DNA from: Candidatus Heimdallarchaeota archaeon
Lineage (GTDB): Archaea > Asgardarchaeota > Heimdallarchaeia > Heimdallarchaeales > Heimdallarchaeaceae
Assembly: GCA_016839945.1 (NCBI GenBank)
Contig: JAEOTE010000036.1
Span: 1 to 29,905, forward strand
Direction: 5' to 3'
DNA: 29,905 bases
In this document: piece by piece, positions 1 to 29,905 of the stretch
How positions within the stretch are numbered: position 1 is the first letter of the stretch
How the letters are laid out: the number at the start of each line of letters is the position of its first letter
The notes under the pieces: model-generated
What the model was told of the DNA's origin: nothing
The model's database searches: none
Seen by the model: the letters and a program-made list of their open reading frames with translations, nothing else
Program-made: the position numbers and the translations under genes

Positions 1-766
1 AAAACATATAGACGTTACACCACGAAAAGGAAAAGAAGGTGGTGCTTATTGTGGCATTAGTAAACAAAAAGAATATCCATTTGTTTTCGTCAACTATACA
101 GGAACTGTTGATTCAGCTCTGACGCTGGCTCATGAACTTGGGCATGCTTATCATGCTTATTATATACAACAAGAACAGACTTTAGTAAATGTTGGAAGCG
201 CTTTGCCAGTTGCAGAAATAGCTTCAGTATTTAACGAGATTTTAACCTTTGATTATATTATGAGTTTAGATCTTTCAAAGGAAGACAGAATTGCATTACT
301 AGCAAACCATGTAGAAAGCAATTTTGCAACTAGTCATCGACAGAATGCATTTTATAGATTTGAAAAGCAAGTACATGATTTATTGGATAAACAGTTACCT
401 ACAACTAGTGATTTGAAAGGCATGTTTGCTAAAGAGATGAAACTTATGTTTGGAAATTCTATTGCAAATATAGAAGAAGACTATGCAAGTTATATTTTTA
501 CAATACCACATTTCCTTAGCGTTCCCTTCTATGTATATGCCTATAATATGTCCAATATGCTAGTAATTGCTCTTTATCAACTATATCTTGAACAAAAAGA
601 AGATTTTATTCCAAAATACATGAAACTTCTTTCTGTTGGACGTTCTCTTACTCCAGATGAGATGTTGGCAATAGTAGGAATAGATCTTAATGATCCTTCA
701 TTTTGGCAGAAAGGTATGGACTATTTATCAAAACAAATCGATAAGTTGGAAGAACTTGTTGGTTGA
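1..766 (+). CDS. pepF: Oligoendopeptidase F (M3B peptidase), 5'-truncated by window edge
   Basis: Frame is open from base 2: KHIDVTPRKGKEGGAYC...TLAHELGHAYH (HExxH) ...AEIASVFNE...IPHF...FYVYAY; ends TGA at 766. Confidence 0.92.
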   Translation, partial: KHIDVTPRKGKEGGAYCGISKQKEYPFVFVNYTGTVDSALTLAHELGHAYHAYYIQQEQTLVNVGSALPVAEIASVFNEILTFDYIMSLDLSKEDRIALLANHVESNFATSHRQNAFYRFEKQVHDLLDKQLPTTSDLKGMFAKEMKLMFGNSIANIEEDYASYIFTIPHFLSVPFYVYAYNMSNMLVIALYQLYLEQKEDFIPKYMKLLSVGRSLTPDEMLAIVGIDLNDPSFWQKGMDYLSKQIDKLEELVG

Positions 767-814
767 ATAAAGAAGTCAACAAATTTGATAAATAGTTACT
801 TCTTTCTTTTTTTA

Positions 815-1468
815 ATGAAACTTACAGATTTTCACACTCATACAATTCTCTCAGATGGAGCTTTGATTCCTGCAGAGCATTTGAGAAGAATGATTGCAAA
901 AGGAATAACTGCAGCAAGCATTACAGATCATGTAGATTCAGCAACTATTGATTTAATTTTAAGCAGTTTAGATAAGATAAGAAATGATTTTGATGAATAC
1001 ATTACTTTCTTGCCAGGAGTAGAGATTACACATGTCTTACCATCTCAAATTGCTGAATTAGCAAAGAAAGCTAAAAAAAAGAATTTCCTCGTGGTGGTTC
1101 ATGGAGAATCAATTGTTGAACCAGTAATTGAGGGAACAAATCGAGCAGCTGTTGAGTGTCCTGATGTAGATATACTTGCACATCCTGGAATTCTAACAAT
1201 TGAAGAAGCACAATTAGCAAAAGATAATGATATATTCTTAGAAATAACAACTAGAGGAGGGCATTCATTGGGTAATGGTCTAGTTGCAGATTTAGCAATT
1301 GAAACAGGAGCTAAAATGATATTAAATACTGATGCTCATCAACCTAGAGAATTCATTACAAAAGAACTTAGAGAAAAGACTGCTTTAGGTGCTGGAATAC
1401 CTAGAAATATGTTCGAAGAAATCTTTGTGAAAAATGCTGATGAAATAATTAGAAGAATCCGAGGGTGA
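815..1468 (+). CDS. PHP-domain phosphoesterase (archaeal histidinol-phosphatase-like family)
   Basis: DFHTHT..SDG, ITDH, GVEITH, VHGE, LAHPG, NTDAH motifs; ATG at 815 more plausible than TTG at 785. Confidence 0.88.
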   Translation: MKLTDFHTHTILSDGALIPAEHLRRMIAKGITAASITDHVDSATIDLILSSLDKIRNDFDEYITFLPGVEITHVLPSQIAELAKKAKKKNFLVVVHGESIVEPVIEGTNRAAVECPDVDILAHPGILTIEEAQLAKDNDIFLEITTRGGHSLGNGLVADLAIETGAKMILNTDAHQPREFITKELREKTALGAGIPRNMFEEIFVKNADEIIRRIRG

Positions 1469-1474
1469 ATTGGA

Positions 1475-2005
1475 TTGTCTGGTACTTTCAAACTAGGAAA
1501 GAACTCTATTGTAGCAAGACATCATAAAGGGAAAAAAATCTTCAGATTTTCAACCAGAATCATGAATGGTGCATTCATCTTTCTTTATAGGATTTATCTT
1601 CTTCCATTATTTGGAATAGGAAGGAGTATGGTATTAGTTCATACTATAGGAAGCAAAACAGGAAAGAAAAGAACCACTCCAGTATTAGCTCTTCAGTTTT
1701 ATACAGGTAAATTGACATTTTATGTAGCTAGAGGTAGAAAAGCTCATTGGCTGAAGAACATTCTTGCTGCAGAAAATCAAATAATCAAAATTCAGAAAGG
1801 TTTCAAGAGAAAGAAAGTCAAAGCTATTCTAGTCAAAGATAAAGAAGAGAAATATAATCACTTAAAATACTACTTCGAGGAATTAAAAGAAGCGAAATAC
1901 ATCTTTGGATATGATAAACAAAAACATGGAGATGTTTTTAGTACTAACGAATTTAATAAAATACTAGAAATGATTGAATTTTTACAAATAGAGTTCATTG
2001 ATTAG
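1475..2005 (+). CDS. Deazaflavin (F420)-dependent nitroreductase/DDN-family oxidoreductase
   Basis: LVHTIGSKTGKKRTTPV and A.RG.KAHWLKNI match the DDN-family pattern (L.t.GrksG..R.tPl ... W..Nl). Confidence 0.75.
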   Translation: MSGTFKLGKNSIVARHHKGKKIFRFSTRIMNGAFIFLYRIYLLPLFGIGRSMVLVHTIGSKTGKKRTTPVLALQFYTGKLTFYVARGRKAHWLKNILAAENQIIKIQKGFKRKKVKAILVKDKEEKYNHLKYYFEELKEAKYIFGYDKQKHGDVFSTNEFNKILEMIEFLQIEFID

Positions 2006-2014
2006 TATTTGTAA

Positions 2015-2839
2015 TTATTCTGTTATCTTTCTTGCTTCATCTACACATAATCTTAAAACTTCATAACCTGATGAGATAATTCTTCTCAGTGACTGGGAGT
2101 TAGTGAAATCTTCCATGAAGGCTATCCAACCCTCGTAGTAGTAATCCTTGTAACTTTCAGCAATCAAATGATAATCATTTTTTTCTAATTCTTCAGATAT
2201 TTTTGATCTATTTAGTGCCCACAAGTCTAGTGGATTTTCACTAGTCTGACTTAACAATCTAAAAGGAGATGGTGAAACTTTCCAATTCATCCTTCTAATC
2301 ATACACCAGAGATCTAATCCTGTTCTGTCAATCATGGAATGTGGAATAGTTTGGAAGAATTCCTCAAGTTCTACTAATCTCTGTAAATCAATCTTCTTGA
2401 TTACATCATTAGGAGGATTATTCATTTCTCCTGGTTCTCCCATAAGAATCCTCATTTCATTTTTCTTAGGAAAAATAACAGTATCAACTGCATTAAACAA
2501 TTTCTTTAAATTAATTACTTGCATTCTAGGAAGGTGGAAATAATTGGGATTCTCTTCGATAAACCTTGTTTCATATTGCTCTGAAATATTAATTGATTCA
2601 AAAATAAAGCTATCATCCATAAAGAAATTTGAATGCTCTTTTGGTTTTACATGTATATCCACATCACTTAAAACTGGAACATAATCAATGAAACTCTCCC
2701 AATTTTTAGTGGCTGAACCTTTGCAATAAACATAGTCTATTGTCTCAGAGTATTCTTCTTCAAATATTGATTTCCAAATTTCTAAGCTAGATTCGACCTC
2801 TTTTTTAGCTTGTTTCATATATGCAGAATATTCACTCAT
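2015..2839 (-). CDS. Hypothetical protein with pol-beta-type nucleotidyltransferase motif
   Basis: YCKGSA...LSDVDIHV resembles hG[GS]...DxD; likely start MSEYS at 2839. Confidence 0.55.
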   Translation of the reverse strand: MSEYSAYMKQAKKEVESSLEIWKSIFEEEYSETIDYVYCKGSATKNWESFIDYVPVLSDVDIHVKPKEHSNFFMDDSFIFESINISEQYETRFIEENPNYFHLPRMQVINLKKLFNAVDTVIFPKKNEMRILMGEPGEMNNPPNDVIKKIDLQRLVELEEFFQTIPHSMIDRTGLDLWCMIRRMNWKVSPSPFRLLSQTSENPLDLWALNRSKISEELEKNDYHLIAESYKDYYYEGWIAFMEDFTNSQSLRRIISSGYEVLRLCVDEARKITE

Positions 2840-2994
2840 CTTGAGAGAGATACCATAACAGTTTATAATTGATATTATTTCAGAGATTATCACTATAAGT
2901 ATTAGGAGACATAAAGTATCTTTAAATTGAATAAAAAGCATGTTTTTAAATATTAAAATAAATAAATTATTAATTAGAAAGAAAGTGTGAAATT

Positions 2995-4308
2995 ATGAGC
3001 TTTGAGAGAGAGAAAGGAGACGAATTCTTTAGTCAATTTAATTTTAAAGAATCATTTCATTGGTATCTCAAAGCAAGAGAGGTTTATTTCTTAGAAGGGA
3101 AGGAAAAAGAACTAAGAGATGTTGAAATAAAAATTGCTCGATGTTTTGGATTATTGGGAAGAAAAAAAGAAGCTATTGATCTTCTTAAAGAGTTAGTTGA
3201 ACAAACAAAAGAAAGAATTCTACTTGATGATTATTATCTAGTTATACTTGAATTAGCAGCCATAGCTTTTGCTTATGGATGTTATTTGGATGGTCAAAAA
3301 TGGCTTGATGAGCTTGAAGAAGAAGTTATTCCTGAAGAGAATCTTCCTATTTTCTTTAGATATTGGCAAACAAAAGCCCAAATCAACATTGTTTATCATA
3401 ATCTAGAGAAAGCTAGAAAGTTAGTGCATTTCTTGATGGATAAAGCAAAATCAATGGGAAATGATCTTTATTATTATGAATTACAAGTTTTAGAAGCTCA
3501 AATAGATGCTGAAGAAGGTGACGTTTTAAAAGCTTTATCAAATATTGATGAAGCATTTAAATTCTTCCAAGAAACACCTTTTGAAAGAGCAGCTTTTGAG
3601 AAAAAAATCATTCTATCTCAATTTGTTGAAGAACCAGCTGAAACAATTAGATTGCTTGATGAATATATTGAGAGATATCAACCTGAGGATATTCACCCTC
3701 TATTATTCAATGCTCAAAGAATAGAATTAGAGTTGCGATCAGAGCAGATAACTCCAACTATTGCAATAGAAAAAGGGGAAAGACTTCTCCTCAGTGCAGA
3801 AAGTATTGAACATCTTGAATTAGCCGCGAAAGTAAGAAGGTTGCTAGCTGGATTGTATCAATCAATAGGAAATACAAAAAATGCAGCAGAAGCCTTCAAA
3901 AAATCTCGGGAATATTTTATCTCACAAGAACTTGAGTATGAAGAAGCATTAACATTCTTTATTTTCCTACCAGTATTGCTCCAGTATCATTCAGCAAAAA
4001 TGATGGGATTAACAGGATTCTTGACTGGTACTAATTTAAAATCTAATGAGTTTCTAGAAAATGTTGACTTACAAGAGGAAATTGAGAGAATTTTAGAAAT
4101 CTTCGAAAAATATAATGATTCAGTAAGAACAAAGATGACACAATTTTTCCAGCTATCGTATAAAATTTCAATGGTTGGATATGGGAAAGAATTCAATCAA
4201 TCTATTCATGAAATTAAAGATATTTATCAATGGATGATAGATAAAGGAGAATTACATTATTCTGAAATGATCGGACAGTTTCTTGAACTTGTAAAACAAT
4301 TTAGCTAG
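2995..4308 (+). CDS. TPR-like alpha-helical repeat protein
   Basis: Repeated helical patterns (IARCFGLLGRKKEAIDLL; LAGLYQSIGNTKNAAEAFKKS); 437 aa. Confidence 0.7.
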   Translation: MSFEREKGDEFFSQFNFKESFHWYLKAREVYFLEGKEKELRDVEIKIARCFGLLGRKKEAIDLLKELVEQTKERILLDDYYLVILELAAIAFAYGCYLDGQKWLDELEEEVIPEENLPIFFRYWQTKAQINIVYHNLEKARKLVHFLMDKAKSMGNDLYYYELQVLEAQIDAEEGDVLKALSNIDEAFKFFQETPFERAAFEKKIILSQFVEEPAETIRLLDEYIERYQPEDIHPLLFNAQRIELELRSEQITPTIAIEKGERLLLSAESIEHLELAAKVRRLLAGLYQSIGNTKNAAEAFKKSREYFISQELEYEEALTFFIFLPVLLQYHSAKMMGLTGFLTGTNLKSNEFLENVDLQEEIERILEIFEKYNDSVRTKMTQFFQLSYKISMVGYGKEFNQSIHEIKDIYQWMIDKGELHYSEMIGQFLELVKQFS

Positions 4309-4317
4309 TGAAATACA

Positions 4318-5124
4318 ATGAAAAAATTTGATCCTCATGTACGAATACAAATATATACACCTATTCACAATTTCTTAAATCTTCTAAGTGACGAAATGGA
4401 AAAGGAAATTGAGGATGGAAAGTATGAGCAAATTATTCTAGATTCACCCACTTCAAGGAACCATAAAAAGATATTAAAGGAGCTTCCTGACCCTGTAGAT
4501 CGTCTTTCAATAATATCACTAACAGCTAAGTATATGGCAGATACTAGAAAAACTGATGATAGAAACGTTCTATTCTCTCTATCAAGAACACCTTTTTTTC
4601 TATTTCCAAATTTTAGCAAAGAGAATGTGAATCTATATTCTCAAGCAGATGTTGAAGAGATTATTGAATTTGTAAATGAATTTAATAAAAATCTACCTCA
4701 ACACTCACCACGTTTTGATACTAAGTTATTGCTTGTTCTGAAAATTGAATATTATATCAATACCTTCCTGTATTTTTCAAAATCCATGTCAGAAAAGAGG
4801 TTTCCTTTTGGAAGCGATTTTTATAATTTTATTAGCTTCCTAATTCATGAGTTCTACACAATTCTTAAACCTATGATTGATGAGATCCCTAAAGAAATAA
4901 GGAATATGATTTCAATTTTTGAGCAACATCTTAATTACTCAACAATAATCTACTTGTTAGAGCACTATCCAGAACAAGCAACAGAATTTACTTTTATTTT
5001 AAACAACATTCCAAAACTATCATTAACAGAAAATGAAAAGAAATTACTTACAGAAATTTTAAAAGATTCAATACTAGTAAATAAAGAAGAAAAAGCATTG
5101 TTGATTCAAAAATTAAATAAATAA
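4318..5124 (+). CDS. Hypothetical protein
   Basis: 268-aa ORF 9 bp downstream of the TPR gene; no motif recognised. Confidence 0.7.
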   Translation: MKKFDPHVRIQIYTPIHNFLNLLSDEMEKEIEDGKYEQIILDSPTSRNHKKILKELPDPVDRLSIISLTAKYMADTRKTDDRNVLFSLSRTPFFLFPNFSKENVNLYSQADVEEIIEFVNEFNKNLPQHSPRFDTKLLLVLKIEYYINTFLYFSKSMSEKRFPFGSDFYNFISFLIHEFYTILKPMIDEIPKEIRNMISIFEQHLNYSTIIYLLEHYPEQATEFTFILNNIPKLSLTENEKKLLTEILKDSILVNKEEKALLIQKLNK

Positions 5125-5185
5125 GTGAAATTATTTAATAGTTTAAAGAATAAACAATAAAAGTATTCTAGCATGTGATTATGTA

Positions 5186-5509
5186 ATGAAAAACAAATAT
5201 GTCCAAGTTCAGACAACTGTGGGATCTGAAGAAGAAGCTTTTTTGTATGCAAGTTCCTTGATAAAGATGAATTTTGCGGCTTGTGTTCATTATTATCCTA
5301 TTAAGAGTATTTACAGATGGAAGGGTCAAATAGAAAAATCTGATGAATTTATTTTACTCATCAAAGCCCCTCTCAAAAATAGTAATAAGATAATAGAATA
5401 CCTCAAACTAGAACACTCATATGAAATACCTGAAATATTGGTTTTGGATTTTAATGGAGGATCAAAAGAGTATTTAGATTGGATAGATGAAGAGACTAAG
5501 CAAAAGTAA
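5186..5509 (+). CDS. cutA: Divalent-cation tolerance protein CutA
   Basis: AACV...SIYRWKGQIE..E...LIK...HSYEIPEI...Y..W signature, 107 aa. Confidence 0.95.
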   Translation: MKNKYVQVQTTVGSEEEAFLYASSLIKMNFAACVHYYPIKSIYRWKGQIEKSDEFILLIKAPLKNSNKIIEYLKLEHSYEIPEILVLDFNGGSKEYLDWIDEETKQK

Positions 5510-5510
5510 T

Positions 5511-6740
5511 TTAGAAAATTACTATAGCCATCAAAACAAGAATTGAAGTAGTTATCAAATCAGCTGTCGATGTTAGAAGAGGGTTTACTAGACTATCTGG
5601 ATCAAGACCTATTTTGTAGGTTATAAACGTAGATGAGATAGCTAATGAGCTAATAATAAAGTAAGCTAGAATATTCGTTATAATAAGTACAGCTAATATT
5701 TTAAAAAAAAGTACAGCTGTTATACTTCTTGGAACCAGTGAGATACCTATTATACTTAACAACAACGTAAAAATTATTCCAGCAAAGATAATCCCACTAT
5801 AGGTTATTTGGAATTCCTGAGTCTTCAATGTAGAAAATGAAGGCTTAATTTTACCTAAATATAATTTTGTTGTAGTTGTATTAGCTAAAATTATACTTTG
5901 ATCACCAATCGTACTCAATATTGCTGGATAGAATACAATTAGAATGGGTACTTGAGTCAAAATATCAGAAAAGAAAGCCAATACTGAACCTGTTCCAGCT
6001 GCAATAATATTTGTTATAGTAAGAGCTGGTAGAGATTGAAAAAGACCTTGTTTAAAATATTCATTTCTTATAAATTTAAAGAGTATAAAAGAAACGAAAC
6101 ATACAGTTACAATAATAAGTGGAACTCCTAAGTAAAAATGAAGGTAATAATTATTGCGCCAAGGTTGATAGATCCAACAGACTGCTACAAAAATTAAAGT
6201 AATAATAATATCATTTAAAGAAGATGTTAGAGGATAAGCATAAACATCTGGATCTTTATTTTTCCTATATAAGAAGAATGTGAGTGTAAAGGCAATACTG
6301 ATTGCTAATATTGAAGTTAAAACAAATGAAGTTAAAGAAATAGAAACAATTTTCAGAAAGTCTACAAATTGTATATTGAGTTTAAAGAGAATACCTAAGA
6401 AAGAAGTTACACATCCAATTAAAATTGAATCATAAACAGACAAAAAGAAAAGTAATCCAATTAAATGGAATAATCTATCTGTTCTTCTTTTCCAAGATGG
6501 ATAAATTGTACCTAAATGAAGTGCTGTACCTAGTTTTCCAGTTAATATCCCATTTATGTCTCCTCTCACTGTAAGAAGAAGAGGGTATATCAGAAATATC
6601 CAAGGAATGTTGTCTTTAAGATTTTGAAGGAGTACTGCTGAACGTCCAGCAAACAAACCTCCAATATTGAAGATAATTGCTCCGAATGCTGAGAGAGCAA
6701 AACCTGCAAATAGAGAAATTGATGAGGGACGTTTTAACAT
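5511..6740 (-). CDS. MgtE/SLC41-type magnesium transporter with two MgtE membrane domains
   Basis: Two copies of the DPD...P..s..D motif (DPDVYAYPLTSSLND; DPDSLVNPLLTSTAD), RGDING..GKLGTALHLG; highly hydrophobic. Confidence 0.85.
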   Translation of the reverse strand: MLKRPSSISLFAGFALSAFGAIIFNIGGLFAGRSAVLLQNLKDNIPWIFLIYPLLLTVRGDINGILTGKLGTALHLGTIYPSWKRRTDRLFHLIGLLFFLSVYDSILIGCVTSFLGILFKLNIQFVDFLKIVSISLTSFVLTSILAISIAFTLTFFLYRKNKDPDVYAYPLTSSLNDIIITLIFVAVCWIYQPWRNNYYLHFYLGVPLIIVTVCFVSFILFKFIRNEYFKQGLFQSLPALTITNIIAAGTGSVLAFFSDILTQVPILIVFYPAILSTIGDQSIILANTTTTKLYLGKIKPSFSTLKTQEFQITYSGIIFAGIIFTLLLSIIGISLVPRSITAVLFFKILAVLIITNILAYFIISSLAISSTFITYKIGLDPDSLVNPLLTSTADLITTSILVLMAIVIF

Positions 6741-6814
6741 ACAGCCCAAGAATCTTTATAGAACTTAATAAATATAATTGTTATAATGGAAAATAGAAGA
6801 TAAAAAGAAGAGGA

Positions 6815-7186
6815 TTAATATTGTTTTATACCTAATTTAGCAGCAACTTCAATTCTTCTTAGAGCAAGAGAGAAGAATGTTTGACCTATATCACTGGTTT
6901 TTGAAAGATCAGGATCAATATTAAGCATTTCTTGATAATATTTTGCATTAGGTCTATCTGATTTTGATAATTCATCAGCAATATTTTTTGCTTCATCAAC
7001 TTTTCCGTACATAAGATTATATGAGAAAAGGAGATTGGGATTAGCTTTAATATCCTCTACAGGGATAAGGTCTAAGTTTAGAACTAATATCCATGAGAGA
7101 GAATCAAACAATTTAGGTTCTACTCTGTCGCAGAGTTTCTGCAAATCAGTATATCTTTCTTCAAGTGGAACACTCATTACAATCAC
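6815..7186 (-). CDS. Hypothetical protein
   Basis: 123-aa ORF filling the gap between neighbours; start 7186 or ATG about 9 nt downstream. Confidence 0.65.
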   Translation of the reverse strand: MIVMSVPLEERYTDLQKLCDRVEPKLFDSLSWILVLNLDLIPVEDIKANPNLLFSYNLMYGKVDEAKNIADELSKSDRPNAKYYQEMLNIDPDLSKTSDIGQTFFSLALRRIEVAAKLGIKQY

Positions 7187-7242
7187 TTAACTATTTTAAA
7201 AAAGCACCCTTCATTTATAAAATTTTACCTTTCTTGAATATA

Positions 7243-8172
7243 CTACTTCTCTGCTATGACAAGTAAAAACTCTCTTAATTCTATCATTTTCATTTTACTT
7301 CCTCCATAGACACTTTCAATATGAGCCTTTACTTCATCTTTACTAAACTGAGTGAAACCTCCAGGAGCTCTTTTTGGAAAGAACGAACTAAAACCATCTG
7401 TTAATTTTTGTAAAGCTTCAAATAAATAACTCTCAAATGCTATAATCTCTACAAAAGCAATCTTTCCTCCAGGTTTTAGGAGTCTTCTTGTCTCTAAAAG
7501 AAAAGTATCAAATTCCCGTTTTTTAATTAATCCTAAAGAAAGTATCGACATCATTCTATCTAGAAAATCTGTCTTCAGAGGTATATTATCATAAGTGCTT
7601 CTTATTTTTTGGTAAAAGGGTACATCAGTGTATTCAGAATAAGGCATCAGAATATTAAATCTGTGAGGTAAATCTTCTTCCGTGGCATCAACACATTCAC
7701 CACAAACTTTGGGTATAAGAAATTCAAGATTATTTGGAGAGATTATTCCAAAATTCATCTCTTTCAAACAGCCCATATTTTTAATACAGATGTTATCCAG
7801 AATCTTAATCAATTCCTCAGTCATACCTTCAAAAATAGTGCTTACTGACCAGTATAAAGCTCTATTTAATTCTGCTTTACCTTTATTTGTTATTTCAAGA
7901 AAAGTCTTATACCCTTTTCCTGGAATAGGATTTGTTTGAATAAAAGCTTCTTTTTCAAGTCTGTCAAAAATAGCATAAAAAGAGCTTTCAGGTTTTTCTT
8001 CTATCTCAGTATCATGATATTTGCTTCGAAAGTAATTTATCATTTCACCTTTGTATACAGGTTCAGGAGCTTTGTTCAAAATCTTAAGAATCTCTAATTC
8101 AATCCAACTAACAGAGAATATACCTTTATTGTTTTCTACATCATGATTTTTTACTTTCTTTTTCTCAGACAT
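7243..8172 (-). CDS. PadR-like winged-helix regulator fused to a degenerate class I SAM-methyltransferase-like domain
   Basis: N-term ILKIL...SSFYAIFDRLEKEAFI...LEITNKGKAEL; C-term IPLKTDFLDRMMS...LLETRRLLKPGGKIAFVE. Confidence 0.7.
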   Translation of the reverse strand: MSEKKKVKNHDVENNKGIFSVSWIELEILKILNKAPEPVYKGEMINYFRSKYHDTEIEEKPESSFYAIFDRLEKEAFIQTNPIPGKGYKTFLEITNKGKAELNRALYWSVSTIFEGMTEELIKILDNICIKNMGCLKEMNFGIISPNNLEFLIPKVCGECVDATEEDLPHRFNILMPYSEYTDVPFYQKIRSTYDNIPLKTDFLDRMMSILSLGLIKKREFDTFLLETRRLLKPGGKIAFVEIIAFESYLFEALQKLTDGFSSFFPKRAPGGFTQFSKDEVKAHIESVYGGSKMKMIELREFLLVIAEK

Positions 8173-8275
8173 GAAAGCACCGTTTTATCATGTTATGGTT
8201 GGTATATTTTAAGGCTTTTGTGAACTAAAGATTCACTTTTATTGAATTTGTTAGAAAATAGGATAAAGAGAGAAA

Positions 8276-8929
8276 TTATATTCTCTTCCTTTTTCGAATT
8301 ATAACAAAGATTGTAGTGGGTATAAATAATCCAAGAATTGCCCATAAGAAATCAAATGGAGCCTCTACTACATAACTTACAAATACTAGTTCCAGAATGC
8401 TAGTAAGATTAGCATTGTCTGTAAAATTTTCATAATATCTCTTTGTAATTCCATCTGCAGGATCTACTTCCATTTCAATGAAAAATGAATATTGATCTTG
8501 TGTAATTGTGAAATTCACATAGAAATTAGAAGCTGCATCTGTAACATTAAATAATTCAGGTTTGTCTTCAAAATCCTCTCTAATTGTTGTTTCAGTGCTT
8601 CCATTTATTTTTCTTATATGCCAAAAGAGAGGAAAACCTTCACCTGTATATTTTTTTCCATCAATGTTGATACTTGCATAGATTTTATTCAAATCTTCAT
8701 CTGTTAAAGGTCCAGGATACAAACTATCTTTCAGTTTAACTGTAAAATTTGCACCTTCCACAACATCAGTTTCATAGAAATTATCTGATTGATTAATTAA
8801 CCAAGTAAATGTTCCATTTTTAACCATTTTATCAGAATAATAGTATTGAACATCTTGTGCGATAGAAGGAGTACCAATAAATGCAAAAATTATTACAGCA
8901 ATTATGCTTATTTGAAGGAATTTTTTCAT
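8276..8929 (-). CDS. Secreted/surface protein with signal peptide and C-terminal TM anchor
   Basis: MKKFLQISIIAVIIFAFIGTPSIA signal; C-term EAPF + hydrophobic helix + RKRKRI; N-x-S/T sequons. Confidence 0.8.
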   Translation of the reverse strand: MKKFLQISIIAVIIFAFIGTPSIAQDVQYYYSDKMVKNGTFTWLINQSDNFYETDVVEGANFTVKLKDSLYPGPLTDEDLNKIYASINIDGKKYTGEGFPLFWHIRKINGSTETTIREDFEDKPELFNVTDAASNFYVNFTITQDQYSFFIEMEVDPADGITKRYYENFTDNANLTSILELVFVSYVVEAPFDFLWAILGLFIPTTIFVIIRKRKRI

Positions 8930-9058
8930 TTTTCCACCACATTTTGAATGGGAATATCTAAAAGAACTTCTTTTGATTTTAAAACCTTGCTAAATATTAC
9001 TTTTCAAGGATATTTATATAATCAGATAAAGTTTGAAAAATCATACTAGTTTATTTTA

Positions 9059-9301
9059 TTAAGATGATTTCCCTTTAACAGCTGTATTCCTAAAATTCTT
9101 TCTAAGATAACTAGGATCCTTACCTCTTTCAAATAATTCTTTTATTGAATCTCGTTTTTCTGGTTCACATTTAGGACAGTATGCGTTGCAATAAGATCCT
9201 GAAGTTACTGCTTCTTCAAAGAAATCGTGATTTGAGAAATAAGGAAAATCACATACCCACTCTTCATCGCACTGTTCACATTTATGTTTGCAAAATCCCA
9301 T
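9059..9301 (-). CDS. Small Cys-rich putative metal-binding protein (paralog of 23992-24231)
   Basis: CKHKCEQCDEEWVCDFPYFS...YCNAYCPKC; coding status supported by conserved paralog in the same window. Confidence 0.85.
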   Translation of the reverse strand: MGFCKHKCEQCDEEWVCDFPYFSNHDFFEEAVTSGSYCNAYCPKCEPEKRDSIKELFERGKDPSYLRKNFRNTAVKGKSS

Positions 9302-9396
9302 TTTCAGCTCTCCTTTTCGTTTCTCAGAATATGTATCTTCTCTTTACATATAATCTTAATGGTTTTTGGTTGATTTTTGTCTAAACACTTAAGAAG

Positions 9397-9421
9397 GTTC
9401 TCTCTCAGAATAAGAGAGAAC
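9397..9421. promoter_or_regulatory. Inverted repeat in the divergent promoter region (possible operator or hairpin)
   Basis: GTTCTCTCT-cagaata-AGAGAGAAC, perfect 9-bp arms with 7-nt spacer, about 35 bp upstream of ATG 9455. Confidence 0.4.
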
Positions 9422-9454
9422 AATTATATAGGTATTTTTCTTTTTTTAGTATAT

Positions 9455-11044
9455 ATGAGATTTCTTCTTGTTTCAGATACTCATATTGGCGGAAGATTCG
9501 ATGAACTTATGTTTAATAAAGGAGTGGATATTTGTAATCATTTAGACGCTGATTATCTTGTTCACTGTGGTGATTTAACTAATGATGGTACTTTAGCTCA
9601 ATATGAAATTGCAAAACTTTATCTTGAAAAATTCAACAAAAATAAGAATCTTATAATCATTCCAGGAAATCATGATGTCAAAAATGTTGGTGATCTTTTA
9701 TGGGAAGAAATGATTGGCGAAAGATTTTTTTGTCATGAAGATGAAGTCAAAAAAGTAAAGATTCTTGCCTTGGATTCATCTGAACCTGATTCAGATACTG
9801 GAAGAATGGGTCCAAAAGGCATTCAAAGAATATATGATGAATTTGGTTCAATCCCAGAATACTGGTTGAAAGTATTGATTTTTCACCATCAAACTCTACC
9901 AATTCCATATACTGGAAGAGAGAGAAGCGCTATTTATGACGCAGGAGATGCAGTAAGAGCTATTCTTGATAATAATGTTCATCTAGTGTTAAATGGTCAT
10001 AGACACATAAGCAACTTTTATCGCATGTCAGATGGAGCTATGCAAGCTTGGATAGTAAACAGTGGGACATTGTCTTGTAAAAAGACTAGATATAGAGAAG
10101 AATATTCGATGATAGTAATAGATGTTGATCGAGAAAAAAATGATATATGTATTAGAGTTGTTTTACTCAATAAAGACCCCTATGAAGAACAAATAAAATG
10201 TCGTTGTAGATTTCAAGAAGTCATTCCTCCTATGAAGAAGGATCACTTAGCAACAATTGTTCAAATAGGAAATACTGATATCTGTGACACACATTTTAAT
10301 ACTGATTCTTTTAATAAAGGAGTAAAAGCAATAAATGATCTAAACTGTGATCTTGTTGTTCATTGTGGAGAAGTAACTGGCTCTGCATACTTACATGACT
10401 TTGAATGGTCAAAGGCACTATTGGAGCAAATTGATAAACCTAAATTAATAGTTCCAGGTGATGATGATGCTTATCCTCTAGGATATGAATTATTCCCCGA
10501 GTACATTGGAGATATGAATCCTACATTTAACAATGACGTATTGGATGTTTTAGGTTTCAATAGTTGTTTAATAGATGAAAAAACAGGAAGACTAGGAAGA
10601 GGAAATGTTGCTGAAATCGTTGATAAATTAACCAATTCAGAGAAACTTGGAGTTATTGCTTTTCATCATACTATAATTCCATTACCTAGAACAAAGCATG
10701 ATGCTGAATTAATGGATGCTGGCGATGTACTCTCAGCAATTGTAAAAAACAGAATCAACTTGGTTTTAACTGGAGCAAAAAATCAAGCAGGTTGCTGGCA
10801 AGTAAATGATACTGTTTTTGTAAATGCAGGAACCTTAAGCAGCTATAACATAACAAAACGAGAAGGAAATAGCTTCAATATAATTGATATTTATCAAACT
10901 AATATTGGTAAATACTATGAAATAGATGAATATCTTATTTCAAGTTTTAAAAGAAAGAATATAGGATTATTTCACGTATCTGATATAGCAAAACCTATTG
11001 AAGTTCCTCCTGTAATTGAATATTTACCAAGGAAACAAGTTTAA
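9455..11044 (+). CDS. Tandem calcineurin-like metallophosphoesterase (Icc/CpdA-like); second domain degenerate
   Basis: Domain 1: SDTH, GD, GNHD, HH, GHRH. Domain 2 equivalents: GNTD, GEV, GDDD, HH, GAKN. Likely start ATG 9455 (MRFLLVSDTH). Confidence 0.9.
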   Translation: MRFLLVSDTHIGGRFDELMFNKGVDICNHLDADYLVHCGDLTNDGTLAQYEIAKLYLEKFNKNKNLIIIPGNHDVKNVGDLLWEEMIGERFFCHEDEVKKVKILALDSSEPDSDTGRMGPKGIQRIYDEFGSIPEYWLKVLIFHHQTLPIPYTGRERSAIYDAGDAVRAILDNNVHLVLNGHRHISNFYRMSDGAMQAWIVNSGTLSCKKTRYREEYSMIVIDVDREKNDICIRVVLLNKDPYEEQIKCRCRFQEVIPPMKKDHLATIVQIGNTDICDTHFNTDSFNKGVKAINDLNCDLVVHCGEVTGSAYLHDFEWSKALLEQIDKPKLIVPGDDDAYPLGYELFPEYIGDMNPTFNNDVLDVLGFNSCLIDEKTGRLGRGNVAEIVDKLTNSEKLGVIAFHHTIIPLPRTKHDAELMDAGDVLSAIVKNRINLVLTGAKNQAGCWQVNDTVFVNAGTLSSYNITKREGNSFNIIDIYQTNIGKYYEIDEYLISSFKRKNIGLFHVSDIAKPIEVPPVIEYLPRKQV

Positions 11045-11138
11045 AACTTTAAATTCTCAAGTTTCAAGGCCTTTTATTGTATATTACGTTTCTCTGGTTG
11101 GAAAAACTTTTTATTTTTTGAAAAGGATACTAGAACTT

Positions 11139-12422
11139 GTGACTACAAAAGTTCAAGGTCATGAAAAAGAAGATTCTTTTCCATTGAAAGTAAAGAATCT
11201 ATCTAAAGAAATGGGTTTGTGGATAGAGGAAGCTGAGAGAAGAATTTTCTCATTGGGTACAGGAGATAGAATCAGTCCTATAGCAGTAAAGATAATGCAA
11301 ATAGGTTTTAGTAAAATTCTTTATGCTGCAAATGAACTTGGAGCTGATTTAGAAGAATGTAAACCTTACATTGTTTTTGCTCCTGATTGTACTTGTACTT
11401 TTAATAAAATCAGAGTGGAAAGAGGATTTAGTTATGGAGCTTTAATTAAAGGGGATTTCTCTGGCATGATCTCAACTAGCAATGCGATGCCAAATGCTTG
11501 CGGATACACTATTGCTGAATTAACCACTCAAAGAACAGATGTTTCTTTAAAGAATCATCTAATTCAGAAACAAAAGGAGATTGGTAAAGATCACTTACAG
11601 CAATTAGGGAAAGGGAATCATTTTTCAGCCGTTTATTGTGTCAAGGATTCAATAACTGGGGAAGATACTATGCGAAGAATGATTAATGTTCACAGCAGCG
11701 GAAAATTAGGAACACAATTTCTTTATGATTTGAGTTGGTTAAGTGAGATAGAAGGATATCACAAAGTAGAGACACCTCATGGTCCAGTAGAATTACTGGA
11801 AGGAGAAGCTAAAAAACAATATTTAGATAAATACAATGAGGGTGATAAAACAAATGCTAACTATAGATTTGAGGTTTTGGGAGAGATACTAGGAGAAGGA
11901 ACTTTCAAGATTTTGGAAGAAATAACTCATCAAGGATTATCAAGAGATGGTAGATACCATAGATTAGGAGTTCAAGTTCATGATGGATTAATTCCAATTG
12001 CGTTTAATTCTGAAGAAGGTTTAATTCTTGCAGAAACAAAACCCAATCTCAGTAAAGAGCTCCTAGAAACATGGAAGTATAAAGAACAGGTAGAGGAGTT
12101 GGGTTTAGAAAAGGAACTATCACAAATAGATTTCTCTCCTCATGGAGGAGGATATGAATTTCTTTACCCAGTTGAAAAATTTACAATACACCTAGATAAA
12201 AGAGGTATAGGTTATCTTGAAGCAGAATTAAAGCCTGAAAAAAAACCAAAGATACAAAAGAAAGTTACTTATTTCCGAGAACTTAAAGAATACATGTGTT
12301 TCAGAAGAAAACTTCCTTTAATGAGAGAGGTTTTTAGAGCTGATTTAATTAAACACATCTACGATTTAGAACCTTTAATACAAATATACCCTCTAGTAAG
12401 TATAGTAGGTGGAACACTCTAA
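11139..12422 (+). CDS. Divergent RtcB-fold protein (RNA ligase/guanylyltransferase superfamily)
   Basis: Colinear RtcB-like motifs: PD...GFSYG, PNACG, LGKGNHF, VHSSG, THQ, HRLG, SPHGGG, C-terminal LEPL; start uncertain (GTG 11139 or TTG 11118). Confidence 0.75.
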   Translation: MTTKVQGHEKEDSFPLKVKNLSKEMGLWIEEAERRIFSLGTGDRISPIAVKIMQIGFSKILYAANELGADLEECKPYIVFAPDCTCTFNKIRVERGFSYGALIKGDFSGMISTSNAMPNACGYTIAELTTQRTDVSLKNHLIQKQKEIGKDHLQQLGKGNHFSAVYCVKDSITGEDTMRRMINVHSSGKLGTQFLYDLSWLSEIEGYHKVETPHGPVELLEGEAKKQYLDKYNEGDKTNANYRFEVLGEILGEGTFKILEEITHQGLSRDGRYHRLGVQVHDGLIPIAFNSEEGLILAETKPNLSKELLETWKYKEQVEELGLEKELSQIDFSPHGGGYEFLYPVEKFTIHLDKRGIGYLEAELKPEKKPKIQKKVTYFRELKEYMCFRRKLPLMREVFRADLIKHIYDLEPLIQIYPLVSIVGGTL

Positions 12423-12447
12423 TATATTAAGAACTTAAATAGGGGAT

Positions 12448-13194
12448 GTGATGTTCTCCAGAAAGAATACATGGATAATAGCTCATAGAGGGGATTCTGG
12501 AAATTATCCCGAAAATTCTCTGAGAGCTTTTTGGTCAGCTATTGAATCGAAAGCTGATATAATAGAATTGGATTTGCAATTAACAGCTGATAACCATGTA
12601 GTTGTTTTTCATGATAAAACAATAGAAAGAGTCTTCCAGAGAGATGCAGACAAAACTATTAGAGATTTTAAGCTTAAAAAGCTCAAACAATGGGATATTG
12701 GCAGTTGGTTCAGTAAAGATTTTTCTGGTATGAAAATTCCTACTCTTGAAGAAGTGATTAATTCGTTACCAAAGTTCACCCCTCTGATTTTGGAATTGAA
12801 AAACAATGAAGACAAATTTACAATAAATGTCATTAATCAATTAGATGATTTGAATAAAGAATTAGGTATTGGATATATATCGGTAAGAAACACTGAAACA
12901 TACAAAAGAGCTAAAGATATAACTGATAAATACAAAATTGGTTTAATGCAAAAGAAGAGAACACCAAGAGAAACACTTGATATTATAACGAGAGAAGAAA
13001 TAGAAATTCTTCAGATTCGTTGGAGGGAATGGACTAGTGAAGAATGGGATGTTCTTTTAGAAACAGATACAATCATAACTGCATTTTTTGCAGACGAAAT
13101 TGAGGATTTTCAATTTTTAGTTTCTAAGAAAATAAATGGAATACTAACAAATTATCCTGCTAGACTTGCACAGTTTTTAAAAAGAAATATATAG
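12448..13194 (+). CDS. Glycerophosphodiester phosphodiesterase (GDPD/UgpQ family)
   Basis: IAHRG.SG.YPENSL.AF, IELDLQLTAD...VVFHD, IPTLEE, LELK, GILTNYP. Confidence 0.93.
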   Translation: MMFSRKNTWIIAHRGDSGNYPENSLRAFWSAIESKADIIELDLQLTADNHVVVFHDKTIERVFQRDADKTIRDFKLKKLKQWDIGSWFSKDFSGMKIPTLEEVINSLPKFTPLILELKNNEDKFTINVINQLDDLNKELGIGYISVRNTETYKRAKDITDKYKIGLMQKKRTPRETLDIITREEIEILQIRWREWTSEEWDVLLETDTIITAFFADEIEDFQFLVSKKINGILTNYPARLAQFLKRNI

Positions 13195-13204
13195 AAGAAT
13201 CAAT

Positions 13205-14857
13205 CTAAAGTTTGTCTTTTAATCTACTTATAGAATCAGATTCTTCAAGTTCTTTTGCTATATTTAAGGCTCGAGTATAGATCTCTTTTGCTTTATCCTG
13301 ATGGGATTCTAGAAGTATATCACCGTATTTTTCTAGTATTCGAAGTAAATCTACTTGATCTTCTAGACTTTCATAAATCGATATAGCTGATTCGTATTCA
13401 ACTATCGCTTTATCTTCTTGTTTCTTACCTAAAATACTTGCTAAAACCTCTTTGTTCAACGCTTCATAGTAAGGATTGTCTCTTTTTCTTGAAAGCTCAA
13501 TTCCTTTTTCAACGAATTTTCTTGATTCTTTGGGTTGTTTATCTGCTATACAATAAGCAATCTGATAGTACAGGTAGATTTGCATATCAAATAATTGTTG
13601 AGTATTCTCTCCAGCAATATTCTCAACAATTTTAGTGATTCTTTTATCTAGTTTATCTGCTTTCTTACCTTCTCCAGCCAAGTAATTGAGGGATTGTGCA
13701 GCTACGAAATTATAAAAACCATTAGCCGGGAAACCATCTTTCAGATACAGTTCACCAATCTTTTCATACAATTCTGATTCGTCTTCAATATCATCGTTAG
13801 TCTTTCTATCTATATTTGATCCTTTGAATAAGCATTTCAGAGAATCAAAAGCTTCTTCTTCTGTTGGTTCATGAATATTATCGATAGTTTTGATACTTTT
13901 AATTATATCAAACGAACCATTACTTGATAGTAATTCATATATTTTCTTAATATTTGGTGTATCTTCAATTGCTTCCGGTATAGGTATTGATAAACGATCT
14001 TTGATTGAATGACCATACAACAGGATATATCTTGTTGTTTTAATCGCTTCATCTAATTTTAGTGCTTCTAATGTTTCCGGATGTTTACTGAGTTTTTCTT
14101 TTGCATCTAATAGAAGCTCAAAAGCTGGTTGATACTCGTTAGTTTTAAGATAAATATTTCCAATCTTGTAATTTATAATTCCTAACCATTGATTATCTCC
14201 GATATTTTCAAAATATTTCTTCCCTTCACCATAGAGCTGAACTGCTTGCTTCATATCACTTAATGCTAAACAATTAGCCAAATGTATAGTATTCTGAGCA
14301 TAAGCTTCTTCATCATTAAGTTCTTCAGCTAAATTTATAGCTTGGCTAAAAACTACCGATGCATCCTTGGGATCAAAATGAATAAGGTTTAATCCAAAAG
14401 GAGTTAAACATTCCAAATGGAGTTGTTTATCTCCTGATTTTCTGGCTTCACTCACAGATTGTAAGTAATATTCAGTTGCATCTTTATGATTTTCTAAAAT
14501 AGTAAGTAATGATGCAATATATGATGAGATTTTTGAGGTTATGTGATGAGCTTCAAGCATTCTGCTATCATTCAAGAGATCAGACATATCCCTTAAAGCT
14601 GAATCTGGATCTGCATTCTCAAGCTCTTTTAATTTCTCAGCAAATCTCTTCTCTAATGCCTTCATTTCGTCTTCTACTTTCTCTCCATAAGTGATTATTA
14701 CATCACTTCCAGTAAAACCTACTTCTTGCTCTTTAGGAATATCTTCCAGTCCAGCTAAGTCAGAAAATTCTTCAACCTCAATGTCTACTGATTCTAATTC
14801 ATCTAGATCTTCATATTCTTCATCTTCTCATTCATCGAATTCTTTTTCTTCAAACAT
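13205..14857 (-). CDS. TPR-repeat protein with acidic N-terminal extension interrupted by an in-frame TGA (uninterrupted ORF 13205-14665)
   Basis: TPR-like repeats in the 486-aa ORF; the same frame continues upstream as MFEEKEFDE*EDEEYEDLDELESVDIEVEEFSDLAGLEDIPKEQEVGFTGSDVIITYGEKVEDE-MKALE, TGA at 14830-14828. Confidence 0.75.
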
Positions 14858-14933
14858 TGGTTTCACACTTACAATAATTACATGAAAAGAAGACGCTTTT
14901 ATATTTTCTCTAAAAAATGACTTTTTAAGTATA

Positions 14934-15335
14934 TTATTTCTTGATTTGAATGATTTGTTTGATTCTGTTAATCCAAACATCTAGATTTTTAACTAACCAA
15001 GCAGCTGAATCTTCTTCTCCTTTATCATTAATGAAAGATATATGAAGTAATTGTCTAAATTGAGTTTTACCTAAAAATGATTTTATAGTATCAACTTTTC
15101 TGATATTTCTTAACGGAAAATTAAATTTCTTCTTAGGAAAATACATCTCGAAGAATAAACTGTCTGAAGTTAATATTAGAACTCCATTACCTCTTACTTG
15201 ACCTCTTCCAAGTGAATATTGTCCATAGAAATTTGGATTGGCTGAAATTAGACTTATTTGACTCTCTTCAAAATTGCTTAAAATTTGTTCATATCTCTTT
15301 TTGAATATTCTTTTAAAGCACATATGTACTAACAT
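14934..15335 (-). CDS. Hypothetical protein, possible PH/GRAM-like fold
   Basis: RGNGVLILTSDSLFF...FPLRNIRKV...LHISF...W...I pattern resembles PH-like domains. Confidence 0.6.
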   Translation of the reverse strand: MLVHMCFKRIFKKRYEQILSNFEESQISLISANPNFYGQYSLGRGQVRGNGVLILTSDSLFFEMYFPKKKFNFPLRNIRKVDTIKSFLGKTQFRQLLHISFINDKGEEDSAAWLVKNLDVWINRIKQIIQIKK

Positions 15336-15403
15336 TCAGTTTACTGACATCTTATATTTGTTTTCTATTAAACATGTTTAGTTATATTATCTATTTGTAC
15401 TTA

Positions 15404-16711
15404 CTATTTGTTCTGAAATTTTTTAACTTCCTTTAAGGAGAGGAATAGAAAACTAAGTAAAAATCTAGTACAAGATACAAAAGCTAGAGCTATTGTTAGA
15501 GCAATAGCTTCAGAGTACCAATTCTGTAAAATTTGGACGGTGTAACCACCTAGTAATGTTCCTATGAAATAGAAGACACCTGTTACCATGCTAAGAAAAC
15601 CAATATACAACCCGCTGTTCTTTGATGGAATTATGTCAAGAATGTAAGCATTTACTCCTGCAAATCCAAAGCTAAAAAGACTAGAAATCACAAAGTGAAC
15701 AATATAGAGATGCCAAATTTCTGTTGCAAAAATATATAATAAGGGAAAAAGGAACAAACAAAATCGATTGAGAAAAACCAGTTTTGTTCTACCAAATTTA
15801 TCTGCAACTCTTGCACCTAAAAGGATGAAAAGAAGAGAAGTTACTGCAAAGACAATTTCAAGAAGAGCGATTTGCAGAGCTGATGCATTCAGAATATTTA
15901 CTTGTTTTATGCTAAATAAAGGCCAAGAAAAGGTCCAAAAGATTCCAAAAATTGAATACAATATAACGAACTTTCTGAATGGTTTATTATTTATAACTTC
16001 ACGAATACTCTCTTTCAGAGACATAGTGGTTTTTTCGATTGGTAAATCTTCTCTTAATAATGGTTCTTCTATCTTTCTGAAGGGAATTACTGCAATAATG
16101 GAAATGAAAACTCCAATAGCTACTGGGATAAGAATGTATTTCTGATAATCAATATTCTCCCCAAATGCGAATGTTAGAATTACACCTGTAAATAAAGTTG
16201 CTATCATACTACCAAATGATCCAAACCAAGTAACTCTTCCTGTAAGTTTACCTCTAACTTCAGCAGGGAATAATTCATTCTGTAATGCAACCCAAGCTGG
16301 ATTACCAAAACTGAGTAGAATATTAACAATAGCTGCAATTAAGATAATAAAAGCTGGAGCTTGAATCCAGTAAAGAAAAGCATAGGGTATAATCCAAGTA
16401 ATGGTGGATATTACAATAAAAGGGATCCTTCTTTTCATCATGTCTGATAATCGACCAAAGATAGGATCTAGAAATTGTCTGAGTAAATTAGATATAGCTT
16501 GTATCCAAGCTAGTATACCTGCTGTAGCATTCAAGTTTAAGGCAATGAAAGAAACAAAAGGGCTAACTAAACCATTAGATGTGCTGAATGCTATTGACCG
16601 AGAATAGATAGCGATTGCTTCTTCTTTTTTGATTTTGAAGTCTGGTTTTTCTTTAATCTCTTCTGGAATAATAATCTCAGAAGGGATAACATCTAGTCTC
16701 GAATCGGTCAT
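15404..16711 (-). CDS. MFS transporter
   Basis: About 12 TM segments; motif A copies GRLSDMMKRR and ARVADKFGRTK; P.EVRGK. Confidence 0.92.
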   Translation of the reverse strand: MTDSRLDVIPSEIIIPEEIKEKPDFKIKKEEAIAIYSRSIAFSTSNGLVSPFVSFIALNLNATAGILAWIQAISNLLRQFLDPIFGRLSDMMKRRIPFIVISTITWIIPYAFLYWIQAPAFIILIAAIVNILLSFGNPAWVALQNELFPAEVRGKLTGRVTWFGSFGSMIATLFTGVILTFAFGENIDYQKYILIPVAIGVFISIIAVIPFRKIEEPLLREDLPIEKTTMSLKESIREVINNKPFRKFVILYSIFGIFWTFSWPLFSIKQVNILNASALQIALLEIVFAVTSLLFILLGARVADKFGRTKLVFLNRFCLFLFPLLYIFATEIWHLYIVHFVISSLFSFGFAGVNAYILDIIPSKNSGLYIGFLSMVTGVFYFIGTLLGGYTVQILQNWYSEAIALTIALAFVSCTRFLLSFLFLSLKEVKKFQNK

Positions 16712-16775
16712 GGATAAAACGAGTTAGGTTGAATATTCTAAAAGATTGTGCTAGAGATTGGAATAAGGAATCTCA

Positions 16776-17408
16776 TTATTTTTTCTTTCTGTAAGAGAAT
16801 GCAAGAATCAACACAATAAAACTGATTATAATTGAATGATAGAAATCTATTGTAGTTTTTTGAATCCAGATATTCAGTGGACTAGTTTGAAAACTAAAGG
16901 ATCCATTTTCGAAATAATAGAGAACTGTTATATATCGAATCACTTCATAAGGATGAGTTTGAGAATTTAAATCAGCCCAAATAGTAACATTCCCATGAGG
17001 TGGAGTGGAAAAATTATAGTTCAGCATTTCAAATGATGTTCCTATACTTCTATTAGATATTCCTGAAGGAATAGTGTGATAAGATACAACCATAAGGCAT
17101 ATACTACCTGTATATTCCCTATAGAAGTTCTCTAAATCCACTATCACATGAGGGATTAATAAGCAGCTATTAGGAGTTCTAATTGTTTTTCTCGATCCAT
17201 AATTATTTATTTCAAATGTTATACTGAAAGAAAAACTAGAATGGTTATCTTTCCAATAATGAGAAGGAGGCCATTGTATATCCATAGTTTTTATAGTGAT
17301 TACTTTTTTATTAAATGCTACAAAAACAGTGTTAAATGGAATAGATAGACTAAATATCAACACTAGAAGAAGAAATAAATTAACATTCAGTTTAAATTTA
17401 TTCATCAA
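16776..17408 (-). CDS. Secreted/membrane-anchored hypothetical protein
   Basis: N-terminal hydrophobic segment, beta-rich middle with two Cys and several N-x-S/T, C-terminal TM + RKKK. Confidence 0.7.
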   Translation of the reverse strand: MMNKFKLNVNLFLLLVLIFSLSIPFNTVFVAFNKKVITIKTMDIQWPPSHYWKDNHSSFSFSITFEINNYGSRKTIRTPNSCLLIPHVIVDLENFYREYTGSICLMVVSYHTIPSGISNRSIGTSFEMLNYNFSTPPHGNVTIWADLNSQTHPYEVIRYITVLYYFENGSFSFQTSPLNIWIQKTTIDFYHSIIISFIVLILAFSYRKKK

Positions 17409-17487
17409 TATAATTTATAATTAGCTAAAATCAATGTTTTTGTGTCTACAATTACACACTTGAGCTTTATCAAGAGGTGAAAAGTAC

Positions 17488-18648
17488 ATGAGTAAAAAAT
17501 ATGTCATTGAAGATTTCAATCACTTTGGAGGGATACATTGCGAAACAAGTGCTGTCCAGAAAATATTCCTTTACAATAATCTTCCTATAACAGAAGAGAT
17601 GTTATTTGGACTATCAGGTGGGATAGGCTTTATCTATTGGTATGTTAAGCAGATGCCAGCTCCAATGGTTGGTGGAAGAGGAGGGGGAAGAAACTTCATA
17701 GAAAATGCTGCAAAAAGAGCTGGAGCAACGATCAATGTAAGAAGAACTACAAGTAGCAAAAAAGGATATGATTGGTTAATAGAGAAATTATCCAATAATG
17801 ATCCTACTGTTGTTTATGCAGATATGGCTTATCTACCTTATATGGGAGTTCCTGAAGATGCACATTTTGGACAACATGTTTTTGTAATATATGGGGTAGA
17901 TGAAGAGAAAGATATTGTTTACATCTCTGATAGAGGAAAGAGAGGGGTAAAAACAACAATTGAACAACTCAAAAACGCAAGAGGTTCAAAATATCCTCCA
18001 TGGCCTCCACAACATGCAACTTTTGATTTCAAACTTCCCAAACAATTGAAAATAACCAAGCAAGTTATCAAAGAAGCACTTCTGCAATGTATAGATACAA
18101 TGGTAAATCCTCCAATGAGGAATATTGGATTAGAAGGCATTAAGAAATGGGCAAGTTTGATTGTAAAGTGGCCTGAGATGTTCCCAGGCGAGAATCTTTG
18201 GGAAGCACTTTATCAAGGTTTTATCTATATAGAAACAGGGGGGACTGGAGGAAGTTCAATGCGACCGATGTACTCAAGATTCTTGGGAGAAATAGATTCA
18301 ATATTAAAAGTTGAAGGGATGAATAGTGTTATAGAATCTTTTGATAAATCAGCTCATATTTGGAGTGAAATTGCTTCTCTTTATCTCCCTGATGAGTATC
18401 CCATATTGAAAGAAGTAAGAGAAATACTGCTGAAATCAAATACTCTTTTTGAAGAACAAGAAACGAATGCTTTACAGAAAATGCTTGATTTAAATAAAAA
18501 GATAGAAAACAACAAGAAAGAAATTTTTAGGGATTTGAAGCATGCCCCTTCCTTTCTCCCTAAAGTACAAAGCAAGATTTTACAACTTTACGAAGCTGAA
18601 AAAGAAGCATTTTATAAACTTCAAGAATTTACTAAGAAACTGAGATAA
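17488..18648 (+). CDS. BtrH N-terminal domain / DUF4872 family protein (papain-like Cys-His-Asp fold)
   Basis: GIHCETSA...EEMLFGLSGGIGFIY...HFGQHVFVIYGVD...VYISD; C-terminal IETGGTGG..MR.MY.RFL; GAGGTG ribosome-binding site upstream. Confidence 0.85.
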   Translation: MSKKYVIEDFNHFGGIHCETSAVQKIFLYNNLPITEEMLFGLSGGIGFIYWYVKQMPAPMVGGRGGGRNFIENAAKRAGATINVRRTTSSKKGYDWLIEKLSNNDPTVVYADMAYLPYMGVPEDAHFGQHVFVIYGVDEEKDIVYISDRGKRGVKTTIEQLKNARGSKYPPWPPQHATFDFKLPKQLKITKQVIKEALLQCIDTMVNPPMRNIGLEGIKKWASLIVKWPEMFPGENLWEALYQGFIYIETGGTGGSSMRPMYSRFLGEIDSILKVEGMNSVIESFDKSAHIWSEIASLYLPDEYPILKEVREILLKSNTLFEEQETNALQKMLDLNKKIENNKKEIFRDLKHAPSFLPKVQSKILQLYEAEKEAFYKLQEFTKKLR

Positions 18649-18745
18649 TTCAAGAAACTTTCAATTTCTTAATACTATTTGTCTATTTATTTCCATATCT
18701 TCCAAAAACATTAATTAAAATTTATTTATCTTATAAAATTTCATT

Positions 18746-18757
18746 AAAAAAAAAAAA
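18746..18757 (-). terminator. Archaeal-type oligo-T terminator (T12)
   Basis: A12 on + strand is T12 on - strand, just after the stop codon at 18765. Confidence 0.5.
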
Positions 18758-18764
18758 GGAAAGA

Positions 18765-19256
18765 TTACTTGTTCCATATTACCATATTTACGAAAGTAGA
18801 ACCACCTAGAGCTGCAGTGAAAGTACCTTTAAGTAAGAGATTTGCAAAAGCACCAGTACCAGGACAGTTCATGGTTCCAGTTACAACTCCAAATTCGATA
18901 GTGAAGATTAATTTACCTCTGAAGCCTGCAACTTCATCATTATAGGTTCCTGTAAATTCGATTATCCCGCCACCTTTTCCGGAAAATGTTGTGAAGTCCA
19001 ATACCACATTTCCGTTATAGTAAATATCACCTTCTATGTCACCTGCTAATATATGACCATAATGTGGAGTTTTTATTGCATGGTAGACACCGTCTTTATC
19101 ATACCAGAATTTCAAAGGATCTCCATAAGAATCATATACATATTCAAAGTTTATTGTAGCGTTTACATGTTTTGCTTGTGTTGTTGCAGTACCAACAATA
19201 AGGGAGCTAAGTAGAACAATCATTCCCAGAAATAGTAATTTTCTTGATGTTTTCAT
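18765..19256 (-). CDS. Secreted beta-barrel protein (dirigent/AOC/DUF3224-like)
   Basis: Signal peptide MKTSRKLLFLGMIVLLSSLIVGTATTQA, Gly-rich beta strands, GTGAFANL..KGTF; GGTGG site upstream of ATG 19256. Confidence 0.65.
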   Translation of the reverse strand: MKTSRKLLFLGMIVLLSSLIVGTATTQAKHVNATINFEYVYDSYGDPLKFWYDKDGVYHAIKTPHYGHILAGDIEGDIYYNGNVVLDFTTFSGKGGGIIEFTGTYNDEVAGFRGKLIFTIEFGVVTGTMNCPGTGAFANLLLKGTFTAALGGSTFVNMVIWNK

Positions 19257-19388
19257 AATTACCACCAGATTCGCTATTGTATTAGAAAACACAATAGAAT
19301 CGTACTTTTTTTTTAAACATATTAAAATGTATCTAGAGATTGTTCTGGAACAGTTGTGAAACAAAATTAACTGCACTTTGAGTTGAAT

Positions 19389-20453
19389 TTAAACCTTGTC
19401 AGTCTTTTTTACATGATAGAAGAATCTTCTTTCTTGTTCATTTTTTATCCATTTTAGCACTCTTTTAGCATCTTCCATACGGTCATTATAAAGAATAAGG
19501 TTTTCTTCTTTTTCAAACATCGTTTTTAGTTCTTCAGCTGCTGAAATTTCTCTCTTCCAAATTTCTTTTGCATTATCTGTAAAATCAGTTGCTTGAAATG
19601 ATAATCCATTTATTATTAAAGCTTTACCAACAGTAGTATTTTCTGCAATAAGAAGATCTTTTGATTCATTCAGTTCTCTATATTGTGCATAGAATATTCC
19701 CATTTGACCGTTTGGTTTCAGTATTCTCTTCAATTCTTTAATTGTTGAATCTAAATCTTCGATGAAATACATTGTATCAATTGCAATTATTGCATCAAAT
19801 ATAGAAGATGAAAAATCTAAATTATTGATATTACCAACCTGAAAGACTACTTTATCATTTTGTGATTGAATTTTGAATTTTGCCCATTCAATTGCTTTAG
19901 AAGAGAAATCAATTCCTATTATTTTTGCACCAGTTTTATTTGATATATATTCAGAAACTTTTCCTAAACCACACCCTAAATCAAGAACAAAATCATTGTT
20001 TTTTAGATTAAGAGAATTTAACATTGTATTTAGTTGCCCCATATCCATAGCATTAAATTGAAGCAAACTTTTTCCAAATACTTTCTCACAAAATAGATTA
20101 TAGGCTTCACTTTTCGCACATCGGAGTAAAAGATTATCATAACCTTCACTCATCCATTGAGTGCGTATTTGCTTTCCAATAATACGTCCCTTATCTGTTA
20201 AAGAGTATAGTTCTTCTTTGAAGTTCAAATATTCTTTTTTATTAAGTGAATTTAAGAGAATAGACCAATTTTCTGTTTTATCCTTAAAACGCAGATTACC
20301 AAAAGCAATAATTCCTTCTTGGTTTGGTTTTACTTTTAACTGTTCTGTGATAGTTATTTCTTCTGTTTCAGGATCTTTTTTTCTTAATTCTAAACCATAA
20401 ATTACACCTAAAATAATTGTTTCATCTTCAGTTATGTCAATAACTTCATTCAT
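19389..20453 (-). CDS. Class I SAM-dependent methyltransferase with N-terminal wHTH-like domain
   Basis: VLDLGCGLG, GIDFS, FDAIIAID, RILKPNG; N-term ...YSLTDKGR wing-like motif. Confidence 0.88.
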   Translation of the reverse strand: MNEVIDITEDETIILGVIYGLELRKKDPETEEITITEQLKVKPNQEGIIAFGNLRFKDKTENWSILLNSLNKKEYLNFKEELYSLTDKGRIIGKQIRTQWMSEGYDNLLLRCAKSEAYNLFCEKVFGKSLLQFNAMDMGQLNTMLNSLNLKNNDFVLDLGCGLGKVSEYISNKTGAKIIGIDFSSKAIEWAKFKIQSQNDKVVFQVGNINNLDFSSSIFDAIIAIDTMYFIEDLDSTIKELKRILKPNGQMGIFYAQYRELNESKDLLIAENTTVGKALIINGLSFQATDFTDNAKEIWKREISAAEELKTMFEKEENLILYNDRMEDAKRVLKWIKNEQERRFFYHVKKTDKV

Positions 20454-20519
20454 ACAAAATTAAAAATAAAAACATTAAATAATATTGTGAAAAAAATAGA
20501 GAATTTAAGGATAAAAAAC

Positions 20520-20684
20520 ATGAAAAGTAAAAGCATAATTGAAGATTTTAATCACTTTGGAGGTATTCATTGTGAAACAAGCACCTTCATTTCTACCTAA
20601 AGTACAGAGTAAGATTTTACAGCTTTATGAAGCTGAGAGAGAAGCTTTTGGTAAACTTCAGAATATACAAAGAAATTGAAATAA
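20520..20684 (+). pseudogene. Internally deleted, frameshifted paralog of the BtrH-like gene at 17488-18648
   Basis: MKSKSIIEDFNHFGGIHCETS joined out of frame to APSFLPKVQSKILQLYEAEREAFGKLQ; both parts match the ends of 17488-18648. Confidence 0.92.
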
Positions 20685-20695
20685 AAATTAGATTT

Positions 20696-22855
20696 CTAAG
20701 TTAGTGATTCAACCCAAATTGGTCCAATATATGTATGTCTTCCATTATCTCCAACAATTCTTATGAGATAGAAATCTATACCATTTGTTTGTAATTGATC
20801 AGGATTAAATATGAGATTATTACTATACTCATTGATAAAATAATCATCTCCTATTTTTATGCAGCTTTCTCTTCCATAAGAGGTCCCTGTAATTAATTCA
20901 GTGTCAGTGAAGTAGACTCTAGCTAAAGGAGTATTGATGAGGAAAGTTTGTAGCAACTCACCATTTTTCATTATCTCAACCTCTGCATTCCAATTGGGTG
21001 ACCATCCAGCATTTATTGATGCAGCTGTATGATATCCACTTGCAGGTGCACCATCTTGAGCAATGAAGATTTCTATGTTTCTGGGTATACTTGTATTAGC
21101 TACGGTGAGAGTAGAGTTTCCACCAACACCCATACCATTAATGGTAAAATCTACGATGGGTCTTCCAAAATCTGAGTTAGCATAGATGAATCTATTTTCT
21201 AGTTGAGAGAAGATTGATGATCTTGTTAAATCAGAAGCATAAACAGCTGTAAGTCCTCCTGGATAGGGTTTATCGAATCTAGTCCACCAATAAGTGTAAG
21301 GTCGTTGATGTGCAATATAGGCTTTTGTATGAGCAATAGTGTGTCCAGGATGTCCATCATGACCATCACTTGAAGCATATAGTGATAACCTTAGTCCCAT
21401 TCTTAGTGCATCAACAATTGAACATCCATTGATAGGATAAGGTGGGGGACCATACATTCCTCTATAGCTTAGCTCATGATAAGGATCATAAAGACTATCT
21501 CCGTGTGTAGAAGTTACTTCAGCTATTTTGACATACTTTGGATTGTAATAGAACCAATCCTGCAGGAAAGCTTCTTCAACAGTGTGGTGAGGGAGAGCTA
21601 GAGCTCTAGAACCAGTATTAGTTGTGAAATCATCAAGTAAATCCCAGAGTTCCAAGGGTGTGCCTATAAGACGATAGCTAATGAGAGGATCTTGAGGTAA
21701 TTGATCATTATCAAAGATACAAGTAAAATGACCAGTTTGATGATTGGTAAATTCCATTCCAAGAAAAGCTACAAATTGATTTGGAGAGTTTTTTGTATTA
21801 GTTAAAGTAATATATTTTTGAACCCAATTTGAAGCCATCTGCATTATTTCACCATGTTCAGTTAAAGCAAAGAAATCCAGACACGCTACTTCCTGTGCAT
21901 AGAAAAATGAATGATCCGGAGTTCCACTTCCATCAGAATAAATTGAGTGTGAATGAATGTCTCCCCAGTAAATATTCATACCAGTATTTTGAACAATTAT
22001 TGGATTACTATAAAATGTCTCTCCTGTAAAAGAATCTGTTACTAGAATGTAATGAATTCCTATTGTGCTAATGGTGACTTGAAACTTATGCAAACCATTA
22101 TCTTTTTCATTATTAATCAGATATGCACTATCTGAAGGCAACTTCCTTCCAGAGAATGTAAACGGAATAGGAAGTATTGCTGAAACAGAACTAAGAGAAG
22201 AGAAATCTGTTGAGTTATATGATTCTAATGAAAAATCTACTCTTCCATTGTATGTAGCACTTACTCGCTCATATCTGTCCCAACTCTGTACGGTGATTGT
22301 AAAGGGAGAATCTGGTTGAACAGTTGAAGGCGCATGAACCCATAGCAATGCTGTTTTATTATTGAACATTACACCAAAATCTAAACTAACAACTGACCAA
22401 ATTGAAATTGGAGTTAGAGCTAAACAAAATAAAAGAGTGAATCTTACAACTTTGTTGAGTTTAAGCTGTTTGATTTTTTTGATGTTTAAAGTAGTTTTGA
22501 AATCTTTATAGAATTCAAACTTGTTTAAAAATTTATGAATACTGAAAAGAATAAGATAACTACAAACAGTACCTATTGTAAGAGAGAATATCAAGAATAA
22601 TGGGTACATACCAGTAATTACATCAAATCCTTTATTCAAAGCAAATGTCCCTAAAGAAGTAGCAAGAGCTAGAATTAAACCATGCCATCTCCATTTATTC
22701 TTGAATACTATAAAATAAACAACTCCTATTGTTAAAGCTATGAAATTAAAGAAGAATAGAAAACTAGAAACTACTCCTAAGATATAAACAATTACTCTTA
22801 ATACCTTTAGAATAATGGATATAATCTGATCTTTTTTCTTAAAATCAAAATTCAA
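20696..22855 (-). CDS. Membrane-anchored PHP-like metallohydrolase (DUF3604/CehA-McbA-like)
   Basis: About four N-terminal TM helices, Ig-like segment, YWGDIHSHSIYSDG, DFFALTEH, GMEFT...GH, LPHH, ASSDGHDGHPG, GGLTAVYA..LTR..IF. Confidence 0.82.
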   Translation of the reverse strand: MNFDFKKKDQIISIILKVLRVIVYILGVVSSFLFFFNFIALTIGVVYFIVFKNKWRWHGLILALATSLGTFALNKGFDVITGMYPLFLIFSLTIGTVCSYLILFSIHKFLNKFEFYKDFKTTLNIKKIKQLKLNKVVRFTLLFCLALTPISIWSVVSLDFGVMFNNKTALLWVHAPSTVQPDSPFTITVQSWDRYERVSATYNGRVDFSLESYNSTDFSSLSSVSAILPIPFTFSGRKLPSDSAYLINNEKDNGLHKFQVTISTIGIHYILVTDSFTGETFYSNPIIVQNTGMNIYWGDIHSHSIYSDGSGTPDHSFFYAQEVACLDFFALTEHGEIMQMASNWVQKYITLTNTKNSPNQFVAFLGMEFTNHQTGHFTCIFDNDQLPQDPLISYRLIGTPLELWDLLDDFTTNTGSRALALPHHTVEEAFLQDWFYYNPKYVKIAEVTSTHGDSLYDPYHELSYRGMYGPPPYPINGCSIVDALRMGLRLSLYASSDGHDGHPGHTIAHTKAYIAHQRPYTYWWTRFDKPYPGGLTAVYASDLTRSSIFSQLENRFIYANSDFGRPIVDFTINGMGVGGNSTLTVANTSIPRNIEIFIAQDGAPASGYHTAASINAGWSPNWNAEVEIMKNGELLQTFLINTPLARVYFTDTELITGTSYGRESCIKIGDDYFINEYSNNLIFNPDQLQTNGIDFYLIRIVGDNGRHTYIGPIWVESLT

Positions 22856-22913
22856 GTTGCAGAAAATAGAAACTACATCTTAAAAAAAATTTTGTATCAA
22901 TAAATGTAAAAAA

Positions 22914-23561
22914 CTACTGATTTTCAATTTTTATTGCTTCTATGAAAATCTTGATTTTTCCAAGAGCAAAATCAAAATATTCTTCTAAAGTTCCAAAATA
23001 GGGTATTTTTTCTATCATACCAAATGAATCTGTTTGAGTAGAAAATGCTATACCAAATATCATACTCCAAAAGAAATAGGCAAGTTTTATAATTTCTCTC
23101 TCTTTTATTTCTCTTTCTTGAGATGCGGTCAAAAGAATCTCTTGTAGAACCTTTATAGTCTTTATTTCATATCGTTCTTCTATTGGGCCTTTTTTCGCAG
23201 ACCTTGGAGGAGTGGTTTTTAGAACCAATCTGAAGTTTCTGTAATCTTTTTTTATTGTATCGAAATATGTTTTAGCTATTTGTTCAATTAAGAGGATATT
23301 TTTTCCTTTATGATTTCTAACAAGTTCTTCTATTTTTTGATCAACTTTTCTGAAGTCTTCCTCAACAATAGCAAACCATAGCTCCCTTTTACTTTGAAAA
23401 TATGTATAAAGACTTGCTTGACCCATTCCTAGTTCATTTGCTAAGGCTCTTAATGTAAATCTTCCAACACCATATCTTAAAAATAACTCTCTGCCTTTTT
23501 GTATAATTTCTCTGAAAACTCTATTCTTTTCTTCAAAAGTTCTTGCCCGAGTTTTTTTCAC
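22914..23561 (-). CDS. TetR/AcrR-family transcriptional regulator
   Basis: IIQKGRELFLRYG...TLRALANELGMGQASLYTYFQSKREL HTH signature. Confidence 0.93.
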   Translation of the reverse strand: MKKTRARTFEEKNRVFREIIQKGRELFLRYGVGRFTLRALANELGMGQASLYTYFQSKRELWFAIVEEDFRKVDQKIEELVRNHKGKNILLIEQIAKTYFDTIKKDYRNFRLVLKTTPPRSAKKGPIEERYEIKTIKVLQEILLTASQEREIKEREIIKLAYFFWSMIFGIAFSTQTDSFGMIEKIPYFGTLEEYFDFALGKIKIFIEAIKIENQ

Positions 23562-23596
23562 ATATCACTTTTTGTATTTAATTTTATAAATGTTTT

Positions 23597-23616
23597 TAAT
23601 CGAACATTGTTTGTTT
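23597..23616. promoter_or_regulatory. Putative TetR operator, copy 1
   Basis: TAATCGAACATTGTTTGTTT, about 36 bp upstream of the tetR start; imperfect match to palindrome AATCGAACAnTGTTCGATT. Confidence 0.6.
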
Positions 23617-23820
23617 TTGTGAGTTTTAACTAACATAATTTTATTATCTTATTTCAAGGAATCTGAAAATTCGAAAGGAAGAGGTGGGATTAACAATAAC
23701 TTGGTTAAGTAACATTTAGAACGTTAAGAGCTCATAGATTTCATTTAAATAAATATTTTTAATACTTTTTTTATCGAGTAAATTTGGAATAGGAAGATTA
23801 ATAAAGATATGTGAGAAATA

Positions 23821-23841
23821 TAATCGAACATTGAACGATTA
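23821..23841. promoter_or_regulatory. Putative TetR operator, copy 2
   Basis: TAATCGAACATTGAACGATTA; first 13 bp identical to copy 1; TAATCG/CGATTA arms. Confidence 0.6.
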
Positions 23842-23991
23842 AAAAAAGTAACAATTTATTATTGAAAGTGCTAAGGAAAAATAAAAGACTATAAACAATA
23901 TGAAACATTTAGTTTTTAGATTTTTCATTCTTTAAAATAGTAAAATTATCTTTCTTTGTTTCTAAATAATAAAAATGAGGATGTCAATATT

Positions 23992-24231
23992 ATGTTAAAA
24001 TGTAAACATGCATGTGTTGATTGTGATGAGACATGGGAATGCTCATTCCCATACTTTTCTGAATTCAAATATTTCAAAACTACAGTGGAAAATGGTTACT
24101 ATTGTAATGCTTTTTGTCCTTCTTGTCAAACAGAGAAGAGAAAAGATATAGATGATTTGTTTGAAGATATGTCAGAAACAGGATATATCAACTCTTTCTA
24201 TGAACAAAACCTGAAAACACAAGAAGTATAG
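23992..24231 (+). CDS. Small Cys-rich putative metal-binding protein (paralog of 9059-9301)
   Basis: CKHACVDCDETWECSFPYFS...YCNAFCPSC; GAGG upstream of ATG 23992. Confidence 0.85.
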   Translation: MLKCKHACVDCDETWECSFPYFSEFKYFKTTVENGYYCNAFCPSCQTEKRKDIDDLFEDMSETGYINSFYEQNLKTQEV

Positions 24232-24241
24232 AGGTAAACTA

Positions 24242-24448
24242 ATGAAGGGAGTTATCAAAAGAATACTACCTATCAAAGGTTTTGGTTTTATAAAAAGAGA
24301 AGGAGAAAAAAAGGATTTATATTTTCACTGGTCTCAAACAAAAGATGACTTCTATTATCTCAGAGAAGGAGATGAAGTAGAATTTGAGATAAAAGAATCT
24401 AAAAAAGGACCACAAGCTATTGATGTTACAACAATTTTTTTGATTTGA
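24242..24448 (+). CDS. csp: Cold-shock domain protein (CspA family)
   Basis: RNP1 KGFGFI, RNP2-like LYFHWS, L.EGDEVEFEI...KGPQA.DV; 68 aa. Confidence 0.93.
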   Translation: MKGVIKRILPIKGFGFIKREGEKKDLYFHWSQTKDDFYYLREGDEVEFEIKESKKGPQAIDVTTIFLI

Positions 24449-24577
24449 AAATAAGTATAAAGACTAGCTTAACCAATTATTAATTCACTTGCTAAAGCTT
24501 TTAAAGTAATGTTAAAGAAATCATTACTATTTTGGTTATTGAAAATAATAACAGTCTCATTATTTTCACTGAATTCA

Positions 24578-25867
24578 TTATTCACTTACAGGTTCATCAT
24601 TAGAAGTCTTCTTACTTCTGAAGAATCTAGTAATACTTTTTTTCTTTGGAACTTGCATTCCAAAAATGAACCTTAAAGCATTAAACTCTCTAATTAGAAA
24701 GAGTAGAAGAATTATAGCAACAAGAGAAATTAGGAAAATTAACAAAAACTCACTTATAACGAGAAATTCTAATTGAACGATGTAAAATCCAACAATACTT
24801 ACAACAACAAAATGTATAATGTAAAATGGTAAAACTAGTTCATTCAGAGTTTTCACAGTTTTACTTTTCTTGTTCAGATACTTATCAGCTAAATTTAGAA
24901 TTACTATTAACCAACTCCAAGAGAAAATAACTCTAGTCAAATGAAACGGAATTGAAATATAATCAAAACTAGGATCTAACCAAATAGCATCAAAGTAGAA
25001 ATGATTCATAAGAATGAGTGCAGCTGTTGAAAGCAATCCAAGAATTATTTTGACAATGAAGTTTTTCTTTAAAGCTGTTCTAAATTGCTTATCATAGGCA
25101 AAGAAGTAGCCAAAGAAAAGGAAGAAGAAGTACGTGAAAAAATCCCATCCACCAAGTCGAGGTATATCAATTAGATAAAGACTATGTAATATTTCCATTA
25201 TGAAAATTGGTATTGTTAAAAGGTAAATTGTTCCTGGTTTTGTGAAGAAATTTGCAATTTTAGAAAATCCCAATCTGAATTTTTCTCTTCTTAAATACAC
25301 AAAAAGAGGTAGCATTACTAATGTGAAAAAGAATAAAATAACTAAAAACCACATATGATGTCCAAAAACAGAAAAAGCTCCTCCCGAAAATCCATAAATT
25401 CCTTTATAGTAGGTAGGATAAAATGCAAAGAATGACATTGAGATGAAACCTTTATTGGTCCATTCTAGAAAAACAAGAAGCGAGACATAAGTGAACACAC
25501 CAATCAAGTAAGGTACTATCAATCGAATGAAACGAAGAAGAACATATTTTCTTAGTTTGATTTCTTTTTTTTCCATGAAACCCAAAGCATAAAACATACT
25601 CATTCCTGCGATGATAAAGAAGAGAGGTAATCCTATTGAAGTTAAATAAACTGCATTTGCTGTTATCTTGAAATTACTAAGAGGAATGGGACCAGTTACG
25701 AAGTCAATAGGGTTATTTTTTACACTAAACGGATCACTATCAAAAAACTTAGTGCAGTGATAAATGAAAACAAAGAAGATTGTAATTACTCTTAACCAAT
25801 CCAAATCATATCTTCTTTCTAATTGAGTAAAGGTATCACTTCTCGAATCGCGAACTATATTAGTCAT
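24578..25867 (-). CDS. Acyltransferase-3 family membrane protein (OpgC/MdoC-like)
   Basis: RRYDLDWLRV...YH, PLFFIIAG, RFIRLIVP, HMWFL, PFYIIH; start ATG 25867 (GGAG upstream) or 25894. Confidence 0.9.
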   Translation of the reverse strand: MTNIVRDSRSDTFTQLERRYDLDWLRVITIFFVFIYHCTKFFDSDPFSVKNNPIDFVTGPIPLSNFKITANAVYLTSIGLPLFFIIAGMSMFYALGFMEKKEIKLRKYVLLRFIRLIVPYLIGVFTYVSLLVFLEWTNKGFISMSFFAFYPTYYKGIYGFSGGAFSVFGHHMWFLVILFFFTLVMLPLFVYLRREKFRLGFSKIANFFTKPGTIYLLTIPIFIMEILHSLYLIDIPRLGGWDFFTYFFFLFFGYFFAYDKQFRTALKKNFIVKIILGLLSTAALILMNHFYFDAIWLDPSFDYISIPFHLTRVIFSWSWLIVILNLADKYLNKKSKTVKTLNELVLPFYIIHFVVVSIVGFYIVQLEFLVISEFLLIFLISLVAIILLLFLIREFNALRFIFGMQVPKKKSITRFFRSKKTSNDEPVSE

Positions 25868-25893
25868 ATAGGATAGCTCCTCTAATTTAATCA

Positions 25894-27099
25894 TTAAGTT
25901 TTATTTTGTAATGACTTAACATCTACTTCTTCTATTTCTTTAGTTCTTTTTAACAATCCCTTTTTCCATCTCATACCAAAAATGAATCGTAGAGGATTGA
26001 TGTATTTTATAATCATGAGCAGAATAAAGCAAGCTGTAAATGATGTTACAAGAATAATAATATACTTCGCAAAAAAGTGCATCTCCAATTGAACAATATA
26101 GAAACCAATCACTATTATTACGGTTTGATGAATAACATAGAAAGGTAATACCAATTCGTTTAGAAATTTCCTTGCTTTATTATTGCGGTTTAGGAATTTA
26201 CTTCCAAGAGCGAAGAGAGCTAGTAAAACACCCCAACTATATATTGCCCCAAGTATCATAAAGAATACAGCTTCTAAAGTATCGCTTAGATTAAAATCTT
26301 CAAGTAGAAATAATAGAACACCACATACTACTGAAATAATTAATGCTGGTATTGCATGCTTTTCAATTGTTTTTTTGAATTTAATATTCGATGCAAAAAT
26401 ATAACCGTACACAAAGAATAACAGGTGAGAGAAGAGATTCCAACCACCCAAATTATAGACAAATTCCCCAGTCAGAATGTTACCTACTTCAATCAAAAAA
26501 ATTGGAATTGGAAAAATAAACAGCATTCCTGGTTTGTTCAAGAAGTTAGTGAATTTATCAAATTTATCAAGATTCTTATCTTTGGTAAAATGCATCGTAA
26601 GTGGCAAAGTAATTAATGATATGACAAGAAGCACGATCAGAAACCATAAATGTCCTCCAAAAAAATCGAAATTTCCTCCATGTGCATAAGTACCTTTAAA
26701 ATATGTTGGATAAAATTGGGAGAATGTTCCTACAAAAACTCCGTGGGAGATTCTTTCAAGATAAATTTGAAGGGGTATATGAGTAAAAAGACCTATTGCA
26801 AATGGAACTAATAATCTAACTATCCTGAATAAAGCAAATTGCTTAGCCTTCACTTTTCTGAGTGCATAAAAAGTTGCCATTCCAGCTATTATGAAAAAGA
26901 TAGGCATCCCAGCTCCACCCAAGAAATAAGTAAAGGCTGTCATTCCCTCACTTAGCACATCATTTTTGATATGCCATGGTAATGTGTCAAAAGCCCTTAC
27001 ACTGTGAAAAACAAACACGAGTAGAATAGCTATAATTCTTAACCAATCTATATCGTATCTTCTTTCAAAAGTTCTATTCATCACATTATTTTCAGTCAT
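25894..27099 (-). CDS. Acyltransferase-3 family membrane protein (OpgC/MdoC-like)
   Basis: RRYDIDWLRI...FH, MPIFFIIAG, RLLVP, HLWFL, PFYVIHQ. Confidence 0.92.
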   Translation of the reverse strand: MTENNVMNRTFERRYDIDWLRIIAILLVFVFHSVRAFDTLPWHIKNDVLSEGMTAFTYFLGGAGMPIFFIIAGMATFYALRKVKAKQFALFRIVRLLVPFAIGLFTHIPLQIYLERISHGVFVGTFSQFYPTYFKGTYAHGGNFDFFGGHLWFLIVLLVISLITLPLTMHFTKDKNLDKFDKFTNFLNKPGMLFIFPIPIFLIEVGNILTGEFVYNLGGWNLFSHLLFFVYGYIFASNIKFKKTIEKHAIPALIISVVCGVLLFLLEDFNLSDTLEAVFFMILGAIYSWGVLLALFALGSKFLNRNNKARKFLNELVLPFYVIHQTVIIVIGFYIVQLEMHFFAKYIIILVTSFTACFILLMIIKYINPLRFIFGMRWKKGLLKRTKEIEEVDVKSLQNKT

Positions 27100-27196
27100 A
27101 AATTGCCACTTGTGATTGCAGAATCACCTAAATTTAAGTATTATGCAAAAAGAAATACTCGATATAAACGCAAAACAACTCTTCTTTTTTATCATT

Positions 27197-28090
27197 TTAG
27201 GATTGGGAATCAATCCACTTTCTAACAGATTGAATGTGTTCAGGAGATGTTCCACAACAACCTCCAACGATTTTTACCCCTAATTCAATCATTGCAGAGA
27301 TATCACGAACATATTCTTCAATTGGTTGATTATAGACTGTTTTAAAATTTTCTAAGGTAGGTTTTCCAGCATTGGGTTTTACTGATATTGGGTAATCAGT
27401 TAATCCTTTTGCTTCTCTAACTAAATCAATAAACAAAGTCGTACCTGGATCACAATTAAAACCTATTACATCAACTTCTTCCTTTTCAAGCATCTGGATA
27501 CATAGTTCAAGTGAATTTCCCATTAGGGTATAGAATCCTTTCTTTCCTTTGTTAATAATAAACGAAGCAATAATAGGTTTAGATGAAACTTCCTTAATTG
27601 CTGCTAATGCAGCATGCATTTCTTCGATGTCAATAAATCCCATAGCATGCCAAAGATCAACTCCTTCCTCTTTATTACCTTCTAGAATTTCTATTTGGTT
27701 TAGGAAACTACTTTTCCATTTTTCAAAAGCACCTAAACCAAAAGGATTTCGAAACTCACCAGAAGGACCAATTTCTCCAACAACTAGCTTTCCTTTAGGG
27801 CAAACTTCCTTAATATTCTTAAGAGCTTGTTTGTTAATTTCCTCTAATTTGGATTCTAAATTGTGTTTTTTAAGGTGAAGAAAGCTCGCATTGAGTGTGA
27901 TTGTTTGAACCATGTCAGATCCAGCTAAATAAAAAGACTTGAGAACAGATTTAACCATTTCTGGATTTTGAATGTTTAAAATGTCAGGAGGTTTTCCAGA
28001 AATGAACCCCCTATCAATTAATTCAGTTCCATTAGAACCATCACCTAAGATTGTTTTTCCTGAATCTTTCAACCACTTGAGGAAAGACAT
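27197..28090 (-). CDS. Homocysteine S-methyltransferase family protein (stand-alone MetH N-terminal-type domain)
   Basis: LGDGSNGTEL, AGSD, GEIGPSG, GFNC, KPNAG.P, VGGCCGTSPEHI (three Zn-ligand Cys). Confidence 0.9.
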   Translation of the reverse strand: MSFLKWLKDSGKTILGDGSNGTELIDRGFISGKPPDILNIQNPEMVKSVLKSFYLAGSDMVQTITLNASFLHLKKHNLESKLEEINKQALKNIKEVCPKGKLVVGEIGPSGEFRNPFGLGAFEKWKSSFLNQIEILEGNKEEGVDLWHAMGFIDIEEMHAALAAIKEVSSKPIIASFIINKGKKGFYTLMGNSLELCIQMLEKEEVDVIGFNCDPGTTLFIDLVREAKGLTDYPISVKPNAGKPTLENFKTVYNQPIEEYVRDISAMIELGVKIVGGCCGTSPEHIQSVRKWIDSQS

Positions 28091-28239
28091 GTTCTAGCAT
28101 TCCAATTTTTTTGGTTATGCAATTGATTGCAGATTTCAAGAATATAAAGTTTGTTAGGTAAAACCAAGAATCATTTTCAGAGATATATGTACATATAATT
28201 AGTAGTAAAATTAAAATAATCAATATAAACAACAATCGC

Positions 28240-29193
28240 ATGAACAATTCAGCAATAAGAATCCAGAATTTAACTAAATTCTATGAAACTAATAAAGTTA
28301 AAGCAGTAGATTCACTGGACTTGGATATATTCAAAGGAGAGATTTTTGGCTTACTAGGTCCTAACGGTGCTGGAGAAACAACTCTAATTCGTATGCTCGT
28401 AGGATTACTAAAATCTACATCTGGTCAGATTTTATTTGATGGAGAAGAACTGAATGTAAATTCTCCTCGATTAAAAAACCAAATCGGTTATGTACCTCAA
28501 GAAACAGCATTCTGGAAGAACCTAACAGTTTATGAAAATCTCAATGTAATAGGAACTACCTATAATATTCCAAATAAAGAATTGAAAGAAAGAATCAATC
28601 ATCTTTTGGAAGGTTTATACTTAGTTGATCATAAGAAGAAGCTGGCATCTAAGCTATCTGGTGGTATGCAAAGGCGATTAAACCTTGCAATGGGTATGGT
28701 TCATAATCCTCGAATTTTGTTACTAGATGAAGTATTTGTTGGATTAGATCCACAAACACGAAATTATCTTTATGATTACCTAAGAGATTTTGCTTCTAAG
28801 GAAAATAAAACAATTATTATTACGAGTCATCTTATGGAAATAGTCGATGCATTATCTGATAGAGTAGGTATTCTTGACCTAGGAAAAATGTTAGCTGTTG
28901 ATACTCCTGAAAATCTTAAGAACACTTATGGAAAGGGAGATATTCTTGAACTGGAAATTGACAAAGAATTTACTGAAGATTTAATCAGCAAGGTTGAGAA
29001 ATCTGAAAAAGATCTGGAAGTTGAAAAGAAAGATCAGATAATCATAGTCAATACTTTAAATGCAATATCTAAGATTCCTGAAATTCTAAATACAATTGAA
29101 AATGAAGGTTTTTCAGTGCTTGACGTAAAGATAGCCAAACAATCCCTAGAGACTGTTTTCATAAGTCTTACAGGTAAGGAGTTAAGGGTGTGA
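28240..29193 (+). CDS. ABC-2/DrrA-type ABC transporter ATP-binding protein with atypical Walker A
   Basis: GPNGAGETT, GYVPQ, LSGGMQRR, LLLDE, TSH, C-terminal SLETVFISLTG. Confidence 0.92.
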   Translation: MNNSAIRIQNLTKFYETNKVKAVDSLDLDIFKGEIFGLLGPNGAGETTLIRMLVGLLKSTSGQILFDGEELNVNSPRLKNQIGYVPQETAFWKNLTVYENLNVIGTTYNIPNKELKERINHLLEGLYLVDHKKKLASKLSGGMQRRLNLAMGMVHNPRILLLDEVFVGLDPQTRNYLYDYLRDFASKENKTIIITSHLMEIVDALSDRVGILDLGKMLAVDTPENLKNTYGKGDILELEIDKEFTEDLISKVEKSEKDLEVEKKDQIIIVNTLNAISKIPEILNTIENEGFSVLDVKIAKQSLETVFISLTGKELRV

Positions 29194-29905
29194 TGAAAAT
29201 GGAAGAAGAAAATAAGAAACAAAATAAATTTGGTACTTTCGCTAAAAATCTAGGATTTGAATTTAGAACTACTTTTGCATTAGGTCTCAAATACATCAAA
29301 GAGATTTTTCGTTCGAAGCTCTTTCTAATAATTGCTATTGGCTTACCTACTATACTTATGGTTTTTATGGGAATAGCCTTTGGAGGATCTATATCTTCAA
29401 TTGAATCATACAATGTTTTAGTAATTAATGAAGATAATGGATTTATTAATGGTACTACAACTTACATGTTTGGCGAGGATCTAATTAGTACATTAGAATT
29501 AGTAACTTATCCAATTGAAGAAGGAGAGCTTCCAGTACAGATTTTCTATGTTTATGAAACAGAAGAATACAATCAATCAACAGAGGATTTTCTCATATAT
29601 GAGGAACATGGTCTGCACTTTACGATTATAATACCTGAAAATTTCAGTGAAGTGATTTTCAACTTTGATAATGAAGTTAAACTTACAATTGTGGGAGATC
29701 CAACTATGGGAACTTATCATAGCGCAGTTTCAGAATTCACAACAATCTATAACGAGTTTGTAGATAATACTAGAGCAGGTTTAGGAGATGTAACTGGAGA
29801 GAGCTCATTTGTAGAGAACTTCATTGGAATTGTAGGAAATACAACTGTTTTTGATATGATGGTACCAGGTATAATAATTATTGGGATTGTGTTGAATATA
29901 GTCTT
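29193..29905 (+). CDS. ABC-2 type permease, 3'-truncated by window edge
   Basis: TGATG coupling to the ATPase; MKMEEENKKQ...KEIFRSKLFLIIAIGLPTILMVFMGIAFGG...IIIPENFS...FDMMVPGIII. Confidence 0.85.
   Translation, partial: MKMEEENKKQNKFGTFAKNLGFEFRTTFALGLKYIKEIFRSKLFLIIAIGLPTILMVFMGIAFGGSISSIESYNVLVINEDNGFINGTTTYMFGEDLISTLELVTYPIEEGELPVQIFYVYETEEYNQSTEDFLIYEEHGLHFTIIIPENFSEVIFNFDNEVKLTIVGDPTMGTYHSAVSEFTTIYNEFVDNTRAGLGDVTGESSFVENFIGIVGNTTVFDMMVPGIIIIGIVLNIV

Follow-up and report, generated by a model that had tools for sequence, protein, structure and literature searches.

The 29,905-nucleotide stretch of Heimdallarchaeial DNA analysed here (the window) encodes, between a tandem metallophosphoesterase (MPE) and a UgpQ-type cytoplasmic GDPD, a protein that is very distant from RtcB in sequence and is nevertheless, judging from its predicted structure, a true RtcB fold. 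The three genes form a dispensable, co-inherited cassette, and their linkage is beyond chance. Taken together, the evidence suggests that RtcB chemistry is applied here to something besides ordinary RNA ends; the reading that we tentatively favour is that the trio serves Heimdallarchaeia as an accessory module for processing a phosphodiester-linked small molecule, of the glycerophosphodiester or polyol-phosphate type. To our knowledge, RtcB is the only class of enzymes joining a 3'-phosphate to a 5'-hydroxyl via His-GMP, and all characterised members act on nucleic acids. The family described here goes unrecognised by Pfam and NCBIfam models, keeps the RtcB catalytic centre and is genetically tied to small-molecule phosphodiesterases. 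One form of it (type I) is present in nearly half of the sampled Asgard genomes, the other (type II, to which the window's protein belongs) only in Heimdallarchaeia. Should the substrate be something other than RNA, the archaea most closely related to eukaryotes would be using RtcB chemistry in metabolism or in the biology of lipid head groups; should it be RNA, the trio would constitute a new accessory pathway of repair, with healing enzymes of an unexpected kind. With three soluble proteins, the hypothesis is directly testable.

The RtcB-like protein: fold and catalytic residues

The RtcB-like gene (positions 11139-12422, forward strand; 427 aa) begins with a GTG codon that fits the N-termini of its homologs in the alignment. 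Its product matches the Pfam RtcB model (PF01139) below threshold (E = 0.23; 11.1 bits versus a cut-off of 27) and no NCBIfam model, and a PF01139 search of the genome recovers the canonical RtcB copy only, not this gene; the fold was therefore checked by structure. With the AF2 model (pLDDT 88.7) as query, Foldseek lists nothing but RtcB among its best 15 PDB matches (lowest E 7e-8), and VIA-align superimposes 301 residues on Thermus thermophilus RtcB TTHA1785 (Z 19.9, rmsd 3.9 Å), the next match being at Z 5.4. Local hhalign of the family with 31 Asgard RtcBs extends across 376 columns (E = 2e-5). The RtcB fold originally predicted for the middle protein is borne out. Sequence searches of the PDB were less sensitive: phmmer with the single protein returned a chance gasdermin match only, and the family profile reached RtcB at E = 0.11. 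No longer fused form of at least 810 aa was found, and one relative is a fusion with an APH-type small-molecule kinase. Type II proteins are acidic (median pI 5.9, net charge -10) compared with Asgard RtcBs (8.6 and +5), and they diverge faster than the MPE (47% versus 77% identity between the genomes G000 and G004). Horizontal replacement of the gene within the genus was considered and rejected, as the identity matrices show faster divergence and no clear foreign allele.

The invariant motifs of type II are PD83xT, N119xC121G, GN160H161F162, H185xSG, H264QG and PH335GGGYE. Profile alignment (HMM/hhalign) equates N160/H161/F162 with N202/H203/F204 of Pyrococcus horikoshii RtcB, H185 with H234, H264 with the HN histidine (His329) and H335 with the histidine of HGAGR (His404), so that the metal ligands His203, His234 and His329 as well as Asn202 all have equivalents; these metal-ligand histidines, Asn160, the nucleophile His335 and Phe162 are invariant in the 45 sequences compared. 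In the PHGGGYE loop, which keeps the nucleophilic His as H335, Tyr replaces the Arg of HGAGR, and the Arg of HSGSR is missing as well. The guanine contacts Glu206 and Lys480, whose roles, like those of the catalytic residues, are known from RtcB (PMC8668186), are lost too, the Glu being replaced by Ala or Gly and a C-terminal Lys being absent. In the region corresponding to Asp95-x-x-Cys98, a strand follows the invariant Cys121-Gly122, as one does in RtcB, making Cys121 the putative equivalent of Cys98 by motif and secondary-structure position rather than by residue-level structural alignment. The Asp position is occupied by Pro118, and the invariant Asn119 lies one residue off, in a segment left unaligned by hhalign; given that an Asp95 equivalent is absent, the metal site may differ from that of RtcB.

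From here on, whether the RtcB-like protein is catalytically active, which nucleotide it uses, in which direction its reaction runs (joining or hydrolysis) and what its substrate is are matters that we infer. That the guanine-binding Glu and Lys are lost and an Asp95 equivalent is missing would fit a protein that performs no nucleotidyl transfer, being either a mere hydrolase that opens five-membered cyclic phosphates, as RtcB does in its first step, or a non-catalytic scaffold for the two phosphodiesterases. RtcB has a cyclic phosphodiesterase activity of its own (PMC8668186), and the MPE carries a pseudo-enzyme domain (see below), indicating that non-catalytic parts are tolerated in the module. 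We nonetheless regard this possibility as improbable, because 45 of 45 sequences keep the nucleophile His335, Asn160, which contacts the phosphate, and Phe162, which provides stacking, and this argues for a retained nucleotide adduct. The cyclic phosphodiesterase step of RtcB, moreover, is reportedly described by the Shuman laboratory as GTP-dependent.

The partner enzymes and the linkage of the three genes

The MPE (9455-11044; 529 aa; PF00149/PF12850), RtcB-like and GDPD (12448-13194; 248 aa; PF03009) genes are co-oriented on the forward strand, with gaps of 94 and 25 bp that agree with the roughly 95 and 25 bp of the original prediction. The third gene was correctly called a GDPD: the protein scores far above the cut-off of PF03009 (E = 1.1e-29; 104.7 versus 23.6 bits), aligns over its full length with the GDPD structure 2pz0 (E = 2.5e-25) and contains HRG (13-15), ELD (41-43), FHD (54-56) and ELK (116-118). 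His-Arg, Glu-x-Asp, His and Glu-x-Lys are the catalytic motifs of the GDPD family. No signal-like stretch was seen at its N-terminus, and an alternative ATG start lies at 12451.

The MPE had been described as a tandem protein, which holds for its two Metallophos stretches (3e-19 in Pfam) but not for the metal sites. Over 10-11 orthologs, the N-terminal domain keeps every calcineurin-type metal motif (DxH, GD, GNHD, HH, GHRH) invariant, whereas those of the C-terminal domain have degenerated (NT, GE/Gx, PGxxD, GxKN). The Foldseek neighbours of the AF2 model (pLDDT 83.9) are SMPDL3B, GpdQ, Rv0805, SMPDL3A and purple acid phosphatases, the first four ranked ahead of Mre11, and the N-domain matches CpdA/SpdA cyclic-nucleotide phosphodiesterase models and, weakly, 'anti-phage phosphoesterase' models.

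Across the 17 loci of families f1 and f3, gene order and strand are shuffled, yet the RtcB-like and GDPD genes remain adjacent at 16 and the MPE lies within 6 kb at 14. Among 41 relatives, the RtcB-like protein and the GDPD ortholog are both present in 20 and both absent from 20, the one other being a type-I-only genome; the MPE ortholog is missing from the 20 that lack the pair and present in 19 of the 20 cassette-bearing relatives, the exception falling at a contig end. Within the genus the cassette is present in 8 of 25 genomes, at a syntenic site that is cleanly empty in four congeners (G001, G005, G008 and G011). Adjacency kept despite rearrangement, joint presence and absence, and empty sites together speak against chance, and the association of RtcB-like homologs with MPE and GDPD neighbours, whose absence would have counted against the original prediction, is kept across genera and families. 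Type II is patchily distributed and confined to one Heimdallarchaeial order plus family f25 of another order in the same class. In family f4 the trio is unlinked; a PstS-like neighbour there was considered as a link to phosphate scavenging and dropped, since NCBIfam identifies it as a TupA/TupB-C tungstate transporter. Neighbours seen occasionally encode the fatty-acid-binding protein DegV, a SerB-like HAD phosphatase, PIG-L and MFS transporters.

The intergenic region between the MPE and RtcB-like genes (11045-11138, forward strand) contains a T/A-rich TATA-like box, kept in two congeners, about 25-35 nt 5' of the GTG. It is a possible internal promoter, and the MPE may thus be transcribed apart from the RtcB-like/GDPD pair. 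Upstream, a divergent promoter region (9302-9454, no strand assigned) with a TTATATA-like box about 25-30 nt 5' of the MPE ATG separates the cassette from the gene of a small Cys-rich protein (9059-9301, reverse strand; 80 aa), which is transcribed away from the MPE. This region also holds an inverted repeat of 9 nt without mismatches (9397-9421), which was rejected as an operator because it is not conserved at orthologous loci. The Cys-rich gene is part of a ~4.3-kb block absent from the empty sites of the four congeners and adjoins the trio at only three loci of the genus; whether its product belongs to the module is doubtful.

Type I proteins (~400-420 aa; no Pfam model) occur in MAGs of Asgard archaea, Altiarchaeales and Geothermarchaeales. 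Of 301 Asgard genomes, 141 have a match, and in some Asgard families type I is near-universal (63/68 and 21/21). Type I proteins are 25-32% identical to type II and share its invariant catalytic residues, but resemble RtcB at two positions: that of Glu206 carries an acidic residue or an amide (Gly or Ala in type II), and the penultimate residue is Lys, where type II ends in SIPGG. Their neighbours at 30 loci include an HD protein of the YpgQ/YedJ-like nucleotide-hydrolase type (17), GDPD (4) and MPE (3), one of the linked MPEs being a tandem protein 40% identical to that of the window.

The cassette-like presence and absence at a syntenic site, the fast evolution of the RtcB-like protein, the CpdA/SpdA-type and weak anti-phage matches of the MPE and the HD partner of type I would all be consistent with a nucleotide-signal or conflict module active in virus defence or stress signalling. 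The RtcB-like protein would make or re-close a linear or cyclic (oligo)nucleotide messenger with >p or 3'-phosphate and 5'-hydroxyl ends, to be destroyed by the MPE (as an enzyme of the cyclic-nucleotide phosphodiesterase type), GDPD or, for type I, HD protein. PADLOC, however, found only generic similarity for the MPE (PDC-S10, 2.9e-13) and nothing for the RtcB-like protein or GDPD, the components fitting no defence-system model. Neither sensor, effector, nuclease or integrase genes around the cassette nor mobility genes or direct repeats flanking it were found, and the near-universality of type I in some Asgard families is unlike that of a defence gene. We therefore consider such a module improbable.

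Small molecules or RNA ends as possible substrates

The original prediction left two alternatives, a nucleic-acid heal-and-seal module or RtcB chemistry repurposed for a small-molecule phosphodiester; the evidence leans to the latter, although neither is demonstrated. It had also noted that the usual RtcB partners are missing from the window, which holds for archease and RtcA, and canonical RtcB is likewise absent there. All three are encoded elsewhere in the genome, including the separate canonical rtcB whose presence was to be checked, and PF01139 identifies canonical RtcB in 59 of 61 Asgard genomes. With this full set available, the RtcB-like protein would not be the housekeeping ligase.

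The main rival, which we judge rather unlikely, is non-canonical RNA or oligonucleotide end processing, with the RtcB-like protein sealing or capping the 3'-phosphate of a special RNA (or DNA), such as damaged tRNA or rRNA, and the MPE and GDPD trimming phosphate ends as 2',3'-cyclic phosphodiesterase or phosphatase, like the MPE domain of Pnkp. We know of no activity of the RtcB fold other than joining or capping nucleic-acid ends, which speaks for this rival, as does the set of catalytic His and Asn residues with the putative Cys, and counts against a small-molecule substrate. Also in its favour, Pnkp and CCA-adding enzymes have their RNA ends healed by phosphoesterases of the calcineurin and HD types, and the patchy, dispensable distribution is like that of accessory RNA-repair operons such as RtcB2-PrfH. 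A hint at RNA also comes from type I, which adjoins a tRNA m1A methyltransferase (TrmI/GCD14) at five of six Altiarchaeales loci (all six mutual close relatives, four of them labelled Altiarchaeales/Altiarchaeia), and which has MetRS alongside at some Asgard loci.

Against RNA ends stand the RtcB, archease and RtcA already in the genome; the typical UgpQ-like GDPD, from a family for which we know of no nucleic-acid activity; and an MPE closer to GpdQ, Rv0805 and SMPDL3 than to Mre11. A 3'-phosphatase, moreover, would deprive an RtcB-type ligase of its substrate end, the RtcB-like protein is acidic and lacks the guanine contacts and both conserved Arg, and no Rfam family, tRNA or other RNA gene or motif was found within the window. 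Most of these observations also underlie the leaning to a small molecule, which is further informed by the DegV, HAD phosphatase, PIG-L and MFS neighbours, the APH-kinase fusion and the HD partner of type I. All of these pointers to a small molecule come from context. The unlinked genes of f4, the absent Asp95 equivalent and the TATA-like box are counted against a small-molecule module.

As a mechanism for the small-molecule module, the GDPD and the GpdQ/Rv0805-like N-domain of the MPE would cut phosphodiesters to leave either a phosphomonoester or, on a vicinal diol, a cyclic phosphate with a five-membered ring. In chemical terms this would be the kind of end on which RtcB acts in ribose. The RtcB-fold enzyme, with a predicted two-metal centre (Cys121, His161, His185, His264 and Asn160), would form a His-NMP adduct on His335, the nucleotide probably being recognised otherwise than GTP is by RtcB. 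The phosphate could then be activated as an NDP-ester, and attack by a hydroxyl would join it to a new acceptor, or cyclise or open it. More specifically, and more speculatively, we consider it conceivable though unlikely that the protein is a soluble small-molecule phosphodiester synthetase, in which self-nucleotidylation of His335 is followed by conversion of a polyol- or glycerol-phosphomonoester (or its five-membered cyclic phosphate) to an NDP-alcohol and transfer to a hydroxyl acceptor, the GDPD and MPE supplying or recycling substrates. Such an enzyme would extend RNA-ligase chemistry to the head groups of lipids or to compatible solutes, as an alternative to the membrane CDP-alcohol phosphotransferases.

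Comparison with known systems

Leaving aside the RNA-repair survey of Burroughs and Aravind (2016), our literature searches brought up no description of this family and none of a link between RtcB and GDPD. Among the closest known systems is RtcB itself (PF01139; P. horikoshii PH1602, TTHA1785, human RTCB), with which the RtcB-like protein shares the fold, the order of motifs, Asn-His-Phe, the three metal His and a PHGxG loop carrying the nucleophilic His; its Cys121-Gly122 is a putative counterpart of Cys-Gly. The RtcB-like protein differs in being only 10-14% identical and ~60-80 residues shorter, in the change of HN to HQG and of HGAGR to HGGGYE, and in being acidic where RtcB is basic; it never adjoins archease, RtcA or RtcR, its neighbours being GDPD and MPE instead. 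The Pnkp/Hen1 and T4 Pnkp-Rnl systems are similar as accessory, operon-encoded combinations of a calcineurin-type phosphoesterase with a ligase acting through a covalent enzyme-NMP, but their ligases are ATP-dependent, of the Rnl type, and require 3'-OH and 5'-P ends, and the systems include a methyltransferase and a P-loop kinase but no GDPD. As for the enzymes of glycerophosphodiester catabolism (the GDPDs UgpQ and GlpQ, and GpdQ, a glycerophosphodiesterase of the MPE type), the cassette GDPD is a typical small cytoplasmic enzyme of the UgpQ kind, and GpdQ and Rv0805 are among the closest solved structures to the MPE N-domain. The known Ugp, Glp and GpdQ systems are without an RtcB-fold protein, whereas the cassette combines one with an MPE that is a fused pair of an active and a degenerate domain.

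A conserved and dispensable three-gene module

The three co-oriented genes named in the original prediction are present in the window (G+C ~31%), which belongs to a 3.0 Mb genome of 186 contigs that is 88% complete. The first ORF (9455-11044, +, 529 aa) contains two Metallophos stretches according to Pfam and encodes the tandem metallophosphoesterase (MPE). The second (11139-12422, +, 427 aa) opens with a GTG codon that is consistent with the N-termini of its homologs (alignment A1), and the third (12448-13194, +, 248 aa) matches the Pfam GDPD family (1.1e-29). The genes are separated by 94 bp and 25 bp. The middle protein, referred to here as RtcB-like, yielded only a sub-threshold Pfam match to RtcB (E 0.23, residues 138-179) and no match in NCBIfam.

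The neighbourhood proved to be conserved among homologs. We compared 17 loci with enough flanking sequence from family f1, to which the window belongs, and from f3, its sister family, namely the window, 13 further loci and 3 from other f1 genera. GDPD adjoins the RtcB-like gene in 16 of these, the remaining one (genome G120) having a DegV gene between the two, and a tandem MPE lies at most 6 kb away in 14; it is absent from G120 and from genomes G035 and G036, the contig of the latter stopping directly past the GDPD start. No further gene was common to the 17 loci beyond genus-level synteny. The same co-oriented trio occurs in two closed genomes from another genus of the window's family. Across the loci, order and strand vary (MPE-RtcB-like-GDPD, RtcB-like-GDPD-MPE, divergent or convergent) and, therefore, the association has survived rearrangements. 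The RtcB-like gene and GDPD form the tightest pair, with gaps of -4 to ~100 bp. In family f4, the RtcB-like gene is instead found beside a TupABC tungstate transporter, with GDPD and MPE orthologs encoded elsewhere in the genomes.

Presence of the trio varies within at least four genera: 8 of 25 genomes of the window's own genus g1 (window's genome counted), 3 of 4 in g3, and 1 of 2 in both g7 and g9. Across a sample of 41 related genomes, which are not independent of one another, the distribution of the GDPD ortholog is identical to that of the type II gene (the subfamily including the window's RtcB-like gene): 20 genomes have both, 20 have neither, and one more carries only the more distant type I form. 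An orthologous MPE (at least 43% identity) was found in 19 of the 20 trio genomes, the exception being G003, where the contig ends within the RtcB-like gene. Trio-less genomes carry only an MPE paralog, 32-39% identical, that the window's genome also encodes on another contig. A second tandem MPE paralog, 32-34% identical (G000:C184:2379-3803), is found in nearly all congeners, with or without the trio. Four trio-less congeners have collinear flanks (MgtE, a hypothetical gene, a PadR-like gene, the hypothetical gene hyp-8276 and a TPR gene), with only 200-280 bp separating hyp-8276 from the TPR gene, so that the trio and a small Cys-rich gene constitute a clean presence/absence cassette. Neither flanking repeats nor mobility genes were seen at the cassette. 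Collectively, the trio is a real, conserved and dispensable module.

The Cys-rich gene (9059-9301, -), divergent and upstream of the MPE gene, encodes an 80-aa protein and lies in the block absent at the empty sites; a paralog is found within the window at 23992-24231 (+). In genome G011 a homolog sits beyond the TPR gene and, thus, the Cys-rich gene is unlikely to be a constant component of the module. Also in the window, but unrelated to the trio, a 719-aa DUF3604-matching protein (20696-22855, -) is encoded beside a TetR-like regulator.

Judging from the 25-bp gap, the RtcB-like and GDPD genes are likely co-transcribed. A T/A-rich box before the RtcB-like GTG codon is conserved, together with the bases that follow it, in two congeners, and there is a TTATATA-like box ahead of the MPE start; given these two boxes, MPE may form a separate transcription unit. 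A perfect 9-nt inverted repeat (9397-9421, GTTCTCTCT-N7-AGAGAGAAC) lies immediately before the TATA-like box of MPE; this repeat is not shared by the orthologous regions in genomes G004 and G015.

Fold and catalytic residues of the RtcB-like protein

The predicted structure bears out the RtcB fold originally assigned to the middle protein. An AF2 model built with 33 homologs as input (pLDDT 88.7, pTM 0.88) retrieved RtcB structures as the top 15 Foldseek matches in the PDB (E 7e-8 to 5e-4, probability 1.0), the first unrelated folds appearing at E 8e-3. An independent structural alignment of the model against all representatives identified Thermus thermophilus RtcB (2epg; Z 19.9, 301 residues, rmsd 3.9 Å), with the second-best match reaching only Z 5.4. 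At the sequence level, the family profile matched Pyrococcus horikoshii RtcB (PhRtcB) at E 0.11 only, and a local hhalign comparison with 31 Asgard RtcBs gave E 2.2e-5 and 76% probability over 376 columns.

According to the profile and hhalign alignments, N160-H161-F162 of the RtcB-like protein correspond to PhRtcB N202-H203-F204, H185 to H234, H264 (in HQG) to H329, the His of the HN motif, and H335 (in PHGGGYE) to H404, the guanylylated His of HGAGR. In human and P. horikoshii RtcB, these residues bind metals A and B, contact the phosphate (Asn) and act as the nucleophile (His) (PMC8668186). Their equivalents show no variation among 33 close and 45 distant members of the family. Cys121-Gly122 is likewise invariant and begins a strand, as does RtcB Cys98-Gly99; hhalign left this segment unaligned, so we infer the equivalence of Cys121 and Cys98. 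The position of RtcB Asp95 is occupied by Pro118, adjoined by an invariant Asn119. One ortholog (genome G006, L022:5998-7302, -) contains a single in-frame TGA at the nearly invariant Trp200 (NLD*LNG). Its reading frame is otherwise intact, and a sequencing error or a change of TGG to TGA is the simplest explanation.

Partner enzymes and the wider family

GDPD can be aligned over its whole length with bacterial GDPDs of known structure (2pz0, E 2.5e-25), contains the HR, ExD, H and ExK motifs and has no signal-like stretch at its N-terminus. Every metal motif is retained in the N-terminal domain of MPE; in the C-terminal domain these motifs are lost and the rest is conserved, so that MPE combines an active domain with a pseudo-enzyme one. 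The best structure matches of the MPE model (pLDDT 83.9) are SMPDL3B, the glycerophosphodiesterase GpdQ, Rv0805, SMPDL3A and purple acid phosphatases, with Mre11 and SbcD ranking below. Both partners are thus small-molecule-type enzymes. Among NCBIfam models, YfcE scored above its cut-off and CpdA and SpdA below theirs, and some models of an 'anti-phage phosphoesterase' gave weaker, partial matches. Such matches might be taken to point to a role in nucleotide signalling or conflict, which appears improbable.

A word-index search with the RtcB-like protein returned 72 relatives, 70 of them >40% identical (type II). The closest bear names such as Heimdallarchaeaceae, Kariarchaeaceae and Heimdallarchaeota, all named type II relatives come from Heimdall-, Kari- or Thor-archaeal MAGs, and, with the single exception of an 'RtcB family protein', the 72 are annotated as hypothetical. 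An exhaustive search added ~90 clusters (50% identity) at 23-34% identity, mostly 390-415 aa long and without Pfam domains (type I). A joint profile of both types matched in 141 of 301 Asgard genomes, including 63/68 and 21/21 in two families, and type I extends to Altiarchaeales and Geothermarchaeales MAGs, in agreement with the protein atlas. No model in Pfam, NCBIfam or PADLOC covers the family, and a literature search that did not extend to the main comparative survey of RNA repair found no paper on it.

The commonest neighbour of type I genes is an HD-domain hydrolase of 190-245 aa (17 of 30 Asgard loci), with YpgQ, YedJ and similar proteins as its nearest solved relatives. GDPD follows the type I gene in 4 of the 30 loci and MPE occurs in 3, one of these being a tandem protein of 553 aa, 40% identical to that of the window. 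Since HD, GDPD and MPE genes all recur beside RtcB-like genes, the whole family is tied to phosphohydrolases of three superfamilies. Occasional neighbours include DegV (between the RtcB-like gene and GDPD in G120), a SerB-like ACT-HAD phosphatase (family f25), PIG-L and MFS transporters. The sole fusion seen, metagenomic protein P0120 (743 aa), joins an N-terminal APH-type kinase (phosphotransferase) domain to a type I domain. Genomes of family f23 carry two type I copies each. The second (L105-L107) is part of a conserved block, preceded by genes for a prolyl-oligopeptidase-like protein and a gamma-glutamyltranspeptidase and followed by one for an unannotated 304-311-aa protein.

Proposed activity and comparison with canonical RtcB

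In the RtcB-fold protein the catalytic set is intact, whereas the nucleotide pocket and basic residues have changed. A hydrolase-only or scaffold role seems very doubtful. We tentatively favour action on a small-molecule substrate, a reading with somewhat less than even chances. Catalysis would proceed via a His335-NMP intermediate, and the substrate would be a phosphomonoester or a five-membered cyclic phosphate that the diesterases produce. In chemical terms, a cyclic phosphate on a vicinal diol of glycerol or inositol is the analogue of RNA 2',3'>p. Pointing the opposite way from the small-molecule neighbours, the type I genes of Altiarchaeales are divergent from an adjoining GCD14/TrmI tRNA methyltransferase gene in 5 of 6 loci, which are close relatives of one another. 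A special RNA-end pathway, which this context would suit, is nevertheless rather unlikely. The window's genome has a separate canonical RtcB (546.6 bits to PF01139) on another contig and encodes archease and RtcA also on contigs other than the window's, so that the RtcB-like protein is not needed as the genome's RNA ligase. Of 61 genomes sampled from the phylum, 59 encode canonical RtcB.

In canonical RtcB, guanine is contacted by Glu230, Ser409 and Lys504 of the human enzyme, equivalent to Glu206, Ser385 and Lys480 in P. horikoshii (PMC8668186). In type I proteins, the residue corresponding to Glu206 is Asp, Asn or Glu, and the penultimate Lys is retained; they hence probably still bind GTP as RtcB does. 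Both features are lost in type II, including the window's protein: unlike in RtcB, Ala or Gly stands in place of Glu206, and the chain ends in SIPGG without a Lys. For the window's protein, specificity for GTP is predicted to be lost. Type II has also lost the Arg of HSGSR and that of HGAGR, and is acidic (median pI 5.9, net charge -10), whereas the canonical RtcBs of Asgard archaea are basic (pI 8.6, +5).

Follow-up and report, generated by a model that had tools for sequence, protein, structure and literature searches.

RtcB is known only as a nucleic-acid end-joining enzyme, with a fold and mechanism of its own. The 3'-phosphate/5'-OH RNA ligase (Pfam PF01139), represented by Pyrococcus horikoshii PH1602 (1UC2/4DWQ), Thermus thermophilus TTHA1785 (2EPG), and human RTCB (7P3B), uses Cys98, His234, and His329 to bind one metal ion and Asp95, Cys98, and His203 to bind a second, and His404 is the nucleophile that forms the His-GMP intermediate (PMC9745838). 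Only two base-specific contacts to guanine are made, by Glu206 (N1/N2) and Lys480 (O6) (PMC9745838), whereas Asn202, Arg190, Gln194, and Arg238 engage the 5'-OH strand, with Asn202 positioning the 5'-OH nucleophile (PMC8051266). A precedent for RtcB paralogs in one genome that take on different substrates or stop at a capping step is provided by Myxococcus xanthus RtcB1-3, of which RtcB3 caps 5'-phosphate ends, and by the ribosome repair system RtcB2-PrfH of Escherichia coli (PMC10630183; PMC9304027). Those paralogs are named RtcB and are reported to act on RNA or DNA ends with GTP. Here, we describe an Asgard archaeal protein that is predicted to share the RtcB fold but lies outside PF01139 and has lost the mapped guanine and RNA-strand determinants.

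The gene lies in a window of 29,905 nucleotides (the whole stretch of DNA that was analyzed) from Candidatus Heimdallarchaeota archaeon (assembly GCA_016839945.1, contig JAEOTE010000036.1, positions 1 to 29,905 of the forward strand), and its features are collected in Table 1. The GTG start matches the N termini of homologs that are 86-89% identical. We identified 72 close homologs, nearly all of them Heimdallarchaeota/Kariarchaeaceae proteins annotated as 'hypothetical protein,' although one NCBI record of a 47%-identical homolog is named 'RtcB family protein.' Our literature searches found no description of the family.

Table 1. Positions, within the 29,905-nucleotide window, of the RtcB-like gene, its motifs, and neighboring genes. 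Percentages give conservation among 168 relatives.
Positions	Strand	Feature	RtcB equivalent or family match	Remarks
8276..8929	-	217-aa ORF		Looks from its sequence like a secreted or membrane protein, not an HD protein
9455..11044	+	Tandem metallophosphoesterase (MPE2), 529 aa from ATG 9455	Pfam Metallophos, E 3.6e-19	N-terminal domain has all calcineurin-type motifs; C-terminal domain degenerate (GNHD to GDDD, GHxH to GAKN)
11139..12422	+	RtcB-like gene, 427 aa	RtcB fold (predicted)	GTG start at 11139; TAA stop at 12420-12422
11385..11387	+	Asp83 of the PD motif	P. horikoshii RtcB Asp65	93%; the following His67 position is Thr85
11493..11501	+	Asn119-Ala120-Cys121	Cys121: bridging metal ligand Cys98	Cys121 97%; Asn119 (Cys minus 2) 92%; Pro at Cys minus 3, 88%; Asp95 missing
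11616..11630	+	Asn160-His161-Phe162-Ser163-Ala164	N202/H203/F204; Ala164 at the Glu206 position	Asn 99%, His 100%, Phe 99%; family consensus Gly at the Glu206 position
11691..11705	+	His185 to Lys189	His185: metal-1 ligand His234; Lys189 at the Arg238 position	His185 100%; family consensus His at the Arg238 position
11928..11933	+	His264-Gln265	His329/Asn330 (metal-1 ligand and phosphate contact)	His264 100%
12138..12158	+	Pro334-His335-Gly-Gly-Gly-Tyr339-Glu340	His335: nucleophile His404; Arg408 replaced by an invariant Tyr followed by Glu	His335 (codon 12141-12143) 100%; Pro334 99%; Gly336 97%; Gly338 98%
12448..13194	+	Glycerophosphodiester phosphodiesterase (GDPD) family gene, 248 aa	Pfam GDPD, E 1.1e-29; PDB 2pz0, E 2.4e-25	Starts 25 bp after the RtcB-like stop

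Despite its resemblance to RtcB in motif order, the protein is barely recognizable by single-sequence searches. The Pfam RtcB model scores only 11.1 bits (E 0.23, over one 42-residue stretch) against a gathering threshold of 27 bits, and only 6 of 51 family members reach E <= 1 (best 1.8e-4). No NCBIfam model matches, and a phmmer search of PDB sequences returned only a chance gasdermin hit. A profile built from 43 homologs places RtcB chains in all four top positions among PDB sequences, aligning GNHF with N202/H203 and VH with H234, but at a non-significant E of 0.14. To determine whether the relationship could be established more firmly, we used hhalign to compare a 168-sequence alignment of the family with 31 canonical Asgard RtcBs and obtained a probability of 91.6% and an E of 8.3e-7 over 352 columns. 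Global mode failed completely and the 43-sequence alignment mis-paired the THQ and AHN region; only the 168-sequence alignment gave a full-length pairing. In it, PD aligns with P64-D65, GFSYG with GFPIG, NHF with N202-H203-F204, THQ with AHN, HRLG with HRKG, and PHGGGY with HGAGR. These results reproduce nearly every pairing in the original prediction, which had aligned the protein to RtcB motifs by eye.

We next generated an AlphaFold2 model, which is confident (pLDDT 89, pTM 0.89). The model matches only RtcB structures: the top 16 Foldseek hits are all RtcB, with E down to 2.5e-8, and VIA-align yields Z scores of 18.2-20.8 to ten RtcB structures, with 291-323 residues aligned at an rmsd of 3.4-4.2 Å, whereas the next unrelated chain scores Z 4.8. 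This correspondence is far beyond chance, although sequence identity is only 10-14%. The protein is about 55-60 residues shorter than canonical RtcB, with a deletion of about 65 residues between the positions of Cys98 and Asn202.

The residues retained are those of the RtcB catalytic core. The metal-1 site is complete (Cys121, His185, and His264), two of the three metal-2 ligands are kept (Cys121 and His161), and both the phosphate-contacting Asn160 and the nucleophile His335 are present. The four histidines are invariant across 168 relatives reaching down to about 25% identity, as well as in another alignment (A3), indicating purifying selection on exactly the catalytic set defined in PMC9745838. 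The third metal-2 ligand, Asp95, is missing from the M-P-N-A-C loop, although the exact register at this position (M117, P118, or N119) is of low confidence. Both guanine-specific contacts are lost, as Glu206 is replaced and the C-terminal KG that carries Lys480 is absent, the protein ending in ...IYPLVSIVGGTL. Of the mapped 5'-OH-strand contacts, only the Asn is kept, with Arg190 becoming Ile148, Gln194 becoming His152, and Arg238 also replaced. Lys351 and Arg408, which probably contact RNA or phosphate, are replaced as well, as is the guanosine-binding PGSMG loop. However, the family has gained conserved basic and polar residues of its own (Asn89, Arg92, Arg243, and Arg389), so phosphate binding is rewired rather than simply lost, although the positions of these residues relative to the active site are unknown. 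The protein is acidic (pI 6.3), with values of 5.3-6.3 in this protein and four relatives checked (one distant relative, designated P0085, is 9.3), against 9.0 for the canonical RtcB of the same genome.

The original prediction had proposed that retention of the metal ligands and the nucleophilic His, together with loss of basic phosphate/RNA contacts, suggests an active nucleotidyltransferase with a different nucleotide or acceptor. Our analyses support this interpretation, as both computational tests that could have refuted it, the structural match and the conservation of GNHF and the HGGG histidine, failed to do so, although activity, nucleotide, and acceptor remain inferences. We consider it very unlikely that the protein is an ordinary RtcB that appears odd because Asgard sequences are divergent, or an inactive pseudoenzyme or regulatory subunit, even though the predicted fold is that of RtcB. 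The same genome encodes a textbook RtcB with every canonical motif (546.6 bits), which rules out lineage-wide divergence as the cause, and a canonical RtcB is present in 41 of 41 Asgard genomes sampled; the gene is thus an addition rather than a replacement. Strict conservation of the metal ligands and nucleophile over a family reaching Altiarchaeales, Geothermarchaeales, and bacteria argues against a dead enzyme.

To gain insights into function, we examined the genomic context of related loci. The flanking MPE2 shows weak PDB and NCBIfam similarity to the Rv0805, Icc, GpdQ, CpdA, and YfcE phosphodiesterases. GDPD is adjacent to the RtcB-like gene in about 24 of 34 related loci and MPE2 in about 19 of 34, in several gene orders and orientations, and the setting is a phosphodiesterase module rather than one with RtcA or Archease. 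Among 31 genomes of the same taxonomic family, the RtcB-like gene and the GDPD ortholog occur in the same 13, and the MPE2 ortholog (>=62% identity) occurs in 12 of those, the 13th locus stopping at a contig end; the other 18 genomes lack all three. In a more distant Asgard subfamily, an HD phosphohydrolase gene lies immediately upstream in 8 of 20 loci, with GDPD or MPE2 one gene further in 4, and an HD gene is found again in a Prometheoarchaeum-type bin. We looked for an HD partner in the present window and found none. An apparent fourth conserved neighbor (cluster c3) proved to be unrelated ABC ATPases grouped by their P-loop, an AUR1-like gene did not appear among the recurrent neighbor clusters in the 21 loci compared, although it was not searched for directly, and PADLOC gave no defense-system match for the RtcB-like protein or the GDPD.

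Because the conserved partners are all hydrolytic phosphoesterases, the protein could itself be a hydrolase, namely a metal-dependent (cyclic) phosphodiesterase or phosphatase that reuses the RtcB site, by analogy with the 2',3'-cyclic phosphodiesterase step of RtcB, within a catabolic cluster that scavenges glycerophosphodiesters or cyclic phosphates. The presence of DegV fatty-acid-binding genes within the cluster in two lineages fits lipid scavenging, and the altered metal-2 site and lost nucleotide-base contacts are also compatible with this view. We nevertheless regard it as unlikely, as the nucleophilic His in the P-H-G-x-G loop is invariant, as are all other nucleotidylation residues, and this is not required for simple metal-activated hydrolysis. 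Moreover, one relative (P0113/P0236) fuses an APH/choline-kinase-type small-molecule kinase (PF01636, E 3e-20) to the RtcB-like domain, suggesting use of a phosphomonoester rather than its production. The fusion lies in a biosynthetic operon with two radical-SAM enzymes, an ATP-grasp enzyme, a HisC/CobD-type PLP enzyme (a group that acts on phosphorylated substrates), an SDR, two HAD phosphatases, and a GT4 glycosyltransferase. It was found in a search of representative sequences, whereas a search for longer (fused) relatives in a set of 5.8 billion proteins found none. The fusion comes from one metagenomic lineage and a distant subfamily and so may not transfer to this gene; the loop that replaces PGSMG also differs between the two subfamilies, so they may have different substrates.

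A second alternative, which we consider less likely than a small-molecule role but not negligible, is a non-canonical nucleic-acid end enzyme that seals or caps RNA or DNA 3'-phosphate ends, or cyclizes short oligonucleotides, using its own new binding residues. In this case, the MPE, GDPD, or HD partners would act as end-healing or de-capping phosphoesterases in a heal-and-seal or signal make-and-break module, consistent with the RNA-end phosphatase roles of MPE and HD domains in Pnkp and HD-Pnk systems (PMC1920235). The retained catalytic set and the conserved Asn202 equivalent fit this view. In addition, one bacterial relative lies next to (convergent with) canonical RtcB plus Archease, one Altiarchaeal relative lies between a Trm61-like tRNA methyltransferase gene and an AP_endonuc_2 gene, and a metallo-beta-lactamase of the RMMBL/Apyc1 type is a neighbor in one case (L111), although neighborhoods outside Asgard rest on a few single look-ups. 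Conversely, the mapped 5'-OH-strand contacts and Arg408, which may serve the 3' strand, are replaced, the roughly 65-residue segment just upstream of Arg190 and Gln194 is deleted, and the protein is acidic. GDPD enzymes are not known to act on nucleic acids, the kinase fused to a relative is of the small-molecule rather than the polynucleotide-kinase type, and RtcB needs 3'-phosphate ends, which healing phosphatases would destroy.

Overall, we favor, with a probability of about 0.5, the interpretation that the gene encodes a catalytically competent but deeply diverged RtcB-fold enzyme that activates or joins non-RNA phosphate esters. In the inferred mechanism, His335, with Mn2+ or a similar metal, attacks the alpha-phosphate of a nucleotide, not necessarily GTP, to form a covalent enzyme-His-NMP. 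The NMP is then passed to a phosphomonoester that is not an RNA 3' end, most likely a small molecule, giving an NDP-activated ester that may be attacked by a hydroxyl to form a phosphodiester. No biochemical data exist, the nucleotide, metal, and acceptor are all inferred, and loss of Asp95 could weaken metal-2 binding and the nucleotidylation step. The co-inherited GDPD and MPE2 would either supply the phosphomonoester or alcohol by cleaving phosphodiesters or hydrolyze the product, and in other Asgard lineages a YedJ/YpgQ-like HD phosphohydrolase takes that place. In this view, the three genes act as one accessory phosphoester make-and-break module alongside the ordinary tRNA-splicing RtcB. 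The proposed chemistry is analogous in mechanism, but not in fold, to that of CobU, an adenosylcobinamide kinase/guanylyltransferase with a His-GMP intermediate, and to the choline or ethanolamine kinase and cytidylyltransferase pairing of the Kennedy pathway, although there is as yet no evidence that the RtcB-like family carries out this reaction. A bolder possibility, which we advance only tentatively and consider more doubtful than not, is that RtcB chemistry has been repurposed in Asgard archaea for small molecules, making NDP-activated phosphoesters or glycerophosphodiester-type bonds as a route to activated head groups, solutes, or cofactor precursors unrelated to the classical cytidylyltransferase route, with the GDPD, metallophosphoesterase, or HD partners running the reverse direction.

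The protein belongs to a large, unnamed sister family of RtcB, with matches in 225 of 400 Asgard genomes searched and also in Altiarchaeales, Geothermarchaeales, and some bacteria. If it acts on non-nucleic-acid phosphates, that would be a new enzyme activity for this fold, and it would also be a new step in phosphoester metabolism, possibly of lipid head groups or solutes, in the closest archaeal relatives of eukaryotes.

The window is AT-rich (≈31% G+C), and although a listing of its open reading frames gives a 468-codon frame from a TTG codon, the GTG start proposed in the original prediction is the better one. This start gives a 427-aa product whose N terminus lines up with the starts of homologs of 86-89% identity. 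Homologs with a source name are almost all from Heimdallarchaeota/Kariarchaeaceae genomes assembled from metagenomes and are labeled "hypothetical protein"; one is named "RtcB family protein."

Coordinates of the features discussed in the text. Positions without a prefix are those of the window; G, C, and L designate the genomes, contigs, and loci used in our comparisons.
Feature	Coordinates	Strand	Description
217-aa ORF	8276-8929	-	no Pfam match
80-aa ORF	9059-9301	-	Cys-rich
Tandem metallophosphoesterase	9455-11044	+	94 bp before the RtcB-like gene
RtcB-like gene, alternative start	11016	+	TTG, 468-codon frame
RtcB-like gene, preferred start	11139	+	GTG, 427 aa
RtcB-like gene, His335 codon	12141-12143	+	equivalent of the His404 nucleophile
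RtcB-like gene, stop	12420-12422	+	TAA
GDPD gene	12448-13194	+	25 bp after the RtcB-like gene
Canonical RtcB of this genome (locus L001)	G000:C152:13447-14775		uninterrupted
RtcB with split match	G015:C1:1558351-1561179
RtcB with split match	G011:C38:129362-132214
RtcB with split match	G302:C16:2586-5357
RtcB-like orthologue, locus L021	G021:C36:56625-57896		single in-frame stop
RtcB-like orthologue, locus L030	G043:C80:29046-30272		single in-frame stop

To determine whether the protein is RtcB-like, we first examined its sequence. Alone, the sequence barely touches Pfam RtcB (11 bits, E 0.23, against a cut-off of 27), and it matches no NCBIfam model. A profile of 43 homologs places RtcB chains in all four top positions of a PDB sequence search and aligns GNHF with N202/H203 and VH with H234, albeit at a nonsignificant E of 0.14. 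The structural evidence, however, is decisive. The AlphaFold2 model built on that alignment is confident (pLDDT 89.1, pTM 0.89), and Foldseek returns RtcB in its top 16 places, with E down to 2.5e-8. Structural alignment with VIA-align gives Z 18.2-20.8 over 291-323 residues at an rmsd of 3.4-4.2 Å for ten RtcB entries, whereas the best unrelated chain scores Z 4.8. We then enlarged the family through an exhaustive search of representative sequences (264 representatives at E <= 1e-3). An hhalign comparison of 168 family members against 31 canonical Asgard RtcBs gave a probability of 91.6% and E 8.3e-7 across nearly the whole length.

To map individual residues, we numbered Pyrococcus horikoshii RtcB from the alignment of the genome's own RtcB to 7LFQ/1UC2 and took residue roles from PMC9745838 and PMC8051266.

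Residue correspondence between P. horikoshii (Pho) RtcB and the RtcB-like protein, with conservation in the family.
Pho RtcB residue	Role	This protein	Conservation in family
Asp65	PD motif	Asp83	93%
Cys98	bridges both metals	Cys121	97%
Asn202, His203, Phe204	phosphate and 5'-OH contact; metal 2	Asn160, His161, Phe162	99%, 100%, 99%
His234	metal 1	His185	100%
His329	metal 1	His264	100%
His404	nucleophile	His335	100%
His67	PDxH motif	Thr85	replaced
Asp95	metal 2	none (loop M-P-N-A-C, conserved Asn119)	replaced
Glu206	guanine N1/N2	Ala164 (Gly in consensus)	replaced
Arg190, Gln194	5'-OH strand	Ile148, His152	replaced
Arg238	5'-OH strand	Lys189 (His in consensus)	replaced
Asn330	gamma-phosphate	Gln265	replaced
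Lys351	HRKG motif	Leu276	replaced
PGSMG loop	guanosine pocket	P-I-A-F-N-S-E-E-G	replaced
Arg408	probable phosphate contact	Tyr339, then invariant Glu340	replaced
Lys480	guanine O6	absent	lost

In addition to these replacements, ≈65 residues between the Cys and GNHF motifs are deleted, and the register at the Asp95 position is uncertain. The family has also gained conserved residues of its own, namely Asn89 and Arg92 in an insert after the PD motif, and Arg389. Although Arg243 is conserved as well, it aligns with the Arg of the canonical ANRQ motif and is therefore shared with RtcB rather than gained. The by-eye alignment to RtcB motifs in the original prediction was therefore essentially correct, but the loss of basic contacts that it proposed is better described as a rewiring.

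The reading of this protein as an ordinary RtcB is very unlikely, as is that of a dead enzyme. The same genome carries a textbook RtcB on another contig (546.6 bits, with every canonical motif), and canonical RtcB was found in 41 of 41 Asgard genomes sampled. The RtcB-like proteins are mostly acidic (pI 5.3-6.3 in five of six checked; one distant relative, designated P0085, is 9.3), against 9.0 for the canonical paralogue. In three other Asgard genomes, the RtcB match is split (model positions 1-50 and 44/49-426) inside one open frame of 993-1015 aa, a pattern that suggests an intein after the N-terminal 50 residues, as in P. horikoshii PH1602.

The family profile matches 225 of 400 genomes of the phylum. 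A close subfamily (450-680 bits) is found in the organism's own order and class, and a distant subfamily (≈170-225 bits) is found in many other Asgard families, for example in 127 of 135 genomes in one; some genomes hold both. Relatives also occur in Altiarchaeales, Geothermarchaeales, and a genome labeled Anaerolineae, and Atlas clusters are "hypothetical protein" from Altarchaeota, Promethearchaeota, and Myxococcota. Two orthologues of the RtcB-like gene carry a single in-frame stop (one TGA, one TAG) within an otherwise full-length match, for which sequencing error, recent inactivation, or recoding are possible causes.

To gain insights into function, we compared gene neighborhoods. In the close subfamily, GDPD is adjacent in ≈24 of 34 related loci and the tandem metallophosphoesterase in ≈19, even with only 1.5-kb flanks. 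Several gene orders and orientations occur, which argues for selection rather than inherited synteny alone. Among the 31 genomes of the organism's own taxonomic family, the RtcB-like gene and the GDPD orthologue are present in exactly the same 13 genomes. The orthologous metallophosphoesterase (>=62% identity) is in 12 of those, and in the 13th the locus runs off a contig end; the other 18 genomes lack all three. In the window, this metallophosphoesterase has an intact N-terminal domain (DTH, GD, GNHD, HH, GHRH), but its C-terminal domain is degenerate, with GNHD changed to GDDD and GHxH changed to GAKN, so that domain is probably noncatalytic. A second metallophosphoesterase paralogue of ≈33% identity and the same tandem length is found in 29 of the 31 genomes. 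A DegV (fatty-acid-binding) gene sits next to the RtcB-like gene, or between it and GDPD, in two lineages (loci L002, L003, L004, L026, and L100), a possible lipid link. Upstream and divergent from the module lie the 217-aa ORF, whose sequence looks like it has an N-terminal signal and a C-terminal membrane anchor, and the 80-aa ORF. The 217-aa, 309-aa, 123-aa, and MgtE-like genes upstream are syntenic in a congeneric genome (locus L099).

In the distant subfamily, a YedJ/YpgQ-like HD phosphohydrolase lies immediately upstream in 8 of 20 loci, with GDPD (3 loci) or the tandem metallophosphoesterase (1 locus) one gene beyond it. The HD pairing appears again in a Prometheoarchaeum-type bin, next to a metallo-beta-lactamase-fold gene. 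Other contexts are uninformative or point elsewhere, and include MetRS, hypusine genes, and metal transporters. In some lineages (loci L090 and L092, G069:C66 and G070:C3; L085, G303:C1), the RtcB-like gene follows an ABC-3 type metal (Mn/Zn) ABC transporter operon, or a VIT1-family Fe/Mn transporter gene, which weakly fits a transition-metal requirement; in L090 and L092, a thymidine/AMP-phosphorylase-like gene follows it. In an Altiarchaeon, the neighbors are a tRNA methyltransferase and an AP_endonuc_2 gene. The bacterial member (NCBI label Anaerolineae; locus L108, JGI 3300009529, contig Ga0114919_10001420) lies tail-to-tail with a canonical RtcB-Archease pair, beside the infB-rbfA-truB-ribF region. 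A noncanonical nucleic-acid end enzyme is possible, although we consider this reading rather unlikely, and a pure hydrolase is less likely still.

A domain fusion offers a further indication of function. Two metagenomic proteins of 743-748 aa join an N-terminal APH/choline-kinase-type small-molecule kinase (PF01636, E 3e-20) to a C-terminal RtcB-like domain that keeps all four histidines. The fusion lies in an operon with two HydE/PylB-like radical-SAM enzymes, an ATP-grasp enzyme, a HisC/CobD-type PLP enzyme, an SDR, two HAD phosphatases, and a GT4 glycosyltransferase. A kinase makes a phosphomonoester, and the second step of RtcB transfers NMP to a phosphomonoester. The fusion is therefore the best available hint that the acceptor of the family is a small phosphorylated molecule, although it represents one lineage and a distant subfamily and is thus a lead rather than proof.

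Overall, the protein combines the RtcB fold and selective retention of the catalytic set with loss of the guanine and mapped RNA-strand determinants, coexistence with canonical RtcB, and co-inheritance with two phosphodiesterase genes. Our favored interpretation, to which we assign a probability of ≈0.5, is that the enzyme still forms a His335-NMP adduct with a transition metal and passes the NMP to a non-RNA phosphate. The inferred product is an NDP-ester, possibly resolved to a phosphodiester, and the partner phosphodiesterases would feed or reverse this reaction. The guanosine-pocket replacement differs between the two subfamilies, so their substrates may differ too. Full-text literature searches found no description of this family or module, and we regard it as an undescribed, probably re-targeted branch of the RtcB superfamily.
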